Origin: Candidatus Gottesmanbacteria bacterium
Lineage (GTDB): Bacteria > Patescibacteriota > Microgenomatia > UBA10105 > UBA927
Direction of reading: 5' to 3'
Length of the DNA: 64,000 bases
Assembly (NCBI GenBank): GCA_963714095.1
Contig: OY970230.1
Coordinates: forward strand, 660,084-724,083
A model generated the notes under the pieces. The model was not told the DNA's origin. It searched no databases and saw only the letters and a list, made by a program, of their open reading frames with translations. Below, one piece after another: positions 1 to 64,000 of the stretch (its first letter is position 1; each line of letters opens with the position of its first letter). A program made the translations under genes and the position numbers.

Positions 1-80
1 TATGTTTATTGAGCACGGTGATTATACTTGTTTATGCTCTATGACTCAATCATTGACGGTCTAAACTTTTGGCACGACAC

Positions 81-1295
81 ATGAAAATTTTATTGATTTC
101 TCCTGAAGACACAAAAGGAAGTAACTGGGGAGGCGTAAGTACATATACAACGTTATTAGCTAACTTTTTGGGAAGAATGCGTCAGGAAGTATATGTATTG
201 ACGCCTGGAAACAAAAACGAATCACGTTTAAACCGGATGTATCATTCCGTTCGGATTCAACGCACAAGAGAAGCAAGAAGGTTTTTTTTCTTGAGGGTAA
301 TCAGTAGAAAGCTTTGGATATATTTTCCTCTCTTTATGAAGAGAATACGTTGGGGGGTAGAAGTCTTGCATTATGTTAACACCCACGGGCCTTTTGATAT
401 TATCGAAGCACCGGAATGGGGAAATAGCACGCTGTTCGTCTCTTTATTCACAAGGCAAAAAACAATCGTAAAACTCCATCGGGGTTGGTATGCATACAGG
501 AAAGACAATGAATTACCGATGGATATTGATATTTGGCTTGTATGTATTCTGGAGTTCCTGTCCATCATTTTTGCAACGGTGATTGTGTCCCCCACTAAAT
601 ATATGCTGTCCTTTTATAAACCTTTTATATATCTCTATTCACTGAGAAGCAGAAAAAAAATAAAAGTCATTCCGTATGGAATTGAAATAAATCCAATGAC
701 CCGATTGTTATCAAAAAACATGCAAAAGGAAAAGTACATTCTGTATGTAGGAAGAATAGAAAAAGCAAAGGGCACTTTTATCCTTATCCAGGCATTTCGG
801 CGGATCACCAGACACTGTCAAAACGTACAATTGGTTATTGCGGGCGAGGATATGGACATGGTAATTGGCGATCGCACGCAAAGTTATAAGAGGTATCTAC
901 AATCCTACATACGGCGGTATCATTTTGAAAATAAGGTTACGTTTATTGGGAAAAAGACAAGAGATGAATTGAGTGCATTTTATAATAAATGCCTTTTTGT
1001 TATTGTTCCATCTTCGAAACGGGAAAATTCTCCATATGTTGTTCTAGAAGCCTTCTCTCATAATAAGACTGTTATTGCTAGCAATAACGGAGGATTACCC
1101 GAGATGATACAGGACAAAATGAATGGTGTACTATATTCACCAAATACCCCTGAAATATTGGCAGAGAAGATGCTTTATTTAATAGAACATGAAGAGGTTA
1201 GACAGAGGTTTGAAAAATATATCGCTGCTCACAAAAAGGAATTTGATATAAAAACAATCGCGCTACAAACGCTATCCTTTTATCAAACCGTCTGA
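81..1295 (+). CDS. glycosyltransferase family 1 (GT4-like); ORF track starts at TTG 69, first ATG at 81
   Basis: C-terminal GT1 signature EAFSHNKTVIASNNGGLPEMIQDKMNGVLY (E-x7-E sugar-nucleotide binding region); typical ~400 aa. Confidence 0.8.
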   Translation: MKILLISPEDTKGSNWGGVSTYTTLLANFLGRMRQEVYVLTPGNKNESRLNRMYHSVRIQRTREARRFFFLRVISRKLWIYFPLFMKRIRWGVEVLHYVNTHGPFDIIEAPEWGNSTLFVSLFTRQKTIVKLHRGWYAYRKDNELPMDIDIWLVCILEFLSIIFATVIVSPTKYMLSFYKPFIYLYSLRSRKKIKVIPYGIEINPMTRLLSKNMQKEKYILYVGRIEKAKGTFILIQAFRRITRHCQNVQLVIAGEDMDMVIGDRTQSYKRYLQSYIRRYHFENKVTFIGKKTRDELSAFYNKCLFVIVPSSKRENSPYVVLEAFSHNKTVIASNNGGLPEMIQDKMNGVLYSPNTPEILAEKMLYLIEHEEVRQRFEKYIAAHKKEFDIKTIALQTLSFYQTV

Positions 1296-2221
1296 TTTGC
1301 TGATCGGAACAGGTTGTGTTTAAGTGCCACTTTGATCGCGTCTTTCTGGAATGCATCATATTTGGTATATCCGCTGTAATGAATGGAAATCGTGTTATTT
1401 GAAAATACAGCTTCATATTCTTTATAGCACCATGCATTTATATACTGCTTCACCGGTAACTTCTTTTTTTTAACGGAAGAAAATGATAGATATATTGCAG
1501 TTTCCTCAGCAACGACTGTATATGCAAAGCGTTTTTTATAAAAATAGTCCAATACTCCATTAAGTATTTTTCTGTCGATACAGTGTTTATTAGGAATACA
1601 TAATAATCCGGAATTAAAACTGGGATCAATTTGGCTGGAGTAATGTTCGTTTATGAGTAAACGGCAGGAATATTCCATCTCTGCTTCAGAGTTATCATAA
1701 AAATTGATCGGATACGGAACATGGGCCGTGTAAAGAATTACATTTTCATCTGATTTCAGCCAATTTACTATTTCTTTTGGATAATCATAAAATAGTACAT
1801 CGGCATCGATATATATGTATCGATCAAAAGGGTTTAGGAAAAAAGCGTCCAGTTTTTTCCTCAATGGGTTTACATCTGTATCAAATCTAAATTCAAAGAT
1901 GTTTTCATATTTTTTAAACATCTTAATCATCCTGCGTTCGCTCGATGTGTGCGATTCATAGATAAGAGTAAAATGTTTATTTAATTTATGAATATCCTGT
2001 GGGGTTAACGTGCCGTCATCTACGACATATATGGGAAAATTTTCCTTTATCTGATAAAACAATGACTGTATATTGCAGATGAAAAAATCTATGTGGTCAT
2101 GGCAAAGCAATGTGCAGATGCCCACATGACTGGTGATTCTTGGTGTTTTTTTGCTGTCAAACCGGGTAATCAAAAAAGAAAACAGTACTTTTTTTGCTGC
2201 TGATTTAAGCTGTCCGAGCAT
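1283..2221 (-). CDS. GT-A fold glycosyltransferase (GT2-like nucleotide-diphospho-sugar transferase)
   Basis: IYVVDDGTLTPQD (DDGS-like motif) and YIDADVLF (DxD) motifs; sits in glycan locus. Confidence 0.5.
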   Translation of the reverse strand: MLGQLKSAAKKVLFSFLITRFDSKKTPRITSHVGICTLLCHDHIDFFICNIQSLFYQIKENFPIYVVDDGTLTPQDIHKLNKHFTLIYESHTSSERRMIKMFKKYENIFEFRFDTDVNPLRKKLDAFFLNPFDRYIYIDADVLFYDYPKEIVNWLKSDENVILYTAHVPYPINFYDNSEAEMEYSCRLLINEHYSSQIDPSFNSGLLCIPNKHCIDRKILNGVLDYFYKKRFAYTVVAEETAIYLSFSSVKKKKLPVKQYINAWCYKEYEAVFSNNTISIHYSGYTKYDAFQKDAIKVALKHNLFRSANQTV

Positions 2222-2254
2222 GGATAGGATTATAGCTATTACCGGATCGTTTTT

Positions 2255-3040
2255 CTAGCTACGGTTACCCTCAGTGTGTTTTGGTTGCGCATACATCCAC
2301 GTATATCCGTCATTCCGGAATTCATTCAAAACGGTTTTTTCGGATCCACGGACACGCGGACGTAAACCAATCGGCACGTCAGTGAGTTGTCTTTGGTGTG
2401 CATATGCCATCTTTATGGTGTGAGTACGACGGAAATTTTCTACAAATATGGCTTGTTCATGTGGATGTTTTTTTTCATGCAATTCCACAAGAAAACTGCA
2501 CGTAGCGAGTTCCGGAAATTTCTTCGGGTTGAAATAGAGCGCTTCATCTCCTTCGCAATCACAAAATATAAACGTATTTTTTACAAGTAGTTTATTTAGA
2601 TCGGGAACGTTGGGCATTTTGAGAATATGCAGGCGATTTTCTACATGATTTGCCTTAGCCATTTTTTCACAATCCCTCAGCGCCTCAAAGCTAATATCCA
2701 ATGCCCAGATCTGACTTTCAGGGATTCGCATAGCAAACCCGATCGCATAATATCCCTCGGCGCAACCGATATTTATAATCTTCGCATAACGCTTGCTGAT
2801 TATATCTACTATCCACGGATGAAGCTCTTTTTCATATACTCCCAGAAACTTGGGGATCAGTGCCGAACCGTAAGAAATATAATCCGGATACTGTAAGCCT
2901 TGAAATGGTCCGGAAAGAACGGTTTTCGCGGGCGATACCCGTTGAGCGATCCGACGTTCGTCATTGTTATCAAAAGGAACGTTAATAAAACGCCTGATCA
3001 AATTGAACGTATTGGGGAAAAAAAGATTCATATGACGCAC
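2255..3040 (-). CDS. class I SAM-dependent methyltransferase (FkbM-like)
   Basis: Motif I-like IINIGCAEGYYAIGFA and the overall length and pattern of small sugar O-methyltransferases. Confidence 0.55.
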   Translation of the reverse strand: MRHMNLFFPNTFNLIRRFINVPFDNNDERRIAQRVSPAKTVLSGPFQGLQYPDYISYGSALIPKFLGVYEKELHPWIVDIISKRYAKIINIGCAEGYYAIGFAMRIPESQIWALDISFEALRDCEKMAKANHVENRLHILKMPNVPDLNKLLVKNTFIFCDCEGDEALYFNPKKFPELATCSFLVELHEKKHPHEQAIFVENFRRTHTIKMAYAHQRQLTDVPIGLRPRVRGSEKTVLNEFRNDGYTWMYAQPKHTEGNRS

Positions 3041-3083
3041 TTCTGATATAATTCACGTTATTATTCTTTCAATTCCAGCATCA

Positions 3084-3614
3084 ATGCGACTATTATATAC
3101 GATCTTTATATCTCTTTTGTTTTTGATTGCTGCACCATGTATGGTGATAGTGGCGAGCATCGTTTTATTAACCTCAGATGCACCCCTGTTGGAACTGAAG
3201 AAATGTATTGGAAAAGACGGCAAAACGTTTACAGTATATTTGTTTAGAACAGGTAATAATTCCACCGGAAAATTTTTGCATAAAACCGGACTTGATCGTC
3301 TTCCCCAGTTTATTAATGTTATTAAGGGAGATATGATTTTAATCGGTCCCCACCCCATTTCATCAATAAATGTAAAAGAATATAAAGAACATTTCAGTAT
3401 TAGGCAATCTATAAAGCCGGGTATTATTTCTCCGCAGCTACTTCATGGACACGATAAAGAAATATTTACCCGGACACAAACCGATATCGCGTATGTAAAT
3501 CAGAAGTATATATTGACAGATTTATTGCTTTTCAAAGACGCATGCAGATTGTTCTGGATTAATTTTTGGCATAGTTTAGAGGACGCTTTTATACATTCTG
3601 ATAAAAAAAACTAA
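3084..3614 (+). CDS. small phosphoglycosyl (sugar) transferase, PglC/WbaP C-terminal-domain type
   Basis: N-terminal TM helix, then Bac_transf signature LFRTGNN...LDRLPQFINVIKGDMILIGPHP (compare KFRTM...DELPQL.NVL.GDMSLVGPRP). Confidence 0.8.
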   Translation: MRLLYTIFISLLFLIAAPCMVIVASIVLLTSDAPLLELKKCIGKDGKTFTVYLFRTGNNSTGKFLHKTGLDRLPQFINVIKGDMILIGPHPISSINVKEYKEHFSIRQSIKPGIISPQLLHGHDKEIFTRTQTDIAYVNQKYILTDLLLFKDACRLFWINFWHSLEDAFIHSDKKN

Positions 3615-3615
3615 G

Positions 3616-4389
3616 ATGAAAAAACAAATTCCTTATCAGAAATTTATTATTTTAGCGATGCCAAGAACCGGTTCTAATTACCTGTCGTATCTTTTGCATG
3701 ACCATCCGAATGTCATGTCTCTCGGGGAAGCATACTACCCACCGAGTGTTACTGTTAATCCGGGAAATCAATATATGAACAAAAGAAGAAGTTTATTCTA
3801 TTTCCGGAAACTATTTCCAACCCAATTTTTGAAATATTTCATTTTCCGGGATTATCCCCCACATATAAAAGCTGTCGGTTTCAGAGTATTTTATCATTAT
3901 AAAAAGGAAGGAGATCATTTTCAGCATTTTCCTTCTATTAAAAAATATTTAGTAGAACACAAAGAGGTAAAGATAATTCATCTTATACGGAATAATTTAT
4001 TAGAAAATTACGTTTCACTTTTTTTGGCTCTCAAAAGAGATTATTGGTGGACGGTAGGAACTAATCCTTATAAATATGAAAAAATTAAACTTCAATATAA
4101 AGACTGTCTCCGGCACTTTTCTATGTTGACCAGCATGACAAATGAATATAGACAGTTATTTAAATCTCACTCAACAATAGAAGTGTATTATGAAGACCTG
4201 GTGCAGCATAAAAAGAGAGAGCTTGATCGAATTCAAGAATTTTTAGGTATACGGCAAGAAAATTTATCCTGTGCACTTCAGAAACTTAATACCCGCCCAA
4301 TGGAACAGGTCATTTCGAATTTTGAAGCATTAAAAAAAAGGTTTGCCGGTTCTCGATGGATACACTTTTTTGACGAATCACAGGAGTAG
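3616..4389 (+). CDS. sulfotransferase family protein (PAPS-dependent, predicted)
   Basis: N-terminal 5'-PSB-like loop IILAMPRTGSNYLSYLL and 3'-PB-like IIHLIRNNLLENYVSLF; starts 1 nt after the upstream sugar-transferase gene. Confidence 0.5.
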   Translation: MKKQIPYQKFIILAMPRTGSNYLSYLLHDHPNVMSLGEAYYPPSVTVNPGNQYMNKRRSLFYFRKLFPTQFLKYFIFRDYPPHIKAVGFRVFYHYKKEGDHFQHFPSIKKYLVEHKEVKIIHLIRNNLLENYVSLFLALKRDYWWTVGTNPYKYEKIKLQYKDCLRHFSMLTSMTNEYRQLFKSHSTIEVYYEDLVQHKKRELDRIQEFLGIRQENLSCALQKLNTRPMEQVISNFEALKKRFAGSRWIHFFDESQE

Positions 4390-4435
4390 GAAAAAAGAGA
4401 AGGCGGTGTACATATCACCCGTCATCGTTCGGCTA

Positions 4436-5122
4436 CTAGAACGTATCAGGGTAAATTTTGCCATCTTGCATACGAATGAGTGATGTACACATTGTTCGTA
4501 AATAATCTAATTGTTGAGATACCAAAAGAATGGTTGTCCCTTTCGCGAATAACTGATTCATTTTTTTAATACATTTTTGTTGAAACTTACTGTCGCCGAC
4601 AGCCATCCCTTCATCGATAATGAGGATAGTCGGGTTTGCGTGTGCAGCAATGGCAAAACCGAGACGGAGCTTCATGCCGAAGGAGTATCGAAACAATGCT
4701 GTATCGATAAATTGTCTAATATCCGCGAACCGAATAATTGCGTTGAGTTTTTGCGTAATCTCTTTTTGCGACATTCCCAACAGCATGCCGTTAAGATAAA
4801 TATTCTGGACACCGGTTAAATCAGGGTGGAATCCTGCCTCAAGATCGATTAACGATACAACTTTGCCGTATGTTTTTACAACGCCTGACGTAGGATGAGT
4901 AATTCCGGAAACGATTTTAAGCAGGGTCGTTTTCCCTGAGCCATTTAGGCCAATGATACCAACTCTTTCTCCTTTTCGGACTACAAGGTTAATATCTTTC
5001 AGGGCCCAAAATGTTTCATTGGGTCCTTGTACGAATTTTTCAACCAGTGTCGGTTTTTCATGATGGATTTCATACTTTTTTGAAATATTGGTCAGTTGAA
5101 TAACAATATTTTTCATAGCCAA
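4436..5122 (-). CDS. polysaccharide/teichoic-acid export ABC transporter ATP-binding protein (Wzt/TagH-like, short form without C-terminal carbohydrate-binding domain)
   Basis: Walker A GLNGSGKTTLLKIV, Walker B LLIIDEGMAVGD; overlaps the ABC-2 permease gene by 10 nt. Confidence 0.85.
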   Translation of the reverse strand: MAMKNIVIQLTNISKKYEIHHEKPTLVEKFVQGPNETFWALKDINLVVRKGERVGIIGLNGSGKTTLLKIVSGITHPTSGVVKTYGKVVSLIDLEAGFHPDLTGVQNIYLNGMLLGMSQKEITQKLNAIIRFADIRQFIDTALFRYSFGMKLRLGFAIAAHANPTILIIDEGMAVGDSKFQQKCIKKMNQLFAKGTTILLVSQQLDYLRTMCTSLIRMQDGKIYPDTF

Positions 5123-5880
5123 TCATCGAAAGTTTTACTTTCCTTCCGGAATAAAAAGAAACCAAGTACGGTGATTACAATAATGACTACAATATTTGAA
5201 GCAAGCATACCCAAGCCAGGCGCAGGAGCACCCAAGAGTGCATATTGGGCAAGCTGCAAAATTGAAGTGAGCGGGTTCAAGCGCCAGATCCATAACATGC
5301 CCCGTGGTATTTGTGAAAGAGAATACACAATAGGTGTTGCATAAAACCATGGTATAAGGAGTGCCTGAATGAAAAAATTTACATCACGGTATTTAACGTC
5401 AAGAGCAGAAGTTAATATACTTATACCGGCTGTAAATATACACAACAAAACAATGGCAGATACGATATATGGTAATTTATTGAATGACATTTTACCGAGA
5501 AATGCTATCGGGATAAGAAGTAACACGAGGGCAACGAAAAAGTTGATAAAATTAGACAAAATGATAGAAAGCGGAATGACCATGTGTGGAAAAACAGCCT
5601 TTTTAATAAGTGACCGTTCGTTTACTATCGAAGGAGCGCACTTCGTCAGCGAGAGAGAAAAGAAATTCCAGATGAGAAGTCCTGTAAATAGGTAATAATA
5701 ATAATGCTCGATGGGTTCTTTGATAAAAAAAGTAAACACAAACCCGATAACAAGCATTTGAAGAAGCGGATTTGCAACGAGCCATAAAAACCCAAATATT
5801 GTATATTTATACCTCGCACGGAGTTCCTTGTCCGTCATGGACCAGAGGAGTTCAAAAAAATGTTGAATGTTCCTAGTCAT
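5113..5880 (-). CDS. ABC-2 type polysaccharide export permease (Wzm/TagG-like)
   Basis: ELRARYKYTIFGFLWLVANPLL ABC-2 signature, 6 predicted TM segments, coupled to a Wzt-like ATPase. Confidence 0.8.
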   Translation of the reverse strand: MTRNIQHFFELLWSMTDKELRARYKYTIFGFLWLVANPLLQMLVIGFVFTFFIKEPIEHYYYYLFTGLLIWNFFSLSLTKCAPSIVNERSLIKKAVFPHMVIPLSIILSNFINFFVALVLLLIPIAFLGKMSFNKLPYIVSAIVLLCIFTAGISILTSALDVKYRDVNFFIQALLIPWFYATPIVYSLSQIPRGMLWIWRLNPLTSILQLAQYALLGAPAPGLGMLASNIVVIIVITVLGFFLFRKESKTFDDWL

Positions 5881-5936
5881 GCAGGTATTATAACGTATAT
5901 TATTTCTGTATTATTCCAGTTGGTGTCCTTCAAATA

Positions 5937-6896
5937 TTACTGAAAGGCATGCCGGATAATTTTCTCGGCGCAGGAATTTGCGGAAAGTTTATCAGTGTTG
6001 CAGACGATATCTGGATGAGTTGGAATATCGTAATCCGCATCAAAACCCGTGAGTTGTTTGAGCTTGCCCGCTTTTGCTTTTTTATATAATCCTTTTGTAT
6101 CGCGCCGCATTCTTGTTTGAAGCGACGCGGCAATATAGATTTCGATAAACCGTTTCTTCCCTATCATTTTTTTCGCCTCTGACCGGATTTTCCCCTCAGG
6201 AGAAACGAAAGAACAAATAACAAGAATTCCGTGGTCAGCAAACATGGCTGCAAGATATGCCATCCGGCGAATATGGTCTGCCCTGTCCTGTTTACTAAAG
6301 CCCGCCGACTTTGCTAAGGGGCTTGATCGCATCGCGTCTCCGTCAAGGACCTGATACTTAAGATGCGGGAACTGGTTTTTGATAATAGAAACAAGTCTGT
6401 TTGCAATCGTTGTTTTCCCGCTGCATGGACAGCCTGTTAACCATAAGACCATGCCATGATCGAGAATTGATGAGACCTTAGAGGAAAGCATATAGGAAGA
6501 ATCTTTACTTGCAACGCTTTTGGTCCATCCGGGGTCGCCCGCCCGAAGTTTGTTGCGGATTTGAGTTCCGGATATTTGTTTTGTTTCTGCATCAACGTCG
6601 ACTAGTTCCGTTTTGTATCCGACTCCTCTTCCCCAATAAACGCCGTCAATGTCGGGGATAATCATAATTGTTCCTTTTATTTTGTTTTCAACCATCCACG
6701 TTTTAATGTACTGGGCCCGTATACTCGGAGAAAATGCCTCTTTTGCAGTATTCCGAACAAGAATTAACAGCGGTGCACCGGGGTTCTCTTTCAGCTTTTT
6801 TAACATAATCGCAGTATGACCTTTGTGAAACGGCGCCCATCGTCCGATGAACATCATGTGAGGAACGGTGATATCGGCATTTGTGAAGTAAATCAT
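5937..6896 (-). CDS. cysC: fusion protein: N-terminal HxGH nucleotidyltransferase domain + C-terminal adenylylsulfate (APS) kinase
   Basis: C-terminus: P-loop GCPCSGKTT, LDGDAMR (LDGDNxR signature), KGLYKKAKAGKLKQLTGFD (APS kinase signature). N-terminus: FIGRWAPFHKGH (HxGH) and ISGTQIR (ISST-like) nucleotidyltransferase motifs. Confidence 0.75.
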   Translation of the reverse strand: MIYFTNADITVPHMMFIGRWAPFHKGHTAIMLKKLKENPGAPLLILVRNTAKEAFSPSIRAQYIKTWMVENKIKGTIMIIPDIDGVYWGRGVGYKTELVDVDAETKQISGTQIRNKLRAGDPGWTKSVASKDSSYMLSSKVSSILDHGMVLWLTGCPCSGKTTIANRLVSIIKNQFPHLKYQVLDGDAMRSSPLAKSAGFSKQDRADHIRRMAYLAAMFADHGILVICSFVSPEGKIRSEAKKMIGKKRFIEIYIAASLQTRMRRDTKGLYKKAKAGKLKQLTGFDADYDIPTHPDIVCNTDKLSANSCAEKIIRHAFQ

Positions 6897-6941
6897 ATTT
6901 TTGCGTTAAAAAAGAATTATAGCATAAGTCATTATCATAAA

Positions 6942-7715
6942 TTATTTAAGGATTTCAAAACCCCACCGTTTTCCGATTTCGTTTTCGATAGGATGAAATA
7001 TTCCATAATCAATGAGTATACCCAAAAGAAGAATAACCAACATGATTGCGGCAACCTGGGCCACATCATTCAGATCTCTTCCGAACATGAGCAGCTGGCC
7101 GAGTCCGGTGGTTACAAACAGCATCTCGCCGGATATAAGCGCACGCCATGCAAATGACCATGCCTGCTTAATGCCCATAAAGTATGAAGGAAACATCGAC
7201 GGAAAGATAATATGCTGATATAGTTTTATGCCCCGCGCATCAAGCATGGTTCCGGCTCTCAAAAAAGATAGAGGGATCATTCGGATTGATGAGGCGGTTG
7301 TCAGCGTTACGCTTACAACAGTTCCCATGACGATGACAAAAATTATGGCCGTATCGGTTAATCCGAACCAGAGTATTGCCATCGGTAGCCAGCAGATGCT
7401 CGGGAGCGTTTGAAATCCCAGCAGAACGACGCCGAGTGTTTGTCGCAGTAACAATGAGCGTGACAGAGCAATGCCGATGCCCGTTCCAAGCAATAAGGAA
7501 ATGAAAAAACCAATGATGAGCCGTCTGAAACTAGAAATGATTGCCGGAAACAGAAAACCACGGGCTATTTGCTGCATAAATGCAGCCGTGACTGCTTCGG
7601 GGCTTGGAAAAATCCAGAATGGAATGACATGAGAAAGTGAAAGCATTTCCCATATGAGACAAACCACGAGAAAAAAAATAAAAAAATATACGACCGGCCA
7701 GATCCGTTTATTCAT
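6942..7715 (-). CDS. ABC transporter permease, NitT/TauT family (SsuC/TauC-like)
   Basis: Binding-protein-dependent inner-membrane component pattern; adjacent cognate ATPase and NMT1/SsuA-like binding protein. Confidence 0.7.
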   Translation of the reverse strand: MNKRIWPVVYFFIFFLVVCLIWEMLSLSHVIPFWIFPSPEAVTAAFMQQIARGFLFPAIISSFRRLIIGFFISLLLGTGIGIALSRSLLLRQTLGVVLLGFQTLPSICWLPMAILWFGLTDTAIIFVIVMGTVVSVTLTTASSIRMIPLSFLRAGTMLDARGIKLYQHIIFPSMFPSYFMGIKQAWSFAWRALISGEMLFVTTGLGQLLMFGRDLNDVAQVAAIMLVILLLGILIDYGIFHPIENEIGKRWGFEILK

Positions 7716-7716
7716 A

Positions 7717-8436
7717 TTAATTAGCCGTAAGCAGAGTTCGTACTCTATTGGCTATGCGAATGACCGGTGCGTCTCCGATATTCCGCGGTCGCGGTGTACG
7801 GACTTGCACTTCGGCGGTAACAGTTGCCGGTCTTGGTGACATCACCAGTATTCGGTCACCGAGACATGCCGCTTCCCGTACATTATGTGTGACAAAAAGT
7901 ACGGTTGCGCCGGTTATTTTACAAATACGCTGCAAATCTCCGTACATCGTTTCCCGTGTCAGGGCATCCAGCGACGCAAACGGTTCGTCCATGAGGAGAA
8001 TATCAGGTGAAAGCACTAATGTTCGCGCAATAGCAGTACGTTGTTTCATACCTCCGGATAATTGATGGGGATATGCCTGTTCAAATCCATGGAGCTTCAC
8101 AAGACGTATCATGTGGGAGACTTGTATATTTATGTCCTTCGTGTTGACATTGCGCATCCGGAGTCCGAAGGAAATATTTTCCCATACGGTAAGCCACGGA
8201 AATAACGTTGGATCCTGAAAAAGCATCCCGATTTTTCCAGACGACTGGATTGTGCCCGCGGTAGCCTTTTCCAATCCTGCAATAATAGACAGCAGTGTCG
8301 ATTTTCCGCATCCGGATGGTCCCACAAAACAGACGAATTCCCCAGTCCGGATTCCAAATGAGAGATCAGCAATCGCATCAATGTCGCCGAATTGTTGACG
8401 AAATGTTTTTTTAATATGATCTACCTGTAATTTCAT
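7717..8436 (-). CDS. ABC transporter ATP-binding protein, NitT/TauT family (SsuB/TauB-like)
   Basis: Walker A GPSGCGKST, ABC signature LSGGMKQR, Walker B LLMDEPFASLD; start set at MKLQVDHIKK to avoid overlap with upstream gene. Confidence 0.8.
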   Translation of the reverse strand: MKLQVDHIKKTFRQQFGDIDAIADLSFGIRTGEFVCFVGPSGCGKSTLLSIIAGLEKATAGTIQSSGKIGMLFQDPTLFPWLTVWENISFGLRMRNVNTKDINIQVSHMIRLVKLHGFEQAYPHQLSGGMKQRTAIARTLVLSPDILLMDEPFASLDALTRETMYGDLQRICKITGATVLFVTHNVREAACLGDRILVMSPRPATVTAEVQVRTPRPRNIGDAPVIRIANRVRTLLTAN

Positions 8437-9448
8437 GGAGAATGGACAAATCAAATATGCCGTCTATCTGACCGGTTGATGTTGCGATAAAACCTTCATT
8501 GCGTGACCACGCAGAAAAGGAGGCGATGGAAGACATTGCGGGGTCGGTGCTGAACGACAAACGGTTCCAAGCATCGTCCAGTACATTTGTAGGGATTTGT
8601 TTTGATGTCAGTTTTTCTAATTCCTTGTTGACTGTGAGGCGCGCTTCTTCGGGATTATCAGTAATCCACTTTGTAATTTCTACCTGTGCCATGACCCATG
8701 AGCGGACGATTTGTGGATTCTCCTGTAAGAATTTTTTGCGGACAATGACAACAGTAGTGGAAAAGACGCCGTCCTTCCAGAGGCTCCGTTCATCGATGAT
8801 CCGTTTGCCGCCGGCTTCTGTCGTGAGAATTGTTGCCCACGGTTCGGGCGCCCATGCGCCGTCAATTTCCTTTTTTTGGAACAGCGGGACCTGGTCGGCG
8901 TTCGCAACAGGGATAATAGTGGTAGTTTTTTTCAGTCCCTCAACGGACAAATAATGCCGAAGGGATAGATCCTGTGTATTTCCCTGCTGCGGTGAGGCTA
9001 TCTTTTTGCCTTGTAAAGCCTGCGGACCAACGGATGCAAATGCAGCTGCAATATCCGGTTGCACGACAAGTGACGCCCCACCCAAGGCTGATCCGCTTAC
9101 AATGCGCACCTCCTGGCCGCCGGATTTTACATACCCGTTGATTGCCGGTCCGGGACCGATGTATCCGATATCAATCGAACCTGCAAATAATGCTTCAATT
9201 TCGGAGGGCCCTGCATTGAACACCTTCGTTTCTATCCGGATATTTTTGCCGAGATATTTTTGAAACGTTCCCTGTGAAAGCCCGATTATTGCCTGAGCGT
9301 GTGTTATGTTGGGGAAGTATCCAACCCTGACGATTGTTGTCTTGACCGGTTGTTTTGTCGCGGACCGCCGTATAGAGAAAAGATATGAGAACACGGCTAT
9401 TCCGAGAATCAAAATACCGATAACGGGAAACAGAATACTTTTTTTCAT
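8411..9448 (-). CDS. ABC transporter substrate-binding protein, NMT1/SsuA-like, with N-terminal membrane anchor
   Basis: N-terminal TM/signal, then SsuA/NMT1-type periplasmic binding-fold sequence (VRVGYFPNITHAQ...IGYIGPGPA). Confidence 0.65.
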   Translation of the reverse strand: MKKSILFPVIGILILGIAVFSYLFSIRRSATKQPVKTTIVRVGYFPNITHAQAIIGLSQGTFQKYLGKNIRIETKVFNAGPSEIEALFAGSIDIGYIGPGPAINGYVKSGGQEVRIVSGSALGGASLVVQPDIAAAFASVGPQALQGKKIASPQQGNTQDLSLRHYLSVEGLKKTTTIIPVANADQVPLFQKKEIDGAWAPEPWATILTTEAGGKRIIDERSLWKDGVFSTTVVIVRKKFLQENPQIVRSWVMAQVEITKWITDNPEEARLTVNKELEKLTSKQIPTNVLDDAWNRLSFSTDPAMSSIASFSAWSRNEGFIATSTGQIDGIFDLSILHEITGRSY

Positions 9449-9554
9449 GTGCGTATGTGTTTATAGAGTATCCACCGATAGAAAGTCAACTGTTCTGTTG
9501 AAATGATATTCTGTTATGGTATACCATACCTACCGTTGCTGTTCTATATAGAGT

Positions 9555-10532
9555 TTGTTTTGTATGAAACACACGTCATCAAAGATATCTGTGGTTATTG
9601 CAGGATTCGGGTATTGGGGAAAGATACTTGCGCGGGTGGTAGCAGGTATTCCGGACGTGAGAATCACGGGAATTACAGATCCGGGGATACGTGATTCGTC
9701 AGTAGATATAGGAAATTTTCGTATTCCTGTACTGCGGGATATGGATACAGTTTTAAAAGATGAGGGTATTAACGCTGTCATGATTTCCTCCCCCGCTCAA
9801 AGCCATTTCGATATTGCACAAGAGGCGCTTATTCACAAGAAACACGTTTTTATAGAAAAACCGATGACACTTTCTTCCCGTGATGCAAAGATGCTTGTTA
9901 TTCTTGCACAAAAAAATAACCGCGTGTTTCTTGTTGATCATACGTATATATATTCCGATGCAATCGCGCAGATGAAACGCATGATAGCCCGCGGGGATAT
10001 TGGGGCTGTATATACCATGGAGAGTGTTCGGATGAATTGGGGGACGCAGCGCCCCGACTGTTCTGTAGTGTGGGATTTGGCGGCGCATGATGTTGCCATA
10101 TACCGATATTTTTTTGGTCCGCCCACAAGGGTCCGGGCAACAGGATTTCAGTACGGCCGCGTCGGGTTTCCGAATCGGGCGACAGTCTATCTGGGGAATA
10201 GACACGGAATATCGGGCATATGCGATGTCAGTTGGGTGTATCCGAAAAAAATCCGCCTTTTAACACTCATCGGGACGAAAGGATGTTTGGTCATGGATGA
10301 AATAGAATTGAAAGGGAAAATTAAAATGTACAGGAATGGATCCGTCGAAAAAACTATTGATTCGGATGACGCCCTGAAGGAACCGCTTCGCCGCGCGTGC
10401 GAAGATTTTGCCGCGTGTATACAAGAAGGTAGAACACCGCGTGTGTCCGGAACAGACGGAGCCGCCGTAGTTTCCGTTCTGGAGGCGGCCGACCGGTCGC
10501 TTACCGGGCCACAGGAATGGGAGGAACTATGA
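9555..10532 (+). CDS. Gfo/Idh/MocA family NAD(P)-dependent sugar oxidoreductase (WbpB-like)
   Basis: N-terminal Rossmann motif VVIAGFGYWGKI; family consensus EKP (FIEKPM); 16-nt overlap with downstream aminotransferase. Confidence 0.75.
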   Translation: MFCMKHTSSKISVVIAGFGYWGKILARVVAGIPDVRITGITDPGIRDSSVDIGNFRIPVLRDMDTVLKDEGINAVMISSPAQSHFDIAQEALIHKKHVFIEKPMTLSSRDAKMLVILAQKNNRVFLVDHTYIYSDAIAQMKRMIARGDIGAVYTMESVRMNWGTQRPDCSVVWDLAAHDVAIYRYFFGPPTRVRATGFQYGRVGFPNRATVYLGNRHGISGICDVSWVYPKKIRLLTLIGTKGCLVMDEIELKGKIKMYRNGSVEKTIDSDDALKEPLRRACEDFAACIQEGRTPRVSGTDGAAVVSVLEAADRSLTGPQEWEEL

Positions 10533-11635
10533 CACGAATACTTTTAGTCAATGTTGAGAGACAGTATACCGAATGCCGTCGTGAAATTGATGCTGCATAT
10601 CATCGGGTGGCGCATTCCGGTTCTTATATACTGGGAGCCGAAGTCACCGCATTTGAACAGGAGTTTGCTCATTACTGCGGAACTGACTACGCAGTAGGCG
10701 TGGCATCGGGATACGATTCATTAATATTGGCACTGCGCGCATTGGGAATAGGAGCGGGCGATGAAGTCATTACGGTATCCCATACGTTTATTTCGACTGT
10801 TTTGGCAATCCTTGCAGTTGGTGCGGTACCTATTTTGGTGGACGTTGACCCCAAGACGCTTCTTATGGATTGCTTGCAAATAAAGAAAAAGATTACATCC
10901 AAAACAAAAGCCATACTTCCGGTGCATCTCTATGGTAATGTCGTGGATATGGATTCTGTTATGGCAATTGCCCGGACCCATCATTTATTTATTGTTGAAG
11001 ATGCGTGCCAATCGCACGGGTCGTTGTATAAAGGGAAACATGCCGGCAGCATTGGTGATATCGGGTGTTTTTCGTTTTACCCGAGTAAAAATTTAGGAGC
11101 CATAGGCGACGGGGGTGTACTCGTTACGAATTCATCCCGCGTCGCAACGCGGGTAAAAATATTGCGGAATGTCGGCCAGCAAAAAAAATATCTGCATGTC
11201 ATCCGGGGATATAACAGCAGGTTAGATGCACTGCAGGCGGCGATTCTTCGCGTGAAACTCCGTCATCTAGATGAGTGGAATAAACAGCGCAGAATGATTG
11301 CCGCCACATATCGCGCAGCGTTTGCGCACCTACCCGTCCGGTGTGTTGAAGTACCAAAAAATGTACAGCCGAATTATCACCAGTTTGTCATAGAACTCCC
11401 CCGTCGGGAAAGGCTTGCGCGATACCTGGCGGAACGCGGTATTGATACCGGAATTCACTATCCTATCCCCATTCATTTACAGCCATGCATGAAATCGTTA
11501 GGGCTCCGGCGCGGGGATCTCCCCGCCACAGAAGCATGTGCCGCACACATCCTCTCCCTTCCGATGTTTCCGCAGCTGACGCCTCATGAGATAAAACGGG
11601 TAACTACGTCGATTCGAACATTTTTTCAGAGATGA
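10517..11635 (+). CDS. DegT/DnrJ/EryC1/StrS family PLP-dependent sugar aminotransferase (WbpE-like)
   Basis: Family-typical blocks LPVHLYGNVVDMDSVMAIARTHHLFIVEDACQSHGS and FSFYPSKNLGAIGDGGVLVT, including the PLP-lysine region. Confidence 0.85.
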   Translation: MGGTMTRILLVNVERQYTECRREIDAAYHRVAHSGSYILGAEVTAFEQEFAHYCGTDYAVGVASGYDSLILALRALGIGAGDEVITVSHTFISTVLAILAVGAVPILVDVDPKTLLMDCLQIKKKITSKTKAILPVHLYGNVVDMDSVMAIARTHHLFIVEDACQSHGSLYKGKHAGSIGDIGCFSFYPSKNLGAIGDGGVLVTNSSRVATRVKILRNVGQQKKYLHVIRGYNSRLDALQAAILRVKLRHLDEWNKQRRMIAATYRAAFAHLPVRCVEVPKNVQPNYHQFVIELPRRERLARYLAERGIDTGIHYPIPIHLQPCMKSLGLRRGDLPATEACAAHILSLPMFPQLTPHEIKRVTTSIRTFFQR

Positions 11636-12228
11636 AGTTTATATATCGGACAGGAATTATTCTCTGTTTTCTTTTAGCAGCTCCTATTATGGGGGGTATC
11701 GCTTTTGTTGTTGCCGTGACCTCGGGTTTTCCTGTTTTTTTCCGCCAGAAGCGGGTCGGAAAAGACGGGAAACCCTTTATCATGTACAAATTCCGCACCA
11801 TGGTCAGAGGCTCTGAGGGGAAGCAGAAAAATTTGGAGAAATTCAACGAAGCGCATGGCCCCGTGTTTAAGCTGTATAATGACCCACGATATACCGGTTT
11901 CGGTAAATTCCTTGCTCACATTGGTTTTGATGAATTGCCCCAGTTGTACAACGTCCTACGGGGCGACATGGCACTTCTGGGACCCCGTCCCCTACCTGTT
12001 GCAGAAGAGCGGAAATTAGCGCCATGGCAAAAAGAGCGGGAGCAAATTCTCCCCGGGATTATTTCCCCCTGGATTTTGGAAGGGTATCACCGGACGACCT
12101 TTGATGCGTGGATGCGAAGTGACATTGCGTATAGAAAAAACAAAAGTTTTTGGTATGATACCCGGCTGTGTGCGCGTATGATCTTCTATATGGTCTCCCT
12201 CATCGGACACGAGATTGCCGGCGGGTGA
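11632..12228 (+). CDS. small phosphoglycosyl (sugar) transferase, PglC-like (second copy)
   Basis: YKFRTMVRGSE...FDELPQLYNVLRGDMALLGPRPLPVAE is the canonical Bac_transf motif; N-terminal TM; 4-nt overlap with the aminotransferase. Confidence 0.85.
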   Translation: MKFIYRTGIILCFLLAAPIMGGIAFVVAVTSGFPVFFRQKRVGKDGKPFIMYKFRTMVRGSEGKQKNLEKFNEAHGPVFKLYNDPRYTGFGKFLAHIGFDELPQLYNVLRGDMALLGPRPLPVAEERKLAPWQKEREQILPGIISPWILEGYHRTTFDAWMRSDIAYRKNKSFWYDTRLCARMIFYMVSLIGHEIAGG

Positions 12229-12285
12229 GCGTTTCTTCTCTATCTTGCACAATTTGCCCGTCCGCGATAGAGTGAGAATAGCACT

Positions 12286-12885
12286 ATGGAAACGAATTCC
12301 AAATGGAAGTATATATTGTTGAGCATCGGAGCATTTTTCGTTATCATCGTTATCGTGTATCTGCGCGTTGCCGCAGACTATCATATTCCGTTAGTTTCGC
12401 TTCTCCCGTCGCTGCCATTTATGAAAAGTGCGCCCGTTGCGACGCCTACTCCCGGGGTGAAGCCGACGTCCGTGCAGCGGTTTACGTCATCCACAGGTAT
12501 GGTGTCGTATACCGTGCGGGGAAAATTTGTGACGACTCCGATTTATAATGAACAAAATGTGTTGCAAAGCGAATTTGTCATAGACCAGGATCCGTCCGCT
12601 CAAAAAATTCCGGTAATTATGACAATCAAAACAGGTAAAATTAACGTCGGCAGGTCCCAGGGAAACCTCAACGGCACGACCGTATGGAAGCTGGAAGATA
12701 CGGAAAGTCTGCGACAAAGTATCAAAGTTAATGCGCCAGTACAGCTACGGTTGCAACCTATCACACCTACGCTCACGCCATACGATCTGTCCGTAAAAGA
12801 AACGATGGATAGCGTTATGGCAGGGTATTGGTCTATACCGGACGATTTTGTACTCCATCCAATGATGGTGGGAGTGGTGCAATAA
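12286..12885 (+). CDS. hypothetical membrane-anchored (N-terminal TM) protein
   Basis: ORF with a single N-terminal hydrophobic helix YILLSIGAFFVIIVIVYL; no recognised domain. Confidence 0.4.
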   Translation: METNSKWKYILLSIGAFFVIIVIVYLRVAADYHIPLVSLLPSLPFMKSAPVATPTPGVKPTSVQRFTSSTGMVSYTVRGKFVTTPIYNEQNVLQSEFVIDQDPSAQKIPVIMTIKTGKINVGRSQGNLNGTTVWKLEDTESLRQSIKVNAPVQLRLQPITPTLTPYDLSVKETMDSVMAGYWSIPDDFVLHPMMVGVVQ

Positions 12886-12912
12886 ACAGGAACCTCAATT
12901 ATTGACAGTGCG

Positions 12913-15174
12913 GTGTATAATTGCTACTATAGGGTTATGTCGCCAATGCCGGAAATAAAATCACCACCTCCACCCGTTATTTGGGAAGCACAGTCAATCA
13001 ATGATATCTTCGGGGATCATGCAAAGCGGTCCAAAAGTAAGGTATCTCAAGGCTCTCCATATTCGCATGCCCAACATATTCATGAAACAATCGCGGCACA
13101 GCCATCTCAGCAATTGGAACAACCGCGGGTAGAATTTTACGGCTCGTCTCATAGCGGAAAAGGGCATACACTGTATGATGTCGGACAAACCCATCCCGCA
13201 CCGGAGGAACATTTTGTTGATACTGCAGCACATGAAAATGCATTGCAGATTGCGATAGCTGCACACCCATCTCTTCATGAGGCAATACAGACATTGCACG
13301 CTGTCGATTCTCACATTGATGCCGATGTGGGGTACTCCGCAGGGAAACTCATTGAAACGCTTCAAACTCAAGAAGGCAGCACTGCCTTTATGGATGTTGT
13401 TTCTCATTTAACCAACGGTGAGCGTGATGGTGTTGCAAAGCTTGAGAGAGCGGCGCTTGCCCAGATTGGACTGGACACGGTATTTGATCACGTACGCGAG
13501 ACATCTCCGAAAGGTACCATAAAAGCGATCAAAGAAACCGCCGAGCAGATTGTACAAACTATGCAATCTGATATATCTGTTTCTGAGGCGCAACAGGGAA
13601 CAGAACGTCTTGTCAATAATCTGCAAAGTTCCCATACGGCTACTGAAAATGCTGAATTGTCTGCTATTCTGGCTGCCCTTGTTGCGGCTGAAGCGGTTTC
13701 GGTTAAAAAGCTTGGCTTGAAAAATACGATTGTCATCAATTCGTTGATAGCGCTGGCCGGGTGCAGCGCGGGTCCCGGTGTCCTGTCACAGGAACGGACG
13801 GCTACTGCACGCCCGCTTCTTACGGAATCAGCGATGGACTTAACCCTGACCGGTAATTTTTCCCATCTGGACGTCAGCAGTCCAACGAGCGCCATGCAAA
13901 TGATGGATACGCTGAAGAATTTTTATGAAACCCAGCGTCCGACCGCGGATTTTTCAACGGTAACCCTGTCCTATATTCACATACAGAATCCAAACAACGG
14001 GTTTGGGTGGGAGGTAGCCGTCAGTTCTCCTGTTGCTACTCTAAGTACGACAGGTGAACCAATAGCTTTTATGACATATCGGAAGACGGACGGAACAATT
14101 GACATTATGACCGTCATTTGGACAGAGCAGGAACAGGAGCCCGGCGGCGTCGTGGGTTCGACACTGCGGACATTAGTGCCTGAAGGGGATAATATAGTGA
14201 AGGGGAATTTAGTGTTTGGTCTGAGTGCATTGCCTGGCGGGGGGACAGAGGTGACATTGTCCAATCCGGATAATCCGCAAGCCCCTCCCCAATTATTGAC
14301 GACAGAAAAACAGTATGCGCCTGTTGATCTTTTGCAGGCCATCGGGATAGTGCCGGCATCCGCCAAAGCAGCGGGGTTGGAATCGTCCCCGATAAGTGCA
14401 GTCCCGTCGGCGGATATGCTGGCGGCCACGTCCACTATTACTGCGACCTTGGAGCCAAGCATTACGCCCACGGCGACCCTGGAGCCAACCGCAACTCCGG
14501 AAGCGCTCGGCGGCGCCCAAGTAGCATATTTGTGGGAGAGTAATCAAGAACTCACATCACTGCCACAAAGCGTTATAGATCTTATTTCTTCGGATCCTAC
14601 GAATGTTAATAAGCCTATTGCCCCTGATTTTTGGAGTAATTATCCTACGGGTCTTTTTTATAGTGACGGAGCCACACCTTTTCCGTGGGGTAAATTTTTT
14701 GTCGAAAAATTCGGGAATCACATGCTCGTGGATATCCCTGTTTTATTTAGAGGCACTTTAGAAATACCCAGACCGGGGGGGGAAATCATCTTATTATTTG
14801 TTTTTGAGACTCCTGCGGCAGGCGGAACAAATGTGATAGTCTCACTGATGCATGACGGGCCTAATATGGGTTCTGTAGAAATAGATCATCTCAATAACGG
14901 CATACCTTCCAGTTGGGGTGGCACATGGGATAGTCCTGTAGATAGTTCAACTATTAGTCCAGGATTTACATTTACAGGTGTTGGCAACGGCAGAGAGATC
15001 GCTAATTTACTTAAAGCATATCAAGGCAAGACGATTATTGCCAGATTTGTAACAGACGAGGGCACTACTACCGCTTCCTGCCTTGAGAACGTCGTTCAAG
15101 GTAAGCTTTTGGGCCAGAATAGTCAGAAGATAGATGTTATTAACCCGCTTGGTGGCGTAATGCTTCCCAAATAA
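12913..15174 (+). CDS. large hypothetical protein (753 aa) with short TATLEP repeats; no recognised domain
   Basis: Long uninterrupted ORF; internal TPTATLEP/TATLEPTATPEA repeats; no N-terminal signal peptide seen from the listed start. Confidence 0.45.
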   Translation: MYNCYYRVMSPMPEIKSPPPPVIWEAQSINDIFGDHAKRSKSKVSQGSPYSHAQHIHETIAAQPSQQLEQPRVEFYGSSHSGKGHTLYDVGQTHPAPEEHFVDTAAHENALQIAIAAHPSLHEAIQTLHAVDSHIDADVGYSAGKLIETLQTQEGSTAFMDVVSHLTNGERDGVAKLERAALAQIGLDTVFDHVRETSPKGTIKAIKETAEQIVQTMQSDISVSEAQQGTERLVNNLQSSHTATENAELSAILAALVAAEAVSVKKLGLKNTIVINSLIALAGCSAGPGVLSQERTATARPLLTESAMDLTLTGNFSHLDVSSPTSAMQMMDTLKNFYETQRPTADFSTVTLSYIHIQNPNNGFGWEVAVSSPVATLSTTGEPIAFMTYRKTDGTIDIMTVIWTEQEQEPGGVVGSTLRTLVPEGDNIVKGNLVFGLSALPGGGTEVTLSNPDNPQAPPQLLTTEKQYAPVDLLQAIGIVPASAKAAGLESSPISAVPSADMLAATSTITATLEPSITPTATLEPTATPEALGGAQVAYLWESNQELTSLPQSVIDLISSDPTNVNKPIAPDFWSNYPTGLFYSDGATPFPWGKFFVEKFGNHMLVDIPVLFRGTLEIPRPGGEIILLFVFETPAAGGTNVIVSLMHDGPNMGSVEIDHLNNGIPSSWGGTWDSPVDSSTISPGFTFTGVGNGREIANLLKAYQGKTIIARFVTDEGTTTASCLENVVQGKLLGQNSQKIDVINPLGGVMLPK

Positions 15175-15236
15175 ATATTTTTTGTATTAAATTGAGTTGC
15201 ATAATATTCCTCAATGTTATACGGTAATATGAGTAT

Positions 15237-16973
15237 ATGTCATGCGGTTTGCCTCTAAAAAGCGTAACGAAAAAGTTGCTGAGGGTATTCTTTTTTATAG
15301 GTGTAGCTGTAGTTGCTGTGGCTATAGTTGGAAATAAGAATCCTGCTGCTGCTGATGTTTGTTACATGAACCTTGTGATTAGTGAACACCGATGTGTAGG
15401 GGTTATTCAAACTTGCACTTATTGGGAGTCAGCGTGCGTAGGACAGGAAGGGGGTGGCGACGGGAGTACAGCTGCCCAAGCAAAAGCTAACTGTGCAATC
15501 GGTTGTAGTGGTGTTTACGGGGTATATTGTGGAGATGCTTATTGTGTATCATATACAAATCCGACAGATTGTGAGGCACAGACTTTTACTGCAGCATGCG
15601 GATATAATCCTGTTACTAATGATTGTTCAACTGCAGTACAAATAGTAAGCTGCGAGGGTCAGGCGTCTGGTACTCCTTGCTCGGAAACTTCAACACCCTC
15701 AAAACGTGATTGTTGGGGGCCGGGACCGACGGACACACCCACAAACACACCCGCGCCAGGTACACCCACAGCTACACCCAAACCACCCACTCCCACCCCT
15801 ACGGCTACACCCATCCCTACGGCTACACCCATCCCTACGGCTACCCCCACTCCCACAGCCACTCCCACACCGGTACCCGGTACAATACGTGCGCGGGCGG
15901 TGCAGGTGAGCGACACGGATACCTCATGTGCCGCGGTAACCACGTCAAGTACCGGAATTGGCGGCGCTGTGCATCAGTTTACGCCGTCCTCCGCAAGCCA
16001 ACCCGCGCCCCAGACACAAAGCGGAAGCACGTATGTTACGTTTAACAGTTTGGTCCCGGGAATCTATACGATAAATTCCCAGACTCCTTCCCAGTATGTA
16101 TTTGCACGCGCATGCTGGTCCGACTCATTCAGCGGTATTTCGGGAGAAGGATATACTCAAACGCTGGGAGCGGGGGATACCGTTACCTGGAATTTGGGAT
16201 ATACGCTTGGCGTTGCATGGGTTCAGGCCCAGGGAGGCGATGTGAACGCATCGGGAACTCTGCAGTCGTTTGTGCCGGTGGGCGCTACCCCGCGGGCATT
16301 TATCCTGGACGGAACAGCGGGTGGGTATCCCGGAGTGGCTACGTACGGAACGGATTATACTTTTGACAGTAGCGGTGTCACAAATGGACAGGCGTGGGTG
16401 TCCAGTAAAAATTGGCTGGTGAAAGATACCACAACCGACACGAATTTTTACCAGCTTCTATACCAACAGTTCGGCTCACCGACGACGGCGGATTTTTCCG
16501 GCGGAAAGACGGTGAACGCACAATCAGAATTTTTCAATTTACCCCACCCCTCTCCGTATTATGTCACCGGCGCATTGACGGTTGACGGATCTGACTGGTC
16601 AGTTGGAGCAGGACAAACGATCGTTGTTTTCGTCAACGGAAATCTGACAATAAAAAGAAATATTAATATTACAGGAAGCGGATTTGCCGCGTTTATCGTT
16701 AACGGGAATATTACTGTTGATCCGTCTGTGGGGTCGCTTGAGGGCATCTACATCACGTCTCCCTCCGGTATATTTGATACCGGTACCGGAGCCGTTCGGC
16801 TTGTGGGGACCGGTTCGTTTGTTGCCGGTAATTTTACCCTGCAGCGCGATGTGGGCGATCTCTTAAATCCCACCACGTCATCGGAACTCTTTATCTATAA
16901 TCCGCAGCTGCTTCTGACGATGCCCGACCAAATGAAACAACTTTCAGTGCAATGGCAGGAAATTGCGCCGTAA
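15237..16973 (+). CDS. secreted/surface protein: signal anchor, Cys-rich module, Pro/Thr-repeat linker, C-terminal Gly/Thr-rich beta-rich domain
   Basis: N-terminal hydrophobic segment LLRVFFFIGVAVVAVAIVG-AAA; about 16 Cys in ~120 aa; (TPTA/TPIPTA)n linker; no catalytic motif. Confidence 0.55.
   Translation: MSCGLPLKSVTKKLLRVFFFIGVAVVAVAIVGNKNPAAADVCYMNLVISEHRCVGVIQTCTYWESACVGQEGGGDGSTAAQAKANCAIGCSGVYGVYCGDAYCVSYTNPTDCEAQTFTAACGYNPVTNDCSTAVQIVSCEGQASGTPCSETSTPSKRDCWGPGPTDTPTNTPAPGTPTATPKPPTPTPTATPIPTATPIPTATPTPTATPTPVPGTIRARAVQVSDTDTSCAAVTTSSTGIGGAVHQFTPSSASQPAPQTQSGSTYVTFNSLVPGIYTINSQTPSQYVFARACWSDSFSGISGEGYTQTLGAGDTVTWNLGYTLGVAWVQAQGGDVNASGTLQSFVPVGATPRAFILDGTAGGYPGVATYGTDYTFDSSGVTNGQAWVSSKNWLVKDTTTDTNFYQLLYQQFGSPTTADFSGGKTVNAQSEFFNLPHPSPYYVTGALTVDGSDWSVGAGQTIVVFVNGNLTIKRNINITGSGFAAFIVNGNITVDPSVGSLEGIYITSPSGIFDTGTGAVRLVGTGSFVAGNFTLQRDVGDLLNPTTSSELFIYNPQLLLTMPDQMKQLSVQWQEIAP
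15770..15880. repeat. in-frame tandem nucleotide repeat (approx. 18-24 nt units) encoding a PT-rich linker
   Basis: cctacggctacacccatc is repeated consecutively; the antisense frame gives the artefactual GVGVAVG ORF 15659..15943. Confidence 0.7.
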
Positions 16974-17037
16974 ACCAGCCCCGCGAATTATTGTCAATTT
17001 GACTTCATCCCAAGAAGGGTATATAGGGTTATAATGA

Positions 17038-19251
17038 ATGGCAAATCCCGCTGGAACAACCTTTTCTTCGCTTTTTAAAAAATACCGTTTACGTTCGGAG
17101 TTGGCAACGCTTTCCGAATTCGGCCGGATGCTTGCGGATGAAGGCGTGGTATATGAAGACAGCCTGTTTTACCGGTGGCAAAATAATACGCGCGTCCCCA
17201 GATATAGGAATATCCTTCTTGCAGTTATCCGTGTTTTTATAAAACGCGGAGGGATTGTGTCAATTGAACAGGCAAATGCCCTTCTTGCCAGTACGGGGCA
17301 ACGGGATTTGACTCAGGAAGACGTGGTAGCGCTTCCGTTTCTTCTCACAACATCACCGTTTACCGTTCCCGCATTATCCCCCGATTTTATCGGACGCACA
17401 AAGCCAATAAAAGAAATATGCTGGTCGCTTTTAAACAGGCAGACGGTACTGCTTCACGGTATGGCGGGAGTCGGCAAAACAATGCTGGCTGTCTATTGCG
17501 GACATTTTTTGAAAAAGACGTTCCGTGACGGCGTTTTGTGGTACCGGTTTGATATTCGATCGGCAGAAGACATTTTTAATGATATTGCGAGATCGTACGG
17601 AGAGGACATTTCCGGCATACGGGATGTACGGGTAAAAGCACAGCGCATACGCGATCTATTGGCTCAAAAAGACGTGCTTCTCATCTTGGATAACGTTGAC
17701 GATTTTACCCACATAGATCTTTTTATGAATGAATCTTCTAGGATTCCCCTCCTCCTCACATCCAAGCGATGTCCGGAGCTCGGCGCACTCGTCGCGCCGC
17801 TGAGAATTGACACGTTTACCCCCACGGAAGTGAACGAATTAGCCCGGCGTATTTTAGGCCGTGCGTACGTTATGAGTCACGAGACGAGCATCCAACGTGT
17901 TGCGCGCGAGACCGGCAGTTTGCCGTTGGCTCTCATGGTTATTTTTAAACACGCCACACGTTCGCCTCACGCGCTCAATTGTTTTATGCATCGGTTTCAT
18001 TATGCAGATCTTCAGTTCGGCAATCTTCACTATGATGACAAAAATCTTGAATTATCACTGCAGATTTCGTTTCAGTCGCTTTCCACAGAGCTTCGAAAAA
18101 CATGTCTGTCGGTTGGCATGTTTTCCGGAAGTGATTTTTCTGCCGACGCGGTGGCTGCGGCAACGAAAGAATCAAAAGCTACGGTTGTCAAACGCCTGAA
18201 ACAACTCGAATCCCTTTCTTTTTTGGAGAAATCACTGGCGCACAGGTACCGGGTTCACCCGTTCATCATGTCTTTTCTTGCGCGAAAGACCCGGGGCGAC
18301 GCACCGTATAGGGAACTCGCACGGTATTTTATCCGGTTTTTGGGAAAGGGAGGGCGGGGAAACCGTACATTTTATCCGCAGATTGAAGAAGAGCTGGATA
18401 CCATTATCGGTGTGTTTTTGCGGTGCAAAGAACTCGGAGCGAGGGAAGAAATGATTGAACTGTGGGAATATCTTGGAATTTTTTTGTGGGATACGGGACG
18501 CTGGCACGAGGTAGATACATACGGACATATTGTTTGTGCTGTGTGCCGGCGTCAAAAAAATCAGCGGGCGCTGGCATCGTGTCTTATACGGGAACTTTGT
18601 TGGCTGCAGTACTGGCGGGGAGATTTGAAATCCGCTTTGTCCTCGGTAGAGTCAGGAATGAGAATAGTGGAGCGTCTGAAAGATGCGCCGCTTATTGCAT
18701 TGGCACGGATCCGTTTAGGAAAAATTTATGAAAGTCAGAAGCGGTGTCATCTGGCGCTTGTGTGTTTTACGCATGCCTTTGAATACTTTAGCAGTGAGCG
18801 TAACCAAGAGAAACAGGGTGATATATTAACCTACATGGGAGAAACATATTGGTTGATGGGAAACAGTACAAAAGCGAAATTTTATCTTCACCGCGCATTA
18901 CATATCGTGCGCGCAATTGGTGATATTCCGCAGGAAATTACCATCGTTTCACGTCTGGGCTGTATTGCCCTTCAGGAGAAACATTTCAGGAATGCGATCT
19001 CACAATTCAGGAAAAGCTTGTTATTGGAAAAAACATCAGGTCGCAGGGTCGGTGATACGTTTTGGAACAATCTCGCACTCGGTTTAACGTACGAGGCGTT
19101 GGGGAATCACAGGCAGGCCCGGGATAAATTTCAATTGGCAAAGGACGAAATGATAGTGGTAGGTTTTAATGAACAAATTCTGCAGGTTGATGTTTTCCCG
19201 ATGATATTCAAAAATGAACTCAGGCATTGCGGATTTTTATTTACTGCGTAA
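17038..19251 (+). CDS. STAND NTPase: N-terminal XRE-type HTH, NB-ARC ATPase, C-terminal TPR repeats
   Basis: HTH-like LATLSEFGRMLADEG...SLFYRWQNNTRVP; P-loop LLHGMAGVGKTMLA; Walker B VLLILDNVDD; GLPL-like GSLPLAL; C-terminal TPR-like helices (GKIYESQKR..., GETYWLMGNSTKAKFYLHRAL). Confidence 0.7.
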   Translation: MANPAGTTFSSLFKKYRLRSELATLSEFGRMLADEGVVYEDSLFYRWQNNTRVPRYRNILLAVIRVFIKRGGIVSIEQANALLASTGQRDLTQEDVVALPFLLTTSPFTVPALSPDFIGRTKPIKEICWSLLNRQTVLLHGMAGVGKTMLAVYCGHFLKKTFRDGVLWYRFDIRSAEDIFNDIARSYGEDISGIRDVRVKAQRIRDLLAQKDVLLILDNVDDFTHIDLFMNESSRIPLLLTSKRCPELGALVAPLRIDTFTPTEVNELARRILGRAYVMSHETSIQRVARETGSLPLALMVIFKHATRSPHALNCFMHRFHYADLQFGNLHYDDKNLELSLQISFQSLSTELRKTCLSVGMFSGSDFSADAVAAATKESKATVVKRLKQLESLSFLEKSLAHRYRVHPFIMSFLARKTRGDAPYRELARYFIRFLGKGGRGNRTFYPQIEEELDTIIGVFLRCKELGAREEMIELWEYLGIFLWDTGRWHEVDTYGHIVCAVCRRQKNQRALASCLIRELCWLQYWRGDLKSALSSVESGMRIVERLKDAPLIALARIRLGKIYESQKRCHLALVCFTHAFEYFSSERNQEKQGDILTYMGETYWLMGNSTKAKFYLHRALHIVRAIGDIPQEITIVSRLGCIALQEKHFRNAISQFRKSLLLEKTSGRRVGDTFWNNLALGLTYEALGNHRQARDKFQLAKDEMIVVGFNEQILQVDVFPMIFKNELRHCGFLFTA

Positions 19252-19275
19252 GCGTGACGTGGGTATACTTGTGAT

Positions 19276-19818
19276 ATGACGAAAGAACGGGTAGAACATG
19301 TTATATTGGCAGACACCGATATTACTCTTGTATGCGGCGATATTACGGCGCTTTCGGTTGATGCCATTGTCAATGCGGCTGACCCGAAGCTGTTGGGCGG
19401 CAAAGGCGTAGACGGGGCTATTCATAGAGCGGCAGGACCTAAACTCCTGGAAGAATGCAGAACATTAGGAGGCTGTGATACCGGGGAAGCAAAACTTACC
19501 CATGGGTATAATTTGCCGGCTCGATATGTTATTCAGACAGTCGGTCCTGTTTACGGTACTGAAAACGGGAGGGAGCCGGAGCTTCTGGCTTCCTGTTATA
19601 GAAAGAGTCTGGATCTTGCGAAACAGCATGATATTAAAACCATAGCCTTTCCATCGATTTCTACCGGTTACTTCGGGTATCCGATACGGGAAGCAGTCAA
19701 AATTGTTCGTAAAGCCATTGCTGACTATCTCCAACAGGAACACTCTTTTCAAAAAATACTATTTGTTTTGTATACTCCGGCTGATTTTGCGGTCTATCAA
19801 AGAGAATTTGCTTCTTAA
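19276..19818 (+). CDS. macro domain protein (ADP-ribose / O-acetyl-ADP-ribose processing, MacroD/YmdB-like)
   Basis: DAIVNAAD...LGGKGVDGAIHRAAGP...VIQTVGPVY macro-domain motifs. Confidence 0.85.
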   Translation: MTKERVEHVILADTDITLVCGDITALSVDAIVNAADPKLLGGKGVDGAIHRAAGPKLLEECRTLGGCDTGEAKLTHGYNLPARYVIQTVGPVYGTENGREPELLASCYRKSLDLAKQHDIKTIAFPSISTGYFGYPIREAVKIVRKAIADYLQQEHSFQKILFVLYTPADFAVYQREFAS

Positions 19819-20306
19819 ACTCCGATATTTCTCTTCAGTAATGATAACGCAGCAGCATGAAAAGACTCATGGGCTGAAGACATACAGAGATTTTTTATAA
19901 GAGATATGCGATATCCCCTATCGAACGCGTCGTATGCTGTTGCCAATACGCAACAATCCGTGTCAATGCCGCAGAGACAAAGTTTTTGAATACCGTGATT
20001 TTTTAAGAGTGTGTTCACGCCGGGGACTTTTAATGCCGAATATACATGTTTAGAAACGAGTATTCCCTGCGTAAGCACCGGTTGCAGGTCGCGGGCAATG
20101 TCCGTATCTTCCGGGGTCATACTTTTTTTCCACCCAGGGAGGCGATATACACTGGATGTCGGGGTATTGACGAAGTGCGTAAAAATAATCATATCAAATT
20201 TTTCCTTATTGTTTTGGATATACCGGCAGATTTTTCCCGGCAGCGATGCGGTGCGTGTATTGATAAAAAAGTTTTGTACGTCGATAACGAGCAGTGCCTG
20301 TTTCAT
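19815..20306 (-). CDS. isochorismatase-family cysteine hydrolase, nicotinamidase (PncA)-like
   Basis: ALLVIDVQNFF N-terminus; catalytic-Cys region LCLCGIDTDCCVLATAYDA. Confidence 0.7.
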   Translation of the reverse strand: MKQALLVIDVQNFFINTRTASLPGKICRYIQNNKEKFDMIIFTHFVNTPTSSVYRLPGWKKSMTPEDTDIARDLQPVLTQGILVSKHVYSALKVPGVNTLLKNHGIQKLCLCGIDTDCCVLATAYDAFDRGYRISLIKNLCMSSAHESFHAAALSLLKRNIGV

Positions 20307-20460
20307 GTTTTCGATAATACACGTTTACCATTCTTCGGTCAAAAATTGTGTGCCGTAGCCGCGTTTCAGAGACTGTCATTTTTTCTGACACTATTGTCAT
20401 AGACAGGGAACGTCTCATTTTTTATAGTAACGCCGAAACCATACATGTGCGGTCGGGTTT

Positions 20461-20772
20461 ATGGATATACAACGTATGCGTATTAAGAGCGTATTAAGCC
20501 AACGAAATTTGTATCTTTTTCCGACTCAGGCAGCTGCCAGAGACGTATTTTCCGATACCGCATTTGACTATATGCACGGCTACGTTTCTCCCTCGTACTT
20601 TTATCTTCTTGTGAGGGAGCTTTTATTCATAAATGCCCGGGCAAAACAACCGTTCCTTAAAAACAAGCACCTTGTCAGAGAAATGTATATGGCGTTGCGC
20701 CTTAGCGTTTCCGGAACTCCGGCTGCGGAACGCATGAAGATACGCAATCAGCTTATCCACTACGCGTTTTAA
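20461..20772 (+). CDS. hypothetical small protein
   Basis: ORF only; no recognised motif. Confidence 0.3.
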   Translation: MDIQRMRIKSVLSQRNLYLFPTQAAARDVFSDTAFDYMHGYVSPSYFYLLVRELLFINARAKQPFLKNKHLVREMYMALRLSVSGTPAAERMKIRNQLIHYAF

Positions 20773-20819
20773 CCGGTAAGGATATTGTGCCGCGGGTAAA
20801 GTCCTGATATACTTACACT

Positions 20820-20957
20820 ATGCCCAAACGCGTCTATCAGCCGAAAAAGAAAAAACGGATCCGAACCCACGGATTCCGTCTGCGGATGCGGACAATCGGC
20901 GGCCGTAAGGTTTTGAAGCACCGCCGCCTGGTAGGGCGCCGCCGCGTAAGCCTGTAA
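20820..20957 (+). CDS. rpmH: 50S ribosomal protein L34 (45 aa; absent from the ORF track because it is under 60 aa)
   Basis: Manual translation [45 protein letters not shown] matches the L34 consensus (K.R..HGFR.RM.T..GR.VL..RR..GR..L); directly upstream of rnpA as in most bacteria. Confidence 0.9.
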
Positions 20958-20962
20958 ACCAC

Positions 20963-21286
20963 ATGCTTTCTTCCGATCATAGATTGCCCAAAGAAGACAT
21001 CGCTCCGATTTTGCGACGCGGTACTCACGTCAGAAATGAGATCATCGAACTGATTTACAAAAAAACAAATACTGATAACGTCTCTCGCTTCGCATTTATC
21101 GTTTCTACAAAAATTGATAAACGCGCAACGAGCCGTAACCGTATGCGCAGAACCATGAGTGAATCTGTGCGGCATCTGATATCTGCCCTTCCTCCGATCG
21201 ACGGCATATTTGTTGCGAAAAAGAATTTCGCAGATCTTTCTCAGATCGAGGTAGAAAAAATCATCCACGCGCTTCTCCGGTTATGA
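20963..21286 (+). CDS. rnpA: ribonuclease P protein component
   Basis: RnpA-like basic protein ([22 protein letters not shown]) in the conserved position after rpmH. Confidence 0.8.
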
Positions 21287-21522
21287 AAAAATTTATTTTA
21301 AAATCCATCCGTTTTTACCAGCGGTATATTTCGTTGGATACCGGCTTACTGCATGCCCTATTCCCTATTAGGGTGTGCCGGTTTACGCCGACATGCAGCG
21401 AGTATACCTATCAGGCGATCGAGCGCTATGGTATACTATACGGATCGCAGCTAGGGTTGGCGCGCATTATCCGCTGCCACCCGTGGAACCGCGGCGGATA
21501 CGATCCCGTTCCAAAAAAATAA
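21283..21522 (+). CDS. yidD: membrane protein insertion efficiency factor YidD
   Basis: YQ..IS......C.F.PTCSEY...AI...G...G..L...RI.RCHP motif set. Confidence 0.85.
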
Positions 21523-21541
21523 TACAATTATTTTTTAGTCT

Positions 21542-22357
21542 ATGAATAATCCGAATCTTTGGAATCAAATTCTTGTCTGGCCGATTTTAAACGTGCTGAT
21601 TGCCCTCTATAAACTTTTTGAAAGTTTGCACGTGCCGGGACCCCTGGGATTTGCGGTCATCGGGCTTACGCTCATCATCAGGCTTCTTCTCTACCCTCTT
21701 ATGGCTGCACAACTTAGGAGTGCCAAAAAAATGGCGGCGATCAAGCCGCACATGGACGCGCTTGCCATCAAACACAAAGGCGACAAAAAAGCGCTTCAGG
21801 AAGCACAGATGGCTCTTTACAAAGAACACGGCGTCAACCCGGCCGCGGGTTGCCTCCCCCTCCTTATCCAAATGCCCGTCCTCATTGCGCTCTATAATGT
21901 GTTTTATCAGGTATTAAATGCAGGAAATATTGCTAAGGTGGTAACGGATATAAATAAAATCGTGTATCTGCCGGCGTTTAAAATTAGCAACCTGGACCTT
22001 AATTTTTTCGGCGTCGATCTTGCGATAAAACCGTCGCAATTTCAGAAATACGGATACGTGTTCCTTCTGGTTCCTTTAATTACGGCAGCCTTGCAATGGT
22101 GGCAGACAAAATTGATGATGGCGGCCATACCCAAAGCGCCGGTAGCGGACAAAGCGCTCGTAAAACCAGCAGGCGGAAAGAAGGATGAAAAACCACCGGA
22201 GGATATGGCAGCGGACATGCAAAAACAGATGGCAATTCTTACTCCCATTATGTTCGGCTATTTTGCCTATACGTTTCCATTAGGTCTTGCACTGTACTGG
22301 AATGTCTTCGGTCTTTTTGGTATCATGCAGCAGATTGCGATTAATAAGGAAACATAA
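21542..22357 (+). CDS. yidC: membrane protein insertase YidC/Oxa1 (short form)
   Basis: YPLMAAQLRSAKKMAAIKPHM...GCLPLLIQMPVLIALYNV core motifs; multiple TM helices. Confidence 0.85.
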   Translation: MNNPNLWNQILVWPILNVLIALYKLFESLHVPGPLGFAVIGLTLIIRLLLYPLMAAQLRSAKKMAAIKPHMDALAIKHKGDKKALQEAQMALYKEHGVNPAAGCLPLLIQMPVLIALYNVFYQVLNAGNIAKVVTDINKIVYLPAFKISNLDLNFFGVDLAIKPSQFQKYGYVFLLVPLITAALQWWQTKLMMAAIPKAPVADKALVKPAGGKKDEKPPEDMAADMQKQMAILTPIMFGYFAYTFPLGLALYWNVFGLFGIMQQIAINKET

Positions 22358-22359
22358 AT

Positions 22360-22815
22360 ATGGAACAGATAGACCAAGTCAAACAGATTACGGAAGATTT
22401 ACTCAAGCGCCTGGGTATATCCGGAGATGTCGCGGTTGACGTGGACGAAACCGGCGCATTCCGGGTACATATCGAAACGGAAGAAACGGGACTCCTCATC
22501 GGATTCCATGGGAAAACGCTGGAAAGTTTCCAGATTATTTTAGGACTGTTGGTTTCCAAAGAATTGACGGCTTGGGTGAAGGTGTACGTGAATGTGGGCG
22601 ACTACCGCGAAAAGCGCGAAGAAGCGCTCATGCTTATGGCCCAGCATGCCGCAGAGCGCGCACTTGCCGCCGGGCGTCCCATAGAGCTCCCTCATTTATC
22701 TGCGTCGGAACGGCGTGTTATTCATCTGACGCTTGCCGGTGACGAACGGGTGGAAACGGAATCTGTCGGCGAAGGCATGTCCCGCACCCTGCTCGTGAAA
22801 CCAAAGGCAATTTAA
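22360..22815 (+). CDS. jag: Jag/KhpB-type RNA-binding protein (KH + R3H)
   Basis: C-terminal R3H motif LPHLSASERRVIHLTLAGD; conserved position after yidC. Confidence 0.75.
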   Translation: MEQIDQVKQITEDLLKRLGISGDVAVDVDETGAFRVHIETEETGLLIGFHGKTLESFQIILGLLVSKELTAWVKVYVNVGDYREKREEALMLMAQHAAERALAAGRPIELPHLSASERRVIHLTLAGDERVETESVGEGMSRTLLVKPKAI

Positions 22816-22830
22816 CGTATTATTGGGGGG

Positions 22831-24066
22831 ATGACTGAATTATTGTTTTTTCTTCTTCTCGTTCTGCTTCCGACACAGCTGGGATACCACTTCTGGCCGA
22901 GTTGGGCGCTGGTGTTAGGGAGAAGAATTGATTACCTTTCCCCCACTTTGTATCTTACCGATATTCTTATTTTTTTTCTCCTCATCAGTTGGTTTATTTT
23001 TAACAGGAAAAATATTTTTTCTCATAAAAAAATTCCACGTCCCGCGATCGTCAAAATTTTTTGTTTTCTTGTTTTTATTTTTATTAATAGTTATTTTGCC
23101 GCCGACCGGATGGTCGCCTTGTTTGCCTGGATAAAAATTTTGGAATTATCGGGATTAGGTCTGTATATCATAAAGACAAAACCGAAAGTAGTGGAAATTA
23201 TATTTCCATTATCCATCGGCGTTTTATATTCATCAGGTATCGCGATTGTCCAATTTTTATTGCAGCATTCCATCGGCGGAGTTTTTTGGTTTCTCGGAGA
23301 ACGGACGTTTTCGGCGATAACCCCGGGGATCGCTCAAATTTCTTTGTGTTTTTTACACCGGTTCAGTTGTCCGTTGACACTGCGCTCGTATGCGACATTC
23401 CCCCACCCCAACGTGTTGGGAGGTTTTTTGGCAGTGACACTGACATTGATCATCTACCAATTAACCAATTCATCAATGAAACAATTTTCCAATCGTAAAA
23501 AAATATTTTATACGATAACTATTATTTCAGGAATTATTGCGCTGGTACTCACATTCAGCAGAAGCGCATGGATTGTTTTGATATTTGGTTGTGTGTATTT
23601 GGTATTCCGAAAAAAGAAACATTTCTTTTTTCCGGTATTATTATCTGCAATTCTTTTTCTCTTCTTTGTCGGAACAACGTTCGGGTTTCAGGACGAGTCA
23701 GTCGTGGTGCGCGAACAATTAAACTCAGCGGCAGTTTTAATCGTCACCGCATCCCCCGTCATCGGCAGCGGGATGGGAAATTTTTTGGTCCGGCTCCCCG
23801 ACTTTCTGGTTTCGCGGACTATATATTTTTTACAGCCCGTACATAATATTTATTTGCTGCTGTTGTCGGAAATAGGAATTATCGGGTGCGCACTTTTCCT
23901 GTGGGTTCTATGGAAGTCGGGGAAAAATATGTTCAGAAAATTTTCCGTGTATCAGCTCTTACTTTGTATGCTGTTAGTTATTGGTCTCGTGGATCATTAT
24001 CCGCTGACCATACAGCAGGGACAACTCATGTTTACAATTTTTCTTTCCCTTTCTTTGATACAATAA
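22831..24066 (+). CDS. O-antigen ligase / polymerase family membrane protein (Wzy/WaaL-like)
   Basis: About 10 TM helices; Wzy_C-like loop FSRSAWIVLIFG. Confidence 0.6.
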   Translation: MTELLFFLLLVLLPTQLGYHFWPSWALVLGRRIDYLSPTLYLTDILIFFLLISWFIFNRKNIFSHKKIPRPAIVKIFCFLVFIFINSYFAADRMVALFAWIKILELSGLGLYIIKTKPKVVEIIFPLSIGVLYSSGIAIVQFLLQHSIGGVFWFLGERTFSAITPGIAQISLCFLHRFSCPLTLRSYATFPHPNVLGGFLAVTLTLIIYQLTNSSMKQFSNRKKIFYTITIISGIIALVLTFSRSAWIVLIFGCVYLVFRKKKHFFFPVLLSAILFLFFVGTTFGFQDESVVVREQLNSAAVLIVTASPVIGSGMGNFLVRLPDFLVSRTIYFLQPVHNIYLLLLSEIGIIGCALFLWVLWKSGKNMFRKFSVYQLLLCMLLVIGLVDHYPLTIQQGQLMFTIFLSLSLIQ

Positions 24067-24070
24067 CGAT

Positions 24071-25300
24071 ATGAAGAAAACTATCGCCCTCAATACGGTA
24101 AGCCAGCTTATCGGGAAAGCCGTAAGCGCGATCGCCACGTTTATCGTCACATTTCTTGTCGCCCGGCAACTGGGTGCCGCGGGCTACGGCGATTTCGTCA
24201 AAATCACAACATACATAGCATTTTTCTATTTGCTCGCGGATTTCGGCATGAACGCCATCTATTTACAGCAGGCGGAATCACGCCTCGCGTGGCCCGCGCT
24301 TATTATCATCCGGACACTCGGGAGCATTCTCCTCATTGCATTGTCTTTGGGAATAGTCATGATGCTGCCCGGCAGGGGGACTCAGGGATACACGCCGTTT
24401 GTGAGATTAGGAATTTTGTTGTATTCCCCCACTATTCTGCTGCAGGCCTGGATTACGACCGGAAATGCGATTTTTCAGAAACGGCTCCGGTATGACCTTG
24501 CGACCTGGGCAATTTTTTTCGGTTCAGTTGTATCAGTTATTTTCGTATGGATTTTTTTCGTTGCCGCGCCCGTACCCAACGTCATGACGGCGCTTATGGT
24601 TTTGGGAGCAGGGACTCTCGTCACGGGAGCATGCGCAATGCTTTTTGCGTTCCGGTCACACCCGGTATCTTCATGGAACATTTCCGTCCGCGATATGATG
24701 CGGATCCTCGTCCCTTCTCTTCCACTCGGCATTACCCTGGTTTTTAATCTGGTGTATTTTCGGGCGGACAGCGTCGTGATTACTCTTACCCGTCCGACGG
24801 TTGAAGTCGGCGTGTACGGGCTGGCGTATAAAGTATTTGAAGTGGTCCTGGTTTTCCCTACATTTTTTATGAACGCTGTGTACCCTCTCATGCTCAGGCA
24901 GCAGCACATGAAACTGAAAAAAATGTTTCTGAATTCTTTTTTGTTTTTGTTTCTGACGTCTTTGGTAACCGTATTTGTTTTATGGTTTGCGGCTCCCCTG
25001 TTGTCATTTGTTAAAAGCGATTTTATTGCAAGTATCGGGGCTCTTCGTGTCTTATCGTTGGGTCTCCCGTTTTTCTTTGTGACGAGTACCACGATGTGGG
25101 CGCTTATCGCATTAAAAAAACAGTCTGCTCTCGCCGCAATTTACGGCGTATCGATGATCGTCAATATTGCCGGTAATATTCTTTTGGTGCCGCAGTACGG
25201 ATTTATGGCGGCTGCATGGTTAACGGTTGCGTGTGAAGGATTGGTGCTGGTATTAAGCGGACTTGTTTTGGTACAATCATTTTCTCATTCAAAAAATTAA
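24071..25300 (+). CDS. polysaccharide biosynthesis protein / oligosaccharide flippase (Wzx-like, MOP superfamily)
   Basis: 12-14 TM helices with the N-terminus typical of Polysacc_synt (LIGKAVSAIATFIVTFLVARQLG...YGDF). Confidence 0.7.
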   Translation: MKKTIALNTVSQLIGKAVSAIATFIVTFLVARQLGAAGYGDFVKITTYIAFFYLLADFGMNAIYLQQAESRLAWPALIIIRTLGSILLIALSLGIVMMLPGRGTQGYTPFVRLGILLYSPTILLQAWITTGNAIFQKRLRYDLATWAIFFGSVVSVIFVWIFFVAAPVPNVMTALMVLGAGTLVTGACAMLFAFRSHPVSSWNISVRDMMRILVPSLPLGITLVFNLVYFRADSVVITLTRPTVEVGVYGLAYKVFEVVLVFPTFFMNAVYPLMLRQQHMKLKKMFLNSFLFLFLTSLVTVFVLWFAAPLLSFVKSDFIASIGALRVLSLGLPFFFVTSTTMWALIALKKQSALAAIYGVSMIVNIAGNILLVPQYGFMAAAWLTVACEGLVLVLSGLVLVQSFSHSKN

Positions 25301-25304
25301 TGAT

Positions 25305-25709
25305 ATGAAATTTATCGTACATACTGATGGGGGAGCGAGGAACAATCCCGGGCCGGCGGCAATCGGCGTGGTTATTGAAGACGGAACAAAGAAAAAAATT
25401 CAGGAGTTCGGAAAGCGGATCGGTAATGCGACAAACAACGTTGCGGAATACACGGCGGTTGCCCAAGCATTGGGGGCAATAAAAGAACTGGCAGGGGAGT
25501 CACCGGAAATATTTTTTTATTTGGACTCAACACTCGTTGTCAATCAGTTAAACGGATTCTTTAAAATTAAAGACGCGACCCTTCGCGCGCTTGCCACCGA
25601 CATCCGGATTTTGGAGACTGAGGTCGGGGGAGTGGTTCACTATACTGCCGTCCCCAGAGAACGAAACCGTCGGGCGGATTTTCTGGTAAACCAAGCATTA
25701 GATTCGTGA
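25305..25709 (+). CDS. rnhA: ribonuclease HI
   Basis: HTDGGARNNPGPAAIGVVI (DxG catalytic region), NNVAEYTAVAQALG, YLDSTLVVNQ motifs. Confidence 0.8.
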   Translation: MKFIVHTDGGARNNPGPAAIGVVIEDGTKKKIQEFGKRIGNATNNVAEYTAVAQALGAIKELAGESPEIFFYLDSTLVVNQLNGFFKIKDATLRALATDIRILETEVGGVVHYTAVPRERNRRADFLVNQALDS

Positions 25710-25762
25710 TGGTTACCTCCTCATGTCGGCTTGATTCAGTTCCCTGTGGATGAGCACCTTTT

Positions 25763-28315
25763 GTGCCGTTGTTTTCGGCTGTCCTTTTTGCAATAATACA
25801 AACGCCGTATTTTCTCCAAACTATGCGTTCTGCTGCCACATCATCTGTACAAGGCACTGATGCCGATTTACCAACAGCCCGTATTGACGCGCAGGACGAC
25901 CCATCCGTATTCCCGCTGCGGGAATACTTGGAAACACACGGCGTTGGGGTGCACATTAATACGCCTCCCGGCAGCAATGTTACCTATCATATTATAATGG
26001 GTGATCAGGCGTTTGTGAAACAAATATTTTCCCGTACGGATAAACGGAGTCAGAAATGCCTTGCAATTGTTGTCGGCGACCGGTATCAGGATCCCGATCC
26101 GGGTGACTATCAGAGTAAAATTGTTTGTATTGATCCGAAAGAATTATCCTCTGACAACGTGATGGATATATTCGATTTTTTCTTCACGTCGGAAAAAAGA
26201 ATTCTTGACCTGCGGACAGAGCGACATACCCGAATCGTACATGAGAAACCGTTTGGTGAATCCCAGGCGCCCGCGGTCGCGGTTGCGGTAGCGGATAAGG
26301 AACGGATAGATACTCTTATTTCCGACGTATTCGGTGAGAGTATAAAGACAGGAGTGAGAAAAAAGAAAGAACTGCCCCGGCGGCATCGGAAAAAAAGCCG
26401 GTGGGTCATCGCACTGCTGATAGGTATAGGACTTCTTATTATTCCGACGATTTGGTATTTGGTCAGTGTTGCGGTCAGCGGTATAGCAATGGCCGCAAGT
26501 GCGCGTTCTATGACCGCAGGAGATATGGGCGCGGCAAGTTGGCAATCGAGGGTTGCAAAATATTGGACCGGACAGGGGAGTATAGTACTTGACGCTGCCG
26601 CCGTTCCTCTTTCGTGGGCCGGTCAAGAGGATTTGATCCGCGGTCAACAGCGGCTGATGTCATTTTTTTCGGATGCGGAAACGGCCAGCGATGAAGTCCA
26701 ATCCATGCTTGGGGTAGGCCAGTCAGTTGCGTCCGGACTGTTAAACCAGGTGGACGTTACCGGCACCGGCACGACACCTGCGGCCGATATCACCCAGCTG
26801 CGGATTTCTCTTGACTCGGTTCAGAACACGCTGGGACTGGCTCAGGCGGAACTTGTACTGCTACTTTCGGACCGTACGTTTCCGTTTTCCGTGCCGTTAG
26901 CCGCCAGGGCGGGAACGTCTATTGTTTCGCAGCTTTCCACAATCCGCGATTCCGCTGCCAACATGGATGACCTTGTTTCACTATTTTTGCAGCTTGCCGG
27001 ATTTAACGAACAGAAAACGTATTTAATCCTTTTGCAGAACAGTAACGAACTGCGGCCAACCGGCGGGTTTATCGGAAGTGTGGCCGTTTCTTCATTTGAA
27101 GACGGACGGATGACGGATCTTCAGGTGCAGGATGTCTATACGTTTGACGGGCAACTCAAAGGGCACGTGGATCCGCCGGTACCTGTCCGGGAGCTGCTTG
27201 GACAGGAGCACTGGTATTTACGCGATTCAAACTGGGATCCGGATTTTTTGGTAAGTGCCGCGCGTGCTGCATGGTTTTACCAGAAGGAAACGGGGAGTAA
27301 TGTGGATGGGGTGTTGGCAATTAACACTCCGTTTATCGTTGAGGTACTGAAAGCTACGGGCCCCATTGATCTACCCGACTACAATGACCGGATTACCGCA
27401 GATAATTTTTACGGTAAGTCCCTCTACTATACGCAAAACGATTCTTTCCCGGGATCGACTCAGAAAAAAGATTTTTTAGGAACGCTGGCACGGGCTCTCA
27501 TAACAAAAATTACAACGAGTAAGACGACAAATATGCAAGCATTATTTCATGCCATAACCACCTCGTTTGCCGGGCATGACATTCTCATGATGTTCGGGTC
27601 GCCCGATCTCCAGTCGGTTATCACCCATTACGGATGGGCAGGCAGGGTGCCGTCTACAACCGGATGCGAGGGTACGGAAGCGGCAGCTTGCAGCTTTGAT
27701 CCGTTCGTTATGGTTGAAGCCAATATGGGAGTCAATAAGGCAAATTATTTTGTAAGCCGTACAGTTGACCGGCAGGTTACCATAAATACGGACGGTGGCA
27801 TCAGTGAAACCGTGACGGCGACACTCAAAAACACCAGCGGGGGGGATCAAAGTTTGCCGTACCGGACATATACGCGGTTTTTATTGCCCGCAGGTGTCAC
27901 GGTTTCCAGTGTCACGCTGGACGGAGCGGCGGTACCCGCTCGCAAAGATACGGCAAAAATACCTTCTCTTCCGTATTATGAGCGGACGGACGTTGCATCC
28001 GATTCCTATGTATTGGGGATAGGGATGGATGTTCCGGCAGGGAGTCAAAAGCAGTTGTCCGTAACGTATACGAGAGATAACGTCGTGCACTTCGGTGCAT
28101 CCGGGGCCGTCGTGGATTTTTTTGTCCAAAAGCAGCCGGGAGTGAGCGCGACCCCCGTTCATACGGTTGTCTACTACCCTGTCGCCTGGACTGCGGGGTT
28201 GGAAGAACAGGCATCCTCCGGCGGGTCAGGGGACTTTATTGCAAATGCAGGCCGACTCGAGTACAATACGGTTCTTGACCGCGATCGTATGACACGTATC
28301 CGGTTCACGAAATGA
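25763..28315 (+). CDS. DUF4012 domain-containing membrane-anchored large protein
   Basis: TM segment WVIALLIGIGLLIIPTIWYLVSVAV, then DUF4012-like core ILLQNSNELRPTGGFIGS and HVDPP...DSNWDPDF. Confidence 0.55.
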   Translation: MPLFSAVLFAIIQTPYFLQTMRSAATSSVQGTDADLPTARIDAQDDPSVFPLREYLETHGVGVHINTPPGSNVTYHIIMGDQAFVKQIFSRTDKRSQKCLAIVVGDRYQDPDPGDYQSKIVCIDPKELSSDNVMDIFDFFFTSEKRILDLRTERHTRIVHEKPFGESQAPAVAVAVADKERIDTLISDVFGESIKTGVRKKKELPRRHRKKSRWVIALLIGIGLLIIPTIWYLVSVAVSGIAMAASARSMTAGDMGAASWQSRVAKYWTGQGSIVLDAAAVPLSWAGQEDLIRGQQRLMSFFSDAETASDEVQSMLGVGQSVASGLLNQVDVTGTGTTPAADITQLRISLDSVQNTLGLAQAELVLLLSDRTFPFSVPLAARAGTSIVSQLSTIRDSAANMDDLVSLFLQLAGFNEQKTYLILLQNSNELRPTGGFIGSVAVSSFEDGRMTDLQVQDVYTFDGQLKGHVDPPVPVRELLGQEHWYLRDSNWDPDFLVSAARAAWFYQKETGSNVDGVLAINTPFIVEVLKATGPIDLPDYNDRITADNFYGKSLYYTQNDSFPGSTQKKDFLGTLARALITKITTSKTTNMQALFHAITTSFAGHDILMMFGSPDLQSVITHYGWAGRVPSTTGCEGTEAAACSFDPFVMVEANMGVNKANYFVSRTVDRQVTINTDGGISETVTATLKNTSGGDQSLPYRTYTRFLLPAGVTVSSVTLDGAAVPARKDTAKIPSLPYYERTDVASDSYVLGIGMDVPAGSQKQLSVTYTRDNVVHFGASGAVVDFFVQKQPGVSATPVHTVVYYPVAWTAGLEEQASSGGSGDFIANAGRLEYNTVLDRDRMTRIRFTK

Positions 28316-29067
28316 AGAAACATTCCTTATCAGCAGACGTGCGTGATCTAGTCGGACGAAAGGTCAAGCGCCTTCGTGCGCAGGGCAACATTCCGGCTAC
28401 CGTTTACGGAAAAAACGTCAAAAGCATTTCCGTTGTGGTTCGAGCTGACGCATTCGAAAAGGTGTACAAGGAAGCAGGGGAGACAGGTCTTGTTGAACTT
28501 GCTGTTGGTAAGGATACGCGACCAGTCCTTGTACATACATTGCAAAAAGATCCCGTAACGAATCACTTACTTCACATTGAATTTCACCAGGTGGATTTGA
28601 AAGAGAAGGTACACGCAAATGTGCCGCTGGAACTGGCAGGAGACGCGCCGGCAGTCGTGGGGAAAGTCGGGGTTCTCCTGACGCTTATCGACCAGGTCGA
28701 AGTCGAGGCTTTGCCGATGGATTTGCCGGAAAAATTGAGTGTCGATGTTTCAAAGCTCTCCAAAGTGAATCAGGAAGTAAAAGTGGGTGAGTTGAAAATG
28801 CCTTCAGGTGTTACACTTTTGATGGATAAAGATCAGTCAGTCGTCAGGGTTGGAGCTTTAATCAGTAAAGAAGCAGAGGCAGAAGCAGTAGCTGAAGCCG
28901 CCGCAGCCGCAGCCGCCGCAGCTGAAGCCGCTGCAGCAGCGACACCAGCAACAGGCACTTCGCCGGCTGGCGGACCCGCCGAAGGAGCGCCATCGGCAGA
29001 CGTTGCGGCAAAACCTCAGGAAGCGGTAAAAGCTCCGGTTGGTGTTACTCCAAAAGCTTCGAAGTAA
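28312..29067 (+). CDS. rplY: 50S ribosomal protein L25 / general stress protein Ctc, with Ala/Glu-rich C-terminal tail
   Basis: N-terminal L25 fold motifs R...GK...R..G.IPAV.YG...VSV....F; low-complexity AEAAAAAAAAAEAAAAA tail. Confidence 0.8.
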   Translation: MKKHSLSADVRDLVGRKVKRLRAQGNIPATVYGKNVKSISVVVRADAFEKVYKEAGETGLVELAVGKDTRPVLVHTLQKDPVTNHLLHIEFHQVDLKEKVHANVPLELAGDAPAVVGKVGVLLTLIDQVEVEALPMDLPEKLSVDVSKLSKVNQEVKVGELKMPSGVTLLMDKDQSVVRVGALISKEAEAEAVAEAAAAAAAAAEAAAAATPATGTSPAGGPAEGAPSADVAAKPQEAVKAPVGVTPKASK

Positions 29068-29566
29068 AAGCGGTCAATCGGTCCACGACAGCATTATTAG
29101 GATCCAGAAGTTGAGCTTTCAACAGATCTGCATGTGCCTGCATAAGATTCCCTTCGCCGTAGTAAAGTGCTGAGAGCTGCACATACCCATCGCGATAATC
29201 AGGGTGAACACTAAGCACATTTTGCCAAAAGATCATGTCTGCTTCTTTCTGTTGTGCTTGTGCTGTTGTCGCGGCGCCAAGTACAGGGCTCAGTTCTGCC
29301 ACAATCGCACGTTCCCTACTAGCGCCTGTGCCCTCAAGCGTTTGGGCGAGAGCTTCATGGGCAGGGGCGGAAAATGGGTGAGTGAATACGGCAAAAAGGT
29401 TTTCAGAATAGGATAAAGGCTTAGTCAGCCACAAAAAGACGTTGAAGCTGACCAGCGCTAGAAGTACTACCCAAAGACAGAGATTTCCGACCCGCGAAAA
29501 GGTTTTTGCGGAGAATATTCGGGAAATATGCGGTAAATGTAGATTCATAAAGAAATGTGGTACCAT
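29045..29566 (-). CDS. hypothetical membrane protein with C-terminal TPR-like region (start chosen at MVPHFF to avoid nth overlap)
   Basis: TM LCLWVVLLALVSFNVFLWL; TPR-like helices HADLLKAQLLDPNNAVVDRL. Confidence 0.35.
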   Translation of the reverse strand: MVPHFFMNLHLPHISRIFSAKTFSRVGNLCLWVVLLALVSFNVFLWLTKPLSYSENLFAVFTHPFSAPAHEALAQTLEGTGASRERAIVAELSPVLGAATTAQAQQKEADMIFWQNVLSVHPDYRDGYVQLSALYYGEGNLMQAHADLLKAQLLDPNNAVVDRLTAFTSKLLE

Positions 29567-29592
29567 TGTAGGCAGACGAAGGGGATTTTGCA

Positions 29593-30276
29593 ATGGTTGA
29601 TACGAAACGGCTTGGTACAATAATTCGTCTGTTAAAACAGACGTATCCGGACGCACGCATTGTTCTTCGGTATTCAAACCCCTGGGAGCTGTTGGTTGCC
29701 GTCATCCTTTCGGCCCAGTGTACCGATGTTACCGTTAATAAAGTGACGGAAAAGCTGTTTGCCAAGTATAAAACATTGGATGCATACCTGCGTGCGAGTC
29801 AGTCTGATTTTGAGCAGGATATCAAATCAACGGGGTTTTACCATAATAAAGCAAAAAATATCTTGGCCTCCGCAAAACTTATAAAGACCAAATTTAACGG
29901 GAAAGTCCCCGACACAATGGAAGCACTTTTAACCCTTCCGGGTGTCGCACGCAAAACTGCCAACGTCGTTTTGGGGAATGCCTACGGAATAGTCGTAGGA
30001 ATTGCAGTCGACACGCATGTCCTGCGTCTGAGCCAGCGGCTGCGCCTGGTGGATCTGAACAAAATCGGCGGTAAGAAACTGATGATTGATTTTAAAAAAG
30101 ATGCCGATCCGGTAAAGATCGAGAAAGAACTGATGGCGGTAATCCCAAAAAAAGACTGGTATACGCTGACTTATCTTCTGATTGATCACGGCCGCGCTGT
30201 ATGCCGCGCCCAAAATCCCAACTGCGCTGGATGCGTGGTCAGTAGGCTGTGTCCGTCCTCCCGCTTGCAGGTGTGA
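29593..30276 (+). CDS. nth: endonuclease III (HhH-GPD DNA glycosylase/AP lyase)
   Basis: HhH motif LPGVARKTANVVL; Fe-S cluster C..QNP.C..C.V...C at the C-terminus. Confidence 0.9.
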   Translation: MVDTKRLGTIIRLLKQTYPDARIVLRYSNPWELLVAVILSAQCTDVTVNKVTEKLFAKYKTLDAYLRASQSDFEQDIKSTGFYHNKAKNILASAKLIKTKFNGKVPDTMEALLTLPGVARKTANVVLGNAYGIVVGIAVDTHVLRLSQRLRLVDLNKIGGKKLMIDFKKDADPVKIEKELMAVIPKKDWYTLTYLLIDHGRAVCRAQNPNCAGCVVSRLCPSSRLQV

Positions 30277-30332
30277 GAGGTCTGTGGTATCCTTTCCCCA
30301 TTACAAAGCACGTTTTACGATAAAGGAGTAGT

Positions 30333-31013
30333 ATGCCGCGAAAAACGACGAAAAAAATAACAAAAAAGCTGCCGGCCGTTCATGAAATGATCGATACGAA
30401 AACGGAAGATCTTATCCCGATGGAATCTCCTAAACAGGTACGTCGTCTCCCCTGGGTACGTGTGGCAGTCGTTGTTGTCATACTGGGGTTGATTGCATTT
30501 TTTGCGTCCAACAAAGGACTCTTGGTTGCGGCGGTCGTCAACGGCAGGCCGATTTTCCGTTGGCAGCTTGATAGCACGCTTATAAGTCAGTACGGACAGC
30601 AAACACTTGATAGCATGATCAGCCAGGCGCTTATCAATGAAGAAGCGGCGAAGGCGGGTATTACTGTTTCCCAGGCTGATATAGCCAAAAAAGAAGCAGA
30701 TTTGGTTCAGAGTTTGGGCGGTAACGTGAGTATCGATGACGTCCTTCAGTATCAGGGGATGACTAGGGCGGATTTTGATAATCAGCTGCGTTTACAGATT
30801 ATGGTGGAGAAGCTTTTGGGGAAAGATATAACCATTTCTGACGCGGATATCACCGCCTATATCGCCACAAGCGGATCGACGCTTACCGCGACGACCGAAG
30901 CAGGTATGCGGGACGAAGCAAAACAGGCTATTTTTTCTCAGGAGATTAATGACAAGCTGCAGACGTGGTTTGCCGGGATTAAAGCAAAGGCGAATATCCT
31001 CCGGTTTTTGTAA
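30333..31013 (+). CDS. SurA N-terminal-domain-like chaperone/PPIase-associated protein with TM anchor
   Basis: TM helix VAVVVVILGLIAFFA; the following sequence resembles the SurA_N/PpiD N-terminal chaperone domain; adjacent to a cyclophilin. Confidence 0.45.
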   Translation: MPRKTTKKITKKLPAVHEMIDTKTEDLIPMESPKQVRRLPWVRVAVVVVILGLIAFFASNKGLLVAAVVNGRPIFRWQLDSTLISQYGQQTLDSMISQALINEEAAKAGITVSQADIAKKEADLVQSLGGNVSIDDVLQYQGMTRADFDNQLRLQIMVEKLLGKDITISDADITAYIATSGSTLTATTEAGMRDEAKQAIFSQEINDKLQTWFAGIKAKANILRFL

Positions 31014-31019
31014 TACGAG

Positions 31020-31700
31020 ATGAAGAAAATATATATTCTTGCCGGCATATTGTTCGTGGGAATTGTCGGAGGAGCATTTCTTTGGAAGTCTCAGCCCAAG
31101 GCTGATCAGCCTCTGGCCGAGGCACCTACACCTACAAATATACCAACAGTAACACCAACAGCATCTATGACAAAAACATACACCAGTCCGCCTGCTATGA
31201 CTATTGATCCGAATAAAACGTACACAGCAACGATGGTGACGGATAAGGGAACGATGGTTATACCACTGTTTGCCAAAGACACGCCGGTGACAGTCAATAA
31301 TTTCGTATTTCTTGCCCGTGCCGGATTTTACAACAACACCATATTTCACCGTATCATAAAAGGATTCATGATTCAGGGGGGAGATCCGCGGGGTGACGGT
31401 ACCGGAGGCCCCGGATACACGTTTGCGGACGAACCTGTAACCCGTGACTATACCCGCGGAACAATTGCCATGGCAAACAGCGGCGCCAACACCAACGGCA
31501 GCCAATTTTTTATCATGCACGCGACTACGCCGCTTCCGAAACAGTATGTGATTTTTGGTGCAATTGACCCGTCAGATACTGCAAGTCTTGCAACGCTCGA
31601 TGCTATCGCATCGTCTCCGGTTACGGATAACGGAATGGGGGAGGACTCCAAACCGGTTGTCGCAACTGTGCTACAATCAATACAGATAAAGGAGGAATAA
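31020..31700 (+). CDS. ppiB: cyclophilin-type peptidyl-prolyl cis-trans isomerase, secreted/membrane-anchored
   Basis: FHRIIKGFMIQGGDP, GTIAMANSGANTNGSQFFI cyclophilin signatures; N-terminal signal. Confidence 0.9.
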   Translation: MKKIYILAGILFVGIVGGAFLWKSQPKADQPLAEAPTPTNIPTVTPTASMTKTYTSPPAMTIDPNKTYTATMVTDKGTMVIPLFAKDTPVTVNNFVFLARAGFYNNTIFHRIIKGFMIQGGDPRGDGTGGPGYTFADEPVTRDYTRGTIAMANSGANTNGSQFFIMHATTPLPKQYVIFGAIDPSDTASLATLDAIASSPVTDNGMGEDSKPVVATVLQSIQIKEE

Positions 31701-31704
31701 TACT

Positions 31705-31950
31705 ATGCCGTGGTATTTAGGAAGTGGTTCCATTATGAGCGCAGGGTTATTCGGGTGGGGAGTCATTCCGCTTGCCATCTGGTCGCTCTTGTGGACTGGA
31801 CTGGCTCTCTGGCACGCAGCGAAACGTAGCGAGAAGTGGTGGTTTATCCTATTTTTACTTGTTCATACCCTGGGAATACTGGAGATCGTGTATCTCGTGT
31901 TCGTCGCAAAAGCGTTTAGTGGCAAGAAAACTCCGCGTCGTCAGAAATGA
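31705..31950 (+). CDS. small two-TM membrane protein (DUF5652-like)
   Basis: Two hydrophobic helices with a WHAAKR loop; a family common in small-genome bacteria. Confidence 0.45.
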   Translation: MPWYLGSGSIMSAGLFGWGVIPLAIWSLLWTGLALWHAAKRSEKWWFILFLLVHTLGILEIVYLVFVAKAFSGKKTPRRQK

Positions 31951-32984
31951 AAACATGGAAGCGGCTTCATGATAATCCCACGCTCTGGCAGCAGTATTTT
32001 GTGCGCGAAAAGGTTATCCGTGCCATACGCTCCTTTTTTGAAAAAGAAAACTTCCACGAGATAGAAACGCCCATCCTTATTGCACATCCTCCGGCCGAGT
32101 CGTATTTGGACGTTTTTGAAACGACGCTCTTGAATCGTCAACGAGAGCCGACAAAGGCATACTTGTCAACGTCTCCGGAAATTCCTCTTAAAAAACTCAT
32201 GGTTGCGGGGTTGGGAGATTGTTATAGCCTTACCCACGCCTTTAGAAATATGGAAACACAGGGGAAACGGCACAATCCGGAATTTACCGTTTTGGAGTGG
32301 TACCGAGTGAGCGCGGATTATTTCGATATTATGAAAGATTGTGAGAATTTACTTCTCGCAATCGCGGGTGGCCGCGGGTTGACCTATCAAAGAAAACAAA
32401 TTGACTTTACGCCGCCATGGGAACGAATCACTGTGGTAGATGCTTTCAAAAAATACGCCAAAATCAATTTTAATGAATTTTTTGATATTGATACTGCGAG
32501 GATCGTGGCAAGCGGTAAAGGCTACAAGGTTGAAAAAAATAATACTTGGGAACAACTGTATAACCAAATATTTTTGAATGAAGTTGAGCCCCGCCTGGGG
32601 CGGGGGAAGCCGACGATTGTATATGATTTTCCCGCTGCTGTTGCTGCTCTTGCGAAGTTAAAAAAGAATGATATGCGCTTCGCAGAGCGGTTCGAGTTCT
32701 ATATTGAAGGGCTTGAATTGGGCGACTGTTATGGTGAATTGACGGATCCGGTGGAGAGTGAAAAACGGTTTGATTTTCAAATGAAAGAGATTAAACGCTT
32801 AGGGAAAACAGCATACGATTACGATCACGATTTTATTGATGCGCTTAAGGTCGGATTGCCGACATGCAGCGGGATAGCCGTCGGCGTTGACCGCCTCATC
32901 ATGCTTTTGGCCGACGTACCCAATATCGCCGACACGTTGTTTTTTCCGGCCAGCGAGGAGTTTCCGTTGCCAGAGAAAGAATAA
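31947..32984 (+). CDS. epmA: EF-P lysine-34 beta-lysyl ligase (class II LysRS paralogue, EpmA/PoxA/GenX)
   Basis: Class II aaRS core motifs FRNMETQGKRHNPEFTVLEWY, GIAVGVDRLIMLL; ~345 aa without an anticodon-binding domain; directly upstream of efp. Confidence 0.75.
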   Translation: MKTWKRLHDNPTLWQQYFVREKVIRAIRSFFEKENFHEIETPILIAHPPAESYLDVFETTLLNRQREPTKAYLSTSPEIPLKKLMVAGLGDCYSLTHAFRNMETQGKRHNPEFTVLEWYRVSADYFDIMKDCENLLLAIAGGRGLTYQRKQIDFTPPWERITVVDAFKKYAKINFNEFFDIDTARIVASGKGYKVEKNNTWEQLYNQIFLNEVEPRLGRGKPTIVYDFPAAVAALAKLKKNDMRFAERFEFYIEGLELGDCYGELTDPVESEKRFDFQMKEIKRLGKTAYDYDHDFIDALKVGLPTCSGIAVGVDRLIMLLADVPNIADTLFFPASEEFPLPEKE

Positions 32985-33035
32985 TTCGATATAATAGGCA
33001 CGACCCACCGAAACCCGGGGGATTTTTATTTTTCT

Positions 33036-33599
33036 ATGAGCACCATTACGACCGGCGATTTTACAAAAAATACATTTATCGAATTTAAGGGTGAGCCGCA
33101 TCAGATTGTGGAATTCCAGCACGTGAACCCCGGCAAAGGCTCCGCGTTTGTACGGACGCGCCTCAAGTCCCTCAAAACCGGCAAAGTGCAGGAATTTACC
33201 TATAAATCCGGCGAATCCGTAACGGAAGTTTCCATTGCCACCCGCGAGATGCAGTACCTCTACAAAGAAGGGGACAATTACGTGTTCATGGACAATACGT
33301 CCTATGAACAATTTAATATTCCCGCCGCAATGCTTGGTATTTACGTCAATTATTTAAAACCCAATGATGTGTATCAGGTATTGGTGAATGGCGAAGAAGC
33401 GGTTGGCCTCCGGTTTCCCAAAAAAGTGCGCCTCAAGGTGACGGAGGCAACCGAGGGCGCTAAGGGCAACACCGTGTCGGGCGCCACCAAAACAGTGATT
33501 GTGGAAACCGGCGCCGTGGTCACCGTGCCGCTGTTTATCAAAGAGGGCGAAACAATCGCCATTGATCCCGAGACCGGCACCTACCTCGAACGCGCATAA
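33036..33599 (+). CDS. efp: elongation factor P
   Basis: KNTFIEFKGEPHQIVEFQHVNPGKGSAFVRTRLK with a conserved Lys in the KPGKG loop. Confidence 0.9.
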   Translation: MSTITTGDFTKNTFIEFKGEPHQIVEFQHVNPGKGSAFVRTRLKSLKTGKVQEFTYKSGESVTEVSIATREMQYLYKEGDNYVFMDNTSYEQFNIPAAMLGIYVNYLKPNDVYQVLVNGEEAVGLRFPKKVRLKVTEATEGAKGNTVSGATKTVIVETGAVVTVPLFIKEGETIAIDPETGTYLERA

Positions 33600-33622
33600 A
33601 TTTCCGTGATACACTATTTTCA

Positions 33623-34174
33623 GTGACACAGAAACTATTACGCCGTCGGATTCTTCTTATTGCCGCAATTATTCTTGTCGTATTGGCTACTTACGTAGTA
33701 ACCAGAAAGACGACAGCGCCGAATCGGTCAGCTGAAGTTTCTCAGGAAGCGACGGCATTTTCTGAAATGACCCGCGTCACGTATGTGGTTGACGGGGACA
33801 CCATTGAAATTGAGGGAGGGAGGCGCGTGCGGTACATAGGAATAGACACACCGGAAATCAGCGGCCACGGAACAAAAGAGGAATGTTACGGCGCCATTGC
33901 CAGGGATGAAAACAGTTCACTCGTCAACGGGAAAACGGTTCGGCTGGTACGTGACGTTTCCGATAAAGATGCGTATGGACGCCTGCTCCGGTACGTCTAC
34001 GTCGGAAATGAATTTATCAATGATGTTCTGGTCCGTCAGGGTTTTGCTGTTGCCGAACCGGTAAAGCCGGATACGCTGTTTGCAAAACAATTTCTTTCCG
34101 CACAAAATGAAGCAAAACAGAACGGGAGGGGATTATGGGCAGCGTGTAAAACTTCCGTTGACACCCCGCCATAA
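33623..34174 (+). CDS. membrane-anchored thermonuclease (SNase-like)
   Basis: N-terminal TM; SNase motifs VVDGDTIEI...YIGIDTPE...YGRLLRYVYV...GLW. Confidence 0.8.
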   Translation: MTQKLLRRRILLIAAIILVVLATYVVTRKTTAPNRSAEVSQEATAFSEMTRVTYVVDGDTIEIEGGRRVRYIGIDTPEISGHGTKEECYGAIARDENSSLVNGKTVRLVRDVSDKDAYGRLLRYVYVGNEFINDVLVRQGFAVAEPVKPDTLFAKQFLSAQNEAKQNGRGLWAACKTSVDTPP

Positions 34175-34192
34175 CCATGGAACAATAGAACT

Positions 34193-35080
34193 ATGCCTGA
34201 TCCGATTACTAACGAAGATTTATATGGGGGGACCTCACAACCACCAAGCCCCATAGTGACTCCAGAGCCTCCGGTTGTACCCGTATCGCCGCAGATTCCC
34301 GTTGAAGAAACGCCGGAAATTCCGATGCCTGCATCCGAGGGTACGCCGGCTCCGGTGGAGCACGCGCCGCCGATGCCGAAAGCATCCCGCGGTTTTCCGA
34401 TTATCGCGATTATTATTTTTATCATTCTTTTCATTGCCGGAATTTTTCTGTCGAGTTATATCCGTCCGTTGATTATAGGACTGAACAATGGATCGCCGAA
34501 GATTTCGACTCCGACGCTGAGTCCGACTTCGCCCCCGACAGCAAGACCGACCATCGTTGTCGCGACACCGACGCCGGCAGATCCGTTCGCCGGCTGGCAG
34601 ACGTTGACCATTGAAGGACTTTCCTATAAATTGCCGCCTGGTGTCTCGGTGCCCGCCTGTGACGGGACGGCATGTGTTTCATACGGGACGTATTTGCCGG
34701 GAGGCACGAGATTTACGATTGCACCGAGAACTGTGACGCAACCACTTTCAAATCTCCGTGGTGCGCTCATCACCGATGTAAACGGAACGGCATTTACCAG
34801 TCGTGACGCCACGGTATCAGGGTCTACGGCAATTGAATTTTCCGGTGAGTTTTCCGGCCGCACCAGCGGCGGATATGGGTTTACCCGGATGCACGGATTT
34901 ATGATTGAGATAACGCCTACAGAAACTATAGAAATAAATCATTTTACGCCGACCGGTATCAGTACGGATTGGGCCCGCGACGATGCGATATTTGCGCAAA
35001 TTATCTCAACCTTGTCATTCACTTCGCAGCCGTCAATGGCAACGATTACGCCGGTCTCGGCAACCACATCGGGATATTAA
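34193..35080 (+). CDS. hypothetical Pro-rich membrane-anchored protein
   Basis: Pro-rich N-terminus, single TM FPIIAIIIFIILFIAGIFL, C-terminal domain without recognised motifs. Confidence 0.35.
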   Translation: MPDPITNEDLYGGTSQPPSPIVTPEPPVVPVSPQIPVEETPEIPMPASEGTPAPVEHAPPMPKASRGFPIIAIIIFIILFIAGIFLSSYIRPLIIGLNNGSPKISTPTLSPTSPPTARPTIVVATPTPADPFAGWQTLTIEGLSYKLPPGVSVPACDGTACVSYGTYLPGGTRFTIAPRTVTQPLSNLRGALITDVNGTAFTSRDATVSGSTAIEFSGEFSGRTSGGYGFTRMHGFMIEITPTETIEINHFTPTGISTDWARDDAIFAQIISTLSFTSQPSMATITPVSATTSGY

Positions 35081-37173
35081 TCAGGCCAGGATGAAATAAT
35101 CAGCGGCTTATCGTGTACCCGCGGCATTTTATTCCAGATTTCTTCTGTAACAAACGGCATAAAGGGATGGAGGAGTTTAAGAAAGGTTATTAATCCATCA
35201 TAGAGAGCACGATAAGACAGCTTATCTTTTTTTACATCTTCAATACAGATATCACAATACCAATGCCAAAAATTTTCATAAATTATATCTGCAGCGAGCG
35301 ACAAATTATATTTTTCTAGCCGTTTTGTTGCATCAGTCGTGATCTTTTTAAGTTTTTTATAGAAAACCTGATCCTGAATTGACGGTCCGTATTTTCCCTC
35401 TTTCGGTTCTTTATAATTTAAAGAAATAAATCTTGCGGCATTCCAAAGTTTATTGGCAAAGTTGCGCATGCCGCGGATTTTGTCTTCGGACAGCGACTGG
35501 TCGTTTCCGGCGGCTGTTCCGAATACCAGTGAAAACCTCAGGGCGTCGGCGCCGTACTGGTCCGCCATCTTGAGGGGATTAATGACATTACCTTTGCTCT
35601 TGCTCATTTTTTGTCCCTTGGCATCACGGACGAGGCCGTGAAGGTATACCGTTCTAAACGGTACATCACCTGTAATATATATTCCTAGCATCATCATCCG
35701 GCATACCCAGACCGGAAGTATGTCGTAGCCGGTTTCCATAACCGACGTAGGATAGAATCGCTCAAAATCTCCTGGTTGAGCGGCCTTCAGCGTTGCAAAC
35801 GGCCATTGGGCGGAAGAAAACCATGTATCAAAATTATCCATATCCTGCGTAAGGCGCGTGCCGCCGCATTTAGTGCAATTGGTGGGCGTTTCACCGTCGG
35901 TGACCACCCAGTATTCCTCTTTCTGGGTGCTGCAGTTTTCACATTTCCAGGCAGGAATGCGGATGCCCCAGACAATCTGGCGTGATATATTCCAATCGTG
36001 GAAATTAGTGAGCCACATGGTGGCGATTTTTTCGAACCGTTTCGGTACAAATGTAATGTTCTTTTCTTTGATCGCTTTTTTGGCGGCATCGGCCAGTGGT
36101 TTTACTTTGATGTACCACTGGGAAAGAGGAAGTGGCTCCAGGACAGTTCCGCACTTATAACAGGTGGCAACCGTGTGGACGTAATCATTGTCAATATGAT
36201 CCATAAGTCCGCGGTCAATCATATCCTTAACGATTTGTTCACGAGCTGCTTTTACTTTCATTCCCGCATATGGGCCACAGAGTTTGGTGAGCCTGCCGTC
36301 AAAACCGATGACCTGTTTGCCGGGCAGATTATGGCGTTTGGCAATCTGAAAATCCGTCATGTCGTGGTAGGGCGTCACTTTCGCAACTCCCGTCCCGAAC
36401 GCCGGATCTATTGCATCATCCGCAACAACGACTACCTTAAAGGGTCCCAGCAATCCTTCGACTTTAATTTCCTGACCAATCCACTTTTTGTAGCGTTTGT
36501 CTCTGGGGTTGACGGCGACTGCCGTGTCGCCGAATTTTGTTTCCGGCCGCACCGTGGCGAGAATAAACGGTCCGTATTTCATGTAATACAATGGATCTGT
36601 CCGTTCGACATGCACGACTTCTAAATCGGAAAAACTTGTTCCGTCTTTTGTGCAGTAATTCACGAGTCCCGCATCACGGTAGACCAGTCCGTCATCAAAT
36701 AATTTCTTAAATGATTGATGGACGATGGTGACGATTTTCGGGTCTAACATAAAAATATTGCGGCTCCAGTCCAGTGAAAATCCCAGCCTGCGCAATTGAT
36801 TTTCCATAGTCCCGCGGTTAGCTGCTACAAAATTCCAGATATCTTTATAGAGCGTTTCCCTGTCAAAATCGAAGCGGCTTTTGTCCTGTTTTGCCAGGTA
36901 TTTTTCATACACAAATTGCGTCTCGAATCCCGCGTGATCCGCGCCGGGCAGCCACAATGTTGGGTCACCCTTCATACGGTGGTAGCGGATCATGATATCT
37001 TCCACGACGTACATTGCGTGGCCCAAGTGCAGGTCAGCGTTGGCGTTTGGGGGGGGTAAGAGAATTGAAAACGGTTTTTTCGATGAATCATTATTCGGCG
37101 AAAAATACCCACCAGTCTCCCAAAGTTTATAGATATTTTCTTCAACTGATTTTGGATCGTAGGCTTTATCCAT
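35077..37173 (-). CDS. valS: valyl-tRNA synthetase (short form; ORF extends to 37266, start placed at MDKAYDPKS)
   Basis: PPPNANADLHLGHAMYVVEDIMIRYHRMKGDPTLWLPGADHAGFETQ matches the ValRS HIGH region; KMSKSKGN; about 700 aa. Confidence 0.75.
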   Translation of the reverse strand: MDKAYDPKSVEENIYKLWETGGYFSPNNDSSKKPFSILLPPPNANADLHLGHAMYVVEDIMIRYHRMKGDPTLWLPGADHAGFETQFVYEKYLAKQDKSRFDFDRETLYKDIWNFVAANRGTMENQLRRLGFSLDWSRNIFMLDPKIVTIVHQSFKKLFDDGLVYRDAGLVNYCTKDGTSFSDLEVVHVERTDPLYYMKYGPFILATVRPETKFGDTAVAVNPRDKRYKKWIGQEIKVEGLLGPFKVVVVADDAIDPAFGTGVAKVTPYHDMTDFQIAKRHNLPGKQVIGFDGRLTKLCGPYAGMKVKAAREQIVKDMIDRGLMDHIDNDYVHTVATCYKCGTVLEPLPLSQWYIKVKPLADAAKKAIKEKNITFVPKRFEKIATMWLTNFHDWNISRQIVWGIRIPAWKCENCSTQKEEYWVVTDGETPTNCTKCGGTRLTQDMDNFDTWFSSAQWPFATLKAAQPGDFERFYPTSVMETGYDILPVWVCRMMMLGIYITGDVPFRTVYLHGLVRDAKGQKMSKSKGNVINPLKMADQYGADALRFSLVFGTAAGNDQSLSEDKIRGMRNFANKLWNAARFISLNYKEPKEGKYGPSIQDQVFYKKLKKITTDATKRLEKYNLSLAADIIYENFWHWYCDICIEDVKKDKLSYRALYDGLITFLKLLHPFMPFVTEEIWNKMPRVHDKPLIISSWPD

Positions 37174-37473
37174 GAGGCAATTGTACTCTAGGGGCGCGTT
37201 TTGCAGCAAGTTGTTGTTACCGACGGCGGTTACCGAGGTTTGTGAGGATTCCGCCAAGCCAGCCATTTATCCAATGGGGGCGGCCGCTGATATGATTATC
37301 AAATCTGGATCCAAAAAGGTGATGCATAGTATGAAGATACTGTCTCCGTTCTTCTTCTCTGGCATTTTGTATCTGATATGCCTGTTCAATAGCGGTTGGC
37401 TCGTGAGGATTTATTTCTCGTCGGTTTCCCATGCCCAGATTATATGGTTGGGGTTTGATTAAGTCAAAAAAAT

Positions 37474-38334
37474 TTATAGTTCTTCCAATTTGACCGTGTC
37501 TGTGCCTTTGTCTTTCACCAGCTCCAGATACCGCTCGGTGGTGGAGAGGCGTTTGTGGCCGACCAATTTGCTTAACGTCGTGATAGAAGTGCCCGCCATC
37601 AGATGATGGGCAATGAATGTGTGGCGAAGATCATTAACCTTTGCCCCTTCAATTCCGGCAATCCGGAAATACCGGTCAATCGCGGTTCGTATGTTACGGA
37701 TAAGAAGCGCCCGTCCGGTTTTGGTGACAAAGAGTGCCTTACTGGTTGCATTGGAGCTTCGAATTGCAACGTAGTGGTCCAGGGCCTCTTTGGCAGCCTT
37801 ATTGAGCGGTACCAAACGCTGTGTATGGCCTTCCTGGGCTGCAATATTGAGTTCGGTGCCTTTGATATCGGAAAGGGTGAGGGCAGCAAGTTCTCCGATG
37901 CGGATTCCTGTTTGTAAAAATAGCTCGACAATCGCATAAATACGAGTATCGCCGCGGCATGCATCCCGCAGTGCCCGATACTCGATTTTGGATAAAATCC
38001 TCGGCGGTTTAACCTCATATTTTGGGTGTTCAATCTCGATTGCCGGATCCATGGTAATTGCGCCGGAAGCCTTTAAAAATCGGAAAAAGGTCTTAATAGA
38101 GTTAATCTTTCGTGAGATGGATTTGGGTGTATAGCTATCCGACGCGAGTTTTTTTAAAAATGCCTCCAGTTCGTCGCGCGTCACTTCCGTGATCGTTTTC
38201 TTACCCATGTTAGCAAGAAACGTGATGACCTGTTCGATGTCTTTCCCATATGCTACGATGGTAGCGCGGGCACGCCTGCGGCTGGTTAAATATTCAGTAA
38301 ATTGTGTGTGGGCAGTTTTAAGATCGATAGCCAT
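37474..38334 (-). CDS. xerC: tyrosine site-specific recombinase XerC/XerD family
   Basis: Catalytic-domain residues R...H..R...Y (LRHTFIAHHL..., ERYLE); N-terminal SAM-like domain. Confidence 0.8.
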   Translation of the reverse strand: MAIDLKTAHTQFTEYLTSRRRARATIVAYGKDIEQVITFLANMGKKTITEVTRDELEAFLKKLASDSYTPKSISRKINSIKTFFRFLKASGAITMDPAIEIEHPKYEVKPPRILSKIEYRALRDACRGDTRIYAIVELFLQTGIRIGELAALTLSDIKGTELNIAAQEGHTQRLVPLNKAAKEALDHYVAIRSSNATSKALFVTKTGRALLIRNIRTAIDRYFRIAGIEGAKVNDLRHTFIAHHLMAGTSITTLSKLVGHKRLSTTERYLELVKDKGTDTVKLEEL

Positions 38335-38390
38335 AAAAATGTTTAAGTCCTATAATATCATGGAATACGCTTGATTTCAAGGGTCAAAAT

Positions 38391-38729
38391 ATGGGGAGGA
38401 AATTGGTTCGTATCGTTGCTCTCGTTATTTGTATCATTGTGGGCGTGGGGATAGTAAGATCCGTCTACACGCTTTCGCAAAAGAAGGGAATTCTTGCTGA
38501 GCGTCAGCAGGTGCTTACCGAGCTTACGGCAAAAAACAGACAGCTTCAGGAAGATCTGCGGGAAGCGACAAGCGAGGCATTTATTGAACAGGCGGCGCGG
38601 GATAAGCTGGGTCTGGTGAAGGAAGGGGAGACGATAGTGATTATGAATAAGGCGACCGGCGGACCCGAAACTCCAAATAATCCTCAGGAATTGCCCCCGT
38701 GGGTGCAGTGGTGGAGTTTGTTTTTTTAA
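38391..38729 (+). CDS. ftsB: cell division protein FtsB/DivIC-like (septum formation initiator)
   Basis: N-terminal TM, coiled coil, DKLGLVKEGETIV terminal motif. Confidence 0.7.
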   Translation: MGRKLVRIVALVICIIVGVGIVRSVYTLSQKKGILAERQQVLTELTAKNRQLQEDLREATSEAFIEQAARDKLGLVKEGETIVIMNKATGGPETPNNPQELPPWVQWWSLFF

Positions 38730-38734
38730 CCGTG

Positions 38735-38806
38735 TGTCAGGGGAGAGGATCGGACTCTCGACATGCAGTTTATGATACTGCCGCTCTACCACTGAGCTAC
38801 CCTGAC
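38735..38806 (-). tRNA. tRNA-Met (anticodon CAT; elongator-type or Ile2/lysidine type), 72 nt, CCA not encoded
   Basis: Manual cloverleaf: acceptor GTCAGGG/CCCTGAC, D stem GCTC/GAGC with AGTGGTA loop, anticodon stem GCAGT/ACTGC with loop ATCATAA, T stem GAGAG/CTCTC with loop TCCGATC. Confidence 0.85.
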
Positions 38807-38891
38807 AATAGTGCTATTTTAGCGGTTTTGAGGCGCGAAGGCAATATAAATACATTCAAAATATGGTATAATAGCTTGTTCTTTCATGAAC

Positions 38892-38961
38892 CGCGGGGTA
38901 GTGTAGAGTCGCACAGAAGGCTCATAATCTTCTAGACCAGGCGCGCCTCCTGGCCCCGCAA
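38892..38961 (+). other. degenerate tRNA-like structure (CAT anticodon loop, non-canonical D and T loops) overlapping the 3' end of the serine recombinase gene; possible att-site remnant
   Basis: Foldable as acceptor CGCGGGG/CCCCGCA (C1xA72 mismatch), D stem GTGT/GCAC, anticodon stem GAAGG/TCTTC with loop CTCATAA, T stem CCAGG/CCTGG with atypical loop CGCGCCT; lacks G18G19 and a TPsiC loop. Confidence 0.3.
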
Positions 38962-40665
38962 CAAGCTAGGAATTGAAGCAAACATTTCATCCGTTTGAGC
39001 TGTTGGAATGCTCTGTTTATCGGGTGCGAGTAATTCTTGAAGGATTGGTACCTCAGACTTCATCTTTTTGATGAACGCAAGCGAGAAGGGACTATCAATA
39101 CGCAATGATTTGTCATGTAATTTTAGGTGCGAACCTAACTTCGATAGTATCTCCCGTTTCACTGTGAGGTCAGGTTTTGCAAACCGTTCACGTGCATGAG
39201 CGGCAAAATTGAACTTCTCGTTTATCTCTTCTGCGGCTTGGAGCATGCGTTCGTCTATGCTGCCCATCTGTTTACCCAATCCTTTTATCTCGGCTTCTAG
39301 CTTAAGTTTTTGCTCTTTGAACTGCTCGTCCGATAACATGCTACCGTCGCTGTTGAGCGGTGATATTTTGAGCTTGACGAGGTTATCAAGCTCCTTCCGG
39401 GCGTCGGAATGGGCTCGAGATACCGACCGTATAGCTTCCTCTCGGAAATCCCGTTCCCCGTCATTCATTGCATTGATTTGTCGTATGGACCAATCCACGA
39501 AGCACTGCGGGATTTCGAGAGAGGATAACTCGGCTTCTATCTGTTTCTCAAAGAGATCGAGCCGTATGCCCTTTTGTGTACATTGAATGTCTTTCCGGCG
39601 TTTACAACGGTAGTAAACATAATGCAGTATTGTTGGGTCCTTCATTTGGTCAATCCGAGTTAAACAGCGTGGACATTTTTCTTTGTTTTTCTTCGTGAGA
39701 GAAAACTTAAGCTTACAATGACGGCAAATACACTGCCACTTCTCCTCTGCCGTGATCGTAGAGCCACAAAACCCACATTTCAGAAGTGACGTATACGCCC
39801 ATTCATGATTTTTGAGATGGTATTTACTCTTATGACCTAGAATGACTTGCACTTCCTCAAATAGTTCATCGCTAATGGCGGGGGTATGTTTTCCTTCATG
39901 CCACTCACCACTACCTTCGGGATACTCAAATTTGCCTGTGTAGAATGGGTTACCGAGGATTTTATAGATATTGCTGATAGACAAAGGTCGTCCTCCCATT
40001 CGTTTTTGTTGCCGCGTCCTGTAGCCCCATTCCTTTTCCGCTAAACGATGTATCTCTGTCACCGGCGTACCCTTTCGGAACAACTCAAATATCCTTTGTA
40101 TGAACGGAAGCCGTTCTGGGTCGGTTAAGATACGCCTAAAGCCGCTTTCCGTACCTTTATCGTTGAGATAGCCTTGTGGTGCGACGCCTGGCCGCCATCC
40201 GTCACGGCATTTCTTATCTAAACCACGCTTTACCACGATTGCCTTGTCATCGCTGTCTTTTTTGGATAAGCCGAACTCAAGCGTTAGCATAAACTTATCT
40301 TCCGGTGTGTTGTGGTAGGTCCGGGAAGGTGTGCATACTTCAAGTAGCTTTCCCATATCAAACAGGTCAATTATCCTGCCACCATCAGTCATGTTTCGTG
40401 CTAATCTGTTCGGATGCCACGTGACGATTGCATTTGCTTCACCCTCTTCTATCCGCGAAATCATTGTTTCAAAGATGGGTCGCCCTTTTTCATGCGCTGA
40501 CCGTGATTCTTGGAGCACTTCAATAACCCGCAAGTTATGGCGGGACTTCAAGCCCTCGAGGATATAAAGCTGTTCGGGAAGTGACGCCGCCTGGCGCTCT
40601 TTATTATCCTCCGACGACTTGCGGGCATATCCAAAGTATTTTAGTTGAACTGTTTGTATATCCAT
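38932..40665 (-). CDS. large serine recombinase (resolvase domain + recombinase domain + zinc ribbon + coiled coil)
   Basis: N-terminal catalytic motif YFGYARKSSEDNKERQ (Ser nucleophile), Cys-rich zinc-ribbon region CGFCGS...CRHC...CPRC, 577 aa. Confidence 0.85.
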   Translation of the reverse strand: MDIQTVQLKYFGYARKSSEDNKERQAASLPEQLYILEGLKSRHNLRVIEVLQESRSAHEKGRPIFETMISRIEEGEANAIVTWHPNRLARNMTDGGRIIDLFDMGKLLEVCTPSRTYHNTPEDKFMLTLEFGLSKKDSDDKAIVVKRGLDKKCRDGWRPGVAPQGYLNDKGTESGFRRILTDPERLPFIQRIFELFRKGTPVTEIHRLAEKEWGYRTRQQKRMGGRPLSISNIYKILGNPFYTGKFEYPEGSGEWHEGKHTPAISDELFEEVQVILGHKSKYHLKNHEWAYTSLLKCGFCGSTITAEEKWQCICRHCKLKFSLTKKNKEKCPRCLTRIDQMKDPTILHYVYYRCKRRKDIQCTQKGIRLDLFEKQIEAELSSLEIPQCFVDWSIRQINAMNDGERDFREEAIRSVSRAHSDARKELDNLVKLKISPLNSDGSMLSDEQFKEQKLKLEAEIKGLGKQMGSIDERMLQAAEEINEKFNFAAHARERFAKPDLTVKREILSKLGSHLKLHDKSLRIDSPFSLAFIKKMKSEVPILQELLAPDKQSIPTAQTDEMFASIPSLLRGQEARLV

Positions 40666-40753
40666 AATAAAGGCCGTACTGGTGCAACCACACCCTTGCG
40701 GATATGTCCAATACGGCCATTAAAAATCCGCCCTGGGATATGTGGTTGCATGG

Positions 40754-41638
40754 TTAGTATAGATCATCTTTTAACGATTCGTCAATTTTCTTTTCCAGAG
40801 CGTCTTTTTCTTCCGTATTTAATTCCAGATGTGTTTGAATATCCTGTATGGTTTCCAGAAATTTTGGCTCTACAAGCGTGGCATCATTTGTAAAATCCGC
40901 GGCGTAATCACGGTATACCCGAAGGAGTCTTAGTGATTCATCAAGGTTACAAAACATCGCAATAAGCTCTTCAGAATTTTTTATCAGTTGTTTTATACTC
41001 GCGGGGAGGAAGTCTATGGAAGCTTTCTCTGTCACATAGGACATTTCATAGAGTTTTGATTTGAGTTTTTTTGCGATTTGGAAGGAGAACATAAAGGATT
41101 TTTGAATCCCCCGATTTGGCTCGAGACCACTGGTGTTTGCCGATTGTTCCTCTGTTTGTTCAGTCTCTTCCTCGTCCATTGGAGGATTAAACAAGTCAAA
41201 CCCTTTGAGAATAACGCTGTCTATTTTGTATTTCTTCCGAAGCTCGGAGACGCTCGTTTCGACCGTTGCAGGTGATTTGTTATTTTGATTAGCCATATCA
41301 TAGAAAATTTCCGATATGAGATCCTCGGTTGCGCCTTTCAATATGACCCCCATGAGCGTTTTTTCCAGCTGACAAATCGCCAGGAGGAGATTGCGTTCGG
41401 CTATTTCTATATCAATGTCCAGGAACATGGTTGTCCGGTATAACTCATTCACTCTGCGTATTTCCTTCATCTCACCGGATTTCCGTGCGTCATCTAAAAT
41501 AGCATCCCGTTCTTGAGGTGTAAGAATCGATTCTTTTCCCGCGGTTTCGGCCTGGCGGTTTATATCCTGAAAGAGGAGCTTCATCTTGTCCTGGATATGC
41601 ATCCCCTTGGAAAGTTTTTTGAGATCAAGGTGTACCAT
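40754..41638 (-). CDS. hypothetical protein (acidic, coiled-coil)
   Basis: ORF only. Confidence 0.35.
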   Translation of the reverse strand: MVHLDLKKLSKGMHIQDKMKLLFQDINRQAETAGKESILTPQERDAILDDARKSGEMKEIRRVNELYRTTMFLDIDIEIAERNLLLAICQLEKTLMGVILKGATEDLISEIFYDMANQNNKSPATVETSVSELRKKYKIDSVILKGFDLFNPPMDEEETEQTEEQSANTSGLEPNRGIQKSFMFSFQIAKKLKSKLYEMSYVTEKASIDFLPASIKQLIKNSEELIAMFCNLDESLRLLRVYRDYAADFTNDATLVEPKFLETIQDIQTHLELNTEEKDALEKKIDESLKDDLY

Positions 41639-42095
41639 GAGGTTCCTCCTGTATGTGGGTTTTGAGAAAATTTTGAATCCACTTGTTCAATAGGTGAATG
41701 GTGATCGCCGTGGTGGCCATATATTCACTGAACAAATCCAAGTATTTCCGCATGTGAATGGCCCGGCAGATGTCTATCTGGTCCTTAAATGCTTCCCGGC
41801 CCTCGACAATCTGTTGTAGGGTCATCGGAAAGAGTTTTATCATTGTATCCTCGGGTTTATCTTCAGCCGAGAGCATGATAAAGAGGAAAAATGCATTGAA
41901 CTTACGTTCTTTATCCTCCGCATCCGGTTCTTTCATCTGGTTGAAGAGGTAATGGATATCGTTGTAGAACTCCTCAAGTGTGTACGATACCTCACCTTTG
42001 ACAATTTGGGCTTCCGTTACCATATTATTTTGTGCTCCTTTCAAGAATGACTCGTTCGATCGTTTGTACGCGGTTTTGCAATTCCGACTGTTCAA
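41625..42095 (-). CDS. hypothetical protein
   Basis: ORF only; overlaps neighbours by a few codons (operon-like packing). Confidence 0.3.
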   Translation of the reverse strand: MNSRNCKTAYKRSNESFLKGAQNNMVTEAQIVKGEVSYTLEEFYNDIHYLFNQMKEPDAEDKERKFNAFFLFIMLSAEDKPEDTMIKLFPMTLQQIVEGREAFKDQIDICRAIHMRKYLDLFSEYMATTAITIHLLNKWIQNFLKTHIQEEPHGTP

Positions 42096-42402
42096 ATCCT
42101 TTGAGCGCTACGCCAAGAAGGTAACCAATGGTGCTTGCCACTTTTGGCGGTAGGTTACCAGCACGAACCTCATTGATTGTTTGGATGGCAGCGCTCACAA
42201 CATCAGAAGCGTTGACAATGGTCAATGGCGGTAAGGCTAAGGCCAGCGTGTCGTAACTTGTGGCTTGACCACCTTTTTGGACTGCTGCACGCTTAGTTTC
42301 CTGCATTGTGGGTTCATGGTTGAGGCAGAACATAGAGCCATGGACCGCATACGCACCACACAGTTCTCCGTTTTCTTTGATATAGGTACAGTGTTGAGTC
42401 AT
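42025..42402 (-). CDS. hypothetical protein with N-terminal Cys/His zinc-ribbon-like motif
   Basis: CTYIKENGELCGAYAVHGSMFCLNH. Confidence 0.3.
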   Translation of the reverse strand: MTQHCTYIKENGELCGAYAVHGSMFCLNHEPTMQETKRAAVQKGGQATSYDTLALALPPLTIVNASDVVSAAIQTINEVRAGNLPPKVASTIGYLLGVALKGFEQSELQNRVQTIERVILERSTK

Positions 42403-42438
42403 AAGTGTATAGGTAAGCTACTTACCCGGTAGGGGGAT

Positions 42439-43932
42439 TTACCCTTTCACCCCTTTCAACGAATTATTTATAAGAGCCTGGTCCTCGATAGATAAGCTTT
42501 CAGCTTTGAATACGCCCCGGCGCAGGCCTTCATCTTCCACTTCTATGGCGAGTTTGTTGAGGTAATCCCGTTCTTTTTCCGATATGTCTGGATCGCTTTT
42601 TGTATCTGTGATGTACGCCATGACGCCCTCAATCTCATCATCCGTATAGTTTTTGACGAGCTTATCTGGAAGGAACCGCAACAGAGATTCCGAAGGGGCT
42701 ATCAGAACCGCGCTGTCGGCCTTAATGAGTGTGAAATCTTCATGGAGATTGTATGTTCTGGCGACTCCTTCGGCTTTCGTATCGGCTACGATAACTTCCA
42801 GCCCCTCTAGCTCTTTAAGGAGGCGCTGGCAGGTACGGATGGACTTATTAGTCAGTTCTGATAGCTGCCGTGCCGTTATAAAAGAATTGGCGCGGAAGTG
42901 TTCGAGTATCTCCGCCCGTTCCGCCGGCATCGAAGATATAACGAGCGATTTAAGGATGGCGCAATCCGCTTCTGATACCGCTGTACGCCCGTCAAGAAGC
43001 GCCAGGCACACCGCAAGCCCTTTAAGCTGCTGAAGTGCTCGCCATGGCTCTTCGATTTGCCGGTCTACCACGTCAAAATATGTGACTTGCTTGCCTTCTT
43101 CGTTCGTGAAGCTATCTTTTTGTAATATGATGATACCCCGAGAACGCGCCATGAGAAGCGATGATTTCTCCAGTAGGTTTCGGAGAGGTATGTCGGTAAT
43201 TTCAAATGAGGTAGGTGTTTTTGCCAACAGTTCATTGAAAAACGTGACGCACTGCTCGGCCATCTGCCCGATAAGTTCTTTTCTGCTATGAGAATTCCAG
43301 GCTATCGTGAATCCTTTCGTTTTTCGTTCAAGCGATAACATCGGTATCCGGTAAAACAGGAACCGTGGACCTACGATATTGAGATACTTTTGATGCCGAT
43401 TGAGGGCAGCTGGCGTGATGCACCCGACATGCGAAAATGAGCTCTTATATGATTTATATCCCCGCGTCGGGCTAAACTTGGCAAACTCGCCGTCATAAAT
43501 ACTCACCAACTCGCCGAGGAGCTTCTTTGTCGTTTCCTCGTTGAGGCTAAAAATGGTCGTATAGTCCTTGCAAACAAAGCACTTGCCGTCAAGCTCGGGG
43601 AGGAGGTCGTATGCCTTTTCGCCCTTCCCTGAAGGCTTGTAACCGCTTGCAAACGGGTTTAAGGTGAAGCTGTCAATGAAATAGACGAAATCGAGTTTCC
43701 GTAGGAGCGATACGAGGTCGGTTTTCGCTGATGATGGCACACCGACCAACATGAGCCAGAGTGGAGGATAGAGGTTGAGCTTTGTTGATAGGGCAACCGC
43801 AAAAACACAGCGGACCAGCTCCTCCGGTAGTGATACTATCTCAGATATGTCTTGTAATAAGGCCGAAATCCCATATCCTTTCGGAGTTGGTGACGCGGTT
43901 GTCGTGCTTTGTTGTGTTGCTGGTGCTTCCAT
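42439..43932 (-). CDS. P-loop NTPase with C-terminal winged-helix-like region (candidate element replication/primase-helicase-like protein)
   Basis: Walker A-like LVGVPSSAKTDLV; acidic Walker B-like stretch; C-terminal region with HTH-like character. Confidence 0.35.
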   Translation of the reverse strand: MEAPATQQSTTTASPTPKGYGISALLQDISEIVSLPEELVRCVFAVALSTKLNLYPPLWLMLVGVPSSAKTDLVSLLRKLDFVYFIDSFTLNPFASGYKPSGKGEKAYDLLPELDGKCFVCKDYTTIFSLNEETTKKLLGELVSIYDGEFAKFSPTRGYKSYKSSFSHVGCITPAALNRHQKYLNIVGPRFLFYRIPMLSLERKTKGFTIAWNSHSRKELIGQMAEQCVTFFNELLAKTPTSFEITDIPLRNLLEKSSLLMARSRGIIILQKDSFTNEEGKQVTYFDVVDRQIEEPWRALQQLKGLAVCLALLDGRTAVSEADCAILKSLVISSMPAERAEILEHFRANSFITARQLSELTNKSIRTCQRLLKELEGLEVIVADTKAEGVARTYNLHEDFTLIKADSAVLIAPSESLLRFLPDKLVKNYTDDEIEGVMAYITDTKSDPDISEKERDYLNKLAIEVEDEGLRRGVFKAESLSIEDQALINNSLKGVKG

Positions 43933-44029
43933 AGGTCATACTTTGTGTTATACTTGACCTGCCGAGGGAAGGAGCCTCTTATACATCCCTCCCCCGACAG
44001 GGGTTAGCGGAAACGCTAACTCTTTTCCG

Positions 44030-44446
44030 TTATAACGGCATTACCGCCGATATATTCTGATACTGAACTCCATCTTTTTCCTTCCCGTTCTTGACGAAGA
44101 TTTGACAGGATTTACCTACCAAAGCTTCTATATCAAGCGTTTCTCCTGTTTTCGGTTCTGATTTGGTCAGCGCTTTGACGATACCAAACAGCTTGGAGTT
44201 TTTGCCGGACTTGGAGTTTGATAGCTTTTTTGAAGCTACCAGGGTTTTTGAAACCCCTTTGTGCTCGCCGTCGATCACCTCAAACCGAAATTGGAGATAA
44301 TCGCCGAACTCACCGGAGCCCTCCTCAATTTTTATGAGAGCAGCCTTATATACACCTTCGGGAATCGCTGGCTGAACTTCAGCCTCTTTAACAGTTAGAT
44401 TTATTGCCATAGTTTTACACACCTCCCTTCTTTGTGGACTCATCAC
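44030..44446 (-). CDS. hypothetical protein (138 aa)
   Basis: ORF only. Confidence 0.3.
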   Translation of the reverse strand: MMSPQRREVCKTMAINLTVKEAEVQPAIPEGVYKAALIKIEEGSGEFGDYLQFRFEVIDGEHKGVSKTLVASKKLSNSKSGKNSKLFGIVKALTKSEPKTGETLDIEALVGKSCQIFVKNGKEKDGVQYQNISAVMPL

Positions 44447-44597
44447 GATGCAGTTTTCTTGGGTAGTAAACGGCTCTCACTAGGCCGACGAGACGTTCTC
44501 CGATGTCCCGTGCATATACTTTTGTTATTGCGATACCGTAGTATTTTTGATACATGTCCATAAATTCGGCGACAGCTTGGTCAGTAAGTCGTTGCAT
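44415..44597 (-). CDS. hypothetical small protein (60 aa)
   Basis: ORF only; tightly packed with the 82-aa ORF. Confidence 0.2.
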   Translation of the reverse strand: MQRLTDQAVAEFMDMYQKYYGIAITKVYARDIGERLVGLVRAVYYPRKLHRDESTKKGGV

Positions 44598-44598
44598 G

Positions 44599-44847
44599 CT
44601 ACCGCTCCTCGTACAGTCGCGTTTTAATAAGTTTGAGTTGGTAAAAATATGCTTGAGGAGAAACCTTCATTTCGCCTCGCCAATAGGACTCAATAAACTT
44701 GTCGAGCTGGTCGTCACGTTTGAATAGGAATTCCGCCTTATGAGGATTGCGTCTATCTATCCCCTCAAGCGGGAAAAAAAGCGATAAAGCCGCGGTCATG
44801 GAAAGATCGGAGGTTGAGTAATAGTCATTGTAATTTTTCTGCGTCAT
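44599..44847 (-). CDS. hypothetical small protein (82 aa)
   Basis: ORF only. Confidence 0.25.
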   Translation of the reverse strand: MTQKNYNDYYSTSDLSMTAALSLFFPLEGIDRRNPHKAEFLFKRDDQLDKFIESYWRGEMKVSPQAYFYQLKLIKTRLYEER

Positions 44848-44985
44848 ATCTGTTGTTCGCTGGGTAAACCAGTTTTATGAACTAATGAAATTAAACTACC
44901 TAACCTCGACGTTAGGTCAACGTTTAGGAGTATTAAGGTTTTGAGGCTAAAAAAGAAGTTGGTGTTTAGGTTTTACGTATTAAGG

Positions 44986-45993
44986 CTATTCAGGTTTGGA
45001 AACAAATTTTATCCGATACGCACCGCTGGCTGGTTTAGGCTCCAGGGGATCGTCTTTCGTAGACGGTATACTTACATATCGTTTTAGTTCCGGGCTAAAC
45101 AGTTTTTCAATCTGACTTATGGTAGCTCGTACGTAGTTCGGATTCTTCCGACCGCGAAGTGTGCTAATTGTCGTCCATTTACCTTTCTGATCTGTTAGTT
45201 TCACATACATGGTTTTTCTGTCCTCGCTCGAGAATGTTACTTCGCCATATTGTCCAAAACGAAAAGTATTGCCCTCCCATTTAAAATCGTCCTGCCATTC
45301 GGGTTTTTCTTCTACGGCCGTTTGGGAAGAGGGCGGGATACTTGTTGGCGCACTTTGTCCGGCAGTTGTTTGATGACTGCCATTCTGCTCCAAGAGCTTT
45401 TGTATTTTTTGGAGTTTGTCGGTTGTTGTAGTAATGAGCAAACTTCCACCTATGTCTTCACGTTCCGATTGTAATATGCCCCATTCTTCCAGTTTTGCAA
45501 TAATTGTCCATTCGTTATAATCGTTGTCTGAACCAATATACGTAGCTGGGTTAAATGTAAAAGGTTCATTGACAGGTGCCAATTCTGACTCATCAACTAA
45601 TCGATTTACAACACCGAGAATTCTATTTTTTGCCTTTGGAGATAATCTGGAAATCGCAACCTGATAGGTATTCTGGTAAGCCTGTGGCTCACATATTTGT
45701 TGATAGTGTTCGTACACCACATCAAACGCTGGTTGGTTTATCCTGAGTATGAATCCGGAGCGGAAATTACCATAGCCGGGTTCAATTTCTCGTACGATTT
45801 CAACCGCCCCGGTTTCTTTGGCTAGTTTGTTTATTATTATTTGTCGTTTACGGTCAGCAGTCGGGACTCCGGATGCGAATACGCTATGGGTTGTTTCGTA
45901 GATAAATGTATTACCTCCCGCCGCAAGACCTTCTTCTTTCAGCCGCTGTAACACAAACCAAACCTCTTGATTGAATGTTTCTTCTGGAGTCAT
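44986..45993 (-). CDS. hypothetical protein (335 aa)
   Basis: ORF only. Confidence 0.35.
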   Translation of the reverse strand: MTPEETFNQEVWFVLQRLKEEGLAAGGNTFIYETTHSVFASGVPTADRKRQIIINKLAKETGAVEIVREIEPGYGNFRSGFILRINQPAFDVVYEHYQQICEPQAYQNTYQVAISRLSPKAKNRILGVVNRLVDESELAPVNEPFTFNPATYIGSDNDYNEWTIIAKLEEWGILQSEREDIGGSLLITTTTDKLQKIQKLLEQNGSHQTTAGQSAPTSIPPSSQTAVEEKPEWQDDFKWEGNTFRFGQYGEVTFSSEDRKTMYVKLTDQKGKWTTISTLRGRKNPNYVRATISQIEKLFSPELKRYVSIPSTKDDPLEPKPASGAYRIKFVSKPE

Positions 45994-46100
45994 AGTAATT
46001 GTAATAATTGGGAATATAAGAAACTGGCCGTATTTTACGCCTTTTTGATGGATAACTCAATGAAAATTATAAGTACGGTTGGTCTCCTGTTTGCTAAAAT

Positions 46101-47471
46101 TTATTGATGGTAGATGATAAACGGCCGTGTCGCCGTAGAAGGGAAATCGGTTGGCCGTTTTTCTTCAGTGAAGACGGTCATGTCACAGGATTGAGACGAA
46201 CTGGGCGCATAATCCATGATGTTATTGACATAGAGAGAAAACAGTTGCGGCGGATCATCCAATTGTCTGTCGATACAGATGAGCTTTGTCCTATGCGCCT
46301 GCGCAAGCGTAAGGATGAATGTTGCAGTATTTTGAGGCTGTTCCATCGGCGTAATTCGGTAAAATAGATACCCTTCGCCGAGAATATACACGATAAGAAT
46401 GATGCTGATAATTAATTTGTTCTGGAAAATAGACGTTACTCCGTATGCGGCAATGAGCGAAAGAGCAGGAATGATGATAAAGAGCCGGGTGGTCGGCAGA
46501 TCCACTGACGGATAAGTGAACGTGATAACAATTCCCAAAACGACTGCCCAAATAAAACAAAGTATAGATGCTACTTTGTTCTTTTTGGACCGGGGGAGCG
46601 CCACACAGCCAATGAAAAATGCAATTACTAAAAGTGGAGAGAAGAGCGGTGTGGTAACAAAGTGGTGTTGTGTTCCTTGGGTATGCACGACGAGGCTAGT
46701 CAGGAGCGAACCGATGAGCTTCCACGGAACGCCATGATAATACGGGTGCGTGACTGACTCTTTGAGCATTGCAGAAACAATTGAACCTTGATTAACAACT
46801 GCGAAGGGAAGGAAAAGTAAAAGGAATCCGCTTACAAAAACGAGAAGCTGTTTTTTGTGAAAGATCACCAGAGGAATCAAAATGATAAGAATACTTCGGG
46901 CAGCGAAAAATGTATAAAAGCATGCGCCGGCGCTTATCCCGCTTAAGAATACGTAGACGGATTTTTTGGTGGACAGAAATAAACAATAGAAAAGTATGGA
47001 TGTTAGAAATGGAAGAAATGCCTGTAAATTATTGTACCCGATGTGCGCGAAACCATACAGATAGTGAGAAAACCCCATAAACACCATAGCGGTAAGCGCC
47101 GTGAGGTGTTTTTTAAATAATACCAGCGCTATACCGTATACCAACAGCATGCTGATGATGAGTGTGGCAATGTTCGCGCTTTTCCAGCCGACAAGATTGA
47201 CGCCGAACGCCTTCATCCACACGGCCTGATAGACCGAGTCGGCAACAGGGTGATATCCATAGACACCATTCTGTGAAAATAATTGAGGAATCGACACACC
47301 ATGGGTTGCTATATAAGATGCCTTATAAAAAAATGCATATTCGTCGCCTATCAGGGCATAGCGGGGGTTAAAAATATCGATGGCAAGTCCAAAGATGAGA
47401 AGGCATATAAAAGGCAGAAGAATCAATCTTTTCATGGCTATATAAGCCATTATACCAGTGAAGTGGAGCAA
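46101..47471 (-). CDS. integral membrane glycosyltransferase, GT-C fold (PMT/ArnT/GT39-like)
   Basis: About 11-12 TM helices and the large-loop architecture typical of dolichyl/undecaprenyl-phosphate-sugar dependent GT-C enzymes. Confidence 0.5.
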   Translation of the reverse strand: MLHFTGIMAYIAMKRLILLPFICLLIFGLAIDIFNPRYALIGDEYAFFYKASYIATHGVSIPQLFSQNGVYGYHPVADSVYQAVWMKAFGVNLVGWKSANIATLIISMLLVYGIALVLFKKHLTALTAMVFMGFSHYLYGFAHIGYNNLQAFLPFLTSILFYCLFLSTKKSVYVFLSGISAGACFYTFFAARSILIILIPLVIFHKKQLLVFVSGFLLLFLPFAVVNQGSIVSAMLKESVTHPYYHGVPWKLIGSLLTSLVVHTQGTQHHFVTTPLFSPLLVIAFFIGCVALPRSKKNKVASILCFIWAVVLGIVITFTYPSVDLPTTRLFIIIPALSLIAAYGVTSIFQNKLIISIILIVYILGEGYLFYRITPMEQPQNTATFILTLAQAHRTKLICIDRQLDDPPQLFSLYVNNIMDYAPSSSQSCDMTVFTEEKRPTDFPSTATRPFIIYHQ

Positions 47472-47550
47472 TTAGTCCGATTAGCCTCTACCGTTCCCAG
47501 CGCCCTTATTTATGTTAAGGCAAACTGAGGCTGATTTGTGGTCAAAAAGT

Positions 47551-47579
47551 AGGTTCTAAGTTCTTGTAAACCCCGCAAC
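47551..47579. repeat. 29-nt intergenic motif AGGTTCTAAGTTCTTG-N4-CCCCGCAAC (copy A), upstream of minus-strand gene 46101..47471
   Basis: Identical 16-mer and 9-mer separated by a 4-nt variable spacer; also present at 48740..48768; the 9-mer also occurs at 38954..38962. Confidence 0.7.
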
Positions 47580-47634
47580 CAAAGCTAATTTAGTCCGTTA
47601 GAACGGGTTTTTTCAAAAAAAACTAAAATGTAAC

Positions 47635-48633
47635 TTAAGACGTTGGTTGAGGCGCTTGAGCGACTTGTGAAGTTGGATGAACTTTTTGCATATCCTTTAG
47701 GATTTTATCGGCGTTATCTTCTGTTGCCAGCATAATTTTGGAATATGATTTTTCACCATAGACGTTTTCTATTGCTCTTGCTAGCGGTAGTGTTTCATGG
47801 AGTATTCTTGCTCTGACGGATAATTTCTCAAAATCAGGGACTGTGGTTAATAATTCTTTCACTAGATTAACGCTCTCCGGATAGGAAAAAGAGATCTCGT
47901 TTGCTACGTTAAAAGATTCTGGAGGACTTCCCGATTCGGCAACGATATCTTTCACGGCATCTGAGGCTTTAGATATAATTGTCCATTCTTTTGGAAAATG
48001 CTTTTCGATCACAGTTTTCATTCGGTGCTCTGCAAGCATAGCTAGCCCTTCTTCTACGGCATAGCCTTTCTTATGACGTTTTCCTTCTTGAAATTGGAGA
48101 CCTTGTCTGTCTAATCCAATAACTCGCGTATCTTTCTGGCCAAAACGTTTTCCCAGATCACCGGCTTTCTGAATTGTCTCCTTTACGATGGATGGTGCGG
48201 TTGCATGAAATAATTCATGTGCCATTGTTAAACACGATCCTATGTATGTAATATTGTTTCGCGTGTCTTTGGGAATAGAAGCGTCCCTGCTTAATTTGCC
48301 CACAAAAGAATTTTTACCTACCTGTTCAGATACAACGACCAAACCAGGGAGCGAAAGCCCCATTTCATCGCCTAAATGAGCTATTTCCGAATCAGTATAG
48401 GCAATTTCAGGCCATTGAATATTGTTGACCCCGAAATTCGAAAAATAGGCCTCGTATGCTTGTTTTATATCATCTGTACATTGTTGTACTGGTTCAGGAA
48501 TTGGTTTGGCAAGTTCTTTGTAATGGTTCACAATAGGCTCGATCCCACTTTGGACTAGCCGTTTTTGTTCCATGACAATAGCATCGCTTGAAGGTAGCCC
48601 TCGTAATTCTCCGGTTGTTATTAAATCTCCCAT
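47635..48633 (-). CDS. hypothetical protein with HExxH zinc-metallopeptidase-like motif
   Basis: LTMAHELFHATAP (HExxH); otherwise no recognised domain. Confidence 0.35.
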   Translation of the reverse strand: MGDLITTGELRGLPSSDAIVMEQKRLVQSGIEPIVNHYKELAKPIPEPVQQCTDDIKQAYEAYFSNFGVNNIQWPEIAYTDSEIAHLGDEMGLSLPGLVVVSEQVGKNSFVGKLSRDASIPKDTRNNITYIGSCLTMAHELFHATAPSIVKETIQKAGDLGKRFGQKDTRVIGLDRQGLQFQEGKRHKKGYAVEEGLAMLAEHRMKTVIEKHFPKEWTIISKASDAVKDIVAESGSPPESFNVANEISFSYPESVNLVKELLTTVPDFEKLSVRARILHETLPLARAIENVYGEKSYSKIMLATEDNADKILKDMQKVHPTSQVAQAPQPTS

Positions 48634-48739
48634 TTAGTACAGAGTACACTATTAATTGGGGCGATTCCAGGCCTTATCATCCGTTTCATTTTTAGAGGTC
48701 AAACAGTAGCTATTCTATAGGCGTTTTTCGTTAGATACC

Positions 48740-48768
48740 AGGTTCTAAGTTCTTGGAGTCCCCGCAAC
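48740..48768. repeat. 29-nt intergenic motif AGGTTCTAAGTTCTTG-N4-CCCCGCAAC (copy B), upstream of minus-strand gene 47635..48633
   Basis: See copy A. Confidence 0.7.
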
Positions 48769-48849
48769 ACAATAAGTACATACATCAATGTTCCTTGGAA
48801 CCATATCTCTTCGAATCGAACGTATTCCAACCGACAATCTGTTTTTCTG

Positions 48850-50400
48850 TCAATTCTGGTTGAGGAGTAATCCGGCATCCATTTTTACCCGCCAAATGCG
48901 TTCATAGAATTCGTATTTAGATACGAATTCTTTGGCTATATTGAGATGAGAAAAAAGCACGTTTTGCTTTTCGTTTGGATCTTTTTGTATATCATAAAGC
49001 TCGTAGGGGGTAAATGTAGAATCAGCATTTCGTTTTACATGAAGTTTCCACTGTTTATTTCTTATCACCATAGTATCCAGATCCCATCCGTCAGAAATGA
49101 TTAGTCTGTCGGGAAGCGGTTTTCCCTCGATTTCTCCGACAAGACTACTCCCCTGAAATTCATTTTGATAGGCAATTCCAACCATATCAAGAATTGTAGG
49201 AGCAAGATCTGTTAATTGTACCGGCGTTGATATCTGTTCTGGCTTCGTGATGCCGGGAATATAAAAAATAAGCGGAATATGCAGGTTAGAATCATAGATA
49301 GTTTGATGATATATTGACCCATGTTCCATAAATTCTTCACCATGATCAGCAGTAAATATAACGATTGTTGAATTTTTAATATGAACATTGGATGACAAAA
49401 ACTGGATAAGCGTAGAAATTTTAGACTCATCCATTTGGTTAATACGTTGATCATACAAAGCCCGAAGGTAATTAACATCACGCGGGGAATGAATATCAAA
49501 AGCATTATTGTATTTTACATTATCCCAGGATGCCCATAGAAAGGGGCTATATTTTGAATTATAAAGCAGCTCCGAATCCAATAGCTGGGGATCGTAATTA
49601 TTTTTGACCATTATGGACAGCGCCTCTTTCATAACGACGTCGGCAAGAGGGTCAGTATTTGATTTAAGCGCCTTTTGCACTTCTATATATAATTTTTGGT
49701 AGGATTCTTTCGATGTGCGATTATAGTCTTCGCCTGTAAGCGGTATGTTGGGATATTGTTCGGTTGTGTAGAATTTTGGGCTGTATCCAATTAAATAGGG
49801 CTCATGAACGTCATATGTATGAAGGAATAAAAATGTTTTTTTATTCTGATTGACATTCACAGTAAAGCTTTGAAGGGCTTGATACCAGTCATTTTGTCCT
49901 TCGTAAAATACCGTATTTATCCCACGGTTATAGACGTTTTGAAGAGGTAATGCCGGATCAGCGCCAGGTAAGACAAAAAGTGTCATGTATCCGTTTTTTT
50001 GTAATATTTCCGGAAGAAACGGTATATTTTTTGAAAGAGAGTCGCTATATGTTGTATTCACTCCGTGAATATTTGGATTTAACCCGGTGAACATCGATAC
50101 GTGGCTCGGTAACGTATACATGCCATTGGCGTAGGCATGTGAAAACAGTATATTCTGATGTGCGAATGTGCAGAGGTTTGGAGCGGTGTTACGATCATAC
50201 CCATAACAGGGGAGATGATTTGCACTGAGCGTGTCCAATGAGACAAGAATGACATTACAGTTTTTACAAAGGGGTGAAGAGTATTTTGTCCCGAAAAGTT
50301 TTTCCCGAATACTATATTCCCCAGCCAATCCGAGGGCCAATAGTACTAACAGGATACACAAAAGAAAGGGATATCTGTATCGCGGAGAGTTTAGATTCAT
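48850..50400 (-). CDS. sulfatase-family (alkaline phosphatase superfamily) membrane-anchored enzyme, LtaS/EptA-like with Thr in nucleophile position
   Basis: N-terminal TM; VILVSLDTLSANHLPCYGY metal-binding block; YTLPSHVSMFTGL in place of the sulfatase C/S-x-P-S-R motif (Thr/His substitution). Confidence 0.6.
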   Translation of the reverse strand: MNLNSPRYRYPFLLCILLVLLALGLAGEYSIREKLFGTKYSSPLCKNCNVILVSLDTLSANHLPCYGYDRNTAPNLCTFAHQNILFSHAYANGMYTLPSHVSMFTGLNPNIHGVNTTYSDSLSKNIPFLPEILQKNGYMTLFVLPGADPALPLQNVYNRGINTVFYEGQNDWYQALQSFTVNVNQNKKTFLFLHTYDVHEPYLIGYSPKFYTTEQYPNIPLTGEDYNRTSKESYQKLYIEVQKALKSNTDPLADVVMKEALSIMVKNNYDPQLLDSELLYNSKYSPFLWASWDNVKYNNAFDIHSPRDVNYLRALYDQRINQMDESKISTLIQFLSSNVHIKNSTIVIFTADHGEEFMEHGSIYHQTIYDSNLHIPLIFYIPGITKPEQISTPVQLTDLAPTILDMVGIAYQNEFQGSSLVGEIEGKPLPDRLIISDGWDLDTMVIRNKQWKLHVKRNADSTFTPYELYDIQKDPNEKQNVLFSHLNIAKEFVSKYEFYERIWRVKMDAGLLLNQN

Positions 50401-50463
50401 AATCCTAATTATTAAATAATATACTGTATTTTAATTATGTGGAAGATGCAGGAGGATCGATTG

Positions 50464-52488
50464 TCAACGACCGTCTGTAAACACAGGCAAACTTTTGCCT
50501 TGAACAAAACCGGGGATCGCAACATGTAACGCTTTCATAATTGTCGGGTATTGATTTACCAGAGAAAACGGTGTGTTTCCCAGAAAATTATTCTTTTTTA
50601 TCCCGGGACCCGCGATAATAAACGGAGTCCACATCCCCGGGTCATTTTTGGCAATAATTGCCTGTTTATATCCCGTCACATCAGGAATAGTGAATAGCTT
50701 CAAGTCTGATGACATCTCCTCGTTCCACCCAAAGCCCGGTGCATTGGCTATAATAAGGTCTCCCGCTCGGTCTGGATCCATCTGAAGGAATTCTTTGGCG
50801 TCTTCCCATTTGACGATATCGACAACCGGCTTCGATCCGTCAGTATACGTTAAATCGGTTAATGTCTTAATCACGTCATTCCGTAATTGTTCATAGGCTG
50901 GACCTGATGCACGTTGATAGTTTCCGCCCAATCCGTTAGGATTGATATACACGTGTGCCATCTTCAAATAAATAACCTGTGAATTCTTCCAGTCGATGAT
51001 AGGCTCACCGGTTTTTGGATTTATCGTAAACTTCAGCCACCCCTTTTGGGCAAACAGATTATTAAGATTTACGTATATATTTAACGGTACATTTCCGTGA
51101 TCGGAACTTAATACAATATATGTATTAGGACCGGTATTTTTTATCACTTCACCGATTAAATTATCAAGCCGTTTATACATTCCCTGCACTTCCTGCCAGA
51201 GCTGCTCACGATCTGCGGCAGACACATCATTATACCGGGTGCTTTTTGGATCCACGTACCCCATCCACCAGCGGCTGGTAAGCATTTGATTCGGTGTATA
51301 AATATCATGAATGACGACGTTGGGAGAAAAGTTTTTGATGACCTGAGACACTGCCTTTGTATGCCAGTCGAACGACATTGCTGCTTCGTCCGAAAAAATC
51401 TTTTTATCTTCAGGATAATAGATGAGCTGGGCCGGGTAATTATCGGGGAAATCCACCATGGGTCCGACTGTTTGTTCAAGGATATCCGCTGCATCGGCGG
51501 GCTGGGTAATGTATCGATTAAGCTGATCAAAATACAGCGTTACACGGAAAAAGCCATCATTATCAACTTTAATAACAGCAGGTTTAACTTTTGTTGCAAC
51601 ATCAATTGTCTGATTACCGGAAGTCCATTTAAGGGTTATGGGAGCCCAATTGCCCCATTGGCCGGTGGTTAAATCGGCAAAAAACGTCTCTTTATCAAGA
51701 GAAAACCCGACACGGTCATAATTGACTGAATGGTCATCCGTCGAATCATAAATATACAGGTAAACTGTTGTTCCCCACGCAGCAAGCGTTACCTCTTTGG
51801 GTGGCGAATACGAGGTCGGCGGTTTTGTCCAGCCTGAAGGAGTAGTACCATCATAAAATTGGGTGAGTTCAGGCCCGAAGTAAAAAAATCTGGAGGCTCT
51901 GCCCAGTCGAATTCGCTGTGCGAGATTTCCTTTTGTTTCGTACGTAAGCGCGGCAAAATCCGCTCCCCATCCGCCCCAGCGACCATGGATAACGACACCT
52001 TTTTGAATTTCAGGTGGTGTGGAGCCTGGCACAGATACAATTGCTACTTTCATCCCCGCCTGTTCAAGAGTTGTCCATATCGCCGGCACTTTTCGCGCAG
52101 TCGATCTGAATCCGGGCACCGCAACACTATCGAGGGGTTTCCCAATTGCCCTCATTGGTCCGTCGTCAATTCCGTTTACTTCAGGGTAACTGCCCGTAAG
52201 GAGAGCTGCAAAATTAGTCGGTGTATGGCTGGGAAAGTTCGGATAAGAGTAGCCATAGGATCCGTTGTCCATTAATTTTTTGATATTCGGCAATTTTCCT
52301 TCCTCTGCCCATTTATACACAGTAAAAAGACTTGGTTCTGCTCTCATTCCATCGGGGATAAACCAATAGAGTTTTACCGGACTCGGGGGTGAGGGCTTTG
52401 GTCGAAGAATAAAAAATCCTGCCAGTCCGATAAGGATAAAAAGTGCAACAATAAGCAAAAATATGTTAAATGATTGCTTTTTTCTCAT
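50464..52488 (-). CDS. type I phosphodiesterase / nucleotide pyrophosphatase (NPP) family protein, membrane-anchored
   Basis: N-terminal TM; LYWFIPDGMRAE metal-binding block; NPP nucleophile region FPSHTPTNFAALLTGSYP. Confidence 0.65.
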   Translation of the reverse strand: MRKKQSFNIFLLIVALFILIGLAGFFILRPKPSPPSPVKLYWFIPDGMRAEPSLFTVYKWAEEGKLPNIKKLMDNGSYGYSYPNFPSHTPTNFAALLTGSYPEVNGIDDGPMRAIGKPLDSVAVPGFRSTARKVPAIWTTLEQAGMKVAIVSVPGSTPPEIQKGVVIHGRWGGWGADFAALTYETKGNLAQRIRLGRASRFFYFGPELTQFYDGTTPSGWTKPPTSYSPPKEVTLAAWGTTVYLYIYDSTDDHSVNYDRVGFSLDKETFFADLTTGQWGNWAPITLKWTSGNQTIDVATKVKPAVIKVDNDGFFRVTLYFDQLNRYITQPADAADILEQTVGPMVDFPDNYPAQLIYYPEDKKIFSDEAAMSFDWHTKAVSQVIKNFSPNVVIHDIYTPNQMLTSRWWMGYVDPKSTRYNDVSAADREQLWQEVQGMYKRLDNLIGEVIKNTGPNTYIVLSSDHGNVPLNIYVNLNNLFAQKGWLKFTINPKTGEPIIDWKNSQVIYLKMAHVYINPNGLGGNYQRASGPAYEQLRNDVIKTLTDLTYTDGSKPVVDIVKWEDAKEFLQMDPDRAGDLIIANAPGFGWNEEMSSDLKLFTIPDVTGYKQAIIAKNDPGMWTPFIIAGPGIKKNNFLGNTPFSLVNQYPTIMKALHVAIPGFVQGKSLPVFTDGR

Positions 52489-52575
52489 TTAATTCAGCCT
52501 TATTAAAGTTCATATCATGTTCACCCAAAAATATCAAGAAGATAAAGTGATAGACAGGATGAGAGAATGTAGACT

Positions 52576-55497
52576 TTAAGCTTTTGGTTTTTCCCAAATA
52601 ATGTCCATGTCCTGAATTTGATAATTTGGGTGAAATGAGAATTGTTGCGCAGCCTTGAACTTAAAAGTTTTGTGAACCTGTGCCACTTTTTTATCTATAG
52701 CTTTCTCAAATTCTCCTCCGGTTCTATTTGTTCTGATTGTATGATTTTGAGGAACAGTAATTATATCAAAGTCATTGTCTAAGGCAAATGTCTCCAGAGA
52801 ACCAGTTATACCGTTAAATAGCGCCTCCTCATCAACAGAATAGAGATAGGTACTTGATGGGTTAGAGGAGACTGTGAGAATTTTCATTCCCTGTTCATTA
52901 AAATGATGAAGGAGAACTAATCCCTGACATTGTAAGGTATCTGGCTCCTGAAATACCATTTGCAGGTAGTTCGGCATACTCCACATATTTTGGTTCGGAT
53001 ATTTGTCTGGGTTGTCTCCACAAACACAAACCCCACCCACCATCCTTGCATGAGCACTTTCTTTACTCTTCGTCACATATCCGTACAGAACCTCTCGTTG
53101 CTTGCCGGATAAGGACTCAAATTTAGCCAGCTCCCTATCTATTTTTGTTCGTTCATTTTCAAATAAATCGATGAACCGCTGCACGGTATAGGAGGCAAAT
53201 TGTTCGTCATCATATTTTCCTTCTCGGATGCTTGCCTCCGTATCTAATACTTGTTGAAGGTTGATTTCTCCGAGGTGCGCTTGTTTCGGATCAACTTCTT
53301 GTCCGGTAATTGTCCTGAGTGCTTCAAATGTTCTCTCTCTTTGGGACCGGAGTTGCCCGTAGAATGCTTTCGTCTCAGGTTTTGCAGATGTAGATACTTT
53401 TTCTGTTAATCCTCCGGTAAAGGTTTCGTAGCGTCGTATGAGGGTTTTTACTTCCTCCGCAGAATAGTCTCTCCCTCTTCTTTTTTCCAATATTCTTCCG
53501 GCCTGTTTGACAAAACCCTCAGAAGCCCCCAGTTTGTCTATTTGGAGCCTATTTATCGTATCTTTTCGCTGAGCGGTTGTCGTTTCCTGTGCCAGCTTAG
53601 TAAAATATTTTGGCATGGCGGCCGCGATTGCCGGATTGTTCCATGCTGCCTGAACGAGCCGGCGGTTTACCTCCTTAATGCGATCCGAATAAAATGTTCC
53701 TACCTCGCAAAATAATGCATAGTCTTGATTGTTCGCACGTGCGACTCTATCACTCGTACCGGCAATGTAGTCACCAATATCCTCAAATGTGGTGAATTCG
53801 TAATGAATCACTAAATTTTTAACGGCTTTTGGATCAATTGATCTGGTTCCGTAGAGTGAGTCTGTTAGAATGAGAAACATTTTTTCGTCAAGTGTAGTGG
53901 CGTCCTTTATATCGATGTCCGGTAATCCGCCTTTTTCCACGATTTCCTGCAGAGTTTTATCGACACGTTCCTGCAACGCTTCGTCTATTTTCGCTTTATC
54001 ATGTCCTAAAGCGTTCATTTGTTCGGCCACGTCAAGAATTGGTTTTTGTACATCGGCTTTTACGACCGCGTCTAATGTTTCGCCTTCCTTCACCCGTATT
54101 TCACTCTGGGACAGGAGATCCATTTCATATCGTGGTTTAATCTTAAACTGTGCCAGATCGCTGCTTCTATCAGGGCAGCTTTCATTACTTTGAAAACTCG
54201 TCCATTGCCCGCTGTTATTGGAATACACGTGGTGTAATAGGTCTTTGTAGTATGGTTTTGCCCTTTCTTCGTCGGTAATGGCGCCGGAACCGGTCATCCT
54301 TTCGGCTAAAGCCTGGAGCTGAGCGATATACACTTTTTCGTGTCCGGCCGCTTTGGCTTCTTTATATCCACTCAATGTTGTTGGGGATATAATTCTAAAC
54401 TGTCGGGCAAATTCAGGCACGAGTTCTTTATCATGTGTTGACAATACGCCGGCCGAAAGACATTCCTGGTAGCCCCGAATAAGCTGATCTGATTTTTTTC
54501 CGAATTCCCCGACGAGGCCGTTCAGAAATTCGAGATCTGATGTGTCTTTTATCAACGAGTTTCCATTCGTCAATACAAACGATCTTGTCGCACGCATCTT
54601 GTCATCCATTAACGTTGGTGCCCGTTGGGGGAAAGCCAGAGCTAATGTACGGTTAATTTGGTCATTAGCTACATATTGGCTAACCTCCCTCATTTTTGGT
54701 TCATCATGGCCATATGACTTCACCATATTTCTGAAAAATTCACAATCCTGATCCGTGGGAAGGTAAACTTTGGGAAACTCTATGGGCAAAGACGATAAAT
54801 CACCGGATAAAATATCACCAGCCTTAACCGGAAGCTCCAAAGATCTCTCTTGAGATAATAATCCTTTACCAACTAACAGAACTATATTATCTCGCGCTTT
54901 TTCCTGGCCTTCGTACGCGGAAGCCATGTCTCTGAAGAAGAAAACAGTTTGTTCTCCTTCATACTGCCTACTAAATTCTCCCAGAAAGTTATCACTTTTT
55001 AACAGGGCAGGACACGTAGTATAGGCATTTAAAAACACCGGGAGATTATCAATATTTTTAGAAGGGTCTTTTAATCTATCTATAACAGGGCCTCTGGTTA
55101 AATATGTTAACGCGGTATAGTCGGTCCTGTTTTCCAAGACTAATTTCGATGCCGCATCAAATCTGCCAACAGCAGCCAGCCGCTGTTTGTTTACCGGGCT
55201 TCCTTCAGGCTGTAATAAAGAAAAGAGATTTTCCCGTAGACCTTCTCTAAAAGAATAGTCATTCATATCTGGGCCGGACCAATCATCTTCTTTGTGCCGG
55301 CGCCACGATTCCTCTGACATGTCTTTCAGGAGTTTGCTTGCCTGTTTGATATTTGCTGACTCCTGAGGATCTAAAATCTGACGTTTTGCCAAAATATCGA
55401 CAATTGCTTCGTTTCTGAGGGATTGGACTGCTAAATCCGTTAGTCTTGTATCGAGAGTTTTATCTCCAAAAAGGGCCAGAGCAAAATCTCCTGACAC
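52576..55497 (-). CDS. very large hypothetical cytoplasmic protein (973 aa)
   Basis: Long ORF without signal peptide or recognised motifs; 58-nt overlap with the upstream 579-aa gene. Confidence 0.45.
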   Translation of the reverse strand: MSGDFALALFGDKTLDTRLTDLAVQSLRNEAIVDILAKRQILDPQESANIKQASKLLKDMSEESWRRHKEDDWSGPDMNDYSFREGLRENLFSLLQPEGSPVNKQRLAAVGRFDAASKLVLENRTDYTALTYLTRGPVIDRLKDPSKNIDNLPVFLNAYTTCPALLKSDNFLGEFSRQYEGEQTVFFFRDMASAYEGQEKARDNIVLLVGKGLLSQERSLELPVKAGDILSGDLSSLPIEFPKVYLPTDQDCEFFRNMVKSYGHDEPKMREVSQYVANDQINRTLALAFPQRAPTLMDDKMRATRSFVLTNGNSLIKDTSDLEFLNGLVGEFGKKSDQLIRGYQECLSAGVLSTHDKELVPEFARQFRIISPTTLSGYKEAKAAGHEKVYIAQLQALAERMTGSGAITDEERAKPYYKDLLHHVYSNNSGQWTSFQSNESCPDRSSDLAQFKIKPRYEMDLLSQSEIRVKEGETLDAVVKADVQKPILDVAEQMNALGHDKAKIDEALQERVDKTLQEIVEKGGLPDIDIKDATTLDEKMFLILTDSLYGTRSIDPKAVKNLVIHYEFTTFEDIGDYIAGTSDRVARANNQDYALFCEVGTFYSDRIKEVNRRLVQAAWNNPAIAAAMPKYFTKLAQETTTAQRKDTINRLQIDKLGASEGFVKQAGRILEKRRGRDYSAEEVKTLIRRYETFTGGLTEKVSTSAKPETKAFYGQLRSQRERTFEALRTITGQEVDPKQAHLGEINLQQVLDTEASIREGKYDDEQFASYTVQRFIDLFENERTKIDRELAKFESLSGKQREVLYGYVTKSKESAHARMVGGVCVCGDNPDKYPNQNMWSMPNYLQMVFQEPDTLQCQGLVLLHHFNEQGMKILTVSSNPSSTYLYSVDEEALFNGITGSLETFALDNDFDIITVPQNHTIRTNRTGGEFEKAIDKKVAQVHKTFKFKAAQQFSFHPNYQIQDMDIIWEKPKA

Positions 55498-57179
55498 CCC
55501 CCTATATCAGGATGATTCCAATGTTCTCCGAAATCCCAGGATTCCAGCACTGCCCGCGCAGGTTTGAGAGACGGATACACTTTTTCAGCCTCATCCAGAC
55601 ACTGTTTCCACTCGGAACGCCTACTGAGGCTGCTTAACGCCCAATTTGCGTGAACCGTCCGGTATTCTTGTCTATCCGCAGCGGCGAGTATCACCAAATT
55701 CCTTATGGAGTCCGGTGTCGGGTAGTAAACCAGCGTATCAATGTCGCCACCCTGAGTATCAGACAGGGATTTATCCAGAGCTGTTGTATAGTATTTTTGA
55801 TCCGCCTGTCGTATGACATCACCGAAGATTTCATTGGCCGCATTTGACGATTTTACTGCCCGCCAGAAATCCATATTCGGAATATAGTCGTCACCGTTAT
55901 TAATGGCTGAAAGAACCTGGCGTCCGAACAAATTTTCCTCTCCATTCAAACCACGTGATGGATTTACATTATTATCAAAAATATCGTCAAATTTATTTCT
56001 TGATTCCCAGTTTTGTAAATGCGGAGAAACAGCGGTTTTTATAGGGACGATATCCTCTGCTGCCATTTGAGCCACGAACGCCGAAATCATAGTCACATCA
56101 TTCCCATTAAGTAAGGGGTCACACGCGTACTGAAGATTGTAAAATCCATTCTCGTAGTTAAAGAAGCGATCAAGTTCGTTTCTATACTGCTGTTTTTGTG
56201 CTTCAGGATCCTTTCGGTGTTCGATGCAGGTTCGAAGAGCTGAAAAGAATTCATCCTTTCTGCCAGCTGGCAACCTCCTTTCATCGGCTATCTTGTCCGC
56301 TTGAGGTGCGAGTACTTGCTGAATATAATTTTCCCGTATTTCCGAGGTTAGTGTCCCGTCTGTGAGGATTTCCTGTAATAACTGCTCGTATTCTGTTCGA
56401 ATTGCTTTAATTTCCTGCCCTATCTCAGTAAGCATTGTCTCTTCTTGTTTCAGGCGAATCGGCTTTTCCTGCTCTGCAAGTTGATCCATAACTTGCCGTT
56501 TCGCCTGTGTTTGGGCGTCAAGTTGCTCAAGTTGTTTTTGATTAGCACTTTTTTTCCCTGCCAAGATTCGTTTTTCAATCACTGCCGGTATTTTTCCAAG
56601 GCCCTTTGCCCGCTCGAGCTCTCTTGCTCGTTCCTCAATCGTCCATTCTGTTTGACTTTGAGACGAGCGTTGTCTTTCTAATAAATCCGTTTCAGCCCTT
56701 GTTTGAGTTCTCACTTGGGCGGAAGTCCGTAAAATTTGTTTGCTCCGAGCAAGAAATTCTGTCGGCGGAATAGATTCTCCTTTGGCAAGAGCTTCGAGCT
56801 GGGTCCGCGCATCTTCAGGGGTGACTGCGGCTTGAAGTTCTTGATCCTCAGTCTCCACACTAACCATTTCAATTAATTGAGTTGCTTTCTCAACGTGGGC
56901 ATGTGCGCTTGCTTTTGTCTCGTCGAGTTTTAAGGCTAGTCCGCTCTTTTGCACTGCCTGATGTTCCGGTTGTGGCTTGACTACAGGTTTTGCTAATTGT
57001 TGACCCTCACTGAGAGGTGGGGGAATATCGGGTATATTTCCTTCCATATCGATGTATGCTCCGTATACGTAGTTTACGTAATTTTCATGAGAATTGCATG
57101 GAGTTAAATTTAGGTGAAATTCAACTGTGGCTATCTGATAAGAGTTTCTGTTCAGATAGTAGGTTTTGGGTCGTACCAA
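55440..57179 (-). CDS. large hypothetical protein (579 aa) with central coiled-coil/charged region
   Basis: Long ORF; E/Q/R/K-rich predicted coiled coil in residues ~120-330. Confidence 0.45.
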   Translation of the reverse strand: MVRPKTYYLNRNSYQIATVEFHLNLTPCNSHENYVNYVYGAYIDMEGNIPDIPPPLSEGQQLAKPVVKPQPEHQAVQKSGLALKLDETKASAHAHVEKATQLIEMVSVETEDQELQAAVTPEDARTQLEALAKGESIPPTEFLARSKQILRTSAQVRTQTRAETDLLERQRSSQSQTEWTIEERARELERAKGLGKIPAVIEKRILAGKKSANQKQLEQLDAQTQAKRQVMDQLAEQEKPIRLKQEETMLTEIGQEIKAIRTEYEQLLQEILTDGTLTSEIRENYIQQVLAPQADKIADERRLPAGRKDEFFSALRTCIEHRKDPEAQKQQYRNELDRFFNYENGFYNLQYACDPLLNGNDVTMISAFVAQMAAEDIVPIKTAVSPHLQNWESRNKFDDIFDNNVNPSRGLNGEENLFGRQVLSAINNGDDYIPNMDFWRAVKSSNAANEIFGDVIRQADQKYYTTALDKSLSDTQGGDIDTLVYYPTPDSIRNLVILAAADRQEYRTVHANWALSSLSRRSEWKQCLDEAEKVYPSLKPARAVLESWDFGEHWNHPDIGGCQEILLWPFLEIKLSIQD

Positions 57180-57205
57180 CGCTTTATTTATGATAAAATG
57201 CGTTT

Positions 57206-57478
57206 ATGCCAGTGATTAGTCCCACAGAATACGGCATAAAACCTCGACCGGACCATAAACCCGGGTATATTCTGGTGACGCCTACCGAACAACAATTTTT
57301 TGAGGTTGATGGTACGGACGTGCGATTGGACAGGATAAGAGTTTTTGGGCCTAACGGGTTTGAAAGGTCATATTTAAGAGACAAAATAGGCCAGAGGTTT
57401 ACTGATAATCTATCAGGAACGGAGGATGACTTTGCTTATTTGGTTACACCGGAGAAAAAGAGAGAGCGCAGGTTCTAA
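57206..57478 (+). CDS. hypothetical small protein (90 aa)
   Basis: ORF only. Confidence 0.3.
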   Translation: MPVISPTEYGIKPRPDHKPGYILVTPTEQQFFEVDGTDVRLDRIRVFGPNGFERSYLRDKIGQRFTDNLSGTEDDFAYLVTPEKKRERRF

Positions 57479-57504
57479 ATTCTTTGGAGGCACCGTAACT
57501 AAAT

Positions 57505-57536
57505 CTAAAAAAGGCAGCCATGTGGCCGCCTTTTTT
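57505..57536. terminator. bidirectional rho-independent terminator between convergent genes
   Basis: AAAAAAGGCAGCCATGTGGCCGCCTTTTTTG: GC-rich hairpin flanked by A-tract and T-tract. Confidence 0.6.
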
Positions 57537-57558
57537 GTTTGTTTATAAACAAATACGC

Positions 57559-57924
57559 TTACCAATTCCGTCCGCCGCGGTCATCGCCTCCACCACCTCG
57601 ATATCCACCTCCACCTCCGCCGCCACCTCGATATCCACCTCCACCTCCGCCGCCAAATCCGCGATTCTCGCGGGGCGCCATCGGTTTGGCTTCGTTGACC
57701 ACGATTGCGCGGCCATCGAGTGTTTTTCCGTTTAAGTCGGCGATTGCTTTCTTTGCTTCATCATCCGTACTCATTTCCACAAATCCGAATCCTCTGGATT
57801 TTCCGGAAAACTTATCCGTAATGATTTTCGCTGATGTTACCGTACCGGCTGTTGCAAAAAATGTCTTGAGTGAGTCATCTGTCGTGTCCCATGAAAGTCC
57901 TCCAACAAATAATTTAAGTGCCAT
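57559..57924 (-). CDS. RRM-domain RNA-binding protein with Gly/Arg-rich C-terminal tail
   Basis: RNP2 KLFVGGLSW and RNP1 RGFGFVEM motifs; GGGGGGYRGGGGGGGGYRGGGG tail. Confidence 0.85.
   Translation of the reverse strand: MALKLFVGGLSWDTTDDSLKTFFATAGTVTSAKIITDKFSGKSRGFGFVEMSTDDEAKKAIADLNGKTLDGRAIVVNEAKPMAPRENRGFGGGGGGGYRGGGGGGGGYRGGGGDDRGGRNW
57592..57651. repeat. perfect 30-nt tandem duplication inside the RRM gene tail (encodes the GGGGGGYRGG repeat)
   Basis: cacctcgatatccacctccacctccgccgc occurs twice consecutively. Confidence 0.8.
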
Positions 57925-58250
57925 AAATAGTATTCACCTCCTTTAGGTTTCCTTACTATTACCTGACTATTCCACTTGTGGAGGAATAAGGTCACGAACA
58001 GAAAGGGTTACTTCGCGTATTGTATCACGATAATAGGGTATATGATATCCTTGGAAATATGTTGTTGCCTGCAAAAGGCTAAAAACTTGAAATACCTTCT
58101 TGAGCTGGTAGGATGCGACTACTGTTTAAAATATAGGATAATTAGAATTGTAAGATATCATACAATTCATTTTCAGAAAGAGGGTAGATTTTTGACTAAA
58201 ATGGCAACCGATATGAAACTATAAGTTTCACTTTCAACGAAGTAATAAGT

Positions 58251-58278
58251 TTGACGCACTACGAAAACGTGGTATAAT
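58251..58278 (+). promoter_or_regulatory. sigma70-type promoter: -35 TTGACG, 16-nt spacer, extended -10 TGgTATAAT
   Basis: ttgacg-cactacgaaaacgtgg-tataat, preceded by an AT-rich UP-like region. Confidence 0.6.
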
Positions 58279-58284
58279 GACATT

Positions 58285-58532
58285 AAGTTAATAAAAGCGT
58301 TGATCCGGAGGGTTGGAACCGGGTAAGCTGACTCTTAAATCAAGTACGGAGCCGAAACCGTAAAAAGACAGGAACGCATGTCGTCCGCCAATTGGCGAGT
58401 GGAGTGCGTCAAGAATAAGGTTTTTCTTTGACGTCCCCGCGAGGGGATTTTTTAGAGGAAAACAGCGTACGGTGGTATAGCCGTAAAGGCCCGTACAAGT
58501 GTCCATTTTTTGGATGCTTGTACGGGTTTTTT
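58285..58532 (+). promoter_or_regulatory. candidate T-box-like riboswitch leader (about 245 nt) ending in an intrinsic terminator, upstream of tRNA-Trp-trpB2-trpS
   Basis: Terminator CCCGUACAAG-loop-CUUGUACGGG-UUUUUU (58490..58532). Mutually exclusive antiterminator: helix GUACGG(58467-72)/CCGUAC(58491-96), 7-nt bulge UGGUAUA, helix GCC/GGC with GUAAA loop. UGGA present in an upstream hairpin loop. Confidence 0.4.
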
Positions 58533-58540
58533 GTTGATTT

Positions 58541-58612
58541 AGGCGGATAGCTCAATGGTAGAGCACTTGTCTCCAAAACAAGTGATTGTAGGTTCAAGTC
58601 CTACTCCGCCTG
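58541..58612 (+). tRNA. tRNA-Trp (anticodon CCA), 72 nt, discriminator G, CCA not encoded
   Basis: Manual cloverleaf: acceptor AGGCGGA/TCCGCCT, D GCTC/GAGC, anticodon stem CTTGT/ACAAG with loop CTCCAAA, T stem GTAGG/CCTAC with loop TTCAAGT. Confidence 0.85.
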
Positions 58613-58715
58613 CCTATGGAATATACATTTTGGAAAAGCAGGGGGCGGGAATACTGGCGAAACGATGCGCCAGGGTATTACGTGCTCTATTATTAAAATT
58701 TTTTAAGGAGAAACT

Positions 58716-60026
58716 ATGAAAAAAATGAATATATTGGAAGGACGGGAGCGACCTATGACATATTTTAATCTCCCGTATTATTTGAAGAAATATCTTAGGG
58801 AATTGCCGCCACCACCGTTGGATCCGGCGACGAAGCAGCCGATTGGGCTGGAGGCGCTCGCGCGGTTGTTTCCGATGGAACTTATACGCCAGGAGGTTTC
58901 ACTGGAAAAAGAGATTCCCATACCCGATGAGGTTCGGGAGTTGTATGCGATGTACCGGCCGACGCCGCTCTTGCGGGCGAAGCGGTTGGAAAAAACGTTG
59001 GGGACGCCGGCGCATATTTATTTTAAATACGAAGGCGTCTCGCCGGTCGGAAGCCATAAGTTCAATACCGCCCTTGCCCAGGCGTATTACAACAAAAAAG
59101 AAGGGATTACGGGTCTCACGACCGAAACAGGTGCCGGCCAGTGGGGGTCGGCGCTCGCGCTTGCATGCAATTTTTTTGACATGAAGTGCCGGGTGTTTAT
59201 GGTGAGGACGTCATTTGATCATAAGCCGTATAGAAAGACGGTCATGAATCTGTATGGTGCGACGGTTGTTTCCAGCCCGTCAAACGAAACAGCATCGGGA
59301 CGTGCGTTTAGAAAAAAGTATCCTGATACGACCGGAAGCTTGGGCATGGCGATTTCCGAGGCGATTGAGGTGGCAGCAACGACGCCAAATACGCACTACG
59401 CACTTGGTAGCGTTCTCAATCACGTGATGCTGCACCAGACCATTATCGGTCAGGAAGCACAAAAGCAAATGGAGAAGGAGGGGGAGTATCCGGATATTGT
59501 CATCGGGTGCTGCGGGGGAGGGAGTAACCTTGCTGGAATCAGTTTTCCGTTTGTCGCAGATAAACTCGCCGGCAAACGCCGGCGCCTGCGGATTGTTGCG
59601 GTTGAACCGACTGCGTGTCCGTCACTCACCAAGGGTGAGTACCGGTACGACTCGGGAGATACTGCAGGGCTCACGCCGCTTATGAAAATGTATACGGTAG
59701 GAAGCGATTATGTGCCCTCGCCGATCCATGCAGGGGGGTTGCGGTACCACGGGGACGCACCGCTCGTGTGCTTTTTGTACCACAAAAAGCTTATCGAAGC
59801 GGTAGCGTATGAGCAAAAAGAGGTCTTTGAGGCGGCACAGCTTTTTGCTCGAACAGAGGGGATTATTCCTGCTCCCGAGTCCGCCCATGCAATAAAACAC
59901 GTGATTGTTGAGGCCATCCGTGCTAAAAAAGAAGGAAAAAAGAAAACGATTCTTTTTAACCTTTCCGGGCACGGGCTGTTGGACCTCGGTGCATACGAAG
60001 AGTTTTTAGAGGGAAGAATAAAGTAA
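58716..60026 (+). CDS. trpB: tryptophan synthase beta subunit-like PLP enzyme, TrpB2 type
   Basis: [14 protein letters not shown]...[15 protein letters not shown] (PLP-lysine and glycine loop), 436 aa with the N-terminal extension typical of TrpB2. Confidence 0.8.
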
Positions 60027-60084
60027 GGAATTTATGCCGCCCCGTAAAAACTACGGGGCGGCATGATAGAATGAAAGGAGAACT

Positions 60085-61431
60085 ATGAAACGAGTTTTGT
60101 CAGGAATTACACCAAGCGGGGACGGAAGCCTGCATATAGGAAATTATTTGGGGGCGGTGAGCCAATTTAAAAAGCTGTCAGAAAATTACGACTGCTTTCT
60201 TTTTGTTGCTGATTTGCATGCCCTGACGACCGTCCAGGATAAAACGCAATTGCAAAAAAACATTGAAGCGCTTGTTTTAAACGAGTTGGCCCTCCTCGGG
60301 GATTTGAAAAATATCACTTTTTTCCGTCAGTCTGATGTGCCGCAGCACACTGAACTGCAATCAATTCTCAATAACGTTACGTCGTTAGGGCTTTTAAAAC
60401 GAGCGCACGCGTACAAAGATAAGCTGCAAAAAGACATAACGGAGGATGATATTAATGTCGGTTTGTTTAGCTATCCTATGCTCATGGCTGCAGACATTCT
60501 TTTGTATAAATCCGATTTGGTACCGGTGGGAAAGGATCAGAAGCAGCATATTGAAATAACCCGGGATGTTGCCGGACGGTTTAACAAAATTTTTAAGAAA
60601 CAGGTATTTAAACTTCCCGATGCATATATCCCTGAGGATGTATCAACTGTTCTTGGAATTGATGGGAAACGGAAAATGAGCAAATCCCTGGGGAATATCA
60701 TCAGCATCTTTGAAAATGAAGACATGATTAAGAAACAAGTGATGAGCGCGTACACGGATCCCACCCGCGGACATGCCACAGATGCGGGACACATTGAAGG
60801 GAACATGGTGTTCACGTACCTCGATTTTTTTGGTGAAAAGGAAAAAGTAGCCAAGTTAAAAGAGCTATATACAAAGGGCCAAGTATCAGATATTGAGGTT
60901 AAAAATTATTTATTTGAATCCTTGATGAAAACATTTAAAAAAGCACGGGAAAGATACGAGGACCTGGCAAGGCATCCGGAAAAAGTAAAGAAAATTTTAG
61001 AAGACGGGGCAGTAAAGGCGAAACTTATTGCAGCTGCAACTATGGGTGAAGTGCGTGAAACAATTGGACTCGTCAACGCATATTCTATTAGTGGCGAATC
61101 ATTAATTATTTCTATCGATGATTTCGTGAAAGTTGAGATGCGTGTGGGAAAAGTGACGGAGGCGAAGAATAAGGAAGGCAGCGATAAGCTTATACGGCTC
61201 GTTGTGGATTTTGGAGAGCAAGGGACACGCGTGATATTTACCGGCGTGCGCGGCTACGGGTATACTCCTGAAGATTTTATGGGTAAACAATTTATGTTTG
61301 TATTTAATCTCGCGCCGCGGAAAATGATGGATGAAGAATCACAAGGAATGATTATGGCAGTTGACGGCTCCGATGAGAAACCTCAATTTATACCCGCAGA
61401 TGGTATGCCGCCAGGCGCGAAAATCCGCTAA
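60085..61431 (+). CDS. trpS: tryptophanyl-tRNA synthetase with C-terminal tRNA-binding (Myf/EMAP-like OB) domain
   Basis: HIGH-type GITPSGDGSLHIGNYLGA, KMSKSLGN; C-terminal VKVEMRVGKVTEA...KLIRLVVDFGE OB-fold tRNA-binding motif. Confidence 0.85.
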   Translation: MKRVLSGITPSGDGSLHIGNYLGAVSQFKKLSENYDCFLFVADLHALTTVQDKTQLQKNIEALVLNELALLGDLKNITFFRQSDVPQHTELQSILNNVTSLGLLKRAHAYKDKLQKDITEDDINVGLFSYPMLMAADILLYKSDLVPVGKDQKQHIEITRDVAGRFNKIFKKQVFKLPDAYIPEDVSTVLGIDGKRKMSKSLGNIISIFENEDMIKKQVMSAYTDPTRGHATDAGHIEGNMVFTYLDFFGEKEKVAKLKELYTKGQVSDIEVKNYLFESLMKTFKKARERYEDLARHPEKVKKILEDGAVKAKLIAAATMGEVRETIGLVNAYSISGESLIISIDDFVKVEMRVGKVTEAKNKEGSDKLIRLVVDFGEQGTRVIFTGVRGYGYTPEDFMGKQFMFVFNLAPRKMMDEESQGMIMAVDGSDEKPQFIPADGMPPGAKIR

Positions 61432-61455
61432 ACGTGCTATACTTGCCAGGTACCT

Positions 61456-63342
61456 ATGGCAGAGAAACCACAACAAAAAGTTCAAAAAAAGAACGGAAAC
61501 GGGAAGAAATCCAAAATCTGGATGTTCCGGTTTCACCTGAACCTCAAAAACATCTTCATCGGACTATTTGCGTTGTTTATCCTTTTGTCACTATTGGGAA
61601 GTATCGGCGGGCAAAATTCTAACGCGCCCGAAAAGCCGCTTTCCACGGTGATTACCGATGTGAAGGCGGGGAGCGTCAGCAGTATTGAGGTTGAGGATAC
61701 CAAGCTGACAGTGTCCTACAAAAACGGCACGAAAGCCGTGGCATATAAGGAAACGCAGGATTCGCTGTATAAAGTGCTTTCCGATGCGGGCGTGGATCCG
61801 AAGAACGTTGCCATTACCGTCAAGGATCAAACTACAAGTCAGCTGTGGATGAATATTCTTTCTAATGTATTACCCCTGGTGTTAACCGTGGTATTTTTTC
61901 TCTTCCTTTTCCGTCAGGCGCGCGGTGCCCAGGACAATATTTTCAGTTTCGGTCAGAGCAAAGCCCGTATTTGGAATAAAGATCTGCCCAAAGTAACATT
62001 TGCGGATGTGGCTGGCGTTGATGAGGCAAAGAAAGAACTGGAGGAGGTCGTTGATTTCTTAAAAAATCCCACGAAATACAAAGCGCTCGGCGCCAGGACT
62101 CCGAAAGGGGTACTGCTTGTTGGGCCCAGCGGAACGGGCAAGACGCTTCTTGCCAAAGCCATGGCAGGGGAGGCGAAGACGTCGTTTTACAGTATCGCAG
62201 GATCGGAGTTTATGGAAATGCTTGTTGGGGTTGGCGCCGCACGTGTGCGTGATTTATTTGCTCAGGCTAAGAAAACCGCACCGGCAATTATTTTTATTGA
62301 TGAAATCGATGCCATCGGACGCATGCGCAGTGTCGGCATTATGGGCGGACATGACGAGCGCGAACAGACCCTCAATCAGATTCTTGTTGAAATGGACGGA
62401 TTTGAACCAAATGTTGCCGTTCTTATCGTAGCTGCGACTAACCGCGGGGATCTGTTGGATCCGGCGCTCCTTCGGCCCGGACGGTTTGACCGGCGCGTGG
62501 TCTTGGACATGCCGGACATTGAAGGACGGAAAGCCATTCTTGCAATTCATGCCAAAGGCAAGCCGTTTGCAGCCGGTGTTGACTGGGATAAAGTAGCCCG
62601 CCGTACGGTCGGTTTTTCTGGGGCAGATTTGGAGAATATGCTTAACGAAGCGGCAATTCAGGCAGCACGCGGGAATAAAAAGGAAATTGACATGGCAGAC
62701 CTTGAAGAGGCTGCAACGAAAGTGAAATTGGGGCCGGAGAAAAAGCGGTTGCAAAGTGATATGGACCGTAAAATGACCGCGTATCATGAGAGCGGACACG
62801 CAGTCGTTTCGTATTTCTCCAAATATACGGATGCGGTGCATAGGATCAGTATTGTGTCCCGTGGAATGGCCTTGGGGTACACGCTTTCGCCACCGGAAAA
62901 GGACCGTCTGCATGAAACGAAATCGCATTTGATTGATGAAATTGCCATGACGATGGGGGGCCGCGCCGCAGAGCAGTTAATTTTTAACGAAATGACATCG
63001 GGTGCTGCCAATGATATCGATCAGGCCACGAGGATTGCTCGGTATATGGTTATGGAGTTTGGTATGTCGGATCTCGGGCCCATCAATTTCGGGCCGCAAA
63101 TGGACGTGACGGAATGGGGGAAGAGTTTGAGTGAGCAGCAGCAAATTTCGCCGGAAATGATGTCGAAAATCGATACCGAAATTCAAAAATTCGTGAATGC
63201 TGGGTACAAAGAAGCCGTCGATATTCTAAAAAAACATCAGACACAGTTGAAGGCAATTGCAGAATTACTTCTCAAGAAAGAAACTGTTGAAGGTGATGAA
63301 TTTGAAGCCCTCATGGGCGGCCCCAAGAAAAAACTCGAATAA
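61456..63342 (+). CDS. ftsH: ATP-dependent zinc metalloprotease FtsH
   Basis: AAA Walker [14 protein letters not shown], second region of homology, HESGHAVV zinc motif, N-terminal TM helices. Confidence 0.9.
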
Positions 63343-63359
63343 TCTCCTATAATACCTTC

Positions 63360-64000
63360 ATGAACCGATTGGTATTAATCGACGGCAATGCCATATTGCA
63401 CCGCGCGTATCACGCACTGCCGCCCCTCACGGCGCCGGACGGGTCGGTCGTAAACGCCGTATATGGATTCGGTACAATGCTCCTGAGGCTTATTACCGAC
63501 CTTAAACCCACCCATGTAGCCGTTGCATTTGACCGGCCAAAGCCTACGTTCCGGAAAGAATTGTTTGCCGGATATCAGGCCAAGCGGCCGAAAATGGATG
63601 AGGAATTAGTGGATCAGATCCCCAAAGTCCATGCGCTTGTTTCTGGCTTTGGTATTCCGATTTTTGAAAAAGACGGGTTTGAGGCAGATGACGTTATTGG
63701 TACACTCGCTAAAAATGCGAAAAAAGACGGTATAGATCAGGTGATTATCGTAACCGGTGACCGGGATATATTACAATTGGTTGAGGATGAAAAAATACTT
63801 GTCTGGATGCCGACAAAAGGATTATCGGAGGCGAAATTATACGATGAAAAAGCAGTGAAAGAGCGGATGGGGGTGGCACCAAATAAAATTCCGGATTTTA
63901 AAGCGCTTGCCGGCGACCCGTCAGATAATTATCCGGGAATTCCTGGCGTTGGCCCCAAAACCGCAGCGGCACTTTTAGCCAAATATAAAACACTTGCGGG
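63360..64000 (+). CDS. polA: DNA polymerase I, 5'-3' exonuclease N-terminal domain (partial, runs off window)
   Basis: LVLIDGNAILHRAYHALP...VYGF...DRPKPTFRKELFAGYKA...ITGDRD 5'-nuclease motifs; no stop before the window end. Confidence 0.8.
   Translation, partial: MNRLVLIDGNAILHRAYHALPPLTAPDGSVVNAVYGFGTMLLRLITDLKPTHVAVAFDRPKPTFRKELFAGYQAKRPKMDEELVDQIPKVHALVSGFGIPIFEKDGFEADDVIGTLAKNAKKDGIDQVIIVTGDRDILQLVEDEKILVWMPTKGLSEAKLYDEKAVKERMGVAPNKIPDFKALAGDPSDNYPGIPGVGPKTAAALLAKYKTLA

Follow-up and report, generated by a model that had tools for sequence, protein, structure and literature searches.

Between positions 58251 and 58540 of the window, the 64,000-nucleotide stretch of Candidatus Gottesmanbacteria DNA analysed here, a near-consensus promoter is followed by a structured leader of ~245 nt and a terminator that stops 8 nt (58533-58540) short of a tRNA-Trp gene. 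What does such a leader control, and which signal does it read? A first reading, made from the letters alone (the sequence-only reading), proposed a tryptophan-specific T-box antiterminator/terminator switch. The comparative evidence from 24 leaders supports this switch, whilst the extent to which its decoding domain departs from the studied T-boxes had not been foreseen. On the strength of this comparison, the leader is very probably a real, although very divergent and stripped-down, tryptophan-specific T-box riboswitch acting by transcription attenuation. As judged from its sequence and predicted folds, it would be a structural variant that does not match the studied T-boxes, yet is of a known kind. 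We know of almost no characterised gene regulation in the CPR/Patescibacteria, and no paper that connects T-boxes with CPR, Patescibacteria or Microgenomates turned up in the literature library searched.

The leader and its genes

The promoter (Table 1) is the top-ranking promoter-like site across 56000-64000 and contains the TG of an extended -10 element, in agreement with the near-consensus sigma70 promoter originally claimed; a promoter-like element is also found at the equivalent position in family members. Transcription would start near 58285. When the leader was folded from 58285 to 58535, its free energy was -95.3 kcal/mol, compared with -68.4 +/- 4.6 kcal/mol in 200 shuffles (z = -5.82), which bears out the claim of a structured leader. 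The arrangement lies far beyond chance: all of it is seen again in 24 related leaders, where compensatory changes accompany it. Two terminator-like hairpins are present, one at 58433-58448 followed by U6 (inside Stem III) and one of 20 pairs at 58485-58531, also followed by U6. The second is the terminator that had been placed 8 nt before tRNA-Trp. All elements named in the sequence-only reading lie where it put them, but the first of these hairpins had gone unmentioned. A divergent gene encoding an RRM-domain protein is located upstream of the leader, at 57559-57924.

The downstream genes are Trp-specific, as had been claimed: tRNA-Trp, a PALP/TrpB2 enzyme and TrpRS in the window, and tRNA-Trp, TrpB2, TrpB with TrpA (trpBA) or TrpRS under the leaders of relatives. 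The tRNA-Trp heads the controlled unit and is, besides, the ligand that the leader is predicted to bind. It also stands directly behind the leader in L011, L084 and L098, the discriminator being G73 in all four leader-linked tRNA-Trp genes, and a cognate tRNA gene is found within the controlled unit at five loci. TrpB2 homologs are preceded by Trp T-boxes in many phyla. The TrpB2 loci nearest to that of the window come from Gottesmanbacteria and other Microgenomates, so the guess of a CPR-like host was correct.

Table 1. Leader elements and genes of the locus, in order along the window
Feature	Position	Strand	Support or remark
Sigma-70-type promoter: -35 TTGACG (58251-58256), 16-nt spacer, extended -10 TGg-TATAAT (58270-58278)	58251..58278	+	11/12 positions matched
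Conserved A-rich 5' block and K-turn 5' strand (AAUAAAAGCG-UUGA)	58290..58303	+	RF00230 alignment in L001
Ultrashort Stem I	58304..58323	+	3/5 pairs with compensatory changes
K-turn region 3' strand UAAGCUG	58324..58330	+	Slightly off-consensus; GA-GC-UGA in most relatives
P2, 3-bp helix ACU/AGU, loop CUCUUAAAUCA	58331..58345	+	2/3 pairs with compensatory changes (CG, UA, GC, AU)
Stem IIA-like hairpin ACGG-AGCCGAAA-CCGU, then AA	58346..58363	+	RF00230 aligns to Stem IIA/F-box
Invariant purine-rich linker AAAAAGACAGGA	58362..58373	+	AGGA aligns with IIB 3' strand of other CPR T-boxes
P3, long irregular hairpin (ACGCAUGUCGU...GUGGAGUGCGU), variable tip	58374..58409	+	96% of cells paired
Stem III, lower helix 58420-31 with 58452-63, invariant CAAGAAUAAGG just before	58420..58463	+	Fold; RF00230 aligns in L001
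GC-rich hairpin GUCCCC-GCGA-GGGGAU and U6 (58448-58453), terminator-like, within Stem III	58433..58453	+	Terminator-like call
T-box core and antiterminator	58467..58496	+	99.4% paired; 6/9 pairs with compensatory changes
Intrinsic terminator, U6 at 58527-58532	58485..58532	+	98.7% paired; 8/12 pairs with compensatory changes
tRNA-Trp, anticodon CCA, discriminator G at 58612	58541..58614	+	75.3 bits
TrpB2-type tryptophan synthase beta-like PLP enzyme, 436 aa	58716..60026	+	PALP 4e-48
Tryptophanyl-tRNA synthetase with C-terminal tRNA-binding domain, 448 aa	60085..61431	+	tRNA-synt_1b 3.8e-62; tRNA_bind 2.9e-19

A family of homologous leaders

Gottesmanbacteria-like CPR genomes, together with metagenomes, supplied 24 homologous leaders that carry the full T-box logic. 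Among Gottesmanbacteria genomes, such leaders stand upstream of the same gene in L001, L002 and L011, and a further 22 metagenome loci were fished with a core motif. As this motif is invariant, the family members are closely related (model effective sequence number 1.13) and shuffle controls therefore overstate their independence; within this limit, the 5' domain is 97.1% paired, against 17-40% in slid controls, with compensatory changes at 3/5 pairs of Stem I, 2/3 of P2 and 3/10 of P3. The K-turn stem, Stem I, IIA and P3 also emerge from an independent RNAalifold prediction. In L081, L083, L084, L085 and L101, which carry insertions behind Stem I, MAFFT misaligned the 3' strand, and these five were parsed separately from the formal 5'-domain counts. 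For the antiterminator and terminator, pairs were counted after loops had been excised, with partner strands chosen by best complementarity. A covariance model of the 5' domain, run against the window and 98 loci, revealed no second copy in the window and gave weak hits in L021 and L015 only, so that members with other specifier codons did not emerge from this search.

The predicted antiterminator/terminator switch

In the window, helix A1 is formed by GUACGG (58467-58472) and CCGUAC (58491-58496), followed by the 7-nt bulge UGGUAUA (58473-58479) and by A2, in which GCC (58480-82) pairs with GGC (58488-90) around the loop GUAAA. The alternative pairing of the 5' half of the terminator with GUACGG, and the 7-nt UGGU bulge between A1 and A2, had both been predicted from the sequence and both are borne out. 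The antiterminator (-11.6 kcal/mol) is the minimum free energy (MFE) structure of the nascent RNA 58460-58512, and the terminator (-31.7 kcal/mol), with its 20 pairs over 58485-58531, is that of the full-length RNA. The 5' strand of the terminator consists of the 3' strands of A2 and A1; the helices are mutually exclusive and co-vary three ways. A translational (class II) T-box was rejected, the alternative helix being a 20-bp hairpin with U6 and the next gene a tRNA rather than an ORF.

Across the 21 complete leaders the antiterminator is always intact, with A1 at 6/6 pairs in 20 of them and A2 at 3/3, and the terminator retains at least 10/11 pairs together with its U-run. The bulge is 7 nt long in 21/21, beginning with UGGC in 18 and UGGU in 3. 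Most relatives have the near-canonical GGUGGCACCGCC as their T-box core, as the claimed resemblance to the T-box consensus would have it, and its UGGC pairs with G73-CCA. The UGGU of the window is likewise complementary to the G73-C-C-A end of tRNA-Trp, with a U-G wobble; the expected match of bulge to tRNA thus holds, but by a minority variant, and the window bulge ends in AUA where ACC is conserved elsewhere. The pair at the base of A2 (alignment columns 14/19) is GC in 18 leaders, AU in 1 and GU in 0, whereas the other Trp T-boxes that were fetched end A2 with U.

These departures raise the possibility that the window copy is a decaying T-box relic, no longer responsive to tRNA and serving as a constitutive partial terminator before tRNA-Trp. 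Its bulge is UGGUAUA where UGGCACC is usual, with a wobble to G73 and the conserved ACC lost; its K-turn 3' strand is off-consensus (UAAGC rather than GAGC); RF00230 finds no match in the window; and L098, which lacks A2-3', A1-3' and the terminator, provides a natural example of such decay. Nevertheless, A1 (6/6), A2 (3/3) and the terminator (12/12) are all perfect in the window. The UGGUAU(A/C) bulge is shared with L095 and L093, in which A2, the terminator and Stem I have diverged yet still pair, and this divergence with pairing kept implies selection. A wobble at the discriminator-pairing position of the bulge is, moreover, accepted by TBDB. Decay is accordingly an improbable account of the window copy, though the least improbable of the alternatives considered here.

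The proposed 5' decoding domain

The hairpin near the 5' end that had been said to expose UGGA is present as an ultrashort Stem I of 5 bp, in which UCCGG (58304-08) pairs with CCGGG (58319-23) around the 10-nt terminal specifier loop AGGGUUGGAA. The loop holds the Trp codon UGG at 58314-16, followed by the purine A58317. Within the family the stem co-varies, is 5-8 bp long and always ends in the specifier loop, with UGG-R in 23/23 of the leaders that include the region; specifier, bulge, tRNA-Trp and downstream genes all match one another. At its base, the K-turn 5' strand comprises a C-stem (A58296-G58297-C58298), the bulge GUU and then GA; the C-stem pairs are 100% kept, the family consensus is GC-GUU-GA-(stem)...(stem)-GA-GC, and RF00230 puts the corresponding strand of L001 on the GA motif of the Stem I base. 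By these sequence signatures, a K-turn at the base of Stem I appears to be present in the family. RF00230 places 9 nt at Stem I, where the model has 75, and the distal Stem I platform (AG bulge, distal loop and elbow-stacking interdigitated T-loops) is absent from the family. Thus, of the Stem I features that the sequence-only reading had named, the K-turn and specifier loop were found and the distal AG bulge and loop were not.

P2 occupies the place of Stem II, to which RF00230 aligns it. This 3-bp helix is the only one found at that position, where an elongated Stem II with an S-turn was looked for, and it is far too short to accommodate an S-turn. The P3 internal loop UGU/GAG is unlike an S-turn of the AGUA/GAA type, although equivalence in three dimensions is possible. 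In the IIA-like hairpin that follows P2, CCGUAA is the F-box counterpart; in other CPR leaders the same position reads CGG-CUUCCU-CCGUAA-NCAU-AGGA. The IIA loop AGCCGAAA is without the UCCU of those leaders and could form at most 2 Watson-Crick pairs with the downstream AGGA. Comparison by eye with the other CPR leaders revealed no convincing canonical IIB pseudoknot partner for this loop, no S-turn and no evident loop sequence complementary to the AGGA of the linker; all of these segments are invariant, the hairpin owing to the way in which the loci were fished, and covariation is uninformative there.

The absence of the tRNA-holding elements (IDTM, S-turn and pseudoknot) might mean that another factor is needed, and the same switch could then be controlled by a protein (TRAP-like or another RNA-binding attenuation factor) or a small molecule, its likeness to a T-box being ancestral only. 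The divergent RRM-domain gene upstream is one candidate source of such a factor, and the invariant purine-rich linker and IIA loop have no assigned partner. Yet the most strictly kept single-stranded features are the UGG-R loop and the UGGN bulge, for which a protein or metabolite sensor would have no need; no arrays of (G/U)AG repeats, the TRAP-like triplets, were found; and the RRM gene is not conserved beside the leader at other loci. Control by such a factor is hence highly improbable, slightly more so than decay. Were a protein to assist the K-turn, this would fit the T-box model rather than rival it.

P3 is an additional element lying between the IIA region and Stem III, in which CGCA/UGCG alternates with CGAG/CUCG as a compensatory change. 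It overlaps the sole candidate for a leader peptide, a 17-codon ORF (58378, MSSANWRVECVKNKVFL) with one Trp codon and AGGA 4 nt upstream, from which a ribosome stalling at Trp codons might choose between the hairpins. The AUG of this ORF, however, falls within the co-varying P3 stem and is replaced in most relatives by GUG, with a stop after 2-4 codons; the single Trp codon is unconserved, and the ORF ends ~70 nt ahead of the antiterminator. Leader-peptide attenuation was rejected on these grounds, and its probability is close to nil.

Stem III and its embedded hairpin

Stem III is flanked by the invariant AAGAAU(G/A)AGG on its 5' side and, on its 3' side, by AA or GAA in most members, the window reading AG there. 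The RRRxG register of the canonical flank (RRRxG-Stem III-AA) is not reproduced exactly. The terminator-like hairpin that it encloses recurs, with a run of U4-8, in 20/23 family leaders and with at least 8 different stem sequences. It is proposed to act as an RNA polymerase pause site or a first partial terminator. A further helix, CGUCA/UGACG, flanking the 5' arm of Stem III was discarded as unconserved, with mismatches in L087 and L089.

The same GC-rich hairpin with its U6 (58433-58453), so widely kept and so terminator-like, could alternatively mark the end of an independent small RNA gene spanning 58285-58453, in which case the later hairpin would be its terminator or a processing signal before tRNA-Trp. 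This is very unlikely, more so than control by a protein or metabolite, given that the U-run is succeeded by the 3' arm of Stem III, which is conserved, and next by the T-box core, and that A1 co-varies with the terminator strand. L011 also keeps everything except the embedded hairpin, and no Rfam small RNA family matches.

Detection by covariance models

RF00230 yielded no match in the window even at E<=10, and neither the Rfam gathering scan nor a permissive scan, covering 571 nt of the window, found a T-box or any other plausible family, permissive matches being at chance level only (rox2, CRISPR repeats and RybB). The sequence-only reading would have been refuted by a missing Rfam hit joined to a missing Stem I-like element; the former was found to be the case in the window, whereas a Stem I-like element is present. 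Nor does the leader belong to a different ncRNA family, such as the 6S or SRP RNAs that had been named as possibilities: 6S, SRP, RNase P and tmRNA were all rejected, with no Rfam or ARAGORN hits. The model does align full-length to relatives of the window leader (L090, 37.5 bits, E 9e-5; L099, 35.4 bits, E 3e-4; L001, 17.6 bits), and its alignment to L001 covers the K-turn, IIA/F-box, Stem III and T-box core. Where the gathering score is 93, the family ranges from about 17 to 38 bits and other CPR leaders from 29.5 to 64.9 bits; the positive controls L057 and L058, which are Firmicutes leaders upstream of a TrpB2 homolog, reach 108 and 110 bits. RF00230 hits, together with a class II model applied to Actinobacteria only, form the basis of the main T-box catalogue. 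As all these CPR leaders fall below the Rfam threshold, a set of CPR T-boxes probably escapes current annotation.

Relationship to studied T-boxes

With the canonical transcriptional T-boxes (RF00230; Bacillus subtilis tyrS and trpS; L057 and L058) the family shares the order of elements from the K-turn through to the 7-nt UGGN bulge, an antiterminator 3' strand that doubles as a strand of an intrinsic terminator with a U-run, a specifier that fits the amino acid of the downstream gene and a UGGN that fits the tRNA discriminator. It differs in a Stem I that spans 5-8 bp, displays the specifier in its terminal loop and lacks the AG bulge, the distal loop and the elbow platform; in a Stem II of 3 bp with no S-turn, the lack of an evident IIB pairing and the extra hairpin P3; and in a G-C rather than G•U pair at the base of A2 and a variable bulge ACC. 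The conserved hairpin with U-run inside Stem III and the cognate tRNA gene in the controlled unit set it apart from the studied T-boxes in general. In the published view, the distal platform (IDTM) is essential in transcriptional T-boxes, which need an elbow-binding platform for fast tRNA capture, whilst short Stem I forms accompany translational control and depend on Stem II; the uridine of the G•U at the A2 base is described as the steric sensor of the aminoacyl group (PMC7583486).

A structural parallel to the short Stem I is found in the Actinobacterial ileS T-boxes (Mycobacterium and Nocardia; Sherwood et al. 2015, with structures 6UFG and 6UFM, as cited in PMC7583486), which likewise have a K-turn and a short Stem I with the specifier in its apical loop. 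As neither these T-boxes nor the window family possess an elbow-binding platform, tRNA must be recognised through its anticodon and NCCA end. The Actinobacterial forms are translational, acting by Shine-Dalgarno sequestration, in contrast to the strong intrinsic terminator of the window family, and they need a long, S-turn-bearing Stem II as well as a compact IIA/B pseudoknot, whereas neither element can be made out in the window family. They are also specific for Ile and belong to another phylum, where the window family reads Trp. The glyQS T-boxes have a simplified decoding domain too and, since they lack both Stem II and IIA/B, establish that T-boxes can work without these elements. However, in glyQS Stem I remains long and keeps its elbow platform, and a strong GGC-GCC pairing is relied upon, whereas the window family has lost the platform and relies on UGG-CCA.

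Other T-boxes share the target gene. Those of Chloroflexi trpB-like genes (Dehalococcoides; Wels et al. 2008, PMC2494555) and of other CPR (L021, L024, L033 and L042) have the UGG specifier and a UGGC or UGGU bulge. The Chloroflexi forms have a canonical long Stem I; L021 also has an ultrashort Stem I and L033 also has tRNA-Trp in its operon. In L024, L033 and L042 the specifier forms a side bulge beneath a short distal hairpin, unlike in the window family, and U is retained at the A2 3' end. Canonical IIA/B is kept in L021, L024 and L033, the loop pairing with a downstream AGGA or AUAGC, and a coarse comparison places the same CCGUAA...AGG in L042. The same TrpB2 gene is associated with bona fide RF00230 T-boxes in Firmicutes, long-Stem-I Trp T-boxes in Chloroflexota and intermediates in other CPR, which together give a graded series of Trp T-boxes leading down to the ultrashort form.

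Proposed mechanism and implications

According to the T-box model, transcription would begin near 58285 and the 5' decoding domain (K-turn, 5-bp Stem I, P2, IIA/F-box-like hairpin and P3) would fold and, with the UGG and following purine in its Stem I loop, would pair with the CCA anticodon of tRNA-Trp. RNA polymerase would then pass the Stem III hairpin and U-run, where a presumed pause could buy time for the tRNA to bind. If the tRNA-Trp were uncharged, its G73-C-C-A end would pair with the UGGU bulge and stabilise the weak antiterminator, permitting read-through into tRNA-Trp, trpB2 and trpS, which would be co-transcribed and the tRNA processed from the read-through transcript. With the tRNA charged or absent, strand 58488-58496 would be captured by the much more stable terminator and transcription would stop at 58527-58532. 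Whether all of this amounts to a minimal co-transcriptional T-box, in which a programmed Stem III pause compensates kinetically and uncharged tRNA-Trp feeds back on its own gene, its synthetase and a tryptophan-forming enzyme, is a more speculative matter; we offer it tentatively, as a possibility that falls somewhat short of an even chance.

Were that minimal form real, the rule that transcriptional T-boxes require an elbow contact would be wrong, and tRNA decoding and charge sensing might proceed in a new manner, via the IIA loop, purine linker and P3. An ultrashort Stem I joined to an intrinsic terminator would be a natural counter-example to the elbow-platform rule, and the candidate pause element that accompanies it offers an experimental handle on the kinetic argument for that platform. 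Small natural T-boxes make useful scaffolds for engineered tRNA sensors, and a working riboswitch would give genetic work on Patescibacteria a useful tool. With the cognate tRNA gene in the controlled unit, the ligand would become its own regulatory target, and a tRNA-Trp situated between riboswitch and mRNA would supply an RNase P/Z processing site. A further hairpin considered for the window copy, UACGG (58468-72)/CCGUA (58481-85), has a predicted free energy of -5.1 kcal/mol and would hide the bulge, but was set aside as not general in the family.

Organization of the leader and its genomic neighbourhood

The leader RNA (approximately 58285-58535 in the window) is very probably a Trp T-box-type attenuator. 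Its promoter is the top sigma-70-like site in the last 8 kb of the window and the RNA folds at -95.3 kcal/mol, compared with -68.4 ± 4.6 kcal/mol for shuffled sequences (z = -5.8). The nascent RNA through position 58512 has the antiterminator as its minimum-energy fold (-11.6 kcal/mol), and the finished terminator reaches -31.7 kcal/mol. A sequence-only reading had described this promoter and structured leader, a strong terminator just 5' of tRNA-Trp and a T-box antiterminator geometry; all were found, with helix A1, the bulge and helix A2 exactly as described. The tryptophan-specific genes that it placed downstream are likewise present, as tRNA-Trp is followed by a TrpB2-type PLP enzyme (related to the tryptophan synthase beta chain) and by TrpRS fused to a tRNA-binding domain; FtsH also lies downstream.

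Features of the leader region and copies of the second conserved element (window positions unless a related locus is named)
Feature	Position	Strand	Remarks
Two large ORFs beyond the RRM gene	52576-55497; 55440-57179	minus	973 and 579 aa; no Pfam match
RRM-domain gene	57559-57924	minus	Bacterial RRM_1 (Pfam), 121 aa, 4e-23; divergent from leader
Sigma-70-like promoter	58251-58278		TTGACG-16-TGgTATAAT; 11/12 positions match
GC-rich hairpin + U-run	58433-58453		Embedded in Stem III
Antiterminator A1	58467-58472 with 58491-58496		GUACGG with CCGUAC
Antiterminator bulge and A2			Bulge UGGUAUA; A2 GCC/GGC, loop GUAAA
Terminator hairpin	58485-58532		20 pairs + U6; ends 8 nt 5' of tRNA-Trp
tRNA-Trp	58541-58614		3' border of intergenic leader region
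Second conserved element	58627-58679		Between tRNA-Trp and trpB2 start
TrpRS	60085-61431		C-terminal tRNA_bind (EMAP/Trbp111-like) domain
Second element, L001	~2910-2952
Second element, L002	2881-2936
Second element, L011	~2851-2936
Second element, L042	2631-2672
Second element, L084	688-793	minus

Covariance-model searches and related leaders

The Rfam T-box model (RF00230), suggested as a check by the same reading, returned no match to the window at its gathering score (93 bits), nor at E<=10 in a 571-nt slice. The refuting alternative of a different ncRNA family was not borne out, as no other Rfam family accounts for the leader in gathering-score or permissive scans. Taken alone, the RF00230 result would weigh against a T-box, and comparison with relatives was therefore needed to decide. 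The nearest TrpB2 homologues (78-64% identity) are encoded at loci of Gottesmanbacteria and other Microgenomates, which identifies the source of the window as a CPR bacterium, and the leader is kept 5' of trpB2 in three of these loci (L001, L002 and L011). The T-box core in L001 and L002, GCAGGGUGGCACCGCC, differs little from the textbook form AGGGUGGNACCGCG and contains a UGGC fully complementary to a G73-CCA end. RF00230 aligns full-length with L001 (17.6 bits), assigning the GA motif, a 9-nt Stem I (75 nt in the model), a short Stem II, ACGG-AGCCGAAA-CCGUAA as Stem IIA and F-box, and then Stem III and the T-box core.

Searching metagenomes for an invariant stretch of 22 bases in the decoding domain added 22 loci. 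Once duplicates and truncated copies were dropped, the parsed set comprised 21 leaders that are complete and several that are partial. RF00230 E-values are significant for two of the leaders, L090 (37.5 bits, 9e-5) and L099 (35.4 bits). This comparative evidence from relatives supports the antiterminator/terminator reading originally made from the window alone. Group I catalytic introns, too, were matched on two short contigs carrying family leaders, with scores exceeding the Rfam gathering threshold (L099 1301-1504, minus strand, 71.4 bits, directly 5' of a tRNA gene; L085 2019-2211, plus strand, 68.7 bits).

The decoding domain

All leaders that contain the 5' end start with an A-rich block and GC-GUU-GA, followed by a 5-8 bp helix, a 9-10 nt terminal loop (RRGGW-UGG-R(A)), the return strand and GA-GC-UGA. 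By sequence, this pattern is the signature of a K-turn with a short Stem I that would present the Trp codon and its usual 3' purine in the apical loop; the UGG-purine first noticed in the window hairpin recurs in the terminal loop of every such leader. Stem I variants co-vary (CCGG/CCGG, GGGG/CCCC, GAGG/CCUC, GCAG/CUGC and GAGGAAAU/AUUUUCUC). In a 15-sequence alignment, 97.1% of cells in the 5' domain are paired, as against 17-40% with partners slid, and compensatory pairs occur in Stem I (3/5), in P2 (2/3, of 3 bp) and in P3 (3/10). The K-turn stem, Stem I, the IIA hairpin and P3 are also predicted by RNAalifold, which was run without an input structure. One family member, L091 (351-608, minus strand), apparently lacks both Stem I at the standard position and Stem III; a promoter-like GATATACT lies directly 5' of its IIA hairpin, with a UGG-containing hairpin ~75 nt further upstream, and it scores 56.6 bits with the 5'-domain model, large insertion included.

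The predicted antiterminator/terminator switch

Every one of the 21 complete leaders has an A1 of six pairs (faultless in 20), a 7-nt bulge starting UGGN (UGGC in 18, UGGU in three), an A2 of three pairs, and a strand common to A1/A2 that can instead form a terminator of at least 10/11 pairs followed by a U-run. Paired cells amount to 99.4% for the antiterminator (6/9 pairs compensatory) and 98.7% for the terminator (8/12), far above slid controls (28-55%), these counts being from loop-excised constructs of closely related sequences with partner strands chosen by the parser for complementarity. The A1 5', shared and terminator 3' strands change together (GUACGG/CCGUAC/GUACGG, GCAAGG/CCUUGC/GCAAGG, GCAGGG/CCCUGC/GCAGGG, AUAAGG/CCUUGU/GCAAGG), as a two-state switch predicts.

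The window copy has the bulge UGGUAUA and an off-consensus K-turn strand, as a decayed T-box relic might, but it pairs faultlessly in its helices and shares its variant bulge with the diverged relatives L093 and L095, making decay an unlikely explanation. Leader-peptide attenuation was rejected, the sole Trp-codon ORF being non-conserved and starting within the co-varying P3 stem, as was TRAP-like regulation, the leader having no triplet array. In L098 (1783-2087, minus strand) the T-box core GCAAGGUGGCACAUCGGUUUUU runs directly into tRNA-Trp and then trpS; this leader lacks the A1 3' strand and the terminator, apparently through a naturally occurring deletion, which would leave the unit constitutively expressed.

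Just 5' of the T-box core, 20 of 23 distinct family leaders carry within Stem III a GC-rich hairpin directly followed by U4-U8, in which many different stem sequences occur and the U-run is kept. An independent small RNA ending at this first hairpin was discounted, as conserved, co-varying elements continue 3' of it. The hairpin may programme a pause or act as a first, leaky terminator, either of which would buy time for tRNA binding without a fast elbow contact. Comparable hairpins with U4-U8 in Stem III were seen at L036, L039 and L042.

Predicted specificity, target genes and relation to studied T-boxes

The specifier UGG complements the CCA anticodon of tRNA-Trp. The variable bulge position is C, or U in the subclade of the window, and fits G73 of the four tRNA-Trp genes adjoining family leaders; the proposed complementarity to the acceptor end is thus perfect in relatives with UGGC, and the window subclade has U. 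Family leaders precede genes for tRNA-Trp, TrpB2, canonical TrpB with TrpA, and several TrpRS, together with a few others (Asp/Glu-racemase-like, DIT1/PvcA-like and BtpA). The third downstream ORF of L093 (627 aa) is a TrpRS with tRNA_bind and an N-terminal YbaK/ProX-type tRNA_edit domain.

The TrpB2 gene is preceded by genuine RF00230 T-boxes in Firmicutes (L057, L058), by long-Stem-I Trp T-boxes in Chloroflexota, in agreement with the trpB-like T-box reported in Dehalococcoides (Wels et al. 2008, PMC2494555), and by intermediate forms (30-65 bits with RF00230) in other CPR lineages. In three of the latter (L024, L033 and L042) the specifier lies in a side bulge, GGGG-GUUGGG-C, beneath a short distal hairpin; these show how the terminal loop would have originated, the side bulge becoming A-GGGUUGGAA on loss of that hairpin. 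Both Firmicutes loci have two tandem T-box cores (L057 ~2700-2860, L058 ~2590-2730; AGGUGGCAUCG..., GGGUGGCACCGCGG...), each with its own terminator, and a single Stem I/II region upstream.

In predicted logic and in descent the element belongs to the T-box riboswitches; the window type misses the Rfam threshold and several structural criteria of the studied classes. Transcriptional T-boxes generally require a long Stem I with an elbow-binding platform (PMC7583486), whereas the window family lacks the platform yet has a strong intrinsic terminator. Translational Actinobacterial ileS leaders have an ultrashort Stem I with the specifier at its apex and rely on the IIA/B pseudoknot and a long, S-turn-bearing Stem II (PMC7583486); in contrast, Stem II here is only 3 bp, and the IIA loop lacks the stretch that in other CPR leaders pairs with AGGA. 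The aminoacyl group is sensed sterically mainly by the uridine of a G•U at the A2 base, and the bulge ACC stabilises the discriminator (PMC7583486), whereas A2 of the window family closes with G-C in 18/19 distinct sequences and its last bulge positions vary (ACC, ACA, AAC, AUC, AUA).

A tRNA-Trp gene within the putative controlled unit

The tRNA begins at most 10 nt past the terminator U-run in the window and L084, leaving no space for a separate promoter; the most likely source of tRNA-Trp is therefore read-through RNA, from which it would be freed by RNase P and 3' processing. It also lies directly 3' of the leader in L011 and L098, and after trpB2 in the T-box-controlled unit of L033. Uncharged tRNA-Trp would raise synthesis of itself, TrpRS and TrpB2. 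No description of a cognate tRNA gene under its own T-box was found in the open-access text searched. That pause compensation, new tRNA contacts and tRNA autoregulation all operate jointly is a tentative proposal, and on balance a somewhat doubtful one.

Between the terminator and tRNA-Trp of L011 (~2640-2690), AGGAGCAUAGUGAAACGGUAUCACAGGGAGUCUCUCC resembles the 5' half of L084-type tRNA-Trp; ARAGORN makes no tRNA call there and it may be a tRNA remnant. In L001 (2527-2950) and equivalently in L002, a 133-140 aa ORF without Pfam match, bearing a DGHHR motif (ParB/sulfiredoxin-like by eye), separates the T-box terminator from trpB2 and takes up the position that tRNA-Trp has in the window.

Other conserved elements near the leaders

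The second conserved element, AUUUUGGAAAAGC-N-GGGAAUAYUGGCG, is followed in the window by a hairpin, GAAUACUGGCG-AAACGAU-GCGCCAGGGUAUU. At least five loci have it directly 5' of TrpB2, one of them (L042) outside the leader family; the window copy has no Rfam match. It could be another regulatory RNA, or else an atypical promoter or a site for a protein. Promoter spacing is the usual 16-18 nt in the window, L081, L086, L093 and L100. In L001, L011, L085, L087, L088, L095, L101 and L102, TTGAC lies just 7-8 nt 5' of a TG-TATACT -10 box (e.g. TTGACGGTTATGGTATACT), a spacing which in these CPR genomes presumably reflects either an atypical promoter layout or some other recognition element.
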